Position numbers and translations under genes: made by a program
Assembly (NCBI GenBank): GCA_964595645.1
Contig: CAZQQT010000005.1
Location: 64,001 to 128,000 of the forward strand
Origin: an uncultured Thermococci archaeon
Lineage (GTDB): Archaea; Methanobacteriota_B; Thermococci; Methanofastidiosales; B48-G16
DNA: 64,000 nucleotides
Reading direction: 5' to 3'
The notes under the pieces: generated by a model
What the model was told of the DNA's origin: nothing
The model's database searches: none
What the model saw: only the letters and a program-made list of their open reading frames with translations
Shown: positions 1 through 64,000 of the stretch, in pieces
Numbering within the stretch: position 1 is the stretch's first letter
Layout of the letters: every line of letters starts with the position of its first letter

Positions 1-166
1 GTAATAGAAAATGAACCGAAGGTATTGTAATGGGGAAAAGGGATGTTGACATGCATAAAAATACCTTATAAGACAGGATTCTGTCCATTGATGGATCCAT
101 ACTCGTAAAAACACCATTTTTTTCAAGCCCAAATATCGGTCCGTTGGAGAATTGAAGGGATTTAAA

Positions 167-251
167 TGCGGAGGAAGGGATTTGAACCCTCGAACTCCTA
201 CGAGACAGGACCCTGAATCCTGCACCTTTGGCCATGCTCGGTAACCTCCGC
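167..251 (-). tRNA. tRNA-Leu(CAG)
   Basis: Reverse complement folds as a cloverleaf: acceptor GCGGAGG/CCTCCGC, anticodon arm CAGGA-TT-CAG-GG-TCCTG, long variable arm, T-loop TTCAAAT; no encoded CCA. Confidence 0.96.
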
Positions 252-432
252 CTGTGTATTTTTCATTTTATAGGTAGTATTTAAATGGTTTTGGCTGCGA
301 AGAAATAGTGTGGTTGTTCCAATTTTCTGTCAGGTCAGTATGGCAAATAAGAATAAAATACGTCAATGAACTAAAAAAGGAAGAAGGTTTTTAAGCATTG
401 TTCACTGACTTATATATTGAAAAGTAATATAT

Positions 433-748
433 ATGGATAGAATAAAGAAGTTAATGATGGAAACAGTGTTTTTAGTCTCTTTGTTAGGGATGAGTTCAGT
501 AGGTGCGGTAGTGTGTGTAACTACATCATCGTCTGTAGTTGCAATAAGCCCTGCCAATAACGTTCAACCCTCAGGTGCAGGAGCTCCTCGATGATGTGAA
601 TGTGCTTCTCGATCAGGCATTAGAGCAAGAGCTCGATGTTGCGGAGTACGAAGAGAGGATAGAAAAAGCTGAAAATACGGGCAACGCTCTGTACGCTAAA
701 AACCTCCTTGAATCGGCGATATCTGGACTGAAAGCACTCTTAAGTTAA
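433..748 (+). pseudogene. Frameshifted, internally deleted remnant of an exported protein (signal-peptide-like N-terminus plus helical C-terminal domain)
   Basis: ATG433-TGA594 reads MDRIKKLMMETVFLVSLLGMSSVGAVV...; the +1 frame 575-748 reads VQELLDDVNVLLDQALEQELDVAEYEERIEKAENTGNALYAKNLLESAISGLKALLS*. Both are below the ORF-track cutoff. Confidence 0.6.
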
Positions 749-790
749 TTGTTTCTTCTCTTTTTCTTTTTTTTAAAAGAAATCTTTAAA

Positions 791-862
791 TGCGGCTGCC
801 GGGATTCGAACCCGGGTCGTGGGCTTGGAAGGCCCAAGTGCTAGCCGCTACACTACAGCCGC
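791..862 (-). tRNA. tRNA-Gly(TCC)
   Basis: Reverse complement GCGGCTG...CAGCCGC-A, anticodon arm TGGGC-CT-TCC-AA-GCCCA, T-loop TTCGAAT. Confidence 0.96.
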
Positions 863-924
863 TCTACCGTTTTTCCCCATGCCACTATTTAAATTTTACG
901 ATTTTGTCCAAAAGAATAAAAAAG

Positions 925-938
925 ATTAAGTTTATATA
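925..938 (+). promoter_or_regulatory. TATA box (TTTATATA 931-938) of the roadblock-minD operon
   Basis: TATA about 25-30 nt upstream of GTG962, with A-rich sequence upstream. Confidence 0.6.
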
Positions 939-961
939 GTAGTTTATCAGTGAAGTAGTAG

Positions 962-1312
962 GTGAGTCCGATGATAGACAGACTGGTAGCAGATTTAAAG
1001 AAAATTGATGGAATAAAACATGTAGGAGTCATTGAAGGAGACAATCCTGTTGTGTCCGATATGCCCGAAGAAGAAGGTGAACTCCTGGCTAACACGATAA
1101 CAGAGATCTATGATGTGTCTGAGGAGACAGCTGACTCGACAGATATGGGTCAACTGGAGCAGATCCTTATCAGCGGATTTGAGGGAAAAATGGTCATTGC
1201 GAAAAGCGAAGAGTATCTTATCGGTGCAATTACCGAGACAAAAGTTAATTTGGGACTGGTACGGCTTAAACTTAGAAGCATACTTCGAGAATTAAAAGGT
1301 GAGAAAGAATGA
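962..1312 (+). CDS. Roadblock/LC7 (MglB-like) domain protein
   Basis: 116 aa, helix-beta-beta-helix-beta-beta-beta-helix pattern; GQLEQILISGFEGKMVI and NLGLVRLKLR motifs. Confidence 0.88.
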   Translation: MSPMIDRLVADLKKIDGIKHVGVIEGDNPVVSDMPEEEGELLANTITEIYDVSEETADSTDMGQLEQILISGFEGKMVIAKSEEYLIGAITETKVNLGLVRLKLRSILRELKGEKE

Positions 1313-1659
1313 TAATAGAAAAAGTGCTCGGAAAGTTAAAGGAGGAAAATGATGGAGTACTTGGCAGCAGTGTGATAGAGAAGGGTGGCTTTTTAGTGGC
1401 CATGGACGCACCTGCCGATCTAGGCATAGAAAAAAGTAGTGCAATGGCTGCTTCTGTGTTCAACAGACTCATGAGAAACGTAGAATCTTCAAAAGTTGGT
1501 GCAATCGATTATATTTTAATGGAAGGAAAAGAAGGGGATATGCTCGTTGTGGATGTGGGAAATGTCTACCTTTTTGTCAGGACGAAAAAGAACGCCACAA
1601 TTGCAAAAATAATGGAAGATGCAAAGGACGTTGGAAAGAAAATTGAAGCACTTATTTGA
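1309..1659 (+). CDS. Roadblock/LC7 (MglB-like) domain protein, second paralog
   Basis: [36 protein letters not shown] motifs; ATGA overlap with the upstream gene. Confidence 0.9.
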
Positions 1660-1673
1660 GGAGGATAGTGTAT

Positions 1674-2447
1674 ATGGGACAATCTATTGTTGTATCATCG
1701 GGAAAAGGTGGAACAGGAAAAACAACGATATGTGCGAATTTAGGGATAGCACTGGCTCAAAGAGGAAAGTCGGTGACGATCCTGGATGCTGATATTGATA
1801 TGGCCAATTTGGAACTTATGCTCGGTCTGGAGGGCATGCCTGTCACACTCCATGAGGTACTCTCCGGTGAGGCAGAGCCGGAAGAGGCAATATATGATGG
1901 TCCAGAGGGCGTGAGGATACTCCCTGCGGGGCTCTCACTGAGTGGTGTGCAGAAAGCAGATCCACGAAAACTTGAGAATGTGCTCAAGAAGCTTATAGGG
2001 GTCTCTGATTATCTCCTGATAGATGGAGCTCCTGGACTGGAAGTGGATGCGGTGACTGCCATTGCAGCAGCCCAGAATTTACTCCTCGTAGTAAATCCTG
2101 AGATAACATCCATGAGTGATGCACTAAAAACGAAAATCGTTGCTGAGAAGTTGGGGACACACATTATTGGTGTGGTACTCAATAGGGTAGGTTTTGATAT
2201 GACAGAGCTTTCAAAAGAAGAAGTAGAAACTATACTGGAAACAGAGGTAGTGGCTGTGGTTCCAGAGGACCCGGAGGTGAAAAGAGCAGCAGCCTTTGGA
2301 GAGCCACTTGTGACACGAAATCCAAACTCTTCGGCAACGATAGCGGTGAAAAAACTTGCAGCCGATCTTCTTGGTGAGAAGTATATTCCACCGTCCCCTG
2401 AAAATCCTCTTAAACGAATCTTCAAAGCACTCTTTGGAAGTGATTAG
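1674..2447 (+). CDS. minD: Archaeal MinD-family ATPase
   Basis: Deviant Walker [28 protein letters not shown]-terminal amphipathic helix [11 protein letters not shown]; ATG1674 follows GAGGAGG. Confidence 0.95.
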
Positions 2448-2449
2448 TA

Positions 2450-2653
2450 ATGCCTTTGATGGACATACTGGCAGCAAATGTCGAAATTTTATTTGTAGCA
2501 ACAGTGTTAAGTGTAATACTTAATATTATTTTAGCGTTGAAAGTCTCCTCATTACGATCGGAAGTGTCAAGATTGAAGGGAGGATCACTTACAAGAGAAG
2601 AACTCGAACTTCTCAAATCGCGGTTAACACGACTCAAAAAGCTTACGAGATGA
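2450..2653 (+). CDS. Small single-pass membrane protein with short coiled-coil tail
   Basis: Hydrophobic ILFVATVLSVILNIILAL then LTREELELLKSRLTRLKK; starts 2 nt after minD and overlaps the next gene (ATGA). Confidence 0.8.
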   Translation: MPLMDILAANVEILFVATVLSVILNIILALKVSSLRSEVSRLKGGSLTREELELLKSRLTRLKKLTR

Positions 2654-5600
2654 TGGGATTGACACGGTTGACAAGAAAAATCTATGTATTGTTGTTAGTC
2701 TTGATTATAGTATTTCCATACTCTGTGGAAGCGGTGGTGCAGGAAGATGGAAAAATAGAAGGGACAGTATCTGATGAGTTCGGTGATCCGATAGAGGGTG
2801 CTACTGTGGTCGCCTGTTGCTACATGAAACGGTACACTACAACGACGAATGCCGATGGAGAGTATACCTTTGAGGATGTGGCGTACGATACTGCAGGAAC
2901 GAAATACAGAGTAGAGGCGTATAGGGAAGCTACAGACGAAGAAAAGGGATACGAGAAAAATACAAAATCTACAGAATTAAAGAGCCCGCCAGATAATCAA
3001 AAAACGATTGATATTTCTTTAACAGAGCTCACAGAATCGAGAGCCAAGTATAAAGAACTTTATACATTATGGATGGAAGTAGGTGATCTTCGTGCGGTAG
3101 GTGAGTACACTATTGTTCTTTTTGATATTAGCAAACGAAGTTGGGAACATGCAGAAACAAGAATGTTCCCCGAAAAGGTTTATTTCCGTGTTTTTCGAGA
3201 GGGAAATTTTATTGATGAGTATATTCTCGATCTCTGCGATAACACGGTGATTATTCAGGAGGTCCTCAAGGTTGAGATGCTGAGCATTGAGGACAGAAAC
3301 TCTGATGGCGAGTATGAGGTGGAGCTTCGAATCTCCTCGAGAGAGCGTCCTTCCATCTCTTTGAGCATATTCAAACTCTACGAGAATGTGGCAATCAAGG
3401 AGAAAACGGTGAGTGTCAATGCCACAACAACAAGCGTTGAAATCGATGGAGAAGAGTTTAAAGCAGAAGTGACAGGAAATAGTTTCACAATAGATGTGAA
3501 CAAAAATGAGATCCTCGATCCTTACGAGACGTTTACTCCTGGTGACTCATTCTCAACAATTTCAGGCCCGTGCATCTCCACACGCTCGTACCGAATTGTC
3601 ACCATTTCTGGAAACACAGTAACTTTAAAACCGGAGATTCGAGAGTTAATGAATCCCGATGATTTCGATTTGAATGAGATGCAGACAACGACTCCCATTT
3701 CTGGGGAGGAATTTTACATGTACGCGGTGGTTGAAAATGTAGGGAACTACGATGCTACGGATGTGGTGGTGAGTGTCGATCATACCAATTATACACTTCT
3801 CAATTACTGTGATATCGCCAGTGATCATATTCCTATAGGGGGCATGGGTACAAAGGAAGGAGAAAATAAAAGCAAGGTCGTCCTCCTCCGATTAAGAGCT
3901 CCTACTGTTCCCTACGAAGAGTATCATCCAATTACCATCGGTGCGAACTACAAAATGGTGTATACGAGTGAGGAAGGAGATGTGGTAGAAGAGAAGTTCC
4001 AGAAGGAGTTCAAACAGGATGTCAATGTCTATCCAAAAACGGTCCAGCTCAAAATTGATCAGTTTGTCGCATTTAAGAAGCTTCTTCTCGGTGAGGAGAG
4101 CGATATCTCCATTACTGTAGAGAACGTTGGGGATATCACAGCATACGATCTTGAGATCACGTCATACCTCCCCGCTGGTCTCGAGTTGATCGAAGGAGAC
4201 GCCACACAAACAATCGAGGAGCTTTCGCCGGGAGACAGTACGCAGTTTTCGTACAGGGTAAAGGCGAAGGAGCTGGGAGATTACGATCTGATCACCAAGG
4301 TGCGGTACAAGGATGCGCGGGGAGAACAGTATGAAAAACAGTCGTTTCCAGTGCCATTTACCGTATATAAGGAATTTCCTCGGTTAGAGTTGAAGAAAAA
4401 TATCGATAAAACAAAGATTTTGGTGAATGAACATATTATTGTCGTGCTCGTGATCACGAACACAGGGAATAAACCGGCCAAGGATATTGTCCTAGTCGAT
4501 TCTATTCCCAAGAGCTTTTCGCTTGTGAGCAGCAAAGAAGAAGAAATTACAGGAAATGTGAACGTCTTTAAAATCGACCGGATGGAACCGAACGAGAAAA
4601 GAGTGTTTAGCTACGTGATCAAAGCGGACGAACCGGGTAAGTACACATTAAAAGGCTGTAAGGTGAAGTACGCTGATTACGAGGACAACCATTTCGAGTA
4701 CGAGGCGCCGGATGTGAATATCGATGTCAGTGGTATCCCAACCCTCGACCTGAGCTACGCTCTCTCCAGAGAGAGTGTACAGGATGGTGAGTTGCTGACT
4801 GTGATAAGCACGGTGAGGAATAAGGGGAACGGCCTCGCAGAAAATATCACGATCGACAATGTGTTTAACAAGGGAGAACTCGTCAATGGAGATCTCACGA
4901 AGGAGATAGCCGCCCTCAAACCGGGGGAATACCAAAGATATAAATTCACTGTGCGCGTGCCGGTCTCAAGTACGAAATACGATTTTGTGATCGACGCAAC
5001 CTACAGCTACGAGGACATTCTCGGCAATACGTATCCCAAAGACAAGAAATCAGTTCAGTTTGTTCAGACAATCGCTGCAGAAAAACCAAAAATCGATATA
5101 GCGCGGAGTGTCGAGAAAATGATCATCAAGAGCAATAAGTACTACGTGGACGCGGGATACTCCTTTATCGTTCGTATTTCAGCGGTGAACACCGGTTCGG
5201 CCGATGCGGTGGATCTCGTGCTCGAAGAATCACTTCCTTCTGGATTTGAGGTCATCGATGGGACAAACAGCTGGGAGGGTGATCTGAAGGTAGGGGAGTC
5301 AAAGACCCTCACCTATACAGCCATTGGACATGTGGGCGGCGCCTATACACTGACACCTCGGGCATCGTATAAGGACAAATGGGACGTATCGTACGCTGCT
5401 ACGGGGAAATCACTGCAGTTTACGCTTCGAGGATTGGACATCACAAAAAATGTGAGTAAAGAAGAGGTGGCAGAAGGAGACACGCTGAGCGTGACAATCA
5501 CGGTGCGAAATTACGGTAATGCTGAGATGAGTGACATTGTGATCGAGGACGCGGTACCCGAGGGATTTGAGATTGTAGAAGGAGAGACAACAGTACAAAA

Positions 5601-6348
5601 GGACCTTTTGGAAGGCGGAGCTTCAATGAGGCTCACATACACACTCAAGGCCGTATCTTCGGGAGAGTACACGATGGAGAAGGCACGAGTGCGATGGAAA
5701 AATCCCTATGGGGAATCACGACAGCTCGAGTCGACGACGTATGCGGTCACAGTTCAGAAACCCACACCGCCCCCAACTACCACGCCCGCACCGACGACGA
5801 CAGCCCCACCCAGTGTTGTGGAGCGATTTGGATCGACACTTCTCTGGATTCTTGTGGCTGTGCTGTTACTTCTCATAGGAATTATTGGAGGGCGTGCATA
5901 CCTCCGACGACGATCTGAGATGGAGGAAGAGGAGGTGTTTGGAGAGCTCGAAATCTCTGAAGAGGAACTATCTGAAGAGGAACTTCCAGAAGAAGAAACA
6001 CCCGGAGGGGAGCTCCCAGAGGGAGTATTTTTTGGAGAGGAAGAATCAGAGGAAGAAAAAACCCCACAGGAGCTTTTTGAAGAACTTTCTGTACCTGAAG
6101 AAGAGATGTACGAAGAAGAGGAAGAACAAGAGAGTGCAAGTGACGTTGCACCGGATTCCATCAAGAAAATTCTTGACTGGCAGGACCGAGAGGAGAAGAA
6201 ACGGAGAAAAAAGAAGGAACCGAAAGAGAAGGATGAAAAAAAGGAAAAGCAGTGGTTCGATCGCGATTACGAAGTGACCGATGATATGTCCCCGAGGGAA
6301 GTCTTAAAAGGAAAAAAGAAGGAAAAGGACAACGATGAAGATACTTAA
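2650..6348 (+). CDS. Large membrane-anchored surface protein (carboxypeptidase-regulatory-like domain, tandem DUF11/CARDB-like Ig repeats, Pro/Thr linker, TM helix, acidic cytoplasmic tail)
   Basis: Signal peptide; GKIEGTVSD..GDPIEGATV..TTTNADGEYTF; at least five repeats with a V-x-N-x-G motif; PTPPPTTTPAPTTT linker; TM LLWILVAVLLLLIGIIGG-RAYLRRR; Glu-rich tail. Confidence 0.85.
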   Translation: MMGLTRLTRKIYVLLLVLIIVFPYSVEAVVQEDGKIEGTVSDEFGDPIEGATVVACCYMKRYTTTTNADGEYTFEDVAYDTAGTKYRVEAYREATDEEKGYEKNTKSTELKSPPDNQKTIDISLTELTESRAKYKELYTLWMEVGDLRAVGEYTIVLFDISKRSWEHAETRMFPEKVYFRVFREGNFIDEYILDLCDNTVIIQEVLKVEMLSIEDRNSDGEYEVELRISSRERPSISLSIFKLYENVAIKEKTVSVNATTTSVEIDGEEFKAEVTGNSFTIDVNKNEILDPYETFTPGDSFSTISGPCISTRSYRIVTISGNTVTLKPEIRELMNPDDFDLNEMQTTTPISGEEFYMYAVVENVGNYDATDVVVSVDHTNYTLLNYCDIASDHIPIGGMGTKEGENKSKVVLLRLRAPTVPYEEYHPITIGANYKMVYTSEEGDVVEEKFQKEFKQDVNVYPKTVQLKIDQFVAFKKLLLGEESDISITVENVGDITAYDLEITSYLPAGLELIEGDATQTIEELSPGDSTQFSYRVKAKELGDYDLITKVRYKDARGEQYEKQSFPVPFTVYKEFPRLELKKNIDKTKILVNEHIIVVLVITNTGNKPAKDIVLVDSIPKSFSLVSSKEEEITGNVNVFKIDRMEPNEKRVFSYVIKADEPGKYTLKGCKVKYADYEDNHFEYEAPDVNIDVSGIPTLDLSYALSRESVQDGELLTVISTVRNKGNGLAENITIDNVFNKGELVNGDLTKEIAALKPGEYQRYKFTVRVPVSSTKYDFVIDATYSYEDILGNTYPKDKKSVQFVQTIAAEKPKIDIARSVEKMIIKSNKYYVDAGYSFIVRISAVNTGSADAVDLVLEESLPSGFEVIDGTNSWEGDLKVGESKTLTYTAIGHVGGAYTLTPRASYKDKWDVSYAATGKSLQFTLRGLDITKNVSKEEVAEGDTLSVTITVRNYGNAEMSDIVIEDAVPEGFEIVEGETTVQKDLLEGGASMRLTYTLKAVSSGEYTMEKARVRWKNPYGESRQLESTTYAVTVQKPTPPPTTTPAPTTTAPPSVVERFGSTLLWILVAVLLLLIGIIGGRAYLRRRSEMEEEEVFGELEISEEELSEEELPEEETPGGELPEGVFFGEEESEEEKTPQELFEELSVPEEEMYEEEEEQESASDVAPDSIKKILDWQDREEKKRRKKKEPKEKDEKKEKQWFDRDYEVTDDMSPREVLKGKKKEKDNDEDT

Positions 6349-7378
6349 GAAGGATATGAACAAGGGATTCATAAAGATTCGCGTGGACTCGTTGGACGAT
6401 CTCTGGCATCTCACCCACGTGATTGAGGAGGGCGACGATCTCGAAGGAAAGACGTTCAGGCGGGAGGAACAGCAAACAGACAAAATTAGAGATGAACGTC
6501 TTGAAAAAAAATCGGTTTATCTTAAAGTCCGTGCAGAAAAGATAGAGTTCCATAAAAACACGAATAGACTTCGGGTAACCGGTGTGATAGAGGAGGGGGA
6601 GGATGTGGGACGGTACCATACATTCAATATTGAGGAAGGAACTGTTATTGGGATCACGAAACAGTGGAAGGATCACCATCTTGAGCGGATGCACGAGGCT
6701 GTGGAAAGTGCACATGCACCTCGGATCCTCATTCTCGCGATGGACTCCGGCGATGCTACCTTCGGGCTTGTGAGAGGCTATGGTATCGATTTTCTAGGAG
6801 ATGTGAGTGAGAACGTTCCTGGTAAGTACTACTCGGTGACACGAGAAAAGGAACAGCAGCAGTTTTTTAAGGAGACCGCCGAGAAAATCGTCAGACTTCT
6901 CGATACGCACGACGTGGAGAAAGTGGTCATTGCTGGTCCTGGATTTACCAAACAGGAGTTCACCACCTACCTTCGGGAGGAGTATCCGCAGCTTGACGGA
7001 ACATATGTACTGCGGAAAGCGTCGACAGCTGGAAGAACAGGAGTGTATGAAGTAGTGAGACGAGGCGATCTGGAGGATGTGTACAAAGAGTCACGGGTAT
7101 CACGAGAGCTCGTCCTCGTGGAACAGATGTGCCAGAAGATACTGACGGACGAGGCGGTGTATGGTACGGAGACGGTGGAGAAGGCATTAACCTATGGGGC
7201 CGTTGACACACTGCTTATTCTCGACAAGCTCATGCGAGACGAACGGTACGAGGAATTGATGAAACAAGCTCGAAGTCAGAACGCAGAAGTCTACGTAATC
7301 AGCAGTGAGCATGAAGGCGGCGAGAAACTGGAGGGACTTGGAGGAATCGCTGGTCTTCTCCGGTTTAAAATCGGGTAA
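6335..7378 (+). CDS. pelA: mRNA surveillance protein pelota
   Basis: DDLWHL, RLRVTG, YHTFNI, IAGPGFTK, HEGGEKLEGLGGIAGLLRF. Confidence 0.97.
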   Translation: MKILKKDMNKGFIKIRVDSLDDLWHLTHVIEEGDDLEGKTFRREEQQTDKIRDERLEKKSVYLKVRAEKIEFHKNTNRLRVTGVIEEGEDVGRYHTFNIEEGTVIGITKQWKDHHLERMHEAVESAHAPRILILAMDSGDATFGLVRGYGIDFLGDVSENVPGKYYSVTREKEQQQFFKETAEKIVRLLDTHDVEKVVIAGPGFTKQEFTTYLREEYPQLDGTYVLRKASTAGRTGVYEVVRRGDLEDVYKESRVSRELVLVEQMCQKILTDEAVYGTETVEKALTYGAVDTLLILDKLMRDERYEELMKQARSQNAEVYVISSEHEGGEKLEGLGGIAGLLRFKIG

Positions 7379-9145
7379 TCACAGTTTTCGAAGGAACTGG
7401 ATCAAACTTCTCTCAGTGGTGAGATAGTACTTCTGTTCTCTGATGAGGATGGATGGAAGAGAACGAATTTTCGATGGCAGCATCGCGCGTGTTTTCTCAT
7501 AGTCTCGGGGTTTGAAGTTTATCGTCCCGTTGGACACATAACTCAGAAGCGCAAATATGGTCAGTGCCTTGTTGCAGTACTTTGAGTCTTTCTCCACTAC
7601 TATTTCGACCTCGAGAGGAGACATAGACAGTTTCTGATCCAGGATGTACCGTCTATCGTAGTACTCTATTTTTGGATCTCCATACGCAATAAATACCGCA
7701 CTTTTTGTACAGGAGGCGATGATTTCCGAGAAATCAGGATAATCTATGAGTTTTTCTATCCTGAATCCTGTTTCTCCTGTGAATTCCATGCCACAGTTCT
7801 TTATTTTGCAGTATCTGCACTTTTCGAGGTCAAATACGAGATCGAGTGTATTTCCCATCGCTATCTCTTCTCGAAGACCTTCGAGGATTCCTTCTTCTGT
7901 GAGTTCTCCAGTGAAAATTCTATTGTTGATTATGAGTGTGGGTTCCAGGAACTCTGAGTCTTCGAGAGGGATGAATGTAATATTAAGGAATTTTTGAAGT
8001 TCAGTGAGTATGGGTGGAATCTCATCTTCAAGATGGTAGAACCGGATGATCAGTTTTCTCGCCTCTGGAGAGAGATCGTAATACCCGATTTCATCTCCGC
8101 TCCTGTACACGCCTGACGGTGTGTACGGTCTCAATGGCGTTTCGTCAACAACCGTCTCTTTTTTTTCCGCTCCAGGTTCTTCAACACACCTTTCTTCGAA
8201 TGATTTTGTCGGGTACACAAACTCAATGGCGTTGTTGCGACACACTTCCACGCACTCCCCACAGAGTGTACAGTCCGTGCTCCGTTCACTTTGCACTGGA
8301 TCGATTCCCATAGGGCACGCGTCGGCGCACATACCGCAGCCATCACACTTCTCCATATCGACATGAAGTTTGAGGAGGCTTACCTTGTTGAAGATTCCTA
8401 CCCAGGCACCAAGAGGGCAGAGGGATCGGCACCAGAATCGGGAGATTACGAGGATAATGCCCATCAGAAAGATGAAAAATACGATTCTTCCGATAAAAAG
8501 TGTGTCGACAACCATTCCATGCTGGATTCTGTACGGTACGGCGGCTTCGATGAATCCTGCTGGACATATTTTACAGAAGAGCGTGTCCGCAAAATACCAC
8601 GCGGCGACAACTGTTGCTGCAAGCACGACAAATTTCGTGAACCGTAATCTGTGGGGTGTAGTGATCTTTCGATTGAAGATCTTGTCCATGCCGTCCTGAA
8701 GGAGTCCAAAGGGACATGCCCAGCTGCAGAAGGCGCGTCCTATCGCCACAAAAAAGACCGTGGTGTAGCCGATGAGGTAGTACGGTACCTTCCCGAGGAT
8801 GACGAAGTTTTGGATAGTACCGATAGGACAGGCTGTGGATGCGAGGGGGCATGCGTAACAGTGGAGAAATGGAGCGCAGAGCATCTTGAATACAATACCC
8901 AGCCCGCCGAGGCTCACTATTACGACGGAGATGAGCTGTGCGATTCTCCTCTTCTTCAGTGTGTTCTCACGCATAAAGAAGATACCCATACCAATGAGCA
9001 CAAAACCAATCAACAGCACAAAAAAGTCTATCTCTGTGACTGCAGGATCTCCAACGTATCCCACTTGCATATTCACAATTGAAAAAAGCGTGATCACACT
9101 ACCAACGGCAAGTAGCATCTTTTCCGTTATCTCCCCTTCACGCAT
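7379..9145 (-). CDS. Membrane 4Fe-4S binding protein (NapH/FixG-like) with extra C-terminal thioredoxin-like and Cys-rich regions
   Basis: CYACP..ACPIG, GRAFCSWACPFG, FCKICPAG, RFWCRSLCPLG, two CxxCxxCxxxC ferredoxin motifs, about 270-aa C-terminal extension. Confidence 0.85.
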   Translation of the reverse strand: MREGEITEKMLLAVGSVITLFSIVNMQVGYVGDPAVTEIDFFVLLIGFVLIGMGIFFMRENTLKKRRIAQLISVVIVSLGGLGIVFKMLCAPFLHCYACPLASTACPIGTIQNFVILGKVPYYLIGYTTVFFVAIGRAFCSWACPFGLLQDGMDKIFNRKITTPHRLRFTKFVVLAATVVAAWYFADTLFCKICPAGFIEAAVPYRIQHGMVVDTLFIGRIVFFIFLMGIILVISRFWCRSLCPLGAWVGIFNKVSLLKLHVDMEKCDGCGMCADACPMGIDPVQSERSTDCTLCGECVEVCRNNAIEFVYPTKSFEERCVEEPGAEKKETVVDETPLRPYTPSGVYRSGDEIGYYDLSPEARKLIIRFYHLEDEIPPILTELQKFLNITFIPLEDSEFLEPTLIINNRIFTGELTEEGILEGLREEIAMGNTLDLVFDLEKCRYCKIKNCGMEFTGETGFRIEKLIDYPDFSEIIASCTKSAVFIAYGDPKIEYYDRRYILDQKLSMSPLEVEIVVEKDSKYCNKALTIFALLSYVSNGTINFKPRDYEKTRAMLPSKIRSLPSILIREQKYYLTTERSLIQFLRKL

Positions 9146-9590
9146 TTTCTATAGCCTCCAGAATCCTGCTATCAAGTTTAAAGGCGCCAGAAAGTCTCGT
9201 TGCTTCCTCGCCATTGATCAGGATGATGGTGACGGGTAGGCCGTTGCGATCGATACCGTACTCCTCAAATGTCTCGGGGTGCTCCTCGTACTCGATCACG
9301 GTGTACTCTATCGATGCTGAAGCACCGGCTATCTCTTTCACGGTTTTGATGGCATCTGGACAGGATTTGCACCACTCTGCGGAAAATACGATAAGTTTCA
9401 CGGCACGATCGATTTTCTCTATACCCCCTGTATCTTCAATGCTAGTCTGATATGAGGAAGAGGTGAGTCCAAGGCAGGAAAGACAGATATACGTGGCGAT
9501 ATTTTCGGTGTCCACATGTTGTTTGAGACTTACACCGTAGCTTAGTACCACGATCCCGATTATCAGTACAGCTATCCCTTCCTTCTGCAT
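9138..9590 (-). CDS. Membrane-anchored thioredoxin-family protein with N-terminal CLSCLG motif
   Basis: N-terminal TM, ICLSCLG, WCKSC active site, GLPV cis-Pro loop. Confidence 0.85.
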   Translation of the reverse strand: MQKEGIAVLIIGIVVLSYGVSLKQHVDTENIATYICLSCLGLTSSSYQTSIEDTGGIEKIDRAVKLIVFSAEWCKSCPDAIKTVKEIAGASASIEYTVIEYEEHPETFEEYGIDRNGLPVTIILINGEEATRLSGAFKLDSRILEAIENA

Positions 9591-9675
9591 GGGTATGCTA
9601 TACGGAGTAGTTATTTATACCTTTCGTTTGTTCCAGAAACAGAATCTTTAAATAGCAGATCAGCCCTGTAGAGGT

Positions 9676-10206
9676 ATGCATCGGGACGATACACTGGCCC
9701 TTATGATCGACATCCAGGAGAAGTTCAGACCGGCGATTGCCGAGATAGATAGGGTAATTGATAGCGCAACAACACTTCTCAAAGCATGGAGCATTCTCGA
9801 TGTCCCTGTGGTTGTAACCGAACAGTATCCACGGGGTCTTGGATCTACGGTGGAAGAACTTGCGGATCTGATACCGACACCGATGGAGAAGGTACACTTC
9901 AGCTGTTTTGGAGATAACAATATCGCAAAGAAGATTGGGGAGTACGACAGGGAAAACCTTGTGCTTATAGGAATAGAAGCACACGTCTGCGTCCTGAATA
10001 CAGCGCTTAATGCTCTTGAAGAAGGATATACACCGCACGTCGTTGTGGATGCTGTTGCATCGAGACACGATGTAGACTATGAGACTGCGCTGACCAGAAT
10101 GACACAAGAAGGCGTACATCTTGCTACTGTCGAAATACTACTCTTTCAACTCTTAGAAAAAGCAGGAACACCGGAGTTTAAAGCGATCAGTAAGCTTATT
10201 AAATGA
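9676..10206 (+). CDS. Isochorismatase-family hydrolase
   Basis: IDIQEK, TEQYPRGLGST, K..FSC, GIEAHVCV. Confidence 0.93.
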   Translation: MHRDDTLALMIDIQEKFRPAIAEIDRVIDSATTLLKAWSILDVPVVVTEQYPRGLGSTVEELADLIPTPMEKVHFSCFGDNNIAKKIGEYDRENLVLIGIEAHVCVLNTALNALEEGYTPHVVVDAVASRHDVDYETALTRMTQEGVHLATVEILLFQLLEKAGTPEFKAISKLIK

Positions 10207-10226
10207 GTTCGTCGACATAACGGTAA

Positions 10227-10299
10227 AGCCGGGTAGGGTAGAGGCCAATCCTGTGAGGCTCTGGACCTCACGACTGCGGTTCGAATCCGCGCCCGGCTA
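10227..10299 (+). tRNA. tRNA-Gln(CTG)
   Basis: Acceptor AGCCGGG/CCCGGCT (archaeal A1-U72), anticodon arm TGAGG-CT-CTG-GA-CCTCA. Confidence 0.95.
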
Positions 10300-10350
10300 C
10301 TTTTCGCATACGTAATAGTGTACTTCTCAGCGTGGTCGTGGAAAAAGAGC

Positions 10351-11595
10351 TTATATCTCGTCGATATCTTCTTTTTCCTGTTCTCCAGTTTTCATGTTTT
10401 TTATCGTTACCTTTTTCTCTTCCAACTCCCGTTCTCCAATGATTATCACATGTTCAGCATTTATTCTATCCGCATATTTCAGCTGGTTACTGAGATTTCT
10501 GTCGACCATGTCATAGGAAACGGAGTGTCCCTTCGCACGCAGTTTTTTTGCAATGTCGAGCACGTATTTATCCACGTCGCCAATACTTGCAATATAATAG
10601 TCTACTCTTGTTCTTTCCTCAGGCCAGACACCTTCCTCCCGCATCATGAGCTCCAATACGACATCCCCCATACCGAACCCAACGGCAGGTGTAGGTTCAC
10701 CTCCGAAGCTCTCCACGAGATCATCGTATCGTCCCCCTCCAAACACGCTTCGCATCTCCTTTCCTTCATCGTACACCTCAAACACCATATCTGTGTAGTA
10801 CGCCAATCCCCGGACAATGCTCAAATCCAGGGTACAGTGCTCTTTAAATCCATAGAGATCCAAATATCTAAAGATATCAAGAAGATTATCGATGGCGTTA
10901 TCCATTTTTGCCGTTCTCCCCTTGAATTCTTCTATATTTTCGATGGTCACAGAGTCGAGAATTTCGAGAATCTCATCGTAGTTTGTGATCCCACACGCAG
11001 TGAGTTCTTCGATAAACTCGTTTTCCGGGATTTTCTCTCGTTTGTCGATCACTCTGAAGGCTTTCTGTACATCAGGTATGTTGTACTCCTCTAAAAGCCC
11101 CTGTAAAAATCCTCGGTGCGAGATATGGAATAAGAATTGTTTCAACCCGAGGTTTACCATAATACTAATACCGACAGACAGCACCTCCGCATCTGCTTTC
11201 GGCGACTCGGATCCAAAAATATCCACGTTAAGCTGGTAGAACTCACGCAGTCTGCCGGACTGCGGTCGTTCATACCGCCAGTGTCGAGGAATTGAGTACC
11301 ATTTTAATGGTTTTCCCAGTTCCTTCTGCTTGTTGGCGATCATCCGTGAGACAGAAGGGGTGAACTCTGGAATCAAACAGATTGTTCTCCCTCCCTTGTC
11401 TTCAAAGGCGTAGATCTCTTCCTTAATTTCTTCTCCGGATTTTTTCGCAATGAGATCGAAGGATTCGATAGCAGGAGAGACGATCTCATGAAATCCATAT
11501 CGTTCCGCTGTATCTCTGATAATGCGAAATACTTCGTTTCTCGCCGCCATCTCTTCGGGGTAGAAATCTCTTGTCCCTCGTAATCGCTGAAACAT
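10351..11595 (-). CDS. hisS: Histidine--tRNA ligase
   Basis: MFQRLRGTRD start, WRYERPQSGRLREFYQ, RGLAYYT, GGGRYD, anticodon-binding domain; the ORF-track extension to 11865 is spurious. Confidence 0.97.
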   Translation of the reverse strand: MFQRLRGTRDFYPEEMAARNEVFRIIRDTAERYGFHEIVSPAIESFDLIAKKSGEEIKEEIYAFEDKGGRTICLIPEFTPSVSRMIANKQKELGKPLKWYSIPRHWRYERPQSGRLREFYQLNVDIFGSESPKADAEVLSVGISIMVNLGLKQFLFHISHRGFLQGLLEEYNIPDVQKAFRVIDKREKIPENEFIEELTACGITNYDEILEILDSVTIENIEEFKGRTAKMDNAIDNLLDIFRYLDLYGFKEHCTLDLSIVRGLAYYTDMVFEVYDEGKEMRSVFGGGRYDDLVESFGGEPTPAVGFGMGDVVLELMMREEGVWPEERTRVDYYIASIGDVDKYVLDIAKKLRAKGHSVSYDMVDRNLSNQLKYADRINAEHVIIIGERELEEKKVTIKNMKTGEQEKEDIDEI

Positions 11596-11678
11596 ACATT
11601 CCCCACTGATTTCTGACTTAAAAACCTTTCTACACCTTGACGAAAAGCTTTTAAATAGCGTTACCAACATCGTACTGT

Positions 11679-11753
11679 GCCGCGGTCGCCTAGCCAGGGA
11701 GGGCGCCAGACTGAAGATCTGGTTCTCCGCCGGTTCAAATCCGGCCCGCGGCA
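11679..11753 (+). tRNA. tRNA-Phe(GAA)
   Basis: GCCGCGG/CCGCGGC acceptor, anticodon arm CCAGA-CT-GAA-GA-TCTGG; promoter CGAAAAGCTTTTAAATA at 11641-11657. Confidence 0.96.
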
Positions 11754-11953
11754 TTCTAAAGATTTCTTTTTTAACTTTCTTAGATATATTATAGTTCCAT
11801 TGAAATTTTAGTTCTTTCATATCCTTTATAAAAAAGTATTCACAATAACTTTTATGGGGAGACATTGTCTACATACCCTCCCAAATACATATTTGTGGTG
11901 AGAACCTCACTTTCCAAGAGAAAGATTTATTAACCTTTGTGTCTATACAGTGT

Positions 11954-12013
11954 TGGAGAGTTTGGAGATTCACTTTTTTACCACCTCCCACACCCCCCTC
12001 TCCAAGCTCTCCA
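11954..12013 (+). ncRNA. Candidate small RNA: 15-bp hairpin with C-rich anti-SD loop
   Basis: TGGAGAGTTTGGAGA pairs with TCTCCAAGCTCTCCA (one G-U); loop contains CCACCTCCC; AAAGATTTATTAA promoter at 11921-11933; T-rich tract downstream. Confidence 0.55.
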
Positions 12014-12270
12014 TTTCAATCTTTTATTGTTATTTACCATCCACAATGAAAGTAAAAGCTATCAGTGAAGAATAGAGTAACATATTCAGAAAAACATAAG
12101 ATCAAAGATTCTTTATGTACAATCTCTTCTCTTATCGTTATTTTTCTTGAAGCTACGTGATAAAATAGCGAATAATTAAACCTAACTCACTGTACTGTAC
12201 GGCTTTTTTGGAGCTACTATCCTTGCTCAGAAGTTAAATACTTCTTCTCGTTTCGTGCCGCTTCGTTCTC

Positions 12271-12522
12271 CTAGTCCTTTTCCTTGGTAAGTGTGATCTC
12301 ACAGGTACTGACGTTTCTATCTTCAATAACCTCTGTTCCTATCTCAATGTTTTCGAGTTTCGCTTCTTGATAGAACCGATTTCGCGTGATCTCCGCAACA
12401 TCCACCGCTTTCGAAATATTTCTTCCTCTCGCTTTAAGCACAACTTCGTCGTCGTTATTAAATCCTGTTACTGCAGCCAGTACGTATGCCATAGCACCTT
12501 TTTTACCTATCAATACGTCCAT
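12271..12522 (-). CDS. albA: DNA/RNA-binding protein Alba
   Basis: VLIGKK..MAYVLA, KARGRNISKAVDVAEI, NVSTCEI; ATG12522 preceded by GAGGTGG. Confidence 0.96.
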   Translation of the reverse strand: MDVLIGKKGAMAYVLAAVTGFNNDDEVVLKARGRNISKAVDVAEITRNRFYQEAKLENIEIGTEVIEDRNVSTCEITLTKEKD

Positions 12523-12815
12523 TTTGTCCACCTCATTGTTCAACTTTTGTGTCCACTAAGAGTTTATCGACAGAGTATATAAAGTTTTGGGACTATACAG
12601 GATTGAATATCTCTTTTTAAACATTCTCCATATCATCTACTTTCTTTCGCCTTTTTCGTTATGCTAGCCAGAGATCTGTGAGATGATAGAGTTCACCGAT
12701 CTATAAAGGCTAATTCTTCTCTTCTCCTCGTTGTCTCTTTGAAACCCTTTTACTATATCATACGCTTTAAAAAGATACAAGATAAATACTTCATGGAATC
12801 ACGGAGAGATCACTG

Positions 12816-14009
12816 ATGAATGAAAAGCGATTGTTCTGGATACTCACCTCCTTTGCTACAGTCTCCTCAATTGGATCAAGCATGATCCTGCCGTACATTC
12901 CCCTTTACGGAAAGGAAATCGGGATGTCGGTCAGCCTCGTTGGATATCTCATCTTCGTCTACTATGGGATAGAGGTCTTTACGAGGATACCAATTGGGTC
13001 ATTGTCAGATTCCCTTGGACATGCTACTGTGACGTTTGCTGGGGCAGTGGCATTGATAGGCGCTGCTGTTTCGTACTTACTATCTGTAGAGGCAACGAAA
13101 CTGCTTTTTCTCGCACAACTCCTTTTTGGCATTGGCATGTCAATTACATGGGTGACGATTCCATCCTTCATTACAAAAACAGAGAAATCTGTGTTCACCT
13201 ACAGTTTTTCCGTTGGGCTAGGATGGCTCATAGGACCCCCGATTGGAGGGCATATCAAGGATCTTTGGGGCATGTACTCGCTGTTCGAGCTGTTTTTGGT
13301 GAACATGGTAGTCTTGTTGGGATTGGCTCTTTTATTCTATATCAACGATCCGGAGCGATCTGAGAAATCTGATGTAACACTTTCCAGGGCACTTTCACGT
13401 GTCTCCAAATCGTATAAAAGAGCATTTCATCTTTTAAACAAACAGAGAATTGTAATCGCCGGTGCTGTCTCCTTTCTCATGTTCATGATCTTCGCCATGG
13501 GTGCATCATTGATACCGCTCTACTTTTCAAGTATAGGATTTATTAGTTTTTATATCGGTATTCTTCAGTCCGTGAGGACAGGTTCCTCAACAATCATTCG
13601 GTTGGTGGCGAAGAAAATTCTCACTGTGGCAAATGATGTGACGGTACTTGTTCTGGGCATGGGACTCACCGGACTGTCTGTTATCTTGATCACCATGACC
13701 GAATCTCTCCTTCCCATTGCAATCCTCTGTGCGGTGTGGGGGATAGGCGGAGGGTTCTACCTCCCCATCGTCTTTGATCTCATTGGGAAGTGCACCGATC
13801 AGGATGAGCGCGGGCTTGCCATGGGGCTACGAGGGACAATGGGGACAATGGGATCTGCGATAGGAGTTCTCGCATTTTCCAATATCGCTGAGTTTTTTAG
13901 TGTCCAGATCTCACTTCAATTGCTCGGTATTTTCGGTGTAGCATCTACTATCGTTCTTTTAGGGTACTGGAAATTTCGTGTAAACACAGATGAGGAAGAG
14001 GAGTGTTGA
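12816..14009 (+). CDS. MFS transporter
   Basis: About 12 hydrophobic segments, GSLSDSLG motif A, ERGLAMG. Confidence 0.9.
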   Translation: MNEKRLFWILTSFATVSSIGSSMILPYIPLYGKEIGMSVSLVGYLIFVYYGIEVFTRIPIGSLSDSLGHATVTFAGAVALIGAAVSYLLSVEATKLLFLAQLLFGIGMSITWVTIPSFITKTEKSVFTYSFSVGLGWLIGPPIGGHIKDLWGMYSLFELFLVNMVVLLGLALLFYINDPERSEKSDVTLSRALSRVSKSYKRAFHLLNKQRIVIAGAVSFLMFMIFAMGASLIPLYFSSIGFISFYIGILQSVRTGSSTIIRLVAKKILTVANDVTVLVLGMGLTGLSVILITMTESLLPIAILCAVWGIGGGFYLPIVFDLIGKCTDQDERGLAMGLRGTMGTMGSAIGVLAFSNIAEFFSVQISLQLLGIFGVASTIVLLGYWKFRVNTDEEEEC

Positions 14010-14026
14010 TACGCACCACGTTGTTT

Positions 14027-14977
14027 CTACATTTCCTCTATAAACCACTTCACCGTTTCTCTGATACCTTCTTTCAACGAGATTGAAGGTGTGTATCCGA
14101 GTACCTGCTTCGCTTTGGAGATATTCGCGTAGTTTCTGTAGATCTCTCCTGCACGTTCTTCTTCATATTGTGGGGAGGGGACATTGTACCCATGCATTTT
14201 CAGTTCTTGTTGTATCATTCGGTATAATGCGTTGACAGTCGTTTCTTTGCCTGTGGCAATCTGAAAAAGTTCATAGGAGGTAGGGAGATCAGTGGTTAAG
14301 GCGAGATGGATCGCATTTGCGATATCCTTGGAATGAATGAAGTCGCGGGTTTGGTTCCCGTCGCTATAGATCACCGGCTGTTTGTTGCGAAGCAACTGTT
14401 TGATCCACAATGCCACAACACTTCCCTTGTGGTACGAGTGAGGACCATAGACATTGGAGAAACGTAATGCAACAGTGTTGAGGTCGAAAGACCCTGCGTA
14501 GGCACTGCAATAGCCCTCACACGCGAGTTTGCTCGCACCATAGGGTGAAAGTGGCTGCGGCACCTGCGTTTCATGTGCAGGCGGCTCCTGCTCACCAAGC
14601 GGCGCTGCTGAGGAGGCATGTACTACTTTGGCACACTGTTCTTCCACCGCAGCGTTTAATACAGTGAGAGTGCCGAAAATATTGATTTCTGCGTCATTCA
14701 TCGGGTCGTCGATGGAGTGTATTACATCTGTGTGGGCTGCTAAATTTACTACGTACTTACAGCCACGAATCGCATCCATCACATCCTCTTCATCTCTGAT
14801 ATCACCTTTAAACAGTGTAACTCTCTCCGAAGAGTATCTATTGATGTTTTCGAGGTGCTCCCTTTTTCCCGTACTCAGGTTGTCGAGCACGTTGATGTTC
14901 CAATCCGTTTCTCTCAGTAGGTATTCGATCAGATTTACACCAACAAATCCACATCCTCCTGTGACCAAAATTTTCAT
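14027..14977 (-). CDS. NAD-dependent epimerase/dehydratase (UDP-glucose 4-epimerase-like)
   Basis: TGGCGFVG, YGASK, LRFSNVYGP, TRDFIH. Confidence 0.93.
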   Translation of the reverse strand: MKILVTGGCGFVGVNLIEYLLRETDWNINVLDNLSTGKREHLENINRYSSERVTLFKGDIRDEEDVMDAIRGCKYVVNLAAHTDVIHSIDDPMNDAEINIFGTLTVLNAAVEEQCAKVVHASSAAPLGEQEPPAHETQVPQPLSPYGASKLACEGYCSAYAGSFDLNTVALRFSNVYGPHSYHKGSVVALWIKQLLRNKQPVIYSDGNQTRDFIHSKDIANAIHLALTTDLPTSYELFQIATGKETTVNALYRMIQQELKMHGYNVPSPQYEEERAGEIYRNYANISKAKQVLGYTPSISLKEGIRETVKWFIEEM

Positions 14978-15165
14978 TGTTCCACCATCATATATTCTCG
15001 AGTAGATGTATTAATGATAATACCTATAACTACTGCAAACGTGATGCTGAGAAGTGTACCAATAAGATAGTAGTCAGATAAGCTTTTATCCTTTTTACCT
15101 TCTATTTCATATGATCGTATAGATTTTGCAACAAATATTATACAATAGTTCCAAAAAAAATCCAT
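14974..15165 (-). pseudogene. Remnant of a DUF3307-like membrane protein (SatD partner)
   Basis: Start and SD retained immediately after the satD stop, then only the C-terminal signature FVAKSI...DYYLIGTLLS; 63 aa, much shorter than a full multi-TM member. Confidence 0.6.
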
Positions 15166-15840
15166 TTAATCACCTTTTCTTAGATCTTTCACCCATTTGC
15201 GGCTAACAAATTCTACAAAACTTCTCTCTGCACCCTCTATCATCCCATACTTCGCACGTTTCAGTATCTTTGACACATTCTGCTTTGTAATATTCTTCCT
15301 TTCTGCAACGTCAGTCAGTGTGAGATCTTCTTTTTTCTTTTTCATTTTTCTGCAATATCCTACAATTTCTTTCTGCCGTTCTGTCCATCCCCACATTGTA
15401 TCTGCAATGAAATTTAGGAGAGAAGAAATAATGTCATTTGTATCCCACTCACTTTTAATTTCAATCCATTTTTTTTGTTTTTTTATTTCTTCAAGCGCTT
15501 CACGTGCCCTATAAAATGCTCCACCATCTATTTCACTGACACGTTCACTTATCCTCGTGGATATTCCACCAATACCTATGCCTAGGTAAAATTCATGATT
15601 GAGAATATCAAAAAACATTTGATAGATGTCAAATAGGCTTTTAGGAGAAGAAATCATCCCTTGAAAGCTATCACCACCTATAAGCATGAATTTTGCGGTG
15701 ATAGTCCTTTCAAATCCCTTGTTAATCCTATTAATGGCTTTTTTTAAATTCTCTTGTGCTCCTGCCCCATTTTTTAAATCTCGGGGTGACCGGAGATTGC
15801 CTGTGAGAACGATATAGTCTTTTTGCAATGCATCACGCAT
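15166..15840 (-). CDS. SatD-family protein, probably degenerating
   Basis: GGDSFQG, GIGIG, DGGAFYRAREAL, WTERQKEI plus C-terminal HTH; first motif reads GNLRSPR rather than GD(I/L)xSxR. Confidence 0.85.
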   Translation of the reverse strand: MRDALQKDYIVLTGNLRSPRDLKNGAGAQENLKKAINRINKGFERTITAKFMLIGGDSFQGMISSPKSLFDIYQMFFDILNHEFYLGIGIGGISTRISERVSEIDGGAFYRAREALEEIKKQKKWIEIKSEWDTNDIISSLLNFIADTMWGWTERQKEIVGYCRKMKKKKEDLTLTDVAERKNITKQNVSKILKRAKYGMIEGAERSFVEFVSRKWVKDLRKGD

Positions 15841-15912
15841 TATATCTTCTCTCCTCCATTGTTTGTATCTTTTCTTTTTTTATAAATTTTTCTTTTCATT
15901 ACATTTTTTTAC

Positions 15913-17445
15913 TCACGCATTTCCGTACACCCATTTCTCGAACAGAGGTGTTAAATTACAGTTACAATGGGTCTCAGCAAGTGTTTTGAACTCTTCTTCT
16001 GTACCAATTTCCCATTTGTTAGATTCATAGTACTCCCTGAGGAACTCATTGAATGTATCCTGTCCCATCTCCTCTTCCAACGTGGTAAGAAAGAATGGGC
16101 CTCGGCCATACACAATTGGTGAGTACTCTTCCCTCGAATAGCTGTGTGATGACATGCCTATTGGTATCTCTGCCTTATCTACGTGGCTCCATATTGACTC
16201 CCATGAGTGCCGACGATACTGTTGTGCAGCTGCTTCTCCATAGACCTCACGGTAGTACACCCCGGTGAGATACTGGACGACAGCTTCATCGAGCCATGGA
16301 TCATCCACCTGATCGTTTCCCACAACATTGTAAAACCACTGGTGTGCCACCTCATGGACCGTTACAATTTCAAGCATCATGTTCTCATCCACCCCTTCCG
16401 TATCCTGCGTCTCGGTGTAGAGTCTATCGGAGATCGTGATAATTCCCGGATATTCCATTCCATAGGCTAACATAGGTGTACCCACAATATCGAACTCAGT
16501 ATAAGGGTATGTACCGAATCGTTCTGCGTAGATTTTCAATGCTTCTACTGCGTATTGTAGTGCCATTTTCGCTCTTCCTTCTCCTTCCGGAAGAGTATAA
16601 GAGTTGACCGAGGTCTCTCCTATCGTCGTAGTTCTCGAGTTGTAAAACTCGCTGGCGACGAGATAGAAATCACGAGCAGGACCAACCGCGAAGGTGCAGG
16701 TCTGCACACCATTTTCAGTCGTTGATCGTATCTTATTTCCTGAGGTAATGAGGTTCAATTGCGCAGGTGCGGTCACGCGTACTAGATAGAGGCTAGCGTC
16801 GAGATAGGTAAGATCACCGTGAGAGGGGGGCATGTCGAGGTTCCATCCCTCATCATCGTACACCGGGATGAGAGGATAAAACTCCTCGAGAGCCAGCACG
16901 TTTTCGAAGTACCCGAAAAGCCCATAGTGCCCCTTTTTATCTTGAGGAATCTCTACCTCAAACTCCAGAGTCATGGTGACTGTATCTCCCGGTTCCAGCG
17001 AGGAGGAAAGTGGTACACTGAGTGCACTTTTTTGGTTTTCGTAAGAGGGGATCACCTCTTCTTCGTTCACTAGCATAGTGGAGACAGTCATCGTTCCACC
17101 AATGATGTTCGGATACAACAAAAAGTAAATCTTATTGAGAGGCACATTTTCTCTGTTGGTATATCGAACCTTCTCATATCCGGTGAGTCTGAGACGGTTA
17201 TCGGATATTGCGATATTAATGCGGTACACAGTAGCACCAGAGAGGTCATCCATCCCCTTCTTCTCTGCACTCACAAGCCCCTGACGGAACACTGTGTAAT
17301 CGCTCCAGTCAGTCTCGAATGGATCAGGTGATATTATATCGTTCTCTTTAGGGGGAACGGTAGAGGGCTGCTGTTTGTTTGATGCGCATCCCATCACGAG
17401 GATAATTATTGATATGCATGCAATAATTTTTAATGATGAGTCCAT
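15913..17445 (-). CDS. M1-family metallopeptidase, probable lipoprotein
   Basis: Lipobox-like VMGC, GMEYPG, HEVAHQW, PWLDEA, VYGRG. Confidence 0.93.
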   Translation of the reverse strand: MDSSLKIIACISIIILVMGCASNKQQPSTVPPKENDIISPDPFETDWSDYTVFRQGLVSAEKKGMDDLSGATVYRINIAISDNRLRLTGYEKVRYTNRENVPLNKIYFLLYPNIIGGTMTVSTMLVNEEEVIPSYENQKSALSVPLSSSLEPGDTVTMTLEFEVEIPQDKKGHYGLFGYFENVLALEEFYPLIPVYDDEGWNLDMPPSHGDLTYLDASLYLVRVTAPAQLNLITSGNKIRSTTENGVQTCTFAVGPARDFYLVASEFYNSRTTTIGETSVNSYTLPEGEGRAKMALQYAVEALKIYAERFGTYPYTEFDIVGTPMLAYGMEYPGIITISDRLYTETQDTEGVDENMMLEIVTVHEVAHQWFYNVVGNDQVDDPWLDEAVVQYLTGVYYREVYGEAAAQQYRRHSWESIWSHVDKAEIPIGMSSHSYSREEYSPIVYGRGPFFLTTLEEEMGQDTFNEFLREYYESNKWEIGTEEEFKTLAETHCNCNLTPLFEKWVYGNA

Positions 17446-17570
17446 TGTGTTTTTTTCTCCCCCCTGTTTTATAACGGTTTCGTTTGCGGACTGTAGTAAT
17501 TATTTGAACAATCACATTTGTCACTAGTTTTCAACCGAAAAGCTTAAATGTTAGAACGAGGGACATAGAA

Positions 17571-17849
17571 ATGTATCTCAATCCTGGAGGTGACCAAATG
17601 AAAAAGATAATTTTAAGCGCTGGAGTACTCGGCGTGGCAATCACGCTCATTACAGGAATGATCAACACAACACCCAAAAATCTGGTAGGGGCAACTCATT
17701 ATGGATTCCCATGGGCGTGGAGATACGTTCCTGTTGTTCCTAATCCGGTTGCTACCTATGATCTCACGCATTTTCTCGGGGATATTGTCGCGTGGTGTGT
17801 CGTTGTGAGCATTCCGCTACTACTCTGGTGGAAAATGAAAAAGAAGTGA
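17571..17849 (+). CDS. Small two-TM hypothetical membrane protein
   Basis: Two hydrophobic segments, YGFPWAW; GGAGGTGA before ATG17598, the likely start. Confidence 0.7.
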   Translation: MYLNPGGDQMKKIILSAGVLGVAITLITGMINTTPKNLVGATHYGFPWAWRYVPVVPNPVATYDLTHFLGDIVAWCVVVSIPLLLWWKMKKK

Positions 17850-17881
17850 GTTTCACCGACTCTCTTTTTTTCACATCCTTT

Positions 17882-18529
17882 TTAATATAGATCGGTGAGG
17901 ATCGGAATGGTGAGAATTATTGCCATAAGGCAGTATATGAGCACTATTGTTATCATTTTTTCCTTTTCATGACGACTTCTTATCAAGAAAATTACGGTTG
18001 AGACGATTAGCAGTGTTTTTGTGAGCAGCACGAGAAACATTCTTGATGAGTATTCCTCTGTAAACGGGAAATACCATACAAATGCGGGGGCGAAGAGACT
18101 GGTGACGGGAGATTGGTACAATGTTTTCATCCCAGTGGTCTGATCCGGCCAGAAGATTCCTTCTTTCACTTGTCGCACATATACCTGTGGATACCCAAAG
18201 AAGAGATACTGATCACCATAATAGGTTTCTCTATCCATCATCTCGCCACGTACCCATATAGTGGTGCCTTTTTCTATACTTGTGTCTGTTATTCCCCGGG
18301 TATATGCAGTGTCAATAGTGAGCACCACTTCGGATCCAGAAGCGGTACCTTCTCCAGAAATAGTAAGGAAATACTGGAGTTTCCCACCGAGTGTTTCATC
18401 GAGTTTTTCCTGGACTGTTGCTTGAAATGTGTACGGTGGGGACGAGTCTGTGGTCACCACATATACCACAGACAGCGGAACGAGGAGGATGAGGATACAG
18501 ATAATCAAGGAGAGATATTTGAGGTTCAT
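17882..18529 (-). CDS. Hypothetical membrane protein
   Basis: N-terminal TM, OB-fold-like soluble part, C-terminal TMs; overlaps the upstream gene by 4 nt. Confidence 0.65.
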   Translation of the reverse strand: MNLKYLSLIICILILLVPLSVVYVVTTDSSPPYTFQATVQEKLDETLGGKLQYFLTISGEGTASGSEVVLTIDTAYTRGITDTSIEKGTTIWVRGEMMDRETYYGDQYLFFGYPQVYVRQVKEGIFWPDQTTGMKTLYQSPVTSLFAPAFVWYFPFTEEYSSRMFLVLLTKTLLIVSTVIFLIRSRHEKEKMITIVLIYCLMAIILTIPILTDLY

Positions 18530-19140
18530 ACATTTTTTACCGGCTGCCTAATAATCGTCTTTAGTTTCTTTGGTGCTGTTCTCCGCGGATCGCTCAAATA
18601 GATCTCATGATGTTTTTTGGTGGGAATGTATCCGTTTTCCTCGATGAAGGCGTGGAGTTTCGCGATGGTGGGAACCTCAGATGAGTACGACCCGATGTGG
18701 AGTATCTGTGCTGCCTTTCCCTCACGTAGAGTTTCAAACCGTACTTTAGAAAGTGCAGGAGGATTCTTCTTTTTTTCAACTTGTGTACGTGCCGTCTCAA
18801 GTCGTTGGTCTGTCACATATTTTGGTTGCATAACCATTGCAGTCCACTTCCATTCATCTTTATTGTCTACCGAGAACCCTTCCATATCTTCGGTCCACCA
18901 AAGACCCTCGAGCGGCATTACTACGTAGTTCACGTTCTCTTCCTTTTTTACCATGAACTTCAGCGTGTAGGATACAGCGTACAGTGCCTCTATTGCCTCC
19001 TGATATCCCTGCGAGGTGTTTGGATCTCCTTTTCCATCGACCATCAGGTAATTTAACGGAGGAATGTTAACAATCGTTGCTTTTTTTGCAGATTGTTTAT
19101 AGAGCTTCGCATACTTCTTTTTAAGATCTATTTTTTCCAT
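18526..19140 (-). CDS. GyrI-like small-molecule-binding domain protein
   Basis: DGKGDPN, VMPLEGLWW, HHEIYLSDPRR..KTIIRQP. Confidence 0.92.
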   Translation of the reverse strand: MEKIDLKKKYAKLYKQSAKKATIVNIPPLNYLMVDGKGDPNTSQGYQEAIEALYAVSYTLKFMVKKEENVNYVVMPLEGLWWTEDMEGFSVDNKDEWKWTAMVMQPKYVTDQRLETARTQVEKKKNPPALSKVRFETLREGKAAQILHIGSYSSEVPTIAKLHAFIEENGYIPTKKHHEIYLSDPRRTAPKKLKTIIRQPVKNV

Positions 19141-19275
19141 AGATATGGATATACAAATAAACGTTTTTATTATTTTCGCTATTTTACCCAGATAAAACGT
19201 CTATTATTATGAAATGTCCCCATTCAAAAGAAGAGGTTTATAAACTTTAGTATCCGAATAACAGTGGTGTCACAC

Positions 19276-20277
19276 ATGAAGCCCGCTGTGTTTATCACGC
19301 GCGAAATACCCAAAAATGGAATTGCATTGCTTAAGGAATACTATGACATTGAACTCTGGGAAGAGAAGAAACGTCCATCTCGAGAGATTTTGTACGAAAG
19401 GGCACGGAACTGCGATGCTCTCGTCACACTTCTCAGTGATCCCGTTGATGACACACTCTTGAAGGAGGCGTCCAACCTTCGAATCATTGCACAGTACGCC
19501 GTGGGATACGATAATATCGCTATAGAGGCAGCAACGAACCGAGGAGTGTACGTCACTAACACGCCTGAGGTACTCACGGATACAACAGCTGATCTCGCAT
19601 TTTCATTTCTGCTTGCAACTGCACGAAACCTTATAGATGCAGACGCGCTTGTGAGAAGCGGGCAGTGGAAGAACGAGGGTGTTGCCTGGCATCCTCTGAT
19701 GTATCTGGGGCACGATATCTATGAAAAAACGTTAGGCATTATCGGATTTGGGAGAATTGGACAGGCTGTCGCGAAGAGAGCGCAGGGCTTTGGAATGCGT
19801 GTACTGTACTGGAGCAGGACACAAAAAAAGGAAAAAGAAAAGGAACTTCACGCAGAGTTTGTTGATTTAAAGACACTTTTGAAGGAAAGCGACTTTGTTA
19901 GTCTCCACGTTCCCCTGACAGACGAAACAGAGGATCTCATCGGTGAGAACGAACTACACATGATGAAAGATACGTCTATCCTGATAAATACAGCACGAGG
20001 GAACGTCGTAAACACTGATGCGTTGATAAAAGCTCTCAAAAATGAGTGGATTGCCGGAGCGGGATTGGATGTGTTTGAGGAAGAGCCATATTTCAATGAG
20101 CAACTTTTCAACTGTGACCATCTGGTGGTCACACCACATATCGGAAGTGCTACACACGGTGCGCGGGAAGCAATGGCAGAACTGGTGGCCGAAAACCTCA
20201 TCGCTTTTGCCAAAGGAAATATTCCTCCTACACTCATCAATCGCGAAGTAACAGAGGTCAGAAGACCCGGATTTTAA
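19276..20277 (+). CDS. gyaR: Glyoxylate reductase (D-2-hydroxyacid dehydrogenase)
   Basis: [45 protein letters not shown]; Thermococcales-like C-terminus VRRPGF. Confidence 0.9.
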
Positions 20278-20315
20278 TTTTCTTGTGCAAGAAAAAATAT
20301 TTATACAGAGAGATT

Positions 20316-21299
20316 ATGGATAAAACTATGCAAAATGAATGTAACACAAAGGGTACGCTTCCATCGGCGGCGGATGCCATTGGAAATACTCCTCTTGTCG
20401 AGTTGAGTCGTCTTACTAAAGACATTGATGGAAGAATCTTGGCAAAAATGGACTATCTTAATCCAGGTTATTCAAAAAAAGATAGAATCGCTCTCCAGAT
20501 AATTGAAGATGCTGAATCCAAAGGGCTCCTGAAACCTGGACAGACGGTTGTTGAACTTACCAGTGGTAACACAGGAACAGGACTGGCGATTGTGTGCGGT
20601 ATCAAAGGGCACCATTTTGTGGCTGTTATGTCAAAAGGGAACTCGATGGAGAGAGCCAGGATGATGTCAGCACTTGGTGCTGAGGTTGTGCTTGTTGATC
20701 AGCTTCCCGACTCTACACCTGGACAGGTATCCGGAGGAGATCTTGAGCTTGTAGAACGTGAGACACAGCGAATCGTTGAAGAGAGAGATGCGTTTAGAGC
20801 TGATCAGTTTCGGCTCGAAGGCAACTTTCGAGCCCACTACCTCCACACAGGTCCTGAAATTATCAGACAGGCCGGAACCTTTGATGCCTTCTGTGATTTT
20901 GTAGGCACGGGAGGGACCTTTGCAGGGTGTGCCGCAGCCTTTAAAGAGCATGATCCTACCATCTCATGTTTTATTGTTGAACCGGAAGGAACGCCTATCC
21001 TCGCGGGCAAACCGGTAACGAACCCAAACCACAAAATTCAGGGTGGAGGGTACTCTATGGAGGATCTTCCTCTCCTCAGGGAGGAACATATTGATGGATA
21101 TCTCACAGCGTCGAATGAAGAGGCTATTGAGATGGCACGAGCACTGGCAAAAAAAGAAGGAGTCTTTGCAGGATTCTCCTCTGGTGCTAACATTGCAGCC
21201 GCGGTAAAACTGCTCGAAACGGATTTTGTGGACAAAACTATTGTTGTCATAATGAATGATTCAGGGTTAAAGTATTTGAGCACAGATCTATGGGAATAA
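20316..21299 (+). CDS. PLP-dependent cysteine synthase-family protein
   Basis: IGNTPLV, NPGYSKKDR, TSGNTG, GTGGT, GFSSGAN, DSGLKYLST. Confidence 0.92.
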   Translation: MDKTMQNECNTKGTLPSAADAIGNTPLVELSRLTKDIDGRILAKMDYLNPGYSKKDRIALQIIEDAESKGLLKPGQTVVELTSGNTGTGLAIVCGIKGHHFVAVMSKGNSMERARMMSALGAEVVLVDQLPDSTPGQVSGGDLELVERETQRIVEERDAFRADQFRLEGNFRAHYLHTGPEIIRQAGTFDAFCDFVGTGGTFAGCAAAFKEHDPTISCFIVEPEGTPILAGKPVTNPNHKIQGGGYSMEDLPLLREEHIDGYLTASNEEAIEMARALAKKEGVFAGFSSGANIAAAVKLLETDFVDKTIVVIMNDSGLKYLSTDLWE

Positions 21300-21526
21300 A
21301 CGAGAGATACGAACAACATTCTCGAGTTATATGAAGAAGGCACGTATATATCTCCCTGGATTTAATTCCTTTTAAAATAGATTTATTAGATTTTTAGTTT
21401 TTATCTGTACCTTAATATGAACATAGTCTACGGGAGTACTATAGACCATTGTTGACATATCTTTATTGAAGAAAAAATTTCAATCTGCCCTTATACACAC
21501 GGTGCAAAGTGAAACGAAATGTGAGC

Positions 21527-22087
21527 TCATAGGGGAACTCCTGATCTCGGATTGATTGCCGACATTCTTCTAGTCTTGTGCACTCTTATTCTCTCCTCCC
21601 CGTTCATGAAGGGTTTGGTCTCTTTGAACAAAATGAACGCATCGAACGCATCAAAAAGCGGCACTTCTGGATTATAACATCCTAAATCTGCTAGAGATTC
21701 AGCTACACATACTACCTCTGTCTCAACGTGAAGGTTGATATACACCATACTCCACTCAGTGTTTGTATCAACAAGATCACGTGCTGTCGTCCCATTGGCG
21801 AATTCAATGAGATCAGGATTTATCGTGGAGGCCATGATTGTATAGAGTGGTACGCCTACTGCAGTCAACCGCTGTGTCCATGGTGCAGATTCCAGCACCA
21901 TACGCGTGGTTTTTCGTGTATGATAACACCCGTACAACGCTACCACCGAACCGTATTCCTGCGTCACGTACTGAATATTAGCTACAATCTGTTCCTCCCG
22001 TATGGACGCAGCCCGGTATTTTCTTGCAACCCATTCTAGTGAAGTATCAACGGTGCCCTGTTCATTGCGAATCCGTGCAATATCCAT
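21527..22087 (-). pseudogene. Possible C-terminal fragment of an erythromycin-esterase-like protein
   Basis: REEQIVANI...VVALYGCYHT and FDAFIL resemble the family C-terminal half; no N-terminal part visible. Confidence 0.35.
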
Positions 22088-22369
22088 ATTTACCGCATCC
22101 GTCTTTTAGAAATGAGGCATTCAAACTTATATAGTACCTACAAATCACTTATGATCTCTCACACTTCTTTTTTCGCGCTTTTTCGTTTACTCACTACTAT
22201 TTCTATTTCTTTGGGCAGTCAGAGAGCTTCTATTAAGAGTGGAGAAATATAACTGCAGAGCACGAGCTCGAAAACACGGAAAAGCGTGAAAGCGTTTTTT
22301 TAAAAAATGGATTTCAACTGATTGTATTTGAGATAGCATATATAAAGTTGATCAACATATCACTAGTAG

Positions 22370-22693
22370 GTGAGAACAATGGCTGAGATGTACGAGGTAA
22401 AAATTACTGTGTTGAAACGGCTTGATCCATCAGATGTTTTTGAGAAGCTTCCCGTAACACCAAAGGAAGAGTTAGAGACTTGTGAACTTTTTGACGACGG
22501 TGAGGAGTTCATCAGTACGGGAGCTAGAATGCCCGAAGGATTCCCCTGTGCTGCAGCGTGGCAGGTGCTGTATCCTCCTGTCAGAGTACTGGCCTTCGGC
22601 GGTAATATGCCATGGTACGAAGAAGAGGGTGTTGCAGTATATTGTTGCCCCGATGGGTTGCGTCCTGTTGTATTCAAACTGGAACGAATTTAG
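22370..22693 (+). CDS. TIGR04076-family protein
   Basis: PEGFPCAAAW, CCPDGLRPVVFKLERI. Confidence 0.92.
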   Translation: MRTMAEMYEVKITVLKRLDPSDVFEKLPVTPKEELETCELFDDGEEFISTGARMPEGFPCAAAWQVLYPPVRVLAFGGNMPWYEEEGVAVYCCPDGLRPVVFKLERI

Positions 22694-23120
22694 TAGGATC
22701 AATCTTTTGAGAATGGCCACTACGCTTTTTTCAGATCTCTTTTTTGTATACTTCATAGCACATAATCCATCCAGTGATATACTCGCGTGATCGCCCTGTT
22801 ATCATAGAGGAGGGAGTGTCACGTCTTGAGAAGATAGTATCTGTCGTCAAGGCAGAGTAATATATTCGCCGTGTTTATCTCTCCCTGCGGCCTCGTTCAT
22901 ACGCTTTGACTCTTATAGAAGTAATACAAAACTCCTCCCCGCACCACCCCTACAAAGAATGAAGACGAGATGGAGAATTCCGATCATGATACAAAAACAT
23001 GCACTTACGGGAAAGAAATAGGACCATTTCCCATATCTCTTTTCGCGCGTGACGGCATAAGAATCGAGAAATTAATGGATAACTATTTAAGGAATGATAG
23101 GATAAATACATACGAACATA

Positions 23121-24065
23121 ATGGATATCGTACTCTCCGATTTTCATATTGGGAATAAAAATTCGACGCTCAGCTCTTCGGAGGAAGCGAAGCGACTCAG
23201 CACTCAGTTTGCAAAAGAAATTGCCAGTCTGGACACACATACTGAAAAGGTGATTCTCCTTGGAGATATATTCGACTGGTGGGATATGGATATCGCACGC
23301 TCCATGAGAACTGCACGGATATTTTTTGAAACGCTCGATACACTCGCAGATGAGATCCTGTACATCCCTGGAAACCACGATCATCACGCACTGATTATAT
23401 GTGAAGAGATGGAGAGAATCCAGATGATGGAGGAGGATCGGGTGCCCACACTTCCATTTCGGGATATTCTTCGGTACGAGTTTCCACACAGATCGGATAC
23501 ATTTGTAGAGGCACCGTTACTGAAAGGATTGTTCCCCGGATTTTCAGGACATATTCAGCTCGTATATCCTGAATATACGTTGAAATGGAAGGAGAAAGAG
23601 ATTCTTCTGAGGCACGGCCATTATTTGGACACAGGTCTTTTTCAGGTCATGCCGTGGATTTTTCAACGATTTGTACGGAAAATTCAAAGTGAGAAAGATT
23701 TTGAGATTATCAATACCCCTATTTACGAGCATCTGTACAGTGTCGGATCTGTGCCGGAAATCAACGATTTTTATCAACGTATTTTTACTCTTGTGAATAA
23801 GATTACTTCCTTTTTTTATAGAAAACAGACTCGAAAAGACATTGTCAGTAGAAAAGATGATATTACACAGTTTTTCACGAAGTTTAAACACAATACGTAT
23901 CCCGACTTCTTTATTTTTGGTCATACACATTTCGCTGGTACAGCGCACCTAGGAACTATGGAACTTTTTAACACTGGTTGTTGGGTACACGAGCAGAACT
24001 CTAGTCATAATACGTATCTTACCATCGATGATGACATTGTCGTGAGAGCGTTGGGCAAAGTGTAG
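23121..24065 (+). CDS. Calcineurin-like metallophosphoesterase
   Basis: SDFHIG, GDIFD, PGNHDH, HGH, FGHTH, NTGCW. Confidence 0.9.
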   Translation: MDIVLSDFHIGNKNSTLSSSEEAKRLSTQFAKEIASLDTHTEKVILLGDIFDWWDMDIARSMRTARIFFETLDTLADEILYIPGNHDHHALIICEEMERIQMMEEDRVPTLPFRDILRYEFPHRSDTFVEAPLLKGLFPGFSGHIQLVYPEYTLKWKEKEILLRHGHYLDTGLFQVMPWIFQRFVRKIQSEKDFEIINTPIYEHLYSVGSVPEINDFYQRIFTLVNKITSFFYRKQTRKDIVSRKDDITQFFTKFKHNTYPDFFIFGHTHFAGTAHLGTMELFNTGCWVHEQNSSHNTYLTIDDDIVVRALGKV

Positions 24066-24206
24066 CAATCAGACGGAATATCTCTTCTTATTGAGCGAAT
24101 GAAGAAGGATTTTTCACGTTACAATAGGTGCTATTACATGAGACAGATGAGAACAAGAACATACGTTTATTAATCTCTTTACTACAGTATAGACGAGGAG
24201 CTACGT

Positions 24207-24761
24207 ATGGATGAAGAAGAAAAACATTTTCATTTTGTGAGCACACGAGAGGAAGCACGTAGGATCATAGACGATCAGGAGCGGTACTGGGTTTCTAACT
24301 GTGGGTGTCGGGAAGGAGGATCGGGATGCGAACGATCTCGGATGGATCTGTGTCTGTTTTTCGACACAGCGATGACCGGCACCGGTACGGACTTTAGAGA
24401 AGTTGATCACGCGTTTGTCGAGGGTATTCTTGAGGAGGCGGAGGAAAAGCACCTCGTCTGTCGGCCGTTCCGGTACATGGATGACAGAACACGTATCCAA
24501 GGTATCTGCTTCTGTTGTGACGATTGTTGCTACTACTTCACAGCAGACTTACCCGATCCCGTGAATGAGGGGACATTCATTGAACGAACAGATATGGAGG
24601 CCTGCACTCAGTGCGGAGTGTGCACGGAGGTTTGTTATTTTGGTGCTCGTGTAATGAACGAGAACACACTCACGATTATCCGAGAGAACTGTTATGGTTG
24701 CGGTCTCTGTGTTGATGTCTGTTCTGTGGATTGTATCGAGATGGAGGAACGGGAGTACTGA
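24207..24761 (+). CDS. 4Fe-4S binding protein
   Basis: CGCR, ICFCCDDCC and two CxxCxxCxxxC motifs. Confidence 0.88.
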   Translation: MDEEEKHFHFVSTREEARRIIDDQERYWVSNCGCREGGSGCERSRMDLCLFFDTAMTGTGTDFREVDHAFVEGILEEAEEKHLVCRPFRYMDDRTRIQGICFCCDDCCYYFTADLPDPVNEGTFIERTDMEACTQCGVCTEVCYFGARVMNENTLTIIRENCYGCGLCVDVCSVDCIEMEEREY

Positions 24762-24836
24762 TAGATATTCCAAGCCCGCTTACTACACTGGTGTTCAGAA
24801 GAGATCAAAAATAATTGTAAACAGTGAAGCATGCTT

Positions 24837-25607
24837 TTACTTTCTTCTTAAAGAAAACAGCTTCTTCACATGATCACACACTATTTTTTTGCTTCTCTTT
24901 ACATTCTCACCTCCAAATCCAGCTTTCCACTTCTCACCAGAGAGTTCATCAGTAATGACGATCACAGCCGCAAACGCTGTCTCCCGGTACATCGCAATGG
25001 CCATCAACGCGGTACATTCCATTTCTACAGCCACCGCTCCTTTCTCTGCATATGCGTCGATTTTATCTCTCGTCTCGCGGAAGGGTGCATCGGTGGTCCA
25101 GATACCCCCTGTTACGATATCAACATCGTCAAAACATTCTTTGAGCTTTGAGAAAAGAGAGTTAGTGGGTTTCACAGTGGTATCCGGAGGGAGATAGTGG
25201 TACGATGTTCCTTCTTCTCGAATTCCCCAGGAAGGGAGGAAAATATCGCCTATCTTGCAGTGAGAGGCTACCGATCCTGCCTCACCCACCATCAGTACGC
25301 GTTCTATTCCGGAACTAATGAGGGTCTCCAGTAGCATCCCTGCAGCAGGTGCGCCGAAAAACGCTCTACAGATGACAAGGTCGTTATCCATTGTTCCCTC
25401 TAGTAATCCAGGAAGATCGCTTATCTTTTCACCCTCCATGAGCCCACACGTTTCCAGCAACATATGGTATGTCTCCGATTCGAAGCAGATGACCGCATTT
25501 TTTGCAGTCAGTAGTGTGGCCATTGCAAAGGGTGTTATGATTTCTTTTTCGGAGGAGAACCAGTGAAGAGGCGAGTTGTTGTTCATGGCAGATACTCCAT
25601 AGTTCAT
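24837..25607 (-). CDS. Nucleoside phosphorylase (PNP/UDP family)
   Basis: GAPAA, REEGTSYHY, WTTDAPFRET, VEMECTA. Confidence 0.92.
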   Translation of the reverse strand: MNYGVSAMNNNSPLHWFSSEKEIITPFAMATLLTAKNAVICFESETYHMLLETCGLMEGEKISDLPGLLEGTMDNDLVICRAFFGAPAAGMLLETLISSGIERVLMVGEAGSVASHCKIGDIFLPSWGIREEGTSYHYLPPDTTVKPTNSLFSKLKECFDDVDIVTGGIWTTDAPFRETRDKIDAYAEKGAVAVEMECTALMAIAMYRETAFAAVIVITDELSGEKWKAGFGGENVKRSKKIVCDHVKKLFSLRRK

Positions 25608-25688
25608 CTAAAATATTTTTCGTTAACTATGGTATGGAAGGCAATACCTCTGTAAATCTCACGAAGACTATGATACTTGGCTATTTCA

Positions 25689-25949
25689 CTACTTCTTAAT
25701 GGCAATCCTGTACAGTGCGACTACAACCAGCAGGTATGCGAGTAGTCTAATCCCAATTAATATGTCCTCCAGCGAGTCCTTATACCCAAAGAGCGTCGCT
25801 AAATGCGAGACGCCGAACAATCCGAAGGCGATGCCAACGTACAATCCCATCTCGTTATTTTTCTTTTTGTAACTCCACAGGCCAAGGAGCAAAATAATGA
25901 TACAGAGCACCAGATTTACTCCATACAGCGGATCCCATTCAAACATCAT
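25689..25949 (-). CDS. Small three-TM membrane protein
   Basis: Three hydrophobic helices, AFGLFGVSHL; GGTGA SD. Confidence 0.75.
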   Translation of the reverse strand: MMFEWDPLYGVNLVLCIIILLLGLWSYKKKNNEMGLYVGIAFGLFGVSHLATLFGYKDSLEDILIGIRLLAYLLVVVALYRIAIKK

Positions 25950-26051
25950 CTAATATCACCATCCCACGTATGTCCAGCGAGTATAAATACTTGTTGGAAA
26001 GATGGTATGCTGCTCAACCTTGGATAATTCAAATAAAAAAAGAAAGGAAAA

Positions 26052-27329
26052 TTATTGTGTCGATTTTGTAATGTTTACATCGTTCACGAGAACGTACGGC
26101 GCGATACCCGGAGTGAATACTTCGTACCACCATTTCACCATCTCTCGTTCCGTCGAGAGAGCCTCGATACTCTTGTAGATGTTCAACATGTTGTCGCTCA
26201 CGCGGATATCCTTCCACGCTTCCTTCTGTTTGCCGTTCTCGTAGTAGAGGATAGCGTCTCGTGGGATAGTCGAGAAGTCACCGGTCATCCGATTCTGGAA
26301 TCGGGTATACCACGTGTTCGTGAGATACAGTCCGGTGAAATCTTCGAAGAGCTCTTCTTTGCTGCGATCTCCGGGTGTAACTTCAAAGTTCCACGCTTCC
26401 GGCGTGACAAGTCCCGCGTTGCCCGTTGTCTCTGTATCGAATTTCTCGGCGGTGGACGTATTGTGGAGGTATGTGTTGTACACGCCCTTGTCAATAATCT
26501 TATTCTCTCGGGTGGCAACACCTTCGTCGTCAAACTTTCGAGAGTAAAGTCCCCTTCCCGTATCGATCAGCGTGAAGAACTTCGGTGTCACCGTCTCCCC
26601 AATTTTCTCCGTGAAGAAGGACAGTCCTGCGTCCACATTGAACGCGGAGGCAGAGCCGAGCGTGTAGTTCACCACACTGCCAAAGACCAGGGGGTCGAGT
26701 AGGAGGTCGTACTTTCCGACGTCACCGCTCCGTGGATTTTTATAGCACTGCGCGAGTTCGTAAGCATCCTTTGCCGCCTTTACAGGTTTAAAATTGTGTA
26801 GATCCGTGGCTGTACTCACTCTGTGACCCGATACCTCATTTTCCAAGAAGATACGGATGGAGAACTCGATGTTTGCCGTTTCGTTCCCTGCATGGGTGTA
26901 GGGCGTTGCGATACGTCGTTTCCTATGGTATTTATAGACCGTGCCGGCCGCAGTACCCTTTACCTCATTCAGTGCGTCGTGTACGTACTTTTTACAGTCT
27001 GCATCCACGATTTTTTTGTCAAATGGGATATCGGTGTAGTCAAATCCATCCTGTGCAATGCCGTGGTAGTTCTTATTTTCACTCGTTTTTTTCACAAACT
27101 TCATGAGGGTTTTGAGGGAATTGTCAACGTTGTCAAGATCTTTGAGTGTGGTAGACATAGTCTTTTTTCCGACGGCTACAAAGACATCCGCCTTCCGTTC
27201 AACCCAGTTCTTTGCGATATCTATCTTATTCCTCGAGAACCGCACCTGCTCAATATCTTCCTCAGTGATCTTCACTACCGCATCATCTGCTCCCAACTCA
27301 AGGAGTGTATCCAACATTTCTTTCTCCAT
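26052..27329 (-). CDS. TldE/PmbA-family protein
   Basis: FDDEGV, TTGNAG, WYTRFQN, STIPRD; no HExxxH; ATG27329. Confidence 0.92.
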   Translation of the reverse strand: MEKEMLDTLLELGADDAVVKITEEDIEQVRFSRNKIDIAKNWVERKADVFVAVGKKTMSTTLKDLDNVDNSLKTLMKFVKKTSENKNYHGIAQDGFDYTDIPFDKKIVDADCKKYVHDALNEVKGTAAGTVYKYHRKRRIATPYTHAGNETANIEFSIRIFLENEVSGHRVSTATDLHNFKPVKAAKDAYELAQCYKNPRSGDVGKYDLLLDPLVFGSVVNYTLGSASAFNVDAGLSFFTEKIGETVTPKFFTLIDTGRGLYSRKFDDEGVATRENKIIDKGVYNTYLHNTSTAEKFDTETTGNAGLVTPEAWNFEVTPGDRSKEELFEDFTGLYLTNTWYTRFQNRMTGDFSTIPRDAILYYENGKQKEAWKDIRVSDNMLNIYKSIEALSTEREMVKWWYEVFTPGIAPYVLVNDVNITKSTQ

Positions 27330-27334
27330 TATTA

Positions 27335-28717
27335 TCACCTGAACACCACATTTCGCAGGCGGATGGTTGGTCCACCCATCCAAACATCCAATCCCTGCAT
27401 GGGATCGCTCTTTCCGCATGCACCGGCGGTGAACTCGAGATCCTCGCCCACTCCGTCCACAGCCTTGTAGAACCCTGGCGTGGTAATCTCCAGCACCGGT
27501 CGTTTTACGGGGTCGCTGATCTCGCCGTTCTCAATGAGGTACGATTCCCTGCCAATGTACCGCTGGTTGTACCGTTTGTCGTCGATGTTCCACTCGGTGA
27601 AGTTCTTCATATAGATGCCACGATCGATATCCTCGATGAGCTCTTCAAAGGAGTGGTCACCAGTATCAAAGTAGGTATTCGACATCCGGGGGATTGGTTC
27701 CCTGTTGTATGCAGAGGCACGGGCAGCGCCGTTACTCTTAATACCCATCTTGTGCGCCGTCTCCCTACTGTGCAGGAACTCGTTGATCTTTCCTTCTTTG
27801 TAGAGGTACTTTTTCCGCGCCTTCACCCCGTCTTCGTCGTACTTATAGTAGCCGTAGCTGTGTTCGACGGTGGGATCCTCTGCAATATTGACGTATTCGC
27901 TTCCAACGGTCTCACCGATCATGTCCTCCTTGATGAAGGATTCTCCCGCTTGGGAAGATTCTCTCCCCAGGATTCTATCTGCCTCTGAAGGATGACCGCA
28001 GGACTCGTGCACAGCAATGCCGGTCACCTCGGGTCCGCAGAGAAGATCCATTTTTCCAGAGGGTGCCTTTTTCCCCTGGTTCGCTACCTTGTCGAGTCCC
28101 TTTACCTCCTTGACCGTTCTTTTTGTGAGATTCCAGAAATCGAGTGCTTCATACCCTCCAGCGTAGCCGAATTGTTTGTATCCCTGCTCCACCGTTTCTC
28201 CTGCTACGGTGAGGAAGTAAAAGAATCCAACCTTCGGAAGATATGCCGATATTTTCGCCCCGTCCGAGTTGATGTACTCCTGTTCAATCAGAACATCGCT
28301 GAGTTGGAACACACGGGCGGCAACCTTCACTCCCGTATCCATCACTTGGGCGTCCAGATCTTGGAGGTATCCGATCTTCCACTCAAGATCTGTGTCTGCT
28401 ATCTTTTTTTTCTGAGGTACCTTCCACTTGTCACGATGTGCTTCTTCTTTTGATAGTCCAACTTTACTTTTGTTGTTCTTTGCTACTTTCACCGCTCGTT
28501 TTACGAGATCATCAACATTGTCAGCAATATTCGTGCTGGCAAATCCTATGCCCCCATTGTACAGTACACGTAAGCTGATACCTTTCTCTTCTTCAACGTT
28601 CACCGCATCCACATTCCCATTTTTCATTACCAGTGTATTCTCTCTTTTTTTTCCGTACCGTACTTCAGCAAAGTCCGTTTTTTCTTCCGCCTTTTTAAGA
28701 ACATATTCTATATCCAT
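27335..28717 (-). CDS. TldD-family metalloprotease
   Basis: HESCGHPSEADR, YDEDGV, PRMSNT, GACGK Zn-ligand Cys. Confidence 0.94.
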   Translation of the reverse strand: MDIEYVLKKAEEKTDFAEVRYGKKRENTLVMKNGNVDAVNVEEEKGISLRVLYNGGIGFASTNIADNVDDLVKRAVKVAKNNKSKVGLSKEEAHRDKWKVPQKKKIADTDLEWKIGYLQDLDAQVMDTGVKVAARVFQLSDVLIEQEYINSDGAKISAYLPKVGFFYFLTVAGETVEQGYKQFGYAGGYEALDFWNLTKRTVKEVKGLDKVANQGKKAPSGKMDLLCGPEVTGIAVHESCGHPSEADRILGRESSQAGESFIKEDMIGETVGSEYVNIAEDPTVEHSYGYYKYDEDGVKARKKYLYKEGKINEFLHSRETAHKMGIKSNGAARASAYNREPIPRMSNTYFDTGDHSFEELIEDIDRGIYMKNFTEWNIDDKRYNQRYIGRESYLIENGEISDPVKRPVLEITTPGFYKAVDGVGEDLEFTAGACGKSDPMQGLDVWMGGPTIRLRNVVFR

Positions 28718-28725
28718 ACACTCAC

Positions 28726-30045
28726 CTAAAATTCTGTTGTTCCTGTGAATAGGAACTTCCCTAACTTCATCTTTGGAACGCGCATTCCTCCATTCATATA
28801 CGAAAAACTCTCGAGCTTTGTCTTTTCCCCGATAAATTCCACACTCTGTAGGGCTTCAAGTACATTTTGTGTAAATCGAAGGTTCTTCACCGCTTCTGTC
28901 ACTTCACCATCTTCTATGAGGAATGTGCCGTCTCGCGTCATACCGGTGATAATTGTTTTTATGGGGTGCACTGGATTCACATAGTGGAATCGAGTTACCA
29001 ATAATCCTTTCTCAGTCTCGGCAATCATCTCATCTTTGTCTGAGTCTCCCGATTCTAAGAAGAGGTTGATGGGATACGGTTTTTCTGTCTGGAGAAGTGC
29101 GTGTCCCGTTGACTCTTCCCCTGCCTTGCCAGCGGTATATGAGTTGTGTACAACATTTTTCGCGATACCTTCAGCAATGAGAGGTACCTTCTGTTTTGGG
29201 ACACCTTCAAAATCAAAGGGTAGAGCAAAGTTTGTCTGATCGAGTCCGTCATCCCAGATAGTAATGCTCTCTCCGGTGATTTTTTCGCCTAGGTTTCCGC
29301 ACATAAAACTCTTCTCTTCCTGAAAATCCATAGCACTGAACCCCATAAACGCGAGGTACATGAGCATCGTGCTGACGGCATACTCCTCCAATACTACCTC
29401 ATACTCACCGGGTTCGATCGTTTTGGCGTGTTCACTCATAATGCACCCTTCCGCAGCTTCTCTTCCCAGTTCAGCAAAGTTGAACTTGTTTACATCACGA
29501 GACGCGAAATCGGCGTAGCCAAACCCTGTATCACTTATCGCATTGGTGGTCAACACTGCTGTGGTAGATTCAAACTCTTTTTCTACACCCAGGGAATTTG
29601 CAATGGTAAAATTCGTATAGGTGGTACTGAATGCCCCTGAGACAGAACCTATGTCTTTCTCATGCGCGGTATCGATGAGTGTTTTCACATCCTCTGCCCG
29701 TTCGTCCGGTGTGGAGGCATGTGTGCTTTTATAATATGCCTTTACCGGTTTGTGCATCTTCGGTTCTGGGAGTGAGGTGAAATCAGGATTTGGTTTCTGG
29801 AGGTTGACTATTTTCTCCAGGGTCTTTATGCTGTCGTCTACACTGTCGAGGGAAGTAGTCATTACCTCCCCCACTTTCTTGTCAATGACACCTTTAATAT
29901 AGAGCTCTATATGTGTCTCGTTCACATTTTGGTGTATTATGGAGTTCGCAAATCGCGTCAGGTTGTTTTCTGTTTGTAGCACACACACTTGGAGCTGATC
30001 GAACCGATCATCGTGCACTATCTTTTGTAGAATATCTCTTACCAT
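28726..30045 (-). CDS. TldE/PmbA-family protein
   Basis: TRFANSIIHQN, PFDFEGV, STGHA, TGMTRDG; no HExxxH. Confidence 0.93.
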   Translation of the reverse strand: MVRDILQKIVHDDRFDQLQVCVLQTENNLTRFANSIIHQNVNETHIELYIKGVIDKKVGEVMTTSLDSVDDSIKTLEKIVNLQKPNPDFTSLPEPKMHKPVKAYYKSTHASTPDERAEDVKTLIDTAHEKDIGSVSGAFSTTYTNFTIANSLGVEKEFESTTAVLTTNAISDTGFGYADFASRDVNKFNFAELGREAAEGCIMSEHAKTIEPGEYEVVLEEYAVSTMLMYLAFMGFSAMDFQEEKSFMCGNLGEKITGESITIWDDGLDQTNFALPFDFEGVPKQKVPLIAEGIAKNVVHNSYTAGKAGEESTGHALLQTEKPYPINLFLESGDSDKDEMIAETEKGLLVTRFHYVNPVHPIKTIITGMTRDGTFLIEDGEVTEAVKNLRFTQNVLEALQSVEFIGEKTKLESFSYMNGGMRVPKMKLGKFLFTGTTEF

Positions 30046-31466
30046 TTTCCCACCCCCACCATGATATCTTCAAATTTTGCTGAGGGGACGCCGTGTCCGA
30101 CGTGCGCCGCCTGTCCCGGCTGGCCTTTTCCACAGTTGGGAACACCCCACATATGCCAGTCGTTGCCGATAGCAACGAGATTTCTCCAGAATTCGTAGGT
30201 GATGCCCGTATACGTAGGATTCTTTACGAGATCCTTGAGCTCTCCATCTTCAATCGTATAGCCCAGCTCTGTGCCAAACTGGAAGTTCAACCGTTTATCA
30301 TCGATACTCCAACTTTTATTCGTCTCCACGTAGAGCCCCTCCTTAGTGTCTTCTATCAATTCTTCTTTTGAATAATCTCCGGGAGCCAGGTTGATATTGG
30401 TCATCCGGATGATAGGGATCTTGCTCCACCCATCTGCTCTCATAGTGCCGTTGCTCGTCTGGTCTATCTCATACGCCGTTTCTCGGGAGGTTAAGTACCC
30501 TGAGAACATACCGTTTTTCACAAGGTACACCTTTTGTGCCTTCACTCCTTCATCATCATAGCCAAAGGTCCCCAACCCTCCTTCTATTGTAGCATCGGCT
30601 GTGATGTTGACCAGATCACTTCCGTACCTAAATGTATTGAGCTTCTCCGTTGTTAAAAAACTCGTACCTGCGTAGTTGGCTTCGGTGCCAAACACTCTAT
30701 CAAGCTCGGTAGGGTGGCCACAGGACTCGTGTATCTGGAGTACCATCTGTGAGGAGTCCACCACCAGATCGGTCTTTTTCGATGGACACTGGTCCGCGTT
30801 CAGTAGCTGAACGGCTTCGTCGGCTACCCGTTCTGCATTTCCAGGGAGATTCAGTCCTTCGATAAACTCGTATCCTTCTGTATGGTAGTCACCGCCAAAT
30901 GAGGTAGGGTAACATCGCTTCTGCATCTCACCGGGTGTCGCAGCTATTGCGGTGATGCCACCTCCTACTTCCGTGATTTCTTGCTCGATGTGGGCGTTTT
31001 CTGTCGAGGCAAACGTCTTTTTTTCCCTCATTGTACGCATCGTTCCTTCTCTTACCGCAATTTTTTCTTTATCCATCCGTTTGACACATTCCATAAGAAG
31101 ATCAACTTTTTCTTCGGTGGCTACCTTAAATGGATCCTTTTTTATCTTCGTCTTATATGTATCCCGATATACTTCTGCGTCAGCGAGTTTCACGTCCTTT
31201 TTCTTTGCTTTGGCAGAAGCTTTGGCTATTTTTATAGCAAGTTTTGCTTTTTTCCTCACTTCATCCTTATTCATTTTCGATGAACTCGCGAATCCCCACG
31301 CACCATTGAGCAGAACACGAATGCCAAACCCCCTATCAACAATATCTTCAAGACGTTCTATTTTGCCATTTTTTACTTCTATGTTCTCCGTATGTCGTTC
31401 AACAGTTCGTATATCTCCATAGGCACCTTCTTTATTTACTGTTTTAAGAGCTTCTTTAATTACCAA
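30039..31466 (-). CDS. TldD-family metalloprotease
   Basis: QIHESCGHPTELDR, YDDEGV, RMTNINL, NCGKGQP; likely TTG start after AGGTGA. Confidence 0.94.
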   Translation of the reverse strand: MVIKEALKTVNKEGAYGDIRTVERHTENIEVKNGKIERLEDIVDRGFGIRVLLNGAWGFASSSKMNKDEVRKKAKLAIKIAKASAKAKKKDVKLADAEVYRDTYKTKIKKDPFKVATEEKVDLLMECVKRMDKEKIAVREGTMRTMREKKTFASTENAHIEQEITEVGGGITAIAATPGEMQKRCYPTSFGGDYHTEGYEFIEGLNLPGNAERVADEAVQLLNADQCPSKKTDLVVDSSQMVLQIHESCGHPTELDRVFGTEANYAGTSFLTTEKLNTFRYGSDLVNITADATIEGGLGTFGYDDEGVKAQKVYLVKNGMFSGYLTSRETAYEIDQTSNGTMRADGWSKIPIIRMTNINLAPGDYSKEELIEDTKEGLYVETNKSWSIDDKRLNFQFGTELGYTIEDGELKDLVKNPTYTGITYEFWRNLVAIGNDWHMWGVPNCGKGQPGQAAHVGHGVPSAKFEDIMVGVGKW

Positions 31467-31547
31467 TAGATCACCTTTTGCACTACTGTACATGTATCCT
31501 AACCGTAATATTTAAATTTTATCCCTCGTAGAGGATTTGGTGAGACA

Positions 31548-32660
31548 ATGAATGTGAAAAAGATACGAGAACAAATCCCTGCTCTTACAAAGCGTGTTCA
31601 CCTGAATTCAGCAGCGGTCGCACCCCTCTTTTCAGAAACAATCAGCGAAATTCAACATTTTCTGGACAGCAGGGGAACACGTGCGACGTTTGATTTTTCC
31701 GGCTGGCTAGAGAAAATAGAAGCGTGTAGAGAGAATATTGCTGAGCTTGTTAACGCGTCAAAGGAGGAAATTGCCTTCATGCTCAACACGTCTCAGGGAA
31801 TCAACACGGTGGCGAACATGATTGAGTGGGAAAAGGGAGACACGGTAATCACGTCGGATCTCGAGTTTCCTTCCAATAGTATCCCGTGGTATAACCTCAG
31901 AAAAAAAGGAGTCACGGTAAAAACAGTCAAGAATGTCAATGGTGAGATACGTATCGAGGATGTTGAAAAAATGATGGACGAAAATACTCGGATGGTCGCT
32001 TTCTCGTATGTACAGTTCGGTAACGGCTTTCGATGCGACTTAAAAGAAATTAAAACGCTATGCAATGAGTACAATGCCTTTCTGTTTACCGATGCAATTC
32101 AAGGGCTTGGTGCGGTAACATTTAATGTTAAGGAGATGGATATTGATTTTTTCTCAGCAGCTGCGTATAAATGGCTTATGGGCCCTCTAGGCGTTGGGAT
32201 CTTCTACATCAAGAAGGAACATCTCGAACGGTTCGATCCGCCGTGCATCGGCTGGCACTCACTGAAAAGAGAAGAAGATCAAGAAAAAGTGGGACTGGAA
32301 AGCATAGAATTTGCCGACTCTGCAAGAAAATTTGAGCCTGGAGGAAAGAGTTTCGCTCTCCTCATGGGACTTAAAAAATCGCTTGACATCCTCCTAGACA
32401 TCGGAATTGATGCAATTGAAAAACGCGTACTGAACCTCTCAAAATATGTACTCGACAATGTTGAGGATACACAAACGCCTTCCGAAGAAGCGAAACGGGC
32501 AGGTATTGTCAATATACCTCATCCCGATGCAGAAAAAACTGCAGAGCGACTGTGGGAGAAGAACATTCTCGTATCTCCAAGAATGAATGGAATACGTGTT
32601 TCTACACACTTTTGGAATACAACGAGAGATGTGGATGCGCTTTTAGAAGAACTGCAGTGA
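31548..32660 (+). CDS. Class V PLP-dependent aminotransferase-fold enzyme
   Basis: HLNSAA, NTSQG, DLEFPS, DAIQGLG, YKWLMGP, RVSTHFWN; no desulfurase Cys loop. Confidence 0.9.
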   Translation: MNVKKIREQIPALTKRVHLNSAAVAPLFSETISEIQHFLDSRGTRATFDFSGWLEKIEACRENIAELVNASKEEIAFMLNTSQGINTVANMIEWEKGDTVITSDLEFPSNSIPWYNLRKKGVTVKTVKNVNGEIRIEDVEKMMDENTRMVAFSYVQFGNGFRCDLKEIKTLCNEYNAFLFTDAIQGLGAVTFNVKEMDIDFFSAAAYKWLMGPLGVGIFYIKKEHLERFDPPCIGWHSLKREEDQEKVGLESIEFADSARKFEPGGKSFALLMGLKKSLDILLDIGIDAIEKRVLNLSKYVLDNVEDTQTPSEEAKRAGIVNIPHPDAEKTAERLWEKNILVSPRMNGIRVSTHFWNTTRDVDALLEELQ

Positions 32661-32665
32661 ACTCA

Positions 32666-34351
32666 ATGCTCTTTGAACTTAAGGGGAAGGATGGTCTTGG
32701 GAGAATAGGGAAACTCACCATCAATGGAAGAACAATTGAGACGCCGGCGCTTATGCCCGTGATAAATCCCAACTTGCCATTAATAACCCCGGAAGAGATG
32801 AAAGAACATTTTGGTACAGATATTGTTATAACAAACGCCTATATTCTTTACAAGTCTTTTGACGTGACAGAGATCCATGATTTTTTGAATTTTGATGATA
32901 TTGTGGTCACAGACTCCGGAAGCTTTCAATTAATGCAGTATGGAGATATTGATGTCTCGAATCGGGAAATCATCGAGTACCAAAATGATATAGGCGTTGA
33001 TGTTGCCACATTTCTCGATATTCCCACGAAACCAAATGTTCCCTATGATAAGGCAAGAGAAGAGCTGCATACAACGATAGAGAGAGCGGAAGAGGCGAGA
33101 ATTCTGCGAGATGGTGAATTAAACGGGACAGTGCAGGGTTCTACCTACTTCGATTTACGTGAGTACGCTGCTCGACGAATGAGCATGTACGACTTTGATA
33201 TTTATCCTATTGGTGCTGTCGTCCCGCTCCTCATGGAGTATGATTTCTCAACGCTCGTCCACATAATCCTCACATGTAAGAAACATCTCCCTATCCACAG
33301 ACCTGTACACCTTTTTGGCGCGGGCCATCCGCTGGTACTGGCACTCTCTGTGCTTCTCGGCTGCGATCTTTTTGACTCCGCGGCTTACGCATTATATGCA
33401 AAGGATGACAGGTACCTCACACCGTACGGAACAAAAAAGTTGAATGAAATGAAGTATCTCCCCTGCTCCTGTCCCATATGTTCACAGTACACCTTAGAGG
33501 AGCTAAAAATTTCCGAGGAAAAGATAAAGCTTCTAGCTCTCCACAACCTCTACGTGACCTACGAAGAGATTAATAAAATAAAAGAGTGCATCCATGAAAC
33601 AACCCTCTGGGACTTTGTGGAATCAAGAATACGGAATCATCCCCGGCTTTACTACGCGTATAACGAAATTCAGACGTACCAAGACTTTATTACTATGGTC
33701 GATCCACTTCTCAAGAAAACACCTCTTTCCTATACAGGCGAAGAAACGAAGAGGAGACCAGTTGTTAAAGAGATAAAAAAGCGGCTGGAGAGAGTTTCCA
33801 AAAAACGTGATGCACGCAACGATCTTTTTGAGTACCCTTCCGCACTTGCATTTACCTTTCCCTTTAACCTCGCGACAGATAGGTCCTCAGAGTTCGATCA
33901 GGACACCGAATCCCTCGAAATAATACTGGATTATCAGTTTGGCAACGGTACGGGAAAAGAGTTTTTGGAAGGAACAACAGTGCAAAGAAGCGCAAAAACA
34001 CAGAGAATTCGATATGTCTATGGAGACAAACTTCTAGCGACTTTGAGGGCACGGGACAATCTGTTTACCTTTACGCACATCGGCGCACAGCGGCTTCATC
34101 GTATTCTAAAATATCCATATTACAGAGTGATGGCATCCTATGAGGCGGCACCTTTTGTGAAGGAAGGAAGAGATCTCCTCACAAAGTTTGCTATTTCATG
34201 GGATACCCATCTGCGCCCCTATGAAGAGGTGCTGGTAGTGGATGCGGATGACACCCTTCTTGGTACAGGAACGCTGGTACTTTCACCTATAGAAATGGAA
34301 CGTTTTGAGAGAGGAGTTGCGGTAAAAATGAGAACAGGGGTAGAATTATAA
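32666..34351 (+). CDS. tgtA: tRNA-guanine(15) transglycosylase
   Basis: ETPALMPVINP, TDSGSFQ, HLFGAGHP, DLFDSAAY, CSCPIC zinc site, C-terminal PUA domain. Confidence 0.96.
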   Translation: MLFELKGKDGLGRIGKLTINGRTIETPALMPVINPNLPLITPEEMKEHFGTDIVITNAYILYKSFDVTEIHDFLNFDDIVVTDSGSFQLMQYGDIDVSNREIIEYQNDIGVDVATFLDIPTKPNVPYDKAREELHTTIERAEEARILRDGELNGTVQGSTYFDLREYAARRMSMYDFDIYPIGAVVPLLMEYDFSTLVHIILTCKKHLPIHRPVHLFGAGHPLVLALSVLLGCDLFDSAAYALYAKDDRYLTPYGTKKLNEMKYLPCSCPICSQYTLEELKISEEKIKLLALHNLYVTYEEINKIKECIHETTLWDFVESRIRNHPRLYYAYNEIQTYQDFITMVDPLLKKTPLSYTGEETKRRPVVKEIKKRLERVSKKRDARNDLFEYPSALAFTFPFNLATDRSSEFDQDTESLEIILDYQFGNGTGKEFLEGTTVQRSAKTQRIRYVYGDKLLATLRARDNLFTFTHIGAQRLHRILKYPYYRVMASYEAAPFVKEGRDLLTKFAISWDTHLRPYEEVLVVDADDTLLGTGTLVLSPIEMERFERGVAVKMRTGVEL

Positions 34352-35236
34352 AAGATCGCTCTCTTGGAGCACTTTCAATTCGTCTACAGTGAGTTTCTTT
34401 CCCCGCTTAAACTTTTCATAAATTTCTTCTCCATGCTTTTTGAGTTTTTCTTTTTTCTTTTCTTCTTTCTTTGCTCTTTTTCGTAGCTTTTTTACCTGTT
34501 TTTTCGCTTTTATTTCTTTTATTTTGTCGGATGTTTCGTTTATTTTTCTTATCGTTTCTCGCAACTCTTCATAGTATTCATCAAGCTTTTTATTCTCTTC
34601 AATGAGTTCTTCATGGTATTTATCTGCAACTTCTTTGATTTCCTTCGCCCTGTCAAAGTAGTAAATCATTCTTTCATGATGTTTTTTAGATTTTTCAGCT
34701 CTTTTTACTACTTCTTTGTGGCATTTGTTCACTCTTTTTCTCACTTTTTGAATATTTCTCTTTACATCTTTGAGTTTCATCTCTGCTTCCATGCCTTCTT
34801 CGCTTATCTTGTGTTTTTCCTTGAGACTTCGTATCTTGTCGACGATCTGTTTTTCCTTTTCGAGTTTCATTACCGTTGTTTCTAGTTTCCATTCCAATCG
34901 CTCTATCGTTTTTATTACTTGTTCTGGTGGCATTTTAAAGTCTTTAAAGCTTTTATTTCTCTTTTCCTTGAGTTTTTTCGCTTTTTCTTTGAGTTCATCC
35001 AATTTTTCTCTCTCTTTATCTCGTTTTTCTTTAAATTCCGCTACTTCCTCGTTTATGCGGTCCCTCTCTTTTTTTTCCTTTTTTCCCTTTTTTATGAGGT
35101 CGGAGAATTTTTTATTTTCTTTGTCTCTCTTTTTTTTGAGTTCCTTGGTTTCTTTCATTAAGTCGTCCTTTATTTTTTGCAATTCTCTTTCTTTCTTTTT
35201 AAGAGAGGCGAGTTCTTTTTTCAGCTGTCCAATCAA
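34346..35236 (-). CDS. Archaeal coiled-coil protein (COG1340-like)
   Basis: Lys/Glu-rich heptads, IERLEW..ET, C-terminal FKRGKKLTVDEL; TTG after GGAGGAG. Confidence 0.85.
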   Translation of the reverse strand: MIGQLKKELASLKKKERELQKIKDDLMKETKELKKKRDKENKKFSDLIKKGKKEKKERDRINEEVAEFKEKRDKEREKLDELKEKAKKLKEKRNKSFKDFKMPPEQVIKTIERLEWKLETTVMKLEKEKQIVDKIRSLKEKHKISEEGMEAEMKLKDVKRNIQKVRKRVNKCHKEVVKRAEKSKKHHERMIYYFDRAKEIKEVADKYHEELIEENKKLDEYYEELRETIRKINETSDKIKEIKAKKQVKKLRKRAKKEEKKKEKLKKHGEEIYEKFKRGKKLTVDELKVLQESDLL

Positions 35237-35312
35237 CGTATCTCCTCCGTGCCTTTCACACAACCATTTAATGGGGTGGCATTTATAAAGTTTATCTGTC
35301 TAATACACTGGT

Positions 35313-35681
35313 GTGAAGAATGTTTTTATAAGGGTTTCGATCTTCAATACGGTATATTTTCTCGTAGGTGCGGCAATAATTTATATTTTAGGTCTTAGCC
35401 CATATTTTTTGGCACCTCTGGCAGTAGTTATATTATTTTGGGCTTATTACAGTTATAAGATGAATATTCAGGCATTAGAAAAAGCGGATGAACTGGGTAT
35501 GGAAGGGAAGAGAGCCATTGTAGTAGAGACGATCGATCCCTACGGTACAGTAAAAATTGGAAACGAGTACTGGAAGGCTTACGCAGATACTCCAATAGTC
35601 GAGGGAACAAACGTGAAAGTTATTAGGAGTGAGGGACTAACACTTGTCGTGGGCGCCGTGAACAACAGCTCAATCGATTAA
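35313..35681 (+). CDS. NfeD-family protein (short form)
   Basis: Two TMs then G.VKIGNEYWKA and VIRSEGLTLVV OB-fold. Confidence 0.88.
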   Translation: MKNVFIRVSIFNTVYFLVGAAIIYILGLSPYFLAPLAVVILFWAYYSYKMNIQALEKADELGMEGKRAIVVETIDPYGTVKIGNEYWKAYADTPIVEGTNVKVIRSEGLTLVVGAVNNSSID

Positions 35682-35738
35682 AGAGAATTCGGATATTCGT
35701 TTAATGTAGTACATATCTCTCCCCGGATGGTTTCTTCG

Positions 35739-36592
35739 TCATTCACTTTGAATTTTGTCCAGCGCCTCTCGTGCCGCTTCCACATTGACATCTCCATCAT
35801 GGAGTGCGGACATCATTACAGAGATTTCATCTCCCACGCCGTACGCTGTAGCGATAAGCGGCCCAAGATATTTGAAATACAGAGAATCTTGTGTGAGTCT
35901 CTCTAGGGCTTTGCTGTAGAGGGTAAACTCACTCGGTTCCCCATAGGTGGTAAAGAACCATGGCGTACCACCATGCACTCTTCCTTCAAACAACGTTCCC
36001 TTTTCATTATATAAACTTAATTTACAGTTTATGTTGGTCCCATACGCATCAATGGAGGAGTAATACCCACCTTTTTCTTCCTTGTACTCTACTGTAAGTG
36101 TTGCATCATAGTCCTTATCCGAAACCTCAAACTCGATCCCTTCCAACCTCTTTTTCACCGCCACGTAGATATTATATGGTTCTTTTCCCTCCCTGCAGGT
36201 AGAGGAAGAGGTAACCTTGAGTTTAATTGTTACACCTATCGTTACAGCAATATGGACCTCATCAGTTCCCGACAATCCATCACTATCTACAACAGTCAGC
36301 GTGATAGTGTAGGGTCCTCCTTGGCATACACATGGGTCACCGTCTCCCCGGAAGCGGTGGTTCCATCACCGAAATTCCACTCGTACGAGACAATTGATCC
36401 ATCGGGATCAGCGGAGTCCTTCGCACTGAATATGATAACTTCGTTTATCGCTATTGAATCCGAGGAAACTCCTATTTGTGCAGTTGGTCACTCCTTCTCT
36501 GGAGGTTGCGGAGATTGTTCCATACATCCAGAGAACATGAGGAGGACCATACAGATCAAAGCCAGTGTGAGACTCTTGTGAAGAATACCCAA
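35739..36592 (-). pseudogene. Disrupted PKD-domain lipoprotein with C-terminal HEAT-like helix
   Basis: TTG36592 reads ..LLMFSGCME (lipobox); in-frame TGA at 36490-36488; DSADPDGSIVSYEWNFGDG; frameshift near 36315 into YTITLTVVDSDG, then ORF 35739-36275. Confidence 0.85.
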
Positions 36593-36630
36593 TCCCCCTT
36601 ATTATCCTTTGTTCTAGGGTCCTTTGGTGG

Positions 36631-36864
36631 TCATTCCGTTTTCATGCCCACCTTAAGGATGACAGGTGCCAAGACTGCCATGAGTACCAGTACCCAGATG
36701 ACGCCGCCAATCAACGCCCATGAAACTTCGTTCAGTCCAAATGTTCCCTGCAGATCTGCAAAATACTCGCCGAGTGTAAGCACGTAAAGAGTCACCGCCA
36801 GCAACATACCTCCTATGCACAGAACGTATCCAAGCCCCGTGAGTTTTCTCCTTTTTTCTGCCAT
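36631..36864 (-). CDS. Small two-TM membrane protein
   Basis: Two hydrophobic helices, GGGGGA SD, co-oriented with neighbours. Confidence 0.7.
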   Translation of the reverse strand: MAEKRRKLTGLGYVLCIGGMLLAVTLYVLTLGEYFADLQGTFGLNEVSWALIGGVIWVLVLMAVLAPVILKVGMKTE

Positions 36865-36875
36865 GGTTCCCCCAT

Positions 36876-37583
36876 TTAAAACTCAAACCGAGGTCCCATT
36901 CCACTCCAGTTGCATTGGGTGCAGGTGTATCTGAAGGTGCTGGGCGAGCTCGTAGACGTCCAAGTCATGACTCCGTCACACCGTGTGTTGCCACATCTCG
37001 GTTTTGCCCATTCGCACTGGGTACAGTGGTAGGTGTTGATGTACGGGCTGACCGATGATCCCTTTAGTTCCTCTACAGAACTTCCACACTCAGGACATGT
37101 TTTATCAGTTTTCTTTCCAGGATAGTTCTCCCAGTTCTCATTGAGCAAGTTCTCAAAAATAGATTCATCCTTTGCAGTTTTTCTTAGAGCATTGATTCCT
37201 TTTAGAGCAGCATTCTTGGACATGTGAGCGGGAGTAGTGTATTCATCTCGCAGAGAACGGATCGCGTAGTCTATTCCATCTAACTCCCAGAAGGCCTTGG
37301 CGGCATTCATTCTGACCTCTCCGATACCATCTGCCAACCGATTTGCCAACTCGAACCATACACCAATAGCTCTTATCTCCTGCCGGACTACCGCAGATAT
37401 GATTGCATTTCTCACCTTATAATCCCAATGTTTTAGTAGTTCCATGGTCAGCTCTATCTTTTTTTCATCTGAGGCCTGTGAAAGTTGGGTGATTGCATCC
37501 TCGCCTGATTCAATCGTCTTTCTTTCCTTTTTTTCATCCTTCTTTTTAAATTTATCAAATATCCCTATTTTGCTCACCTCCAT
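36876..37583 (-). CDS. HEAT-repeat plus zinc-ribbon protein
   Basis: VRNAII and VRMNAAKA HEAT-like repeats; CPECG, CTQC, CGNTRC, CTQC. Confidence 0.75.
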   Translation of the reverse strand: MEVSKIGIFDKFKKKDEKKERKTIESGEDAITQLSQASDEKKIELTMELLKHWDYKVRNAIISAVVRQEIRAIGVWFELANRLADGIGEVRMNAAKAFWELDGIDYAIRSLRDEYTTPAHMSKNAALKGINALRKTAKDESIFENLLNENWENYPGKKTDKTCPECGSSVEELKGSSVSPYINTYHCTQCEWAKPRCGNTRCDGVMTWTSTSSPSTFRYTCTQCNWSGMGPRFEF

Positions 37584-37968
37584 CTTTACTTCCTTTAGAA
37601 TTTAGGTAGACTTTCCTCAAGATAATCATCTTTTAATTATATATGCATTATCTTATAGGTGTACTTTATACTATACTATTTATGATAAAAATTGTTATAA
37701 ATACTTTTCTGTTTAATGAATATACCTTATCTTAAGTTTACTATAGAGTGCTTTCATTTGTTCATTCTTGAAATAAAGTTTTTTAAGAACATATAACAAA
37801 AAAAGAACTAAAATGATATTTTCATGAGCACCACTTCAATAGAAACTGATGATAGCAGTGAAACAAGGTATGAGATGATAACCTTAAATAGCCCTTTTGA
37901 AAAAGAGATATAATCATACGAAGGAAGAGGAAGGAGGAGTTAGACTACCACTTTGAGTTTCATTGTAG

Positions 37969-38499
37969 GTGTTGAGAATGATAGAGGGTGAGAAGGTTGT
38001 ATTGAGAGCCTTGGAAAAGGACGATATCGAAAACTGCTGGAGATGGGTCAATGATCCGAAGATTACAGAAGGTCTCACCATGATTTTCCCCATATCAAAA
38101 TATGAAGAGGAACAATGGTATGAAGGCTATATCAAGAACAATAAAGATAAAATATTTGCTATCGAAGTAGAAGGTGAACATATAGGGAATATAGGACTCC
38201 ATGGCATCGACTGGGTAAATAGAAAAGCTGAACTCGGGATCATGATCGGTGAGAAGGAATACTGGGGGGAAGGATACGGTACCGATGCGATTACCACATT
38301 ATTACGATACGCATTTACTAGAATGAACCTTCATAGAGTACAGCTGCGGGTGTTTGAGTACAATGAACGAGCCATCCGGTGCTACAAAAAATGCGGCTTT
38401 ACAGAGGAGGGGGTCATGCGGGATGACAGGTTTAAGGATGGTATGTACCACAACACCATTTTTATGAGCATTCTTCGGAGTGAGTTCGATGAGATATGA
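37969..38499 (+). CDS. GNAT (RimJ/RimL-like) N-acetyltransferase
   Basis: AELGIMIGEKEYWGEGYG, NERAIRCYKKCGF.EEG. Confidence 0.93.
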   Translation: MLRMIEGEKVVLRALEKDDIENCWRWVNDPKITEGLTMIFPISKYEEEQWYEGYIKNNKDKIFAIEVEGEHIGNIGLHGIDWVNRKAELGIMIGEKEYWGEGYGTDAITTLLRYAFTRMNLHRVQLRVFEYNERAIRCYKKCGFTEEGVMRDDRFKDGMYHNTIFMSILRSEFDEI

Positions 38500-39706
38500 G
38501 GATTTTGTTCATCCTGAGTATGAACCAGAGAATGATCTCATCTGTGAGTACGCCATAGAATCGAGCGAGCCTTTTAAAAGGGCAGCTGGTGCAGTGGCGG
38601 CGGAATCGAGCATAGGGACGTGGGATCCCAACCTCACCACAATGAAACCAAGAATTGAGAAACTTGGAGCCAAAGTCTTTGCAATCGATGGAGACACTGT
38701 GAAAATTGCGTACCCTTTGGATCTATTTGAACTTTCGAATGTCTCGCAAATATTCTCTTCAATTGCAGGAAATGTCTTTGGCATGGATGTTGTGGATAAT
38801 CTCCGTCTTCTCGATGTGACGATTCCCGATCAGATGTTGCAGAAGTATCGAGGACCGCGTTTTGGTATTTTCGGTGTGCGAAAGCTGCTGAACGTGAAAA
38901 AACGACCGCTCACCGGCACAATTGTGAAACCTAAACTGGGATTGAATCCTGAGGAACACAGCACTACTGCTTATAATGCGTGGGTCGGTGGCATAGATCT
39001 CGTGAAGGATGACGAAAATCTTACCAACATGACATTCAGTAAGTTTGAGGAGAGAGTGACCAAAACTCTTGAGATGCAGGATCGTGCGGAGGAAGAAACA
39101 GGAGAAAAAAAGGCGTATATGCCCAACATTACCGCACCATATAAAAAAATGAGAAAAAGAGCGGATTTCGTAGCTGATATGGGTGGAAAATATGTGATGG
39201 TGGATATCCTCACTGTGGGATGGTCCGCCTTCCAGGAGATTGCAAAATATACGAAGCTTGCCATCCATGGACATAGGGCGATGCATGCTACGTTCACACG
39301 AAATGAACTACACGGTATCCGGATGATTGTGATTGCGAAGTTTGCACGGCTTCTCGGTGCCGATCAGCTACATACAGGAGGAGTTGTCGGTAAAATGGAA
39401 GGAGAGAAAGAAGAAATTGTGGAGATCAATAACGCACTGTGTTCGGGGAGTATGAAGAAGACCTTTCCAGTAGCATCAGGTGGACTTCATCCTGGCTGCG
39501 TTGAAAAGCTTATCGACGTTCTCGGCACAGACATTGTGATTCAGGCCGGCGGCGGCATTCACGCTCACCCACAGGGAAGCAAACATGGAGCACGAGCGAT
39601 GAGACAGGCTGTTGATGGGGTGATGAATGGGTACTCACTGAAAGACTATGCAGCAGATCATGGAGAACTTCAGAGAGCCATAGAGCGATGGGGAGTGGTG
39701 AAGTGA
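38489..39706 (+). CDS. rbcL: Form III RuBisCO large subunit
   Basis: AAESSIGTW, GTIVKPKLG, DLVKDDENL, HGHRAMHA, QLHTG, GKMEG, SGGLHP, QAGGGIHAHP; catalytic residues present. Confidence 0.96.
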   Translation: MRYEDFVHPEYEPENDLICEYAIESSEPFKRAAGAVAAESSIGTWDPNLTTMKPRIEKLGAKVFAIDGDTVKIAYPLDLFELSNVSQIFSSIAGNVFGMDVVDNLRLLDVTIPDQMLQKYRGPRFGIFGVRKLLNVKKRPLTGTIVKPKLGLNPEEHSTTAYNAWVGGIDLVKDDENLTNMTFSKFEERVTKTLEMQDRAEEETGEKKAYMPNITAPYKKMRKRADFVADMGGKYVMVDILTVGWSAFQEIAKYTKLAIHGHRAMHATFTRNELHGIRMIVIAKFARLLGADQLHTGGVVGKMEGEKEEIVEINNALCSGSMKKTFPVASGGLHPGCVEKLIDVLGTDIVIQAGGGIHAHPQGSKHGARAMRQAVDGVMNGYSLKDYAADHGELQRAIERWGVVK

Positions 39707-40662
39707 AGGGTAAAATAAATCCTTCAAAGTTAAAAAATCTCGTGTTTCCTTACCTGGGTGCGAAGAATAGCAGCGTTGTTATCGGCCCAAAGATCGGCGA
39801 AGATGCAGCTGTCATAGATCTCGACGATATCTATCTTGCTGTCTCCTCTGATCCCATTACCGGTGCCAAGGATCGGATCGGGTTTTACTCTGTGCATATC
39901 AATGCGAACGATGTCGCCACCATGGGTGCGGTACCGCAGTACTTTTTACCCGTGATCATGTTGAAGGAGAACTCCGGTGAGGACGACGTGAAAACAATAA
40001 TGAAAGATATCGATTCAACATGCAAAAAACTCAACATTTCCGTGATCGGAGGACACAGTGAAGTAACCCCCAATTTGAAAGAACATATCGTTTCTGCATC
40101 AGTTCTAGGGACAATATCGAAGGATAAACCAGTGATTTCTTCATCAGGAGCCGCCGCTGGCGATGTTATCCTGCTTACAAAAGGAGCGGGAATTGAAGGG
40201 ACCTCGATTCTCGCTAGAGATTACTACGATGAGCTCAAGAAGACCGTAGATGCAGGCATGTTAAAGCGTGCCAGAATGTATATGGACCGGATCTCCGTGG
40301 TAAAAGAAGCACTAATTGCCCGAGAGTATGCTACAGCTATGCACGATCCTACGGAAGGTGGTGTACTTGGTGGCGTCCATGAGATCTGCGATGCCTCAGA
40401 GAAAGGGTTCTATGTGGGTAGTTCTACGATACCGGTGAATGAAGAAACGCAGGCAATCTGCGACGTCTTGGATATCAATCCTTTGGCGCTCATCGGTTCA
40501 GGCGCGCTTCTGATCACCTGCTCTGAACAAGATGCACCTACACTTATAAAAGAATTGGAGAAAAACGAAATACCAAGTGCGATCATCGGAGAGATCAGAG
40601 AAGACAGCAGTGACAGAAATCTGTCGCGTGTTGAAGAGGATGAGATCTGGCGGTTTGTGTAA
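39703..40662 (+). CDS. AIR-synthase-related (HypE-like) protein
   Basis: GEDAA, SDPITG, NDVATMGA, GGHSEVT, AMHDPTEGG. Confidence 0.92.
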   Translation: MKGKINPSKLKNLVFPYLGAKNSSVVIGPKIGEDAAVIDLDDIYLAVSSDPITGAKDRIGFYSVHINANDVATMGAVPQYFLPVIMLKENSGEDDVKTIMKDIDSTCKKLNISVIGGHSEVTPNLKEHIVSASVLGTISKDKPVISSSGAAAGDVILLTKGAGIEGTSILARDYYDELKKTVDAGMLKRARMYMDRISVVKEALIAREYATAMHDPTEGGVLGGVHEICDASEKGFYVGSSTIPVNEETQAICDVLDINPLALIGSGALLITCSEQDAPTLIKELEKNEIPSAIIGEIREDSSDRNLSRVEEDEIWRFV

Positions 40663-40714
40663 TACCGATGAATAGCTTTTAAATACTTTAAAAATAAAAA
40701 AGAGGAGATGAGCA

Positions 40715-41665
40715 ATGATTAAAATTGGCATGTATTTACCTGTTTACGGTGGCTGGTTCCGTCACTCGACAAACGAAGAAGAGAAACCACCCACGTATCG
40801 TTATGTGAAACAAACTGCCATCGAAGCAGAAAAAATTGGTATCGATTCGTTGTGGATACCCGATCATATGTTAAACCCAATAAAAAATGATCGGACACCC
40901 TCGTTAGAAGCGTGGACTCTTGCCACAGCAATTGCGGAAGCGACGACGAAAGTGAATATATCTCACACTACGCTTTGTGAAGCATTTCGTTACCCCGCAG
41001 TATTAGCGAAACATGCAACTACCCTTCATGATATCAGTAATGGCAGATTCTGGCTCAGTATTGGAGCAGGCTGGTTCAAACGGGAATATCAAGCATATGG
41101 TCTGCCATTTTACCCGCATGATGAACGCGTAGCTCGAACAAAAGAGGCAATCCAAATCATTACAAAATTGTGGGAAGAAGAAAGCGTAACTTTTAAAGGT
41201 GAGTACTATTCGCTAAGTAATGGCATCCTTGAACCAAAACCAGATCCCAGACCCCCAATATGGTATGCCGGTATGTCTGAAGCCTCTCGCAGCCTTGTTG
41301 CCGAAGAAGCAGATGGCTGGCTAATGCGTGGGTGCAGTCTTGAAGAAGCACAGAGTAATATTGTCGATATGCATGAACGCCTCAAGAAAAAGAGGAGGGA
41401 TACCATAGAATTTGCCATTCCAGCACTAACATTTATCAGGGATACAGCTGAAAAGGCGGAGGAATACATAGAAAAGGTAACAGGAGATAACAAGGATGTC
41501 CCCGATCGTACCTTAGACACTGGACTTGTGGGCACTCCTGAGATGGTGGCTCGAAAGATAAATCAATTGGAGAACATAGGCATCGATCATGTACTATTAC
41601 AGCTCACTCCAACACTGAGAGAATTGCAGCAGGTAAGAAAAGTGCTTGATTGCCTTAAAAGCTGA
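40715..41665 (+). CDS. LLM-class flavin/F420-dependent oxidoreductase
   Basis: WIPDH, LEAWT, SNGRF.L.IGAGW, PKP..RPPIW. Confidence 0.9.
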   Translation: MIKIGMYLPVYGGWFRHSTNEEEKPPTYRYVKQTAIEAEKIGIDSLWIPDHMLNPIKNDRTPSLEAWTLATAIAEATTKVNISHTTLCEAFRYPAVLAKHATTLHDISNGRFWLSIGAGWFKREYQAYGLPFYPHDERVARTKEAIQIITKLWEEESVTFKGEYYSLSNGILEPKPDPRPPIWYAGMSEASRSLVAEEADGWLMRGCSLEEAQSNIVDMHERLKKKRRDTIEFAIPALTFIRDTAEKAEEYIEKVTGDNKDVPDRTLDTGLVGTPEMVARKINQLENIGIDHVLLQLTPTLRELQQVRKVLDCLKS

Positions 41666-41816
41666 TTAAATCTGTTGTTGATCTCCACGAACTAGTATAA
41701 CTGAGAGCCTACCGAATATCGTCGATTTAGAGGGAATTATATTCATGTTCCTGCGGAATTTAGACCGATTAACTCACCAAAGTATGTGGAGTTCTTCTAG
41801 ATATGTCTGTGAAATC

Positions 41817-42281
41817 CTAGTATTTCTCTTCTACTTTCTCTGCAAACTCTCGTGCACCTTCTAGATCTTCTTCATTGGGTCTCCCCTTGTGGATTCCCCC
41901 AATAAGGCGGAGAAGGTTACTAGTGTCGTATCCTCGGCAGGAAAATGTCCCAATAACGATGAATCTCTTCTTTTCCAATTTTTTCTGTAACTTCTTACTG
42001 TACGCGTGAAATATTGGAATCTCTGGCAAACCGCTTGTGGAGAAAATAAACGCTTTTTTGGTGTTCATTTCAGATAGATCATCAATAAACTCTAGAATTT
42101 CCCGATGAAACGTTCCGTAGTAGATACCGGACCCAAACCCCACAAGATCGTACTTATCAAGTGACTCCACCTCGTGCGGTTCATAGAGTGGTGCATCGAG
42201 GACATCTGCGATCACTGAAGCAATTTTTTCAGTGTTGTCGTGGTGTACCGATTTGTAGATAACTACTGGCTTCATCAACAA
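41817..42281 (-). CDS. Flavodoxin-family protein
   Basis: YKSVHHDNTEKIA, GFGSGIY, FSTSG, GRPNEEDL. Confidence 0.92.
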   Translation of the reverse strand: MLMKPVVIYKSVHHDNTEKIASVIADVLDAPLYEPHEVESLDKYDLVGFGSGIYYGTFHREILEFIDDLSEMNTKKAFIFSTSGLPEIPIFHAYSKKLQKKLEKKRFIVIGTFSCRGYDTSNLLRLIGGIHKGRPNEEDLEGAREFAEKVEEKY

Positions 42282-42312
42282 GAAGTATATACATGTACCT
42301 TTTTATAGCATC

Positions 42313-42564
42313 GTGAAAAAATATTTTATGGAGCTTAATAACAGTACTATTTCTGTGATTTCTGTCCTTAGCGGAGTAATACTCATTTTTGTCGTGCCCA
42401 CAGCCCATGAGGGCCCACTGCTTATTTACATCAATGAACGTCATGCCATTCGGCTTGTAGACGCGCTGGGCCTTACACTTGCTGTACCGGGCTGGCTCTA
42501 CATCAACGTTCTTTTATTCCGGCGGTGGAGGAAGAGGCGTTCTCAAGAATATTATTTTAAATGA
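42313..42564 (+). CDS. Small hypothetical membrane protein
   Basis: Two hydrophobic segments and a basic C-terminus. Confidence 0.55.
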   Translation: MKKYFMELNNSTISVISVLSGVILIFVVPTAHEGPLLIYINERHAIRLVDALGLTLAVPGWLYINVLLFRRWRKRRSQEYYFK

Positions 42565-42576
42565 GACCTCTATGTA

Positions 42577-43620
42577 TTGTATATGCATGTACTTATTCTT
42601 GGTGGTGGATTCTGCGGCGCGCGCGTAGCGAAAACACTGGAAAATGACGTCAATGTTACGCTTATTGACAGCAATCCACAGTTTGAGTTCACACCCAGTG
42701 TACTCAAGTGTATTTTCGATCCACAATATTATAAGCAGATCGTTGTACCTTTCCGACAATTTCTGCATTCTACTCGAATAATAACAGACAATATAATCTC
42801 TATTACACCGAATTCGATAAAAACTAAAACAGCATCGTATACCTTTGATTATCTTGTTATTTCTACAGGAATTGAATATCCTATATTTCTTACCAATAAA
42901 AAAGATGTGTATACAGTTACTTCTGTCAACGAGGCACAGAACGTACATTCTGCTGTTCTCAGTGCTGATCGGATACTGGTTGTTGGAGGAGGACTTATTG
43001 GCACAGAACTGGCCGGCGAAATCGTTACAAAAATACCAGAGAAGGAGGTAATTCTCGTGCATTCACATCCTCGATTACTCGAAAGGAACCCTTTCAAAGC
43101 CTCAGCATACGCTCATCGTTTTTTGGAAGAGAGAAGAGTCAAGATAGTGTACAATGAAAAAGTTCGCGGAAATACAAATGGGAGCTATACAACAGACAAA
43201 GGACGGTCTATTGAGGCAGATGTTGGTCTTTGGTGTGCGGGTATTCGGTGGGACACCTCTTTCATGAACCACTTTAAAAGTTCTATTTTTGCAGAAAACG
43301 GTGCACTGCATGTGAATGAACATCTCCAACTAGTAGGATACCCAAATATCTTTGTAGGTGGGGATATCACTGCAATTCCAGAGGAAAAAACGGCACAAAA
43401 TGCTGAACGTCATGCGGATGTCATCGTTGAAAATCTCCGCAGAGCCGTGGAAGGTACTCCACTGTGTGTGTACACACCACGAACAGGACCTTTACTGATT
43501 AGTCTTGGCACATGGAGAGAGATCATGACTATAAAAGACCACGTTATTACAGGGGTAATACCTGGTATTCTCAAGCATCTTGTAGAATGGCGGGTACTGG
43601 GACAATACAGAGGATTCTAA
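42577..43620 (+). CDS. NAD(P)/FAD-dependent oxidoreductase (NDH-2/AIF-like)
   Basis: ILGGGFCG, VGGGLIGTELAGEI, NIFVGGD. Confidence 0.9.
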   Translation: MYMHVLILGGGFCGARVAKTLENDVNVTLIDSNPQFEFTPSVLKCIFDPQYYKQIVVPFRQFLHSTRIITDNIISITPNSIKTKTASYTFDYLVISTGIEYPIFLTNKKDVYTVTSVNEAQNVHSAVLSADRILVVGGGLIGTELAGEIVTKIPEKEVILVHSHPRLLERNPFKASAYAHRFLEERRVKIVYNEKVRGNTNGSYTTDKGRSIEADVGLWCAGIRWDTSFMNHFKSSIFAENGALHVNEHLQLVGYPNIFVGGDITAIPEEKTAQNAERHADVIVENLRRAVEGTPLCVYTPRTGPLLISLGTWREIMTIKDHVITGVIPGILKHLVEWRVLGQYRGF

Positions 43621-43789
43621 AATAAAAATTGAAAAAAAACAACATGTTTTTATCTTTTACGAGAACACAGTACTGATATCCTGTGTATATATTCTGGAAT
43701 ATGTTTGTTCCATGAATAATTTTAAATAGATAAAATTCATAGTAAGAATAGGTAAAATAGGGTAACAACAAGCGTTCAACGGTGAATAT

Positions 43790-46150
43790 ATGGAAAGTGA
43801 TGCAAAGCCACAGGACACGCCCACGAAGGAATTATCCATTGTTTCAGAGGTAACATCGACACTGAATAGATGTGATACCCCTGAGGAAGTATACCGGGTA
43901 GTAGGCAGGGAAATATACGAGTTGAGTAAGCATTCATATGTAGTAGTGACCTCTCATGAAGGAGAAATGGAGACTATACGAATCAAAGAATATTTTGGAT
44001 TTGAGGGAGTAACAGAGTTATTATTGCGTTTGATTGGGAAAGATCCACGAGAAATGATTTTTTCCCCTGAAGACATGACAAAAGAGGAGTGGCAGATTTT
44101 TACTAGTGGGAAACTGGAATTACTTTCTGGAGGTCTTTACACTCTCATGACACGAAAGATCCCGAGAAGAGTGTGTGATGCCATTGAAGGAATTCTTGGT
44201 ATCGATCGGATCTACACAATGGGATTTAGTTTTAAGCAAATTCCTCACGGTGGTGTTATAATTATGGTAAAAAAGAATGAACAGCTACGTCATGTACACG
44301 TAATAGAAACAATCGTAAGCCACGCCGCCAATGTGATATACCGGAGAAAAACAGAGGAAGAATTAAGGATAACCAAAGAACGATTAGAGCTTGCCTTTAA
44401 AGGAGCAAATGAGGGGCTTTGGGATTGGAATATTACAACAAACGAGGTTTATTTTAGTCCAGAGTGGGCCAAGACGTTGGGATATGAGTCGGAGGAGATT
44501 GAGGGGGTGCTTGAATCATGGAAAGCACGTGTTCACCCAGAGGATATGCCCAGAGTTCAAAGGGCCCTTGATGATCATTTGAATGGGAAAACGCCCTATT
44601 ACAAAACAGAACACAGAATGAAATCAAAATCCGGCGAGTGGATCTGGATCCTCGACACAGGGAAAGTAGTTGAGTGGGACGAAGAAGGAAATCCAGTGCG
44701 GGCTGTTGGAACGCATAAAGATATCACCGCACGAAAAAAGATGGAAAAGGAGCTCCGAGAGAGCGAAGAGAAGTACCGATTACTCGCTGAAAATATGTCC
44801 GATGTAGTATTTATAGAGGACATGGAGTTTAATCTGCAGTATATAAGTCCTTCAGTTTCATCGTTGCTCGGTTATAGTATAGATGAACTCTTACGATTGG
44901 AAAAAAGAGAGTATATGAAACCAGAATCTTTTAAAAAGGCAAAAGAGGGTTTTCGTACCTGTATGGAGCTGGCTAAAAAAGGAGAAAATGAGGAATTTCC
45001 CCTCATGCGGTATGAGTACGTACGGAAGGACGGCTCTACCTTCTGGGGGGAGTTACAAGTAAAATTTCTGCGGGATTCAAAGGGCCATCTTACAGGAGTC
45101 CAGGGATCCCTCAGAGATATTACTGAACGAAAAAAGATAGAAGAGGAACTGCGGGAGAACGAACAGAAGTATCGCTCCATCGTAGAAAATGCTCATAGTG
45201 GAATCCTCATCGTCGATGAAAATTACACATGTACCTATGTGAACGACAAATTGTGTGAAATACTTGGATATTCTCAGAATGAGATCATCGGCCATGATTT
45301 TCGAGATTTCCTTGACGAAGAAAGTACACAGCTCGTAACGGATCGCTACATCCGACGGCAACGAGGAGAAGATGTTCCTTCAAAATACGAGTTCAATGTT
45401 GTCCAGAAGAGCGGTGAGAAAAGACGGGTGGAAATTAGATCCACGGTACTTAAAGATCCAGAGGGAAAACTGAGAACGGTGGCACAGATTCTGGATATCA
45501 CGGAAAGAAAAAAAGCAGAAGAAGCTCTCAAAAAACAGAAAGAAGAACTTTCTGAGTTTGCACATACTGTTTCTCATGATCTGAAGAATTATATCGGAAT
45601 AATCAAAAATAGAGCACAATTTACCCTTATAGAAAAGAATAAAGCTGAAGAAAACGTCAAAAAAATCATCGATACGACAGAAAAAATGGAACATTTTGTG
45701 AAAAAGCAACTCGAGCTTGCCGATGCAGGTAGAGCCATAGGGGAGATGACCTATACCGATCTTGCTACAGTACTTGGAAATGTAGCGGAGAATTATGAGA
45801 TTAAATTAAAACTAGAGGATCTGCCATCGATACGTGGTGATCCGGAGCGCTTAGAAGAGATATTTTCCAATCTCATTGAGAATGCAATTGTTCACGGTGA
45901 AGCAAGTGAAATAGAAATATGTTCGCGGAAAAAGGAAGGTTTTTGTGCAATTACTGTAAAAGACAATGGCAGAGGCATTCCTGAGGAAGAGATTGAGAAG
46001 ATCTTTGATACAGGATATTCAACGAGTGGGACGGGATTTGGTCTTTCTATCGTTCAGAAGATCGTTGAAGCGCACAATGGGAGTATTGTAGTGGATTCTA
46101 AAGAGGAAAAAGGAACAATTTTTGAGATTGTGTTTCCTCAAGAGAAGTAA
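43790..46150 (+). CDS. PAS-domain sensor histidine kinase
   Basis: Three PAS/PAC repeats ending DIT.RKK; H-box SHDLKN; NLIENA, DNGRGI, GTGFGLSIV. Confidence 0.94.
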   Translation: MESDAKPQDTPTKELSIVSEVTSTLNRCDTPEEVYRVVGREIYELSKHSYVVVTSHEGEMETIRIKEYFGFEGVTELLLRLIGKDPREMIFSPEDMTKEEWQIFTSGKLELLSGGLYTLMTRKIPRRVCDAIEGILGIDRIYTMGFSFKQIPHGGVIIMVKKNEQLRHVHVIETIVSHAANVIYRRKTEEELRITKERLELAFKGANEGLWDWNITTNEVYFSPEWAKTLGYESEEIEGVLESWKARVHPEDMPRVQRALDDHLNGKTPYYKTEHRMKSKSGEWIWILDTGKVVEWDEEGNPVRAVGTHKDITARKKMEKELRESEEKYRLLAENMSDVVFIEDMEFNLQYISPSVSSLLGYSIDELLRLEKREYMKPESFKKAKEGFRTCMELAKKGENEEFPLMRYEYVRKDGSTFWGELQVKFLRDSKGHLTGVQGSLRDITERKKIEEELRENEQKYRSIVENAHSGILIVDENYTCTYVNDKLCEILGYSQNEIIGHDFRDFLDEESTQLVTDRYIRRQRGEDVPSKYEFNVVQKSGEKRRVEIRSTVLKDPEGKLRTVAQILDITERKKAEEALKKQKEELSEFAHTVSHDLKNYIGIIKNRAQFTLIEKNKAEENVKKIIDTTEKMEHFVKKQLELADAGRAIGEMTYTDLATVLGNVAENYEIKLKLEDLPSIRGDPERLEEIFSNLIENAIVHGEASEIEICSRKKEGFCAITVKDNGRGIPEEEIEKIFDTGYSTSGTGFGLSIVQKIVEAHNGSIVVDSKEEKGTIFEIVFPQEK

Positions 46151-46326
46151 AAACTTCTATACATCTTATTTCATTATAATATGATTTTTAGTTCATTTAT
46201 AGTACTTATTTTTTAAATTCTCCCAAAAAATCACAGAAAGATTTAAAAAAATTGTGTATTTTCTTAGGGGGAGCAACGTATGTGATCCCCAATCTTTATA
46301 AACACCTCTCAAGTACACACCTCTCA

Positions 46327-48318
46327 ATGATGCTTATCCTCGCAGAGAAACCAAATGTCGCCAATAAAATAGCACTCTTTTTGGGCGATGCCACCCGAAA
46401 AAAGAACGGTCGTGTCAGCTATTACGTAATAGACGATAAAGACATTGTTGTCGCCTCTGCGGTAGGACATATTTACTCTCTTAGACAGACGAGGGCTGTG
46501 GACACCTATCCATTTTTTGAGTACGATTGGACACCTGTATACGACTACAATAAAAGCTCCAAGTATGTCAAAAAATATGAAACAACACTAAAAAAACTTT
46601 CTAAGGATTGTGATGAGTTTGTCAATGCGTGCGATTACGATACGGAGGGGAGCGTAATAGGATATAACGCACTGCGATTTGCGTGTGGTGCAGATCCCAA
46701 AAAAACAAAGAGAATGAAGTTCTCTACGCTCACAAAAGGAGATATTCAGGAGGCATTTGAGAATCTCCATTCTTTGAATTTTGCAATGGTGGAATCAGGC
46801 CTTACCCGACATGAAATGGATTGGATATGGGGGATAAGCACATCGAAGGCGCTTTCTTCCTCTGTGGAAACAGCGCTCGGACGGTTTGTTATGCTCTCTG
46901 CTGGAAGAGTACAAACACCAACGCTCTATTTTCTTGTCAAGCGGGAAAAGGAGATTGGTGCCTTTGAGCCGGAAACATACTATAAAGCCTATATTTTCTT
47001 TACTAAGGATGAGATCGAAGTAAAGGCGGTCCATTCCGGCAGATTGGAAAAGGATGAAGCCGAAAAAATAGAAAAAGACTGTAAAGGAAAGGATGGTATC
47101 GTCGATAAGGTTACACGGAAAAAAAGAACACGAAAACCCCCAATCCCTATGAATTTAGGGATTTTACAGTCCGAATGTTACAAAAATTTCCGATTTTCTC
47201 CAAAAAAGACCCAAAAAATTGCACAATCCTTGTATGAGTCAGGATTAATTTCGTATCCGCGTACGTCTTCACAACAACTTCCAAAATCCATTGATTTCAA
47301 GGGAATACTTACACGCCTGAAAAAACAGTACCCATTAGTAGGTGATATCCTCAAAAAGAAAAAGCTTGTACCGAGACAGGGAAAAAAGAAGGATCCCGCG
47401 CATCCAGCTATTCATCCTACTGGTGAGCTTGGAAAAATGTCTAAAAATGAAAAAAGAGTATACGATCTCATTGTTCACAGATTCATGTCACATTTTGCCG
47501 ACATTTCAGTCAAGGAAAGAATAAAGGTAGATATAGATGTAAATGGATATATCTTTCTTGCAAGAGGGACACAAACATTGAAACAGGGATGGCTCAAGTA
47601 CTATGGAAGATATACGAAGCAGAAGAAAAGAAAACTTCCAGATCTCAATGAAAATGAAGAAATTCCCATCGATAAACTGGAAATACAGGAGAAACAGACA
47701 CAGCCGCCTCCCAGATACAATCCATCTTCCGTGGTGAAGGAGATGGAGCGACTGGGCATTGGTACCAAGGCTACCAGAGCAAGTATACTCGACACACTCT
47801 ACAATAGGAATTACATCAAGGGAGGGAGGATAGAGGTTACCGAACTTGGGAAGAGAATCATTGGGACCTTGGAGAAGTACTGTGAGGACATTGTTTCTGT
47901 CGAGCTCACAAAGCACTTCGAAGAGGAAATGGAGAAAGTATACGAAGGAGAGACCAAAAGGGAAGAGGTAATTGAGGAAGCACGAACGAAGTTAGTAAAA
48001 ATTTTTAAGAAATTTAGGAAAAAAGAAAATGAGATAGGGAAAGAGATTGCAGATGCTTTTAAGATAACGCAGAGAAATAAACGAATTGTAGGAGAATGTC
48101 CAGAATGTGGTGGAGATTTAAAGATCGTCACCTCAAAGAAAACGGGGAAACGATTTGTTGGATGTTCAAATTATCCAAAATGTAACAATTCTGTCCCCTT
48201 ACCTCAAAAAGGAAAAATTTCCAAAACAAAAAAAGTGTGTGAGTGTGGCTACCCTGTACTGAGGATAGGACGATGGACGTTCTGTATCAACCCGAAATGT
48301 CCAAAAAAAGAAGATTAA
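46327..48318 (+). CDS. topA: DNA topoisomerase I (type IA)
   Basis: LAEKP, CDYDTEG, SAGRVQTP, ISYPRT, GIGTKATR, C-terminal zinc fingers. Confidence 0.97.
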   Translation: MMLILAEKPNVANKIALFLGDATRKKNGRVSYYVIDDKDIVVASAVGHIYSLRQTRAVDTYPFFEYDWTPVYDYNKSSKYVKKYETTLKKLSKDCDEFVNACDYDTEGSVIGYNALRFACGADPKKTKRMKFSTLTKGDIQEAFENLHSLNFAMVESGLTRHEMDWIWGISTSKALSSSVETALGRFVMLSAGRVQTPTLYFLVKREKEIGAFEPETYYKAYIFFTKDEIEVKAVHSGRLEKDEAEKIEKDCKGKDGIVDKVTRKKRTRKPPIPMNLGILQSECYKNFRFSPKKTQKIAQSLYESGLISYPRTSSQQLPKSIDFKGILTRLKKQYPLVGDILKKKKLVPRQGKKKDPAHPAIHPTGELGKMSKNEKRVYDLIVHRFMSHFADISVKERIKVDIDVNGYIFLARGTQTLKQGWLKYYGRYTKQKKRKLPDLNENEEIPIDKLEIQEKQTQPPPRYNPSSVVKEMERLGIGTKATRASILDTLYNRNYIKGGRIEVTELGKRIIGTLEKYCEDIVSVELTKHFEEEMEKVYEGETKREEVIEEARTKLVKIFKKFRKKENEIGKEIADAFKITQRNKRIVGECPECGGDLKIVTSKKTGKRFVGCSNYPKCNNSVPLPQKGKISKTKKVCECGYPVLRIGRWTFCINPKCPKKED

Positions 48319-48614
48319 GATTTATACGGAATTCTTCGTATATGACCACACTCAAGACATGTCATGACCTTTTTTTTGTTTCTGAAGCGTATCCGTAGAT
48401 TCTCTCCTGGCTTGAGGAATTTGTGGCAGTTTTTACAGTACATCCTTCTCCATTTTTTTGGGATCTGTACTCTACATCTCATGGAGACTCTCCTCGCTAT
48501 CCTCACGTACCTGTGTGCCAGTTCTGGGCGCTCGTCAAATACCTTTTCAGCTTCTTTGAACAGCCTGTCAATGCTTTTTTTCGCACGTCTCTTGATTCTC
48601 GACTTCCGCTTCAT
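48315..48614 (-). CDS. rnp4: Ribonuclease P protein component 4 (Rpp21)
   Basis: LAHRYV..AR, YCKNC, TCLECG.IRRIPY. Confidence 0.93.
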   Translation of the reverse strand: MKRKSRIKRRAKKSIDRLFKEAEKVFDERPELAHRYVRIARRVSMRCRVQIPKKWRRMYCKNCHKFLKPGENLRIRFRNKKKVMTCLECGHIRRIPYKS

Positions 48615-48658
48615 TGAGAAGAAAAAGGTTTTAAAAAATAAAAGCCTATGGGAGAAGT

Positions 48659-49543
48659 ATGCAAATGGTAGAATGTGTTCCAAACTTTAGTGAAGGGAAA
48701 GATACTCAAACGATCGATGCTATCCTCGATGCTATCACGAGTGTGGAAGGCGTGAAGATCCTAGACAGTGAACATGATAAGGATCACAACAGAAGTGTCA
48801 TATCGTTTGTGGCGGGTCCAGACGATGCTGTAGAGGCGGCCTTCCGTGGGTGCAAAAAGGCCTCAGAGCTGATAGATCTCAATACGCACGAGGGAGAACA
48901 TCCACGGATGGGCGCCACCGATGTGATTCCGTTTATCCCTGTCTCAGATGTAACGATGAAGGACTGTGTAGCACTTGCCGAAAAACTGGGTGAGCGAATA
49001 TGGAACGAACTGGAAATTCCAGTGTACCTCTACGAACAAGCGGCGAAAACACGGAAACGGAAGAATCTGGCGAATATACGGAAGGGAGAGTTCGAGTGGC
49101 TCAAGGAGAATATCGAGAAACGCCCCCCTGATTTTGGAGATGCAATTCACCCTACCGCCGGTGCTACTGCAGTGGGCGCCCGTGAGTTTCTGATAGCATT
49201 TAATGTGAATCTTGGTACGAATGATCTCGGCGTTGCGAAAAAGATAGCAAAGGCGGTGAGACACTCCAGCGGTGGACTACGATATGTGAAGGCCTTGGGA
49301 TTTGAGATAAAGGAAAGAGACATTGTACAAGTATCGATGAATCTCACAAACTACAAAAAAACACCGATATTCCGGGTCTTTGAGCTAATAAAAAGTGAAG
49401 CGGATCGATATGGTGTTCCTATTATTGGCAGTGAGCTGATAGGACTAGCGCCTATGAACGCATTTGTGGATGTAGCAGAATTCTACCTCAAACTTGAGGA
49501 CTTCAAGAAGGATCAGATATTTGAACGGAGGATATGGGAATGA
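48659..49543 (+). CDS. ftcD: Glutamate formiminotransferase
   Basis: ECVPNFSEG, DHNRSV, HPRMGATDV, HPTAGA, QVSMNL. Confidence 0.95.
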   Translation: MQMVECVPNFSEGKDTQTIDAILDAITSVEGVKILDSEHDKDHNRSVISFVAGPDDAVEAAFRGCKKASELIDLNTHEGEHPRMGATDVIPFIPVSDVTMKDCVALAEKLGERIWNELEIPVYLYEQAAKTRKRKNLANIRKGEFEWLKENIEKRPPDFGDAIHPTAGATAVGAREFLIAFNVNLGTNDLGVAKKIAKAVRHSSGGLRYVKALGFEIKERDIVQVSMNLTNYKKTPIFRVFELIKSEADRYGVPIIGSELIGLAPMNAFVDVAEFYLKLEDFKKDQIFERRIWE

Positions 49544-50079
49544 AGGAATTTTTGGACAGACTTGCGTCAAAAAGCTCCGTACCCGGTGGGGGAAGTGTCT
49601 CCGCACTTTCTGGTGCGCTTGCTGCGTCCCTTGGGTTGATGGTGTGCAATCTCTCTGACCTTCCCACTGTACGATTGGAAACACTGAAGGAAGAGCTTGA
49701 AAAGCTCATGAAAGAAGATGAAGAAGCTTTTAAAGAGGTAATGAAAGCATATAAGAAAAAAAACAAAGAAAAAAAGGAAGAAGCACTTAAAGAAGCCAGT
49801 AGGGTACCTTTGAGAACGGCAGAAAAATGTCTCGATGTGCTGAAAGAACTTAAACCGCTCAGCAAGGAAGGAAAAAAATCCGCGATCACTGACGTGGCAG
49901 TAGCCGCTGTGCTTGCGGAGTCTGGTATTCAGGGAGCAATTTTTAACATACGGATCAACCACAAGTATATTAAGGACGAAAAATTTATAAAAGACACCAC
50001 ACGATGGTACGAAGAGATAGTGAAGGAAGGAAAAGACCTCAAAACATATGTACTGTCTATTGTTGAGGAGTCGTTATGA
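49534..50079 (+). CDS. Formiminotetrahydrofolate cyclodeaminase / cyclohydrolase-family protein
   Basis: PGGGSVSA, LMVCNL, D.EAF..VMKAYK, N.RIN. Confidence 0.9.
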   Translation: MGMKEFLDRLASKSSVPGGGSVSALSGALAASLGLMVCNLSDLPTVRLETLKEELEKLMKEDEEAFKEVMKAYKKKNKEKKEEALKEASRVPLRTAEKCLDVLKELKPLSKEGKKSAITDVAVAAVLAESGIQGAIFNIRINHKYIKDEKFIKDTTRWYEEIVKEGKDLKTYVLSIVEESL

Positions 50080-51659
50080 ACGATTACGAGATAGCACAGA
50101 ATGCTGAGATGCAGAGGATAGGTGAGATAGCTGAGAAAGTCGATCTCCCCATTGAACCATTGGGCTCATACAAAGCCAAAATTCCACTCCACAGCAGAAA
50201 TGCCCGGGGGAAGTTAATACTCGTCACCGCGAGCACACCTACAGCCATGGGCGAAGGAAAAACTACTGTGGCTATCGGCCTATCCCAGGCGCTCTGGAAC
50301 GTAGGGAAAAAAAGCATTGTGACAGTACGGGAACCCTCCCTTGGTCCTGTGTTTGGAATAAAAGGAGGTGCATGCGGCGGAGGTTACGCCCAGATCGTTC
50401 CCATGGATGATATCAACCTCCACTTCACTGGTGATATGCACGCAATCACCTCTGCTCACAATTTACTCTCTGCACTTATCTCTAACGATCTCTATCGTGG
50501 CAATACACTGAACCTGAAGACCGTGGAATGGAATAGAGTCATGGATATGAACGATCGTGCCCTTCGGAGAGTGATTGTTGGAATCGATTCGTATATGCAG
50601 GAAGATTCCTTTGCAATTACCGCTGCCTCGGAAATTATGGCGATTCTCTGTCTTTCACAAGATCGTGAGGATTTGAAAAGGAGAATAGCAGATATTATTG
50701 TAGGATACACCTTTGATGAAAAGATCGTGAGAACAGAGGATCTGAATGCGGAAGGGGCAATGGCTATTCTTTTAGAGGATGCAATTAAGCCCAATCTAGT
50801 GCAGACCCTTGAGAACACGCCTGCCATTGTGCATGGCGGCCCTTTTGCAAATATCGCTCATGGCACGAACTCTCTTATCGCCACAAAAATTGCGCTGCAG
50901 CACTCGGAGTACACCGTGACTGAAGCAGGATTTGGATCGGACCTCGGCGCTGAGAAATTCTTCAATATATTCTGTAGGGCTGCAGAAGAGACGGTTGACT
51001 GTATTGTTCTCACCACGACAGTACGTTCTCTCAAAGAGCAGGGAGACACACTGGAAGACGGCTTTGAGAATCTCAAACACCACATAGAGAATATACAGCA
51101 GTTTGGAGTACCATTAGTTGTGGCGATAAATCGGTTTCCAGACGATACGGACGATGAGATCGGACTGATCCGAACATTGTGCGTGAGAGAAGGTGTGGAT
51201 GCTGTTGAATGCAACGTGTATCAGAAAGGAGGCGAAGGGGGAACTGTCCTCGGTGAGAAGGTCATTGAACTCTGCGAAAAAAAGAACGACTTTGAATTTT
51301 TATATGATCCAAAAGAGAGTATTAAGAAAAAAATAGAGAAAATAGCGACGAATGTGTACGGTGCAAGCTCCGTGAGGTATAGGAAGAAGGCGAGGAATAT
51401 GATAAAGACACTCGAGTCACATGGGCTTGATGATAAGATGATCTGCATGGCAAAAACGCAGTACTCCTTCACCGACGATCCAAAAAAACGTGGTGCACCG
51501 ACGGACTTTTCCATCACCGTAAGGGATATGAAGCTCGCCAACGGCGCCGGATTCATCGTTCCTCTCTGCGGAAATATCATGACCATGCCCGGGCTCCCGA
51601 AGAAACCTGCTGCTATGGACATGAGTATTGCCGATGGAAAAATAGAGGGACTTTTCTAA
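50076..51659 (+). CDS. fhs: Formate--tetrahydrofolate ligase
   Basis: PT.MGEGKTT, REPSLGP, INLHFTGD, HGGPFANIAHG, TEAGFG.DLGAEKF, MTMPGL. Confidence 0.97.
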   Translation: MNDYEIAQNAEMQRIGEIAEKVDLPIEPLGSYKAKIPLHSRNARGKLILVTASTPTAMGEGKTTVAIGLSQALWNVGKKSIVTVREPSLGPVFGIKGGACGGGYAQIVPMDDINLHFTGDMHAITSAHNLLSALISNDLYRGNTLNLKTVEWNRVMDMNDRALRRVIVGIDSYMQEDSFAITAASEIMAILCLSQDREDLKRRIADIIVGYTFDEKIVRTEDLNAEGAMAILLEDAIKPNLVQTLENTPAIVHGGPFANIAHGTNSLIATKIALQHSEYTVTEAGFGSDLGAEKFFNIFCRAAEETVDCIVLTTTVRSLKEQGDTLEDGFENLKHHIENIQQFGVPLVVAINRFPDDTDDEIGLIRTLCVREGVDAVECNVYQKGGEGGTVLGEKVIELCEKKNDFEFLYDPKESIKKKIEKIATNVYGASSVRYRKKARNMIKTLESHGLDDKMICMAKTQYSFTDDPKKRGAPTDFSITVRDMKLANGAGFIVPLCGNIMTMPGLPKKPAAMDMSIADGKIEGLF

Positions 51660-51662
51660 CCC

Positions 51663-52431
51663 TTATTTTTTATTTTCCACACCTTGTTTTTTCGTCACAT
51701 GCCCTATTTTCATAGAGGGTCATGCCTCTTACCAGTGTCTTTTCGATTTTTCTCTGTACATTCATCCCGTCAAAAATCGTGACATGGGATTTGTGAACAT
51801 ATCCTCGTTTTTCAGCGTGTATGTCTTTTTCATATCTACAATTACGAGATCGGCATCCTCGCCCACAGAAATGTATCCTTTCTGCGGATAAATACCAAAT
51901 CGTTTTGCAGGTGAGCTAGATGTGACCTCTACAAGTCTTTTCAGCGTTGTTCTCTTCTTGTTTACAGCGTGAAGCATTAGAGGAAGCAGTCTCTACTCCA
52001 AGAGTTCCAGAGCCACACTCGAAGCTGCTGTTGTCGTACCATGTCATGTCTTTCTCTTCTTGAGTGTATGGAGAGTGGTCGCTGGCAACTATATCGATGG
52101 TTCCACTGTTCAAGGCATCCCACGTTGTAGCAACATCCCTCTTTGTTTGTAAGGGCGGATTTACTTTTGCCCACGGGCCGATTTTTTCCCGTAGTGTTTA
52201 ACTGCACATTGAATGCCACTATTGAAGTGATACCTCTAGAGGCAGTAACTTGTGTTCCAGTAATGAAATCTTCCCTATACGCGTAGGTTAGATCGAGTAT
52301 ATAGGTGTGTACATCTACTCCTCTAGGAATAACTATTTTCTTTGAGGCGTCTATTGTCTTCTCAGCTCGAGAGAGAACATTTTTTTATGAATCCCTACTA
52401 TTTTCCCTTTATCTATATTCAGATCCACCAT
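51663..52431 (-). pseudogene. Fragmented cyclic amidohydrolase (allantoinase/dihydropyrimidinase/dihydroorotase family)
   Basis: Pieces in several frames: IDASKKIVIPRGVDVHTY, REDFITGT, IDIVASDHSP, PAKRFGIYPQKG..GEDADLVI; about 770 nt, well short of a full gene. Confidence 0.85.
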
Positions 52432-52541
52432 GATTTCACCTTCTCTTCTCTCTATTCTTCTATTATTAAGATTTTTCATATTACTTTAGAAAAGTATTAT
52501 AATATGCTTGTAGAGAGAACAAATAAGCGAAGAGGGATATC

Positions 52542-52674
52542 ATGAGATTTGAAGAGTTGAATTTTGAAGAGGCACCAAAAATTATCACGGAACTTCTTGG
52601 AAAGAGAACTGGCAGACAAAGGAATAGGAAGAGTTGCGGAGGCTATAGAGGAGGTGGAGCGTAATGAAGGATAA
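52542..52674 (+). pseudogene. Internally deleted class III aminotransferase remnant
   Basis: N-terminus MRFEELNFEEAPKIITE joined out of frame to a C-terminus LERELADKGIGRVAEAIEEVE*, whose stop overlaps the next gene. Confidence 0.55.
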
Positions 52675-54040
52675 CAAAATGTACTCTGGTGCCTCACCGA
52701 TGGAGGTAAAGGAAGATCTGAAACTCCTCGTTGATTTCGAGGACGAGGGACTCACTCTCGATGAGCTTTCTTCACTTATCGAAGAGAGACTCGTTCCGCA
52801 TCTTATGCGGTATAATCTCCCTGGATTTCAATCAATGTTTAATATGGTGCCGGAGAAAGGAGCGAAGCTCGGTTCAAAGATTGCTCTTCAACATAATCAA
52901 GGAGTAACAAACTGGCAGGTATCACCAGGAGGTGCAGCGCTTGAGGAACTTTGTTGTGAGGCGCTGTGTGCCCTCTTTGGGTTTTCTTCTGGTGCTGACG
53001 CCACCTTCATGTACTCCGGTACCTATGCGAATCAAGAAGCCATCTATCTGGCGCTCCATCGGAAAGCAGAGGAACACGGATTTGATCTCGGAAAAAAAGG
53101 AATAAAAGGATTCTCAGATCCGAGTCTTCTAGCAGTAATAACCTCAAAAGATGCGCATTTCTCAGTAATCCATGCGCTTCGTATGCTGGGGCTTGGTGAG
53201 GAGAGTATTGTGTCTGTGGATCTCAATGAGAACTTTCGTATGGATCTTGATCATCTGAAAGAAACTATCGAGACGTGTAAGAATCAAGAGATTTTCTGTG
53301 TAGTTGCCACCGCTGGTACTACTTCTACAGGTGCTGTGGATCCAATAAAACCCATTGTATCTTTCTGTAAAGAAATTGGAGCATGGTTGCATGTGGACGG
53401 TGCGTATGGGCTGGCTTACAGTCTCGTTTCTGGATGGAAACATCTTTTTGAAGGAGTAACTGACGCAGACTCCGTTTGTTGGGATCCGCATAAACAGATG
53501 GGCGTTCCCATTCCATCTTCTGTACTTTTTGTCCGCCAGAAAGAAAATTTTCGAAGAATGACAGTGCACAGTCACTATTTTAACATATCTGGAGATCCTA
53601 GACCAAACCCCGGATTGAAGTCTCCTCCTTCTACACGCCCAATGTCTGCACTGCCACTGGTTGCGACTATTCGGCATCTCGGATTGAAGAAACTCATTGA
53701 GCGGCTTCAAACGCCTCTTAATGTAGTGAAAAATATAGCAGAGAAACTTAGAGAGTACAAAGATATCGAAGTGTGTCTCTCCCCGGATCTTGGCATTCTT
53801 TGTTTTCGTGTCATTCCGGAGGGAATTTCAGAAGAAAAATTGAATTATATACAACAGTATCTTTATCGTAGAGTCATGAGTGAGGGGAGACGTACTATCT
53901 CTCTCACAGAGTTGAATGGTAGAACGGTGTTACGACTTGTTGCAGTTTCTCCTTCTGTTACTGAGAAGACGTTGATAGGAACAATAGACTACGTCAGGAA
54001 CCTAGCCAAGGAGTATACAAGAAGAAAGGAGAAGAGATGA
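52664..54040 (+). CDS. Group II PLP-dependent decarboxylase
   Basis: SGTYANQ, AHFSV, TAGTT.TGAVD, HVDGAYG, DPHKQ. Confidence 0.93.
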   Translation: MKDNKMYSGASPMEVKEDLKLLVDFEDEGLTLDELSSLIEERLVPHLMRYNLPGFQSMFNMVPEKGAKLGSKIALQHNQGVTNWQVSPGGAALEELCCEALCALFGFSSGADATFMYSGTYANQEAIYLALHRKAEEHGFDLGKKGIKGFSDPSLLAVITSKDAHFSVIHALRMLGLGEESIVSVDLNENFRMDLDHLKETIETCKNQEIFCVVATAGTTSTGAVDPIKPIVSFCKEIGAWLHVDGAYGLAYSLVSGWKHLFEGVTDADSVCWDPHKQMGVPIPSSVLFVRQKENFRRMTVHSHYFNISGDPRPNPGLKSPPSTRPMSALPLVATIRHLGLKKLIERLQTPLNVVKNIAEKLREYKDIEVCLSPDLGILCFRVIPEGISEEKLNYIQQYLYRRVMSEGRRTISLTELNGRTVLRLVAVSPSVTEKTLIGTIDYVRNLAKEYTRRKEKR

Positions 54041-54044
54041 TCGC

Positions 54045-54695
54045 TTGAGAATATTCGTGATAAACCCCAATAGTGATCGGAGAATGACAGAGGCTATCTG
54101 TCGAACGGCAAATAGTTTCGCAGGGGATCATGAGATCATGTGTAGATCAGTGCCAGGGGCACCTACATTCATTGAAACGTATCGTGATGAAGTGGATACC
54201 GCCCCAGGAATGGTTCAATTGGTACGGGATAATGAAGACGATTACGATGCATTTATTGTTGCTTGTCATTGTGATCCTAACCTTGATCTGATGAAGGAGA
54301 TCACAAAAAAACCGGTAGTAGGTATCGGTGAGGCATCCATGAAGATAGCATCCATGTTAGGGCATCGATTTTCTGTGCTCTCATCTACTGCACACTCTGT
54401 TCCGAACAAAGAGGCTTTGATACAAAAGTATCATCTTCAGGGTCTCGTAGCTTCAGTAAGACCAGTAGAGAGCAATGAGAAAGAGAACTACTGCAAAACT
54501 GCGAGACAGGCAGTGAAAAAAGATAATGCGGAGGTAATCGTCTTGGGATGTGCAGGAATGACAGGACTGGACAGATGGCTGGAGAAACGAGTTAATGTGC
54601 CGGTGTTGGATGGTGTCGTATGTGCATTGATCATTGCTATAGGTCTCGCGAAATATGGTGTATCAACGAGTAAAGTCAGACGATATAGAGGCTGA
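54045..54695 (+). CDS. Hydantoin racemase (Asp/Glu racemase family)
   Basis: INPNS, ACHCDP, VVGIGEAS, LGCAGM, PVLDG. Confidence 0.9.
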   Translation: MRIFVINPNSDRRMTEAICRTANSFAGDHEIMCRSVPGAPTFIETYRDEVDTAPGMVQLVRDNEDDYDAFIVACHCDPNLDLMKEITKKPVVGIGEASMKIASMLGHRFSVLSSTAHSVPNKEALIQKYHLQGLVASVRPVESNEKENYCKTARQAVKKDNAEVIVLGCAGMTGLDRWLEKRVNVPVLDGVVCALIIAIGLAKYGVSTSKVRRYRG

Positions 54696-54772
54696 TCCAT
54701 TACCACAGTTGTTCAACAACCCTTACACTATTATACCAAAAAGCTTATATAGTCTCATACAGTATCCCATTT

Positions 54773-55600
54773 ATGATGCTTAGAGATCTCACCTTTTTCC
54801 AGCTCGAAATCTTAAAGGAATTAAAATTTGGGCCCAAATATGGACTGGAGCTTATAAAAACGTTAAATGTTTCTTCGGGAAGGCTCTACCCTAATTTAAA
54901 GCGTCTGGAAAAGTTGGGGCTCATAGAAGGAAAGAAACGAGATAACCGAATTTATTACTCCCTCTCAGAGGAGGGGCTTCAGGAATTTCATAACATTTTT
55001 CGCTGGATAGCAGATTATATTCTTTCCATCGGAGTGAGCATGCTGGATGATTACCTAAATTTTATTATTGGCGCTCTTGATCTTCATGAAGGCGAAAAAA
55101 TTTTTATCATGTCAAAAAAACGTCCAATGCATCCTTTTCTCATGCGCATGGGATTGCAGTTCATTCGAGAGATATTAAAAAAGGTCACCATCTCCGGAAG
55201 GATCTTCATGCTCAAGGGAACAGGAGTCCACGATGCTGATCTCCCTGACATAGAGGATGTAGATCTTTCTCCTGTGACGTTTGTGGAGGATTTTGAAGCA
55301 CTTCCAAACAATATTGTGGACAAATCATGTGTGCTGTTAATGGATCCTGATGAAGCAATCATCAAGGGATGTGAGAGGATCACACGTTCTGAAATAAAGA
55401 TCATCGGGAAGCTTTACAGTGATTTTTTCATTGAGCGATGCTTCCGGACTACACTTGATCAGATAAAACAGGAAATGATTCCTCCCTTCCTGATAGGATT
55501 TAAAAAGGAAGAACTCCTGAAAAAACTGGAAGAAATGGGGTATGAGAATGTAGGATTCTCGTCATGGGGAGGAGCCTTTGTTGCAAGCATCTCTCTTTAA
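54773..55600 (+). CDS. PadR-family regulator with C-terminal degenerate methyltransferase-like domain
   Basis: YGLELI, GRLYPNLKRLE, YYSLSEEG; about 190-aa extension. Confidence 0.8.
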   Translation: MMLRDLTFFQLEILKELKFGPKYGLELIKTLNVSSGRLYPNLKRLEKLGLIEGKKRDNRIYYSLSEEGLQEFHNIFRWIADYILSIGVSMLDDYLNFIIGALDLHEGEKIFIMSKKRPMHPFLMRMGLQFIREILKKVTISGRIFMLKGTGVHDADLPDIEDVDLSPVTFVEDFEALPNNIVDKSCVLLMDPDEAIIKGCERITRSEIKIIGKLYSDFFIERCFRTTLDQIKQEMIPPFLIGFKKEELLKKLEEMGYENVGFSSWGGAFVASISL

Positions 55601-55635
55601 GTAACATTTTTAAACCGATCCTCCAAGATGTACTG

Positions 55636-57543
55636 ATGTCATCACTGCTCGGTGTAGATGTAGGCGGGACGTTCACGGATTTTATTTTTATCAGAGATGG
55701 CAGAGTCGAGACGCTGAAAATTCCTTCTACACCGAAAAATCCTGCAGAGGCAGTGATTGAAGGAGTAGAACGGTTGGGGGGTGCAGAGAATGTTGCTCAC
55801 GGCACCACCCACGCAACGAATATTTTAATAGAAAAAAAAGGCGCAAAGATTGCACTGCTCACCACAGAGGGGTTTGAGGACGTGCTGGAAATAGGAAGAC
55901 AGAATAGGCCGGAACTTTACAATTTCTTCACAGAAAAACCAAAACCTCTCGTGGACAAAAAGGATAGATACGGTATTGAGGAAAGAATTAGTGCGGAAGG
56001 AAAAATAATAAAGCCGTTAAATGAAAAAATTCTGAAAAAAATGGATTTTAGTGAGTATGATGCGGTCACTGTGTGTTTTTTGTTTTCGTATGTGAATCCA
56101 GTACACGAAAAAGAGATAAAAAAGATACTTGATGTTCCTGTCTCACTGTCCTCTGAGGTACTCCCTGAGTTTAGAGAGTATGAGCGAATGTCTACCACTG
56201 TGGTAAACACCTACGTCATGCCTGCCATGCGTCGTTACCTTTCATTTCTTGAGGATTCGTTGGATGCGAAGCTCACTGTTATCCAGTCGAATGGGAATAC
56301 GATCTCCTCGGAAAACGCTCGAGCAGTCCCGGCGAAGACGATACTCTCCGGTCCGGCAGCTGGTGTGAGGGTCGCCATCTTCCTCGCAGAGAAGATAGGA
56401 TTTGAAAATGTTATTTCTATGGATATGGGTGGGACATCCTGCGATGTCTCACTCATCGAGAACGGAACTCCTACTCTCACGACCGAATCGATAATAGATG
56501 GATACCCTATTAAGTTCCCTTCAATAGATATCCATACCGTAGGTGCGGGTGGAGGGAGCATTGCGTGGGTGGATGAGGGGCTCTTGCGGGTTGGCCCTGA
56601 GAGTATGGGTGCAGATCCCGGTCCCGCATGTTACGATCTCGGCGGTGAGCGTCCCACTGTCACTGATGCCAACCTACTTCTGGGATACTTACCGAGAACA
56701 CTGGCTGACGGTACACCCTTAAACAAGGAGAAGAGTTTCCAGGCGATTGAGAAGTTAGGTGAGAGGCTCGATCTCGATCCAATTGAGACAGCGTGGGGCA
56801 TTCTAAAGGTAGCGGATTCCAATATGTCCAGTGCCATCAGAGTCGTCTCTGTACAGAAGGGTCACGATCCCCGAGATTTTTCCCTTTTTGTGTTTGGAGG
56901 TGCCGGACCATTACATTCAGGGAGAATTGCAGAGGATCTCGGTATCACTACAGTACTGATTCCCCAACATTCCGGTGTGCTCTCAGCCCTTGGCACCCTC
57001 GTCTCTACGCCTGCCTGCGATTTCGTTCGGTCTGTCGTCACACCATTGAGGGAGAGCGATTCGAAGGAACTGGAGGAGTATTATGAACAAATGGAAGAGG
57101 AGGGAACGTCGATTGTAGAAAATGTGGAGCGAATAGAGCTTTCCATGGATTTACGATACAAAGGACAGAGTTATGAGATTAAAGTTCCTGTGCAATCCTT
57201 CAATTTCGATGAAATAGAAAATAATTTTCATAGAGCACATAAAAAGCTCTACGGATACACGAGTGAGGAAGTGGAGCTTGTCAACCTCAGAAGTAAAGTA
57301 TTTGGAGAAAAACCTTCTATAGAGCTAAAGAAGGCTGAGAAAAAGAAACTGGAGAGCTACAGACGAGAAGCGTACTTTGGAGAGATGAAGAAAGTTCCGG
57401 TGTACCAATATGGAACACTTTCCCCCGAGATGACGGTAGAGGGCCCCTGCGTGATAGAAGGTACTGAAACAACAGTGCTGGTCCGTCCGCACGAGATGGT
57501 CCGTGTCGATCCGTATCTCAACCTTATTTTGAGGAGGCGGTAG
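55636..57543 (+). CDS. Hydantoinase/oxoprolinase A subunit
   Basis: GVDVGGTFTD, HGTT.ATN, REYER.ST, SGPAAG, DMGGTS.D, GAGGGS, GGAGPLH. Confidence 0.95.
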   Translation: MSSLLGVDVGGTFTDFIFIRDGRVETLKIPSTPKNPAEAVIEGVERLGGAENVAHGTTHATNILIEKKGAKIALLTTEGFEDVLEIGRQNRPELYNFFTEKPKPLVDKKDRYGIEERISAEGKIIKPLNEKILKKMDFSEYDAVTVCFLFSYVNPVHEKEIKKILDVPVSLSSEVLPEFREYERMSTTVVNTYVMPAMRRYLSFLEDSLDAKLTVIQSNGNTISSENARAVPAKTILSGPAAGVRVAIFLAEKIGFENVISMDMGGTSCDVSLIENGTPTLTTESIIDGYPIKFPSIDIHTVGAGGGSIAWVDEGLLRVGPESMGADPGPACYDLGGERPTVTDANLLLGYLPRTLADGTPLNKEKSFQAIEKLGERLDLDPIETAWGILKVADSNMSSAIRVVSVQKGHDPRDFSLFVFGGAGPLHSGRIAEDLGITTVLIPQHSGVLSALGTLVSTPACDFVRSVVTPLRESDSKELEEYYEQMEEEGTSIVENVERIELSMDLRYKGQSYEIKVPVQSFNFDEIENNFHRAHKKLYGYTSEEVELVNLRSKVFGEKPSIELKKAEKKKLESYRREAYFGEMKKVPVYQYGTLSPEMTVEGPCVIEGTETTVLVRPHEMVRVDPYLNLILRRR

Positions 57544-57544
57544 G

Positions 57545-59071
57545 ATGGATCCCATTACTCTCGAAATTGTGAAAAACAAGCTGGTGGGCATTACGGAGGA
57601 AATGGGTGCGTCACTGGTAAGAACGGCATACTCTCCGAACATTAAGGAGAGACGAGATTGTTCATGTGCAATATTTGACAGACACGGCAGATTGATGGCT
57701 CAGGCGGAGCATATACCCGTCCATCTTGGTGCTATGCCTTTTGCAGTTAATAGCATTATGAACAAGGAGTTTAATGAGGGGGATATATTCATCTTAAACG
57801 ATCCATATCTCGGCGGAACACACCTTCCGGATATCACGCTTGTCTCTCCTGTATTCGAGAAAGAGCTCATCGGATTCGCTGTCAGCCGTGCACACCATGC
57901 CGATGTCGGAGGAAAAACACCCGGAAGTATGCCGTCGGATTCTAAAGAGATCTACGAAGAGGGAATCATTATCCCTCCAATCAAGATCGTCTCAGAAGGG
58001 ACCATTCAGCAAGATGTGATGGATCTTATCTTGAGCAACGTGAGGACAGAAAAGGAGCGGAGAGGGGATATCAAGGCGCAAATAGCAGCGAATACTATTG
58101 GAACCACGAGATTCCGAGAACTTTATAGGGCGTATTCCTCCTTCGATGCGTACGTAGAAGAAGTTCTCCGGTATTCAGAACGGATCATACGAAAAGAACT
58201 ATCTAAAATGCCCAAAATGAAAGTCAAGAGTCAGGATTACCTCGAATGGGACGAAAAGATAGCGATAAAGGTAGAACTGGAGAAAAAGAACGATGAACTC
58301 TACATTGATTTTTCTGGGACGGCAGAAGACATTCCAGGAAATTTAAACTCTGTAGAGTCAATTACTCTTTCTGCAGTGTACTATACGCTTGTAGGGCTGA
58401 TACAGCGGGATCTCATGATAAATGAGGGGTGTTACAGACCGTTGTACGTGACCGTTCCGGAAAAAACGATTGTGAATGCACAGAAACCCCGGGCACTTGT
58501 AGCAGGTAACGTCGAGACCTCGCAGAGGATTGTGGACGTTCTCATGAATGCTTTTTCACAGATAGTACCCGAAAGAGTAATCGCACAATCGCAGGGGACC
58601 ATGAACAATATAATCATTGGTGGGAGCTACAACGGCGAGAATTTTACGTACTATGAGACGATAGGAGGGGGTATGGGTGCATCCTCCTCGAAGGACGGTG
58701 AGAGTGGTGTTCACTCCCATATGACGAATACGCTCAACACACCTATCGAGGCGCTGGAAACAGAGTATCCTCTCTACGTTCGACGGTACGCTCTCCGTGG
58801 GGGATCAGGGGGTCCGGGTGGTCATAGAGGGGGCGATGGGATCATCAAAGAGATTCAAGTACTGACCGACTGCACAATGTCAATTATCTCGGAACGAAGA
58901 AAGATAGCACCTACTGGTCTTTTTGGAGGATTGGATGGAAAAAAGGGGGTGAATCTCCTGAACGGTGAAGAAATTCCCGGAAAATGCACACTAAACTTAA
59001 AAAAGGGAGATATAATCACAATAAAGACTCCGGGAGGGGGAGGGTACGGGAAGATGGGTGGTGTTACATAA
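57545..59071 (+). CDS. Hydantoinase/oxoprolinase B subunit
   Basis: SPNIKERRD.SC, HIPVHLG, NDPY.GGTHLPD, HHADVGG, TPGGGGYG. Confidence 0.95.
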   Translation: MDPITLEIVKNKLVGITEEMGASLVRTAYSPNIKERRDCSCAIFDRHGRLMAQAEHIPVHLGAMPFAVNSIMNKEFNEGDIFILNDPYLGGTHLPDITLVSPVFEKELIGFAVSRAHHADVGGKTPGSMPSDSKEIYEEGIIIPPIKIVSEGTIQQDVMDLILSNVRTEKERRGDIKAQIAANTIGTTRFRELYRAYSSFDAYVEEVLRYSERIIRKELSKMPKMKVKSQDYLEWDEKIAIKVELEKKNDELYIDFSGTAEDIPGNLNSVESITLSAVYYTLVGLIQRDLMINEGCYRPLYVTVPEKTIVNAQKPRALVAGNVETSQRIVDVLMNAFSQIVPERVIAQSQGTMNNIIIGGSYNGENFTYYETIGGGMGASSSKDGESGVHSHMTNTLNTPIEALETEYPLYVRRYALRGGSGGPGGHRGGDGIIKEIQVLTDCTMSIISERRKIAPTGLFGGLDGKKGVNLLNGEEIPGKCTLNLKKGDIITIKTPGGGGYGKMGGVT

Positions 59072-59114
59072 TACATTTATTTCCTCTAATCTGTCAGCCT
59101 CACAGAGCAATAAC

Positions 59115-59141
59115 TTTATATAGCTGTGTATGCATACACAG
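59115..59141 (+). promoter_or_regulatory. vapBC promoter with 18-bp perfect palindromic operator
   Basis: TTTATATA at 59115-59122 followed by CTGTGTATGCATACACAG at 59124-59141. Confidence 0.8.
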
Positions 59142-59145
59142 TTAC

Positions 59146-59364
59146 ATGGGAACAAAGACAATATCTATAAAGGAAAGCGTGTACGAGATCCTCAAACGAT
59201 CGAAAAGAGAAAACGAGAGCTTCAGTGATGTCATAGAGAGATTAGCGAGGAAAAAAAATATAGACTTAATGAGTTTTTTTGGGGAACTAAAGGGCAAAGA
59301 AGTGTTGGATGCTATAGAAGAGGATTCCAAGAAAATAAGAGAACTCTCAAAAGTGAGATCATGA
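59146..59364 (+). CDS. vapB: VapB-family antitoxin
   Basis: TKTISI.E.VYE.L..K..NESFSDVI.RL. Confidence 0.9.
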   Translation: MGTKTISIKESVYEILKRSKRENESFSDVIERLARKKNIDLMSFFGELKGKEVLDAIEEDSKKIRELSKVRS

Positions 59365-59747
59365 TAGTCTTGGATACAAGTTTTCTCATTGATTTTTTTC
59401 GAGGGGAAGAAGGAACGTTACGCGTTTTCACCGACACGGAGATGACAACCACTGTGATTACATACTACGAAATCTTCTCCGGTGTATTTCACAAAGGAGC
59501 GAAAAGAGAAGAGAAATTTTTTAGAAGATTTTTTTCCGAGATACGGATCTTAAACTTGGATGCACGTGCAGCCGAGCACTCCAGTGAGATAATGGCAAGA
59601 CTCCTCAAGATGGGCGTTTCGGTAAACGCACTTGACGTACTTATTGCCGGTATCGCAGTAACTCATGGGGCAAAGACCGTAGTATCGAAAGATACGGATT
59701 TTTTGGAGATATCGAAGGTGACGGATTTGGACGTGAGTATCTACTGA
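59361..59747 (+). CDS. vapC: VapC PIN-domain toxin
   Basis: VLDTSFLID, TYYEI, DVLIAG, SKDTDF; ATGA overlap. Confidence 0.92.
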   Translation: MIVLDTSFLIDFFRGEEGTLRVFTDTEMTTTVITYYEIFSGVFHKGAKREEKFFRRFFSEIRILNLDARAAEHSSEIMARLLKMGVSVNALDVLIAGIAVTHGAKTVVSKDTDFLEISKVTDLDVSIY

Positions 59748-59786
59748 GAGGAAAGCTGATCCGTACAGTGAGCAGTATTCTTTGAG

Positions 59787-60986
59787 GTGCCTGTAACAAC
59801 CGAAAAGCAGCTTTTTTATGGGATATATACAGCATCTGGGAGATCTTTATATCTAAATTCTAAATACATAAATCTAAAAAATAACACAATTGCAGTTTAT
59901 ACTGCGAAGAAATCGTATCTTCCCGGAGAGACGGTAACTGTTTTTGTTGAAACAGGGACAGAAGGTACTCTGCACATTGAAGCTCCTGAGTATTCAGAGG
60001 ATTTTGATATAAATGGAAACATGAATTTCAGTTTTACAGCGCCAGATCTACCGTCTGGTAGTTATCCTATAAGGTACACTTTTACTTGTCCCGGTAAAGA
60101 GACAAAGGGAATATGTTACTTTGATATAGAGGGACTCGATATAAAGATACGTGAGTTGCAATTGAAAAAAAGAGATTACAAGCCTTTGGACACACTGAAA
60201 ATACATTCAAGTATCTATTCTAACCGCTCGTTTAATGCTACGTTTTCGTTTGAGCTCTACGATTTCAGCAATGAACAGATAGAAAAAATAGAGACGGAAA
60301 GAGTTTTAGATGTAGGTGAGAACACCCTTTCTTTCAAGATACCGTTCTCAACTCCTTCCTCAGGAATACACAAACTTCTTTATGAGATAGGGGATTTCTA
60401 TGGCACAGAGTACTTTGATGTCCGAGGACCTATTATCTATTCTATTACTACAAGTAAAGGTGTATATACTCCAGGAGAAGAAAAGTATGTCACTATAGAA
60501 ACGAGAGGGGAAGATATGGTACGAATATATTTAGATGGGAATGCGATATATGAAGGTTATGTAGATTCAGACGAATTAGTAGTTCCTTTATATACTGCCA
60601 GTGAAGGATTTCATAGTGTAAAAGCTAAAATTGTCTCGAACATTTCAAATGAAAAAAAAGTTGGTTTTTTTGTTTTTAAAACGTCAAAATCTGAGTCTCC
60701 AGAACGTTCAGAAACGTTCACTGCAAACCCTCTAGCTTATAAGTCCTTGGCCGAAGCAACGTTATCGAAGATTAATCAGGAGATGTTAGTAGTGGAAGGC
60801 CTTATTGAAGTTAAAAAGGATGAACTCGATCTAGAAAATATAGAAAAAACGTTAACTACGATTAAAACTTATATAGCCGAAGGAAAAAAGGCGATGGACT
60901 CTAGAAATTATATAACAGCCAATAGTAAGTTTAATACAGCACTTGACGAGATAGTGGAACTGGAAGACTATCTAATAAATGTATAA
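59787..60986 (+). pseudogene. N-terminally truncated surface protein (Ig-like beta repeats plus helical C-terminal domain)
   Basis: No signal peptide and an in-frame TGA at 59769; repeats YLPGETV / YKPLDTL / YTPGEEK; C-terminal helical region. Confidence 0.55.
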
Positions 60987-61030
60987 ACCCTGATCCAAAC
61001 CTATATTAACCGACGTTCAGAACACCCTTT

Positions 61031-61831
61031 ATGCGAATCGGTGCTCATGTATCAATAAGAGGAGGACTTCCAACGATTTTTGATAGTATTAAATCACTCG
61101 GCGGTAACTGCTGCCAGATATTTTCCCATTCACCGAGAACGTGGCGATTCAAGGATGTGGAGGAGAGGGATATTGAAACATTTAAAGAACGGTACAAAGG
61201 AGAGGATATTGTGCCTATAGTAGTGCATAACTCCTACCTGGTGAATCTCGCCTCCCCTAAACGAGATCTCCATAAAAAATCAATGGATAATATGCGTCAG
61301 GAGTTTGAGACTGCAGAGATTCTCGGCATTGATTATGTGAATATCCATCCTGGATCGCATGACGATACAAAAGAGGGGATAAACAGGATAATTGAGTCAC
61401 TTAACACCATGGATACTGATGCCTACTTGCTCCTCGAGAACACAGCCGATAAAATAGGGGGTGAATTTGATCATCTGGCGTATATTATGGATCACATAAG
61501 AATTACCTGCGGTGTGACACTGGACACGTGCCACGCATACGACGCAGGACATGATATCGTCAACAACCTCGACAATGTACTGGATGAGTTTGATAATACT
61601 GTGGGGTTGAAGAACCTAAAACTGATACATCTCAACGATTCGAAGCATGGACTCGGCTCGAAACGGGATAGACATGAGCACATTGGTCTCGGTGAGATAG
61701 GGAAAGAAGGATTCAGGAATTTTATCAATCACCCAAAGCTGAGAGAGATCCCGATGATCCTTGAAACGCCAAAAGATGAACGTCGTGGATTTAAGGAGAA
61801 CATTGCAGTAGTGAAGGACTTGATTGAATAG
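61031..61831 (+). CDS. nfo: Endonuclease IV
   Basis: IGAHVS, HNSYLVNL, HPGS, LENTA, DTCH, HLNDS, DRHEHIG, ETP. Confidence 0.96.
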   Translation: MRIGAHVSIRGGLPTIFDSIKSLGGNCCQIFSHSPRTWRFKDVEERDIETFKERYKGEDIVPIVVHNSYLVNLASPKRDLHKKSMDNMRQEFETAEILGIDYVNIHPGSHDDTKEGINRIIESLNTMDTDAYLLLENTADKIGGEFDHLAYIMDHIRITCGVTLDTCHAYDAGHDIVNNLDNVLDEFDNTVGLKNLKLIHLNDSKHGLGSKRDRHEHIGLGEIGKEGFRNFINHPKLREIPMILETPKDERRGFKENIAVVKDLIE

Positions 61832-61917
61832 TTATTTATTGCCACACGCTGATTTTTCAGCTCACGGTTTTTACAGGAAGGAGTAACTTTATATATTCTC
61901 AGCTGTATAATTCCACT

Positions 61918-62222
61918 GGCTAGACCGGGAGGTTAGGCGTCTCCTGTCACCTAAGATCGTCTAGAGGTAGGGGTCGAAGTCCGAAGAGCGAGAGATAAAT
62001 CCAGTGGGAAGAGCTGCCTACGCCGATGAGATCCTGTCTCTCTTGATCGGCGTGGGGAGGGCCTCTTCTGGAGGGAAGAGGCTACTCCCCTAACTTCTGA
62101 ACCCCGTGAGGCCCGGAAGGGAACAACGGTAGGGAGGATGTCCGATGCTTGAGAGGTCGCAGGATTGAGAACGGGGCAGTTTCGACCCGTTGGAGGAGTC
62201 TTTCCATCTTCGGGCGTGCCAT
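61918..62222 (+). ncRNA. ffs: Archaeal SRP (7S) RNA
   Basis: TATA at 61888-61895; Alu-like 5' end GGCTAGACCGGGAGGTTAGGCGTCTCCTG; helix 6 GCCTCTTCT-GGAG-GGAAGAGGC; helix 8 CCC-GGAA-GGG; about 305 nt, 3' end approximate. Confidence 0.92.
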
Positions 62223-62234
62223 TCATCATTGAAC

Positions 62235-62503
62235 TCAGGAGAATTCAGTCCCACACATTGTACAGAACTTAGCTCTTTCTTTATTTGCAGACCCACAATA
62301 TCTGCAACGTTTGTCGTTCGGATGAGTTTTAGCCCGAGGTTTATATTGTAGCTGGGTACTACCACAATGTGAACATTGAGAGGATTTTGCAAGATACTAA
62401 AACAAATACAGAACTCCAAACAGCAAAAATGCTACGATATCAAATTTTTTTGTAGGCTCCACAATCGTTCACAAAATTTCACTGGGCCTTTAACTATAGG
62501 CAT
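62235..62503 (-). pseudogene. Disrupted membrane zinc-ribbon protein (LITAF-like plus double zinc ribbon)
   Basis: SD and ATG62503; frameshift near 62465; VEPTKKFDIVAFLLFGVLYLF*YLAKSSQCSHCG...CRYCG...FCTMCG; in-frame TAG at 62399-62397. Confidence 0.75.
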
Positions 62504-62649
62504 ATTCCCCCTCCTGCAGTATTCATATAACCACCTCGATCTTCTTTTCTCTTGGATCTTTAAATAGATATCGGAACAATTTATCGGAACAATTTTAATT
62601 AAAAAAGAAAATACCTCTATCTTCCATACATTTCTCTGGAGAATGTTCT

Positions 62650-64000
62650 CTATATCTTCTTTTTCCACGTCGTTTTTTCCCCATCTTCAAGAATGATGCC
62701 GATGTCACGTAGCCGTGCTCTGATTTCATCTGCCGTATCAAACTCTTTTTTTTGCCGTAGTTCTTCTCTGATATCAATGAGGAGTTCAATCAGTTCTTCC
62801 TCGCGCCCTTCTTCTTTTTCTTCTCTCAACACTCCAAAAACATTTCCTATCTCTTCAAAAAGATTTTTTGCATCTTTGAGTTGAGATTTGTTTGCAGACT
62901 CCGTGTATTTATTTATTTTTTTAATGAATTCATAGTATGCAGCGAAGGCCTCAGGCGTGTTGAAGTCATCGTCCATCGCGGCCTCGAAATCTCTTCTCGC
63001 TGTTTTCACGGCCTCTTCAAGCTCGGTACTTCCTTTCCCAGGATTCTTAAGGGAAATTTCGAGTTCTCTTCGAGCGTTGTAGATTCTTTCAAGGGATCGT
63101 TCTGCAGATTTCACACCATCTTCGCTAAAATCCATCCTGCTCCTGTAATAGATAGATGCCAAATATAGCCTGAGTACCATGGGGTTGTACTTCTCGAGTA
63201 ATTCCCGAATTGTAGTGAAATTTCCCAATGATTTTGACATTTTTTCTCCTTCTACAGTCAATACACCCGTGTGAAGCCAGTAGTTCACAAACTGTTCATC
63301 GTAGTATGCTTCAGATTGGGCAATTTCGTTTTCATGATGAGGGAATGCCAGTTCTATTGCACCTCCATGGATATCCAACGGAACGCCAAGATACTTGGTT
63401 GACATTACGGAGCACTCAATATGCCATCCCGGTCTTCCCTCCCCCCATGGAGATTCCCAGAATATCTCTCCTTCTTTGGCTGTTTTCCACAGCGCAAAGT
63501 CTACTGGATTCTTTTTTGTTTCGTCGGGTTTCACCCGGGCACCGGAAAGGATATCTTCCACTGATTGATTGGAAAGCTTTCCGTACTCTTCAAAGGCACT
63601 GATATCAAAATACACATTCCCTCCTGACTCATACGCGTATCCTTTCTCTATGAGAACCTTGATAAACTCGATAATATCGTCAATGTGGTTAGAAACCTTG
63701 GGATAAAGATCGGCTCTCTTTATATTCAGGGCGTCAAACTCCTTCTGAGCCTCCTTAGAAAAACGTTCGGCGATTTCTAGGGGGTTTTCATCGATTTGTT
63801 TTGATCGATTGATGAGTTTGTCCTCTACATCGGTAATATTCTGGATATGAAAGATATCGTATCCTTTGTACTCAAGGTATCGTTTGATGACATCAAAGGC
63901 CACGTAGGTTTTTGCATGTCCAAGATGTGCATAGTCATAGGGTGTGAGCCCGCAGACATACATTCTCACTCTTTTTTCTTCTGGCTTAAATTCTTCTTTT
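62650..64000 (-). CDS. cysS: Cysteine--tRNA ligase (5' end outside the window)
   Basis: MYVCG.T.YD..HLGH, GRPGWHIECS, FPHHENE, KMSKS. Confidence 0.97.
   Translation of the reverse strand, partial: KEEFKPEEKRVRMYVCGLTPYDYAHLGHAKTYVAFDVIKRYLEYKGYDIFHIQNITDVEDKLINRSKQIDENPLEIAERFSKEAQKEFDALNIKRADLYPKVSNHIDDIIEFIKVLIEKGYAYESGGNVYFDISAFEEYGKLSNQSVEDILSGARVKPDETKKNPVDFALWKTAKEGEIFWESPWGEGRPGWHIECSVMSTKYLGVPLDIHGGAIELAFPHHENEIAQSEAYYDEQFVNYWLHTGVLTVEGEKMSKSLGNFTTIRELLEKYNPMVLRLYLASIYYRSRMDFSEDGVKSAERSLERIYNARRELEISLKNPGKGSTELEEAVKTARRDFEAAMDDDFNTPEAFAAYYEFIKKINKYTESANKSQLKDAKNLFEEIGNVFGVLREEKEEGREEELIELLIDIREELRQKKEFDTADEIRARLRDIGIILEDGEKTTWKKKI

Follow-up and report, generated by a model that had tools for sequence, protein, structure and literature searches.

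What acts on a MinD ATPase that is encoded together with two roadblock proteins, relatives of eukaryotic Ragulator and dynein light chains, in an archaeon? Archaeal MinDs oscillate and position motility machinery, with MinC and MinE missing, and to our knowledge no ATPase-stimulating or anchoring partner of an archaeal MinD is known. The locus analyzed here lies in a 64,000-nucleotide stretch (the window) of contig CAZQQT010000005.1, from an uncultured Thermococci archaeon of the Methanofastidiosales, and comprises the following features.

931-938, + strand: TATA-like box TTTATATA, ∼27 nt before GTG 962, with a putative function predicted from sequence
962-1312, + strand: RB1, a Roadblock/LC7 protein of 116 aa from GTG 962, or 113 aa from ATG 971
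1309-1659, + strand: RB2, a divergent Roadblock/LC7 paralogue of 116 aa, with 17% identity to RB1
1674-2447, + strand: archaeal MinD ATPase of 257 aa (TIGR01969)
2450-2653, + strand: SM, a 67-aa bitopic protein with a transmembrane helix (TM) and a basic helical tail
2650-6348, + strand: type-I surface protein of 1232 aa, with a Sec signal and DUF11/CARDB repeats

These five co-directional, abutting genes form an operon on the + strand (962-6348) behind the TATA-like box, and its mRNA would be leaderless or carry a very short leader. The RB1 stop and the RB2 start share ATGA (1309-1312), as do the SM stop and the surface-protein start (2650-2653), indicating translational coupling at both junctions. 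RB2 ends at 1659 and MinD starts at ATG 1674, favored over TTG 1656 by orthologue alignment, while SM starts at 2450, 3 nt past the MinD stop at 2447. All open reading frames of the coupled five-gene operon proposed in the initial annotation were recovered at the positions and on the strand claimed, and profile and structure matches agreed with the identities given there (two divergent roadblocks, a MinD, a 67-aa TM protein, and a 1232-aa surface protein).

Membership in the Roadblock/LC7 family was established by profile for RB1 and by fold for RB2. RB1 matched Pfam Robl_LC7 (PF03259) with 23.5 bits (E 4.7e-5), just above the 23-bit cut-off, and could be aligned end to end with established roadblocks, retaining the NLGL[IV]R helix motif; its PDB sequence match was the roadblock 7YH1 (E 2.8e-8), and identity in family relatives was 68-79%. 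RB2 scored 20.8 bits against the same profile, under the cut-off, and its AF2 model (pLDDT 93.1) displayed an alpha-beta-beta-alpha-beta-beta-beta-alpha topology. Foldseek searches of this model against the PDB returned the roadblock 9JUE (TM 0.94), LAMTOR2 (0.84-0.88), and MglB (0.85-0.86), showing that RB2 as modeled has the roadblock fold, the same as that of MglB and of LAMTOR2 in Ragulator. Since two divergent paralogues are encoded side by side, a heterodimer like that of LAMTOR2/3 is suggested by analogy.

The MinD assignment was firm, with 344.1 bits against TIGR01969 (minD_arch; cut-off 201.75) and Archaeoglobus fulgidus MinD-1 (1HYQ) as the closest solved structure (E 3e-84), and the model fold matched 1HYQ, 3Q9L, 4RZ3, and 5J1J. 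The deviant Walker A motif GKGGTGKT is present with its signature lysine, as is the switch motif, and the motifs GKGGxGKT, DAD, and NPE were invariant, as was LLIDGAPG across 22 orthologues. The C-terminal amphipathic stretch LKRIFKALF, with hydrophobic residues at i, i+3, i+4, i+7, and i+8, is a predicted membrane-targeting helix, and an AF2 model of an orthologue places a C-terminal helix at 245-254. The genome encodes three archaeal MinDs, of which this one alone has SM or roadblock neighbors. MinE and MinC (PF03776 and PF03775) gave no match at E ≤ 1 across the whole 99.96% complete genome, so that the MinE and MinC partners of a bacterial MinCDE system were not found, and no MinC, FlhF, or FleQ was seen in the window. 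The earlier claim that the window lacks minC, minE, and an MglA-like GTPase was borne out, as contig C5, which holds the window, returned no MinC, MinE, or Ras/Arf-like match.

The small protein encoded after MinD proved to be a recurrent neighbor of it. In SM, a TM at about residues 11-30 leads into a basic juxtamembrane helix, which a GG hinge separates from an amphipathic helix carrying a conserved [ST]xEEL..L..R motif, and the positive-inside rule predicts a cytoplasmic C-terminus. Searches of Pfam and NCBIfam with SM gave no match, and it belongs to an unnamed family without a Pfam model, which we defined by a single N-terminal TM, R[IV]xQL past this TM, a [ST]xEEL..L..R helix at the C-terminus, a length of 57-77 aa, and a gene position immediately 3' of minD. 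SM has all of these, and its profile E value of 8.8e-21 is partly circular, SM being among the profile's own source sequences. It aligned almost without internal gaps with MinD-downstream open reading frames from seven lineages, and such reading frames were present in Hydrothermarchaeota, Archaeoglobales, Methanocellales, Methanoregula, Methanosarcinales, Theionarchaea, and Methanofastidiosales. A homologue was found 3' of MinD in 45 of 78 MinD loci from seven lineages, and database matches without Pfam annotation numbered 696 (∼200 representatives at 50% identity). Searching with the profile alone yielded a match in about one-third of 301 Halobacteriota genomes, and in 27 of the 30 best loci a MinD gene preceded the match by 0-30 nt; within the window's order, matches occurred in 4 of 5, 17 of 17, and 4 of 4 genomes of families f1, f2, and f3, respectively, with exactly one per matching genome. 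MinD-SM adjacency is conserved, and the initial suggestion that the 67-aa protein is tied to MinD gained weight from these loci across lineages, where it is a near-obligate MinD neighbor. A natural read-through MinD-SM fusion also exists and was modeled with AF2; separately, JGI pipelines automatically label SM homologues "FtsL."

Our preferred reading, to which we give about an even chance, is that the locus represents one lineage's version of a widespread euryarchaeal module, with MinD and a translationally coupled SM as its invariant core. The SM family, whose genes nearly always come directly after those of this MinD clade, is a candidate MinD partner. In bacteria, MinD-MinE and FlhG/FleN likewise combine a deviant Walker A ATPase, a C-terminal amphipathic helix, and a small partner encoded adjacently, with FlhG and FleN setting how many surface appendages form and where. 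The window module shares the ATPase, the amphipathic helix, and the adjacent small gene with these systems, but SM differs from MinE in having a true TM helix, with no sequence similarity to it and no Pfam match. A stronger proposal, that SM is the missing partner of archaeal MinD, a membrane-embedded functional analogue of MinE or MinJ whose cytoplasmic helix binds the MinD dimer and sets its ATPase/membrane cycle, with the roadblock heterodimer regulating MinD directly in a new self-organizing system for positioning archaeal surface structures, appears to us improbable.

A role in selecting the division site, with SM or the roadblock dimer in place of MinE and some other factor in place of MinC, would accord with the firm MinD assignment, with the failure to find MinC and MinE in the genome, and with the FtsL label, but such labels are assigned automatically to proteins of TM-plus-coiled-coil shape. 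Moreover, ftsZ, sepF, and cdv genes were absent beside the loci inspected, whose neighbors were T4P (type IV pilus) ATPases, TadC, PATAN-like proteins, and response regulators, and in Haloferax volcanii none of the four MinDs affects division, the divisome being positioned by the GTPase system DipABC (PMC13228585). We therefore regard a division role as very unlikely. The archaeal MinDs studied position motility and chemotaxis machinery rather than the divisome (10.1101/2020.04.03.021790; PMC11588486; PMC13228585), and H. volcanii MinD4 and MinD2 resemble the window MinD in being archaeal ATPases that place surface machinery without MinC or MinE (PMC11588486; 10.1101/2020.04.03.021790). They differ in that no roadblock partners have been reported for Haloferax MinDs and in that the window MinD is closest to A. 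fulgidus MinD-1. In the minD2 operon, the small protein HVO_0596 is encoded downstream and predicted by AF3 to bind MinD2, although deletion of this gene had no phenotype (PMC11588486), a point against our reading. As the 30 best SM-profile matches among the 301 Halobacteriota genomes included no high-GC (haloarchaeal-type) locus, HVO_0596 was not placed as an SM homologue.

The roadblock genes are also recurrent neighbors of MinD. A roadblock gene was located at most 3 kb from MinD in 42 of the 78 loci, and the link occurred in at least six lineage groups with differing gene orders. These comprised at least six arrangements (RB-RB-MinD-SM, MinD-SM-RB, RB-RB-x-x-MinD-SM, RB-[PATAN-like-RB]-PATAN-like-MinD, divergent RB<>MinD-SM, and RB-291-MinD), indicating that the synteny, for which a survey had been proposed initially, is not a local accident. 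When coordinates were compared by hand, a roadblock lay at most 5 kb from SM in 19 of 30 SM-bearing genomes, accounting for ∼30 of ∼125 Robl_LC7 matches, against a chance expectation of ∼0.4% per roadblock gene. In contrast, roadblocks were not found beside MinD-SM in the three loci inspected from sister family f2, and the same held for the loci seen in Hydrothermarchaeota, Archaeoglobales, and Methanocellales. The roadblocks therefore look like accessories and SM like the core partner, and a direct, obligatory roadblock-MinD mechanism is unlikely.

The roadblock clients known to us all belong to the TRAFAC GTPases, but MinD is an ATPase of the SIMIBI class, for which we know of no demonstrated roadblock client. 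RB1 and RB2 might accordingly be GAP/GEF-like regulators, as MglB is, of a GTPase encoded elsewhere, with MinD a neighbor only through a shared surface or polarity pathway. Ras/Arf profile matches fell on contigs C4, C10, C3, and C1 and none on C5, and no Ras-like GTPase lies within a few genes of the window's roadblocks, as it would in an MglA/MglB-type arrangement. The candidates are a stand-alone 169-aa MglA-like GTPase with a GTPGQ motif on C10 and a KaiC-Arf fusion on C4. PATAN-like proteins, which are classic MglA/MglB neighbors, also occur in the Methanosarcinales version of the locus (Pfam DUF4388 match) and in the Methanomicrobiales version (by reading sequences), and the characterized roadblock regulators all act on small GTPases (PMC4316618). 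However, a probable roadblock gene comes immediately 3' of the C10 GTPase gene (13.8 bits with a custom HMM; hhalign probability of only 21%, at E 0.001; Atlas score of 0.92 to Robl_LC7 clusters). The initial annotation had named pairing of the roadblocks with an MglA-like GTPase encoded elsewhere as evidence against its model, and the existence of such a GTPase goes partway toward that outcome, although it has its own likely roadblock. Furthermore, among ∼110 MinD loci inspected, a GTPase gene was seen just once, an unrelated NOG1-type gene beside one paralogue, and 328 MglB homologues out of 749 have no GTPase gene as a neighbor (PMC4316618). Regulation of a distant GTPase is in our judgment possible, though rather unlikely. 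MglA and MglB are both tied to T4P polarity in Myxococcus (PMC4316618), but the operon here differs from MglA-MglB in lacking a GTPase, the neighboring NTPase being a SIMIBI-class ATPase.

Returning to a module built on MinD and SM, the core with its roadblock accessories probably positions or regulates surface structures. The contacts and the direction of regulation that we infer would run as follows: ATP-bound MinD dimers would reach the membrane through the C-terminal amphipathic helix and meet there the cytoplasmic helical tail of SM, which could serve as a MinD anchor, an ATPase-modulating partner, or both, while an RB1/RB2 heterodimer might act as an accessory regulator or adaptor of the MinD switch. 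The output could be the placement, number, or assembly of surface structures, namely, PilB/TadC type IV pilus-like machines in Methanocellales and Methanomicrobiales and the giant DUF11 surface protein in family f1, whose long, charged cytoplasmic tail could be a cargo handle. SM and the roadblocks are concrete candidate partners of archaeal MinD. Should MinD prove to be a roadblock target, the known range of these proteins would widen to include SIMIBI ATPases besides small GTPases, and if the regulation is direct, MinD would be the first roadblock client other than a small GTPase.

Judged by its neighborhoods in other lineages, the module would control type IV pilus-like surface machinery rather than act as a division-site Min system. 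MinD was joined to PilB/TadC type IV pilus-like clusters in Methanocellales (MinD-SM-PilB-TadC-TadC) and Methanomicrobiales (MinD-210aa-PilB3-like-TadC-TadC), as expected from the earlier remark that MinD and roadblock genes occur near some euryarchaeal pilus loci. In the portion of Makarova, Koonin, and Albers 2016 (PMC4858521) available to us, roadblock arCOG02603 and FleN/MinD arCOG00589 are each noted near archaeal T4P loci; the families and the T4P context are the same as in the Methanocellales and Methanomicrobiales versions, but that portion lists the two families separately and does not describe a MinD-roadblock unit or a small TM partner. The window module differs from these T4P-associated modules in lying apart from T4P loci: the genome's own two, on C13 and C1, have no MinD beside them, and no PilB/TadC/pilin locus adjoins the module. 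The link between module and T4P suggests a possible route by which non-motile archaea could position adhesive structures on the cell surface.

The surface protein has a Sec signal, a CarboxypepD_reg domain, at least four DUF11/CARDB repeats (Pfam DUF11, E 8e-39; CARDB, 4e-21), a Thr/Pro stalk, a TM at ∼1063-1083, and a cytoplasmic tail whose ∼145 aa change from acidic to basic. It is 63% identical to that of a genus relative up to the TM, and short tail motifs such as APDSIKK[IV]L[DE]WQ and DDM[ST]PREVLKGKKKEK are kept. Among the loci surveyed, family f1 was the only one in which it accompanied the module; thus, of the five-gene synteny described initially, MinD-SM and the roadblocks recur, but the surface protein does not beyond this family, and its narrow link could be a recent juxtaposition. 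Taken further, the genes might be co-transcribed yet functionally unrelated beyond MinD-SM, with the surface protein, and perhaps the roadblocks, placed by rearrangement in this family and having no more than a promoter in common with the pair. The f1-restricted adjacency, the three f2 loci without roadblocks, and the overlap of an unrelated pelota gene with the 3' end would suit such a history, which we nevertheless hold to be doubtful, as roadblock adjacency recurs independently in many lineages, the ATGA overlaps indicate coupling, and another DUF11 giant is the last gene of the T4P operon on C13 of the same genome. The pelota gene (6335-7378) lies downstream and shares 14 nt with the surface-protein gene; the transcription unit may therefore comprise six genes instead of the five first described.

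The five genes that the initial annotation had joined into one operon are present in the window as five abutting, co-directional ORFs, with ATGA overlaps at two of the junctions and TTTATATA located at 931-938, upstream of RB1. Alignment with orthologues placed the MinD start at ATG 1674, while relatives carry ATG at the position of the window's RB1 start, GTG 962.

Features of the operon and its boundaries
791-862, opposite strand: tRNA-Gly, upstream boundary of the operon
962-1312, co-directional with the other four ORFs: RB1, a Roadblock/LC7 paralogue
1309-1659, co-directional with the other four ORFs: RB2, a second, divergent paralogue
1674-2447, co-directional with the other four ORFs: MinD, an archaeal MinD-family ATPase
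2450-2653, co-directional with the other four ORFs: SM, a 67-aa bitopic membrane protein
2650-6348, co-directional with the other four ORFs: surface protein, 1232 aa
6335-7378, + strand: pelota/aDom34 (eRF1 domains 1-3), with a 14-nt overlap into the surface-protein gene's 3' end

The pelota overlap recurs in the genus relative (L039, 10560 versus 10573), and pelota may be co-transcribed with the module; as a universal ribosome-rescue factor, it was rejected as a module member. A sigma-70 promoter scan was set aside as not applicable to archaea. The interval between tRNA-Leu and tRNA-Gly holds a pair of small ORFs that overlap each other (433-748, + strand), encoding 53 and 57 aa, the first with a hydrophobic, signal-like N-terminus.

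Database and structural comparisons resolved most of the encoded proteins. RB1 only just attained the Pfam Robl_LC7 cutoff and RB2 scored below it; the RB2 model adopted a roadblock fold (pLDDT 93), with TM scores of 0.84-0.94 to Asgard roadblocks, LAMTOR2, and MglB. MinD falls clearly within the archaeal MinD family TIGR01969, is nearest to A. fulgidus MinD-1, and carries a deviant Walker A motif and an amphipathic C-terminal helix. In the surface protein, a Sec signal is accompanied by DUF11/CARDB repeats, a Thr/Pro stalk, one transmembrane segment (TMs being counted with a simple hydropathy window), and a ~145-aa charged tail whose short motifs are retained in the genus relative. SM matched no known family in Pfam or NCBIfam.

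Comparative analysis points to MinD-SM as the invariant unit, with roadblocks as frequent accessories. Species genomes, sampled in part, were scanned with MinD as the anchor, yielding 80 loci, 78 of them with a called MinD ORF (locus ORFs being our own greedy calls). SM lay downstream of MinD in 45 of the 78 loci. From Hydrothermarchaeota to Methanoregula, the ORFs of 57-77 aa right after MinD aligned almost without internal gaps and shared one pattern, a TM followed by R[IV]xQL and then [ST]xEEL..L..R. The family yielded 696 matches in a large protein database, none with a Pfam domain and some automatically named FtsL, and ~200 representatives at 50% identity. The SM profile (A2) alone gave 101 matches (E ≤ 0.01) in 301 Halobacteriota genomes; among the best 30 of these, MinD was immediately upstream in 27, and the remaining three loci lacked MinD and had SM adjacent to both a roadblock and a response-regulator gene. 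In the Halobacteriota loci L134, L135, and L137, SM is flanked by a roadblock/REC-MetOD2 pair on one side and an ARMT1-like gene on the other, with no MinD upstream, an arrangement that may reflect loss or relocation of minD with its partner kept. Within the taxonomic order to which the window belongs, each genome matched by the SM profile had exactly one copy (f1, the window's own family, 4/5; f2, 17/17; f3, 4/4; f4, 0/7), and none was found in seven genomes of the sister family f5. A possible homology of HVO_0596 to SM gained no support, there being no high-GC (haloarchaeal-type) locus among the 30 best SM-profile matches. In H. volcanii, a small gene is reported downstream of minD2, its product predicted to contact MinD2 (PMC11588486). 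The literature searched yielded no account of the SM family, nor of a unit that joins MinD, SM, and roadblocks.

The positive-inside rule predicts a cytoplasmic tail for SM, which would place its conserved amphipathic helix where membrane-bound MinD lies and make the protein a candidate for anchoring MinD or modulating its ATPase. For the paired alignment of the two proteins (A3), 22 natural in-frame read-through MinD-stop-SM fusions were used, and the genus relative was folded (pLDDT and secondary structure).

Roadblock genes occurred within 3 kb of MinD in 42 of the 78 loci, together with a downstream SM in 23, and a PilB-like ATPase lay within 6 kb in 19. The roadblock-MinD adjacency noted initially was borne out in part: it extends to several lineages in varying gene orders, but no roadblock was seen beside MinD-SM in the three f2 loci examined.

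Gene orders around MinD (numbers, aa)
Methanofastidiosales f1: RB-RB-MinD-SM
Theionarchaea and two further genomes: MinD-SM-RB
One Methanosarcinales MAG: MinD-SM-RB-PATAN-x-RB (PATAN by Pfam DUF4388 match, for this protein only)
Three Halobacteriota genomes: RB115-RB~250-369-237-MinD-SM
Methanomicrobiales: RB115-[PATAN-like..RB ~620]-PATAN-like 224-MinD-210-PilB3-like-TadC-TadC (PATAN-like by sequence pattern only, with no Pfam match)
Methanoregula: RB and REC-MetOD2 genes divergent from MinD-SM
Methanopyri-labelled group: RB128-291-MinD

Likewise, no roadblock was seen beside MinD-SM in the Hydrothermarchaeota, Archaeoglobales, and Methanocellales loci. Coordinates compared by hand put SM and a roadblock gene no more than 5 kb apart in 19 of 30 SM-bearing genomes; roughly 30 of ~125 Robl_LC7 matches lay near SM, against a chance expectation of ~0.4% per roadblock gene, a figure to be read as enrichment rather than a formal test since related genomes are non-independent. 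In a quick MinD tree, SM and roadblock states were scattered within one MinD clade. A word-based search with RB1 reached only family-level relatives, and a Rosetta-stone search for fusions between roadblock and other domains, a weak kind of evidence, scored nothing. The surface protein, initially taken as part of the module, appears to be a family-level addition; the whole RB-RB-MinD-SM-giant order is retained within f1. Several loci of Methanomicrobia type (L074:3589-4956 and L155:222-1622, both with Pfam assignment, and L156 and L157) have a NiFe-hydrogenase large-subunit-like gene (455-469 aa) immediately before the roadblock pair; in L155 it overlaps the roadblock start.

The window's own genome (G000; 1.97 Mb, 99.96% complete) encodes three archaeal MinDs, of which only the window copy has SM or roadblock neighbors, and three Robl_LC7 matches, namely, RB1, RB2, and one in a V4R-roadblock operon on contig C11. 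Neither MinC nor MinE was found in it, extending genome-wide the absence first noted for the window.

Features elsewhere in the window's own genome
C10:91112-92782 (L160:3112-4782), - strand: MglA-like GTPase set, three genes at the contig end
C4 (L120:4267-6095), - strand: KaiC-like ATPase with C-terminal Arf/Ras-like GTPase fusion, 390 aa, and adjoining KaiC-like gene
C11 (L004:4591-6691), - strand: V4R-domain protein, roadblock (Robl_LC7 E 3.5e-13), and four ORFs of ~100 aa
C13 (L121:3-8923), - strand: type IV pilus (T4P)-like operon, last gene an 1833-aa DUF11 protein
C1 (L122:6632-14396), + strand: T4P-like operon, last gene 1363 aa

RB1 and RB2 might alternatively serve a small GTPase encoded elsewhere, as the initial annotation had allowed for. 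Such an MglA-like GTPase does exist on C10 (169 aa, Arf/Ras matches, GTPGQ motif), preceded by a 260-aa protein whose N-terminus reads as PATAN-like, but it is followed by a 126-aa probable divergent roadblock of its own (13.8 bits by HMM; E 0.001 by hhalign with a probability of only 21%; Atlas score of 0.92 against Robl_LC7 clusters), which weakens this alternative. Many orphan MglB homologues have been recorded (Wuichet and Sogaard-Andersen 2014, PMC4316618). The KaiC-Arf fusion adjoins a second KaiC-like (DUF7504) gene; after the V4R-roadblock pair come four closely spaced ORFs of ~100 aa, none with a Pfam match, and a similar V4R-like-roadblock pair occurs in one f5 genome (L037).

The genomic context suggests that the MinD-SM module controls surface structures rather than division, given that PilB/TadC genes adjoin it in two taxonomic orders, that its neighbors in other lineages include response regulators and proteins of PATAN or PATAN-like type, and that a DUF11 giant lies inside a T4P operon of the own genome. 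A division Min system was rejected, with both the literature and the gene neighbors against it: MinDs of archaea act in the placement of motility machinery (10.1101/2020.04.03.021790; PMC11588486), and the divisome is positioned by a separate GTPase system (PMC13228585). FleN/MinD (arCOG00589) and roadblock (arCOG02603) families are listed separately as T4P-associated by Makarova et al. 2016 (PMC4858521). Both T4P-like operons of the genome lie on contigs other than the window's; the 1833-aa DUF11 gene overlaps the preceding T4P-operon gene by 11 nt, and the 1363-aa protein on C1 combines a pilin-like N-terminus with Big_1/invasin domains.
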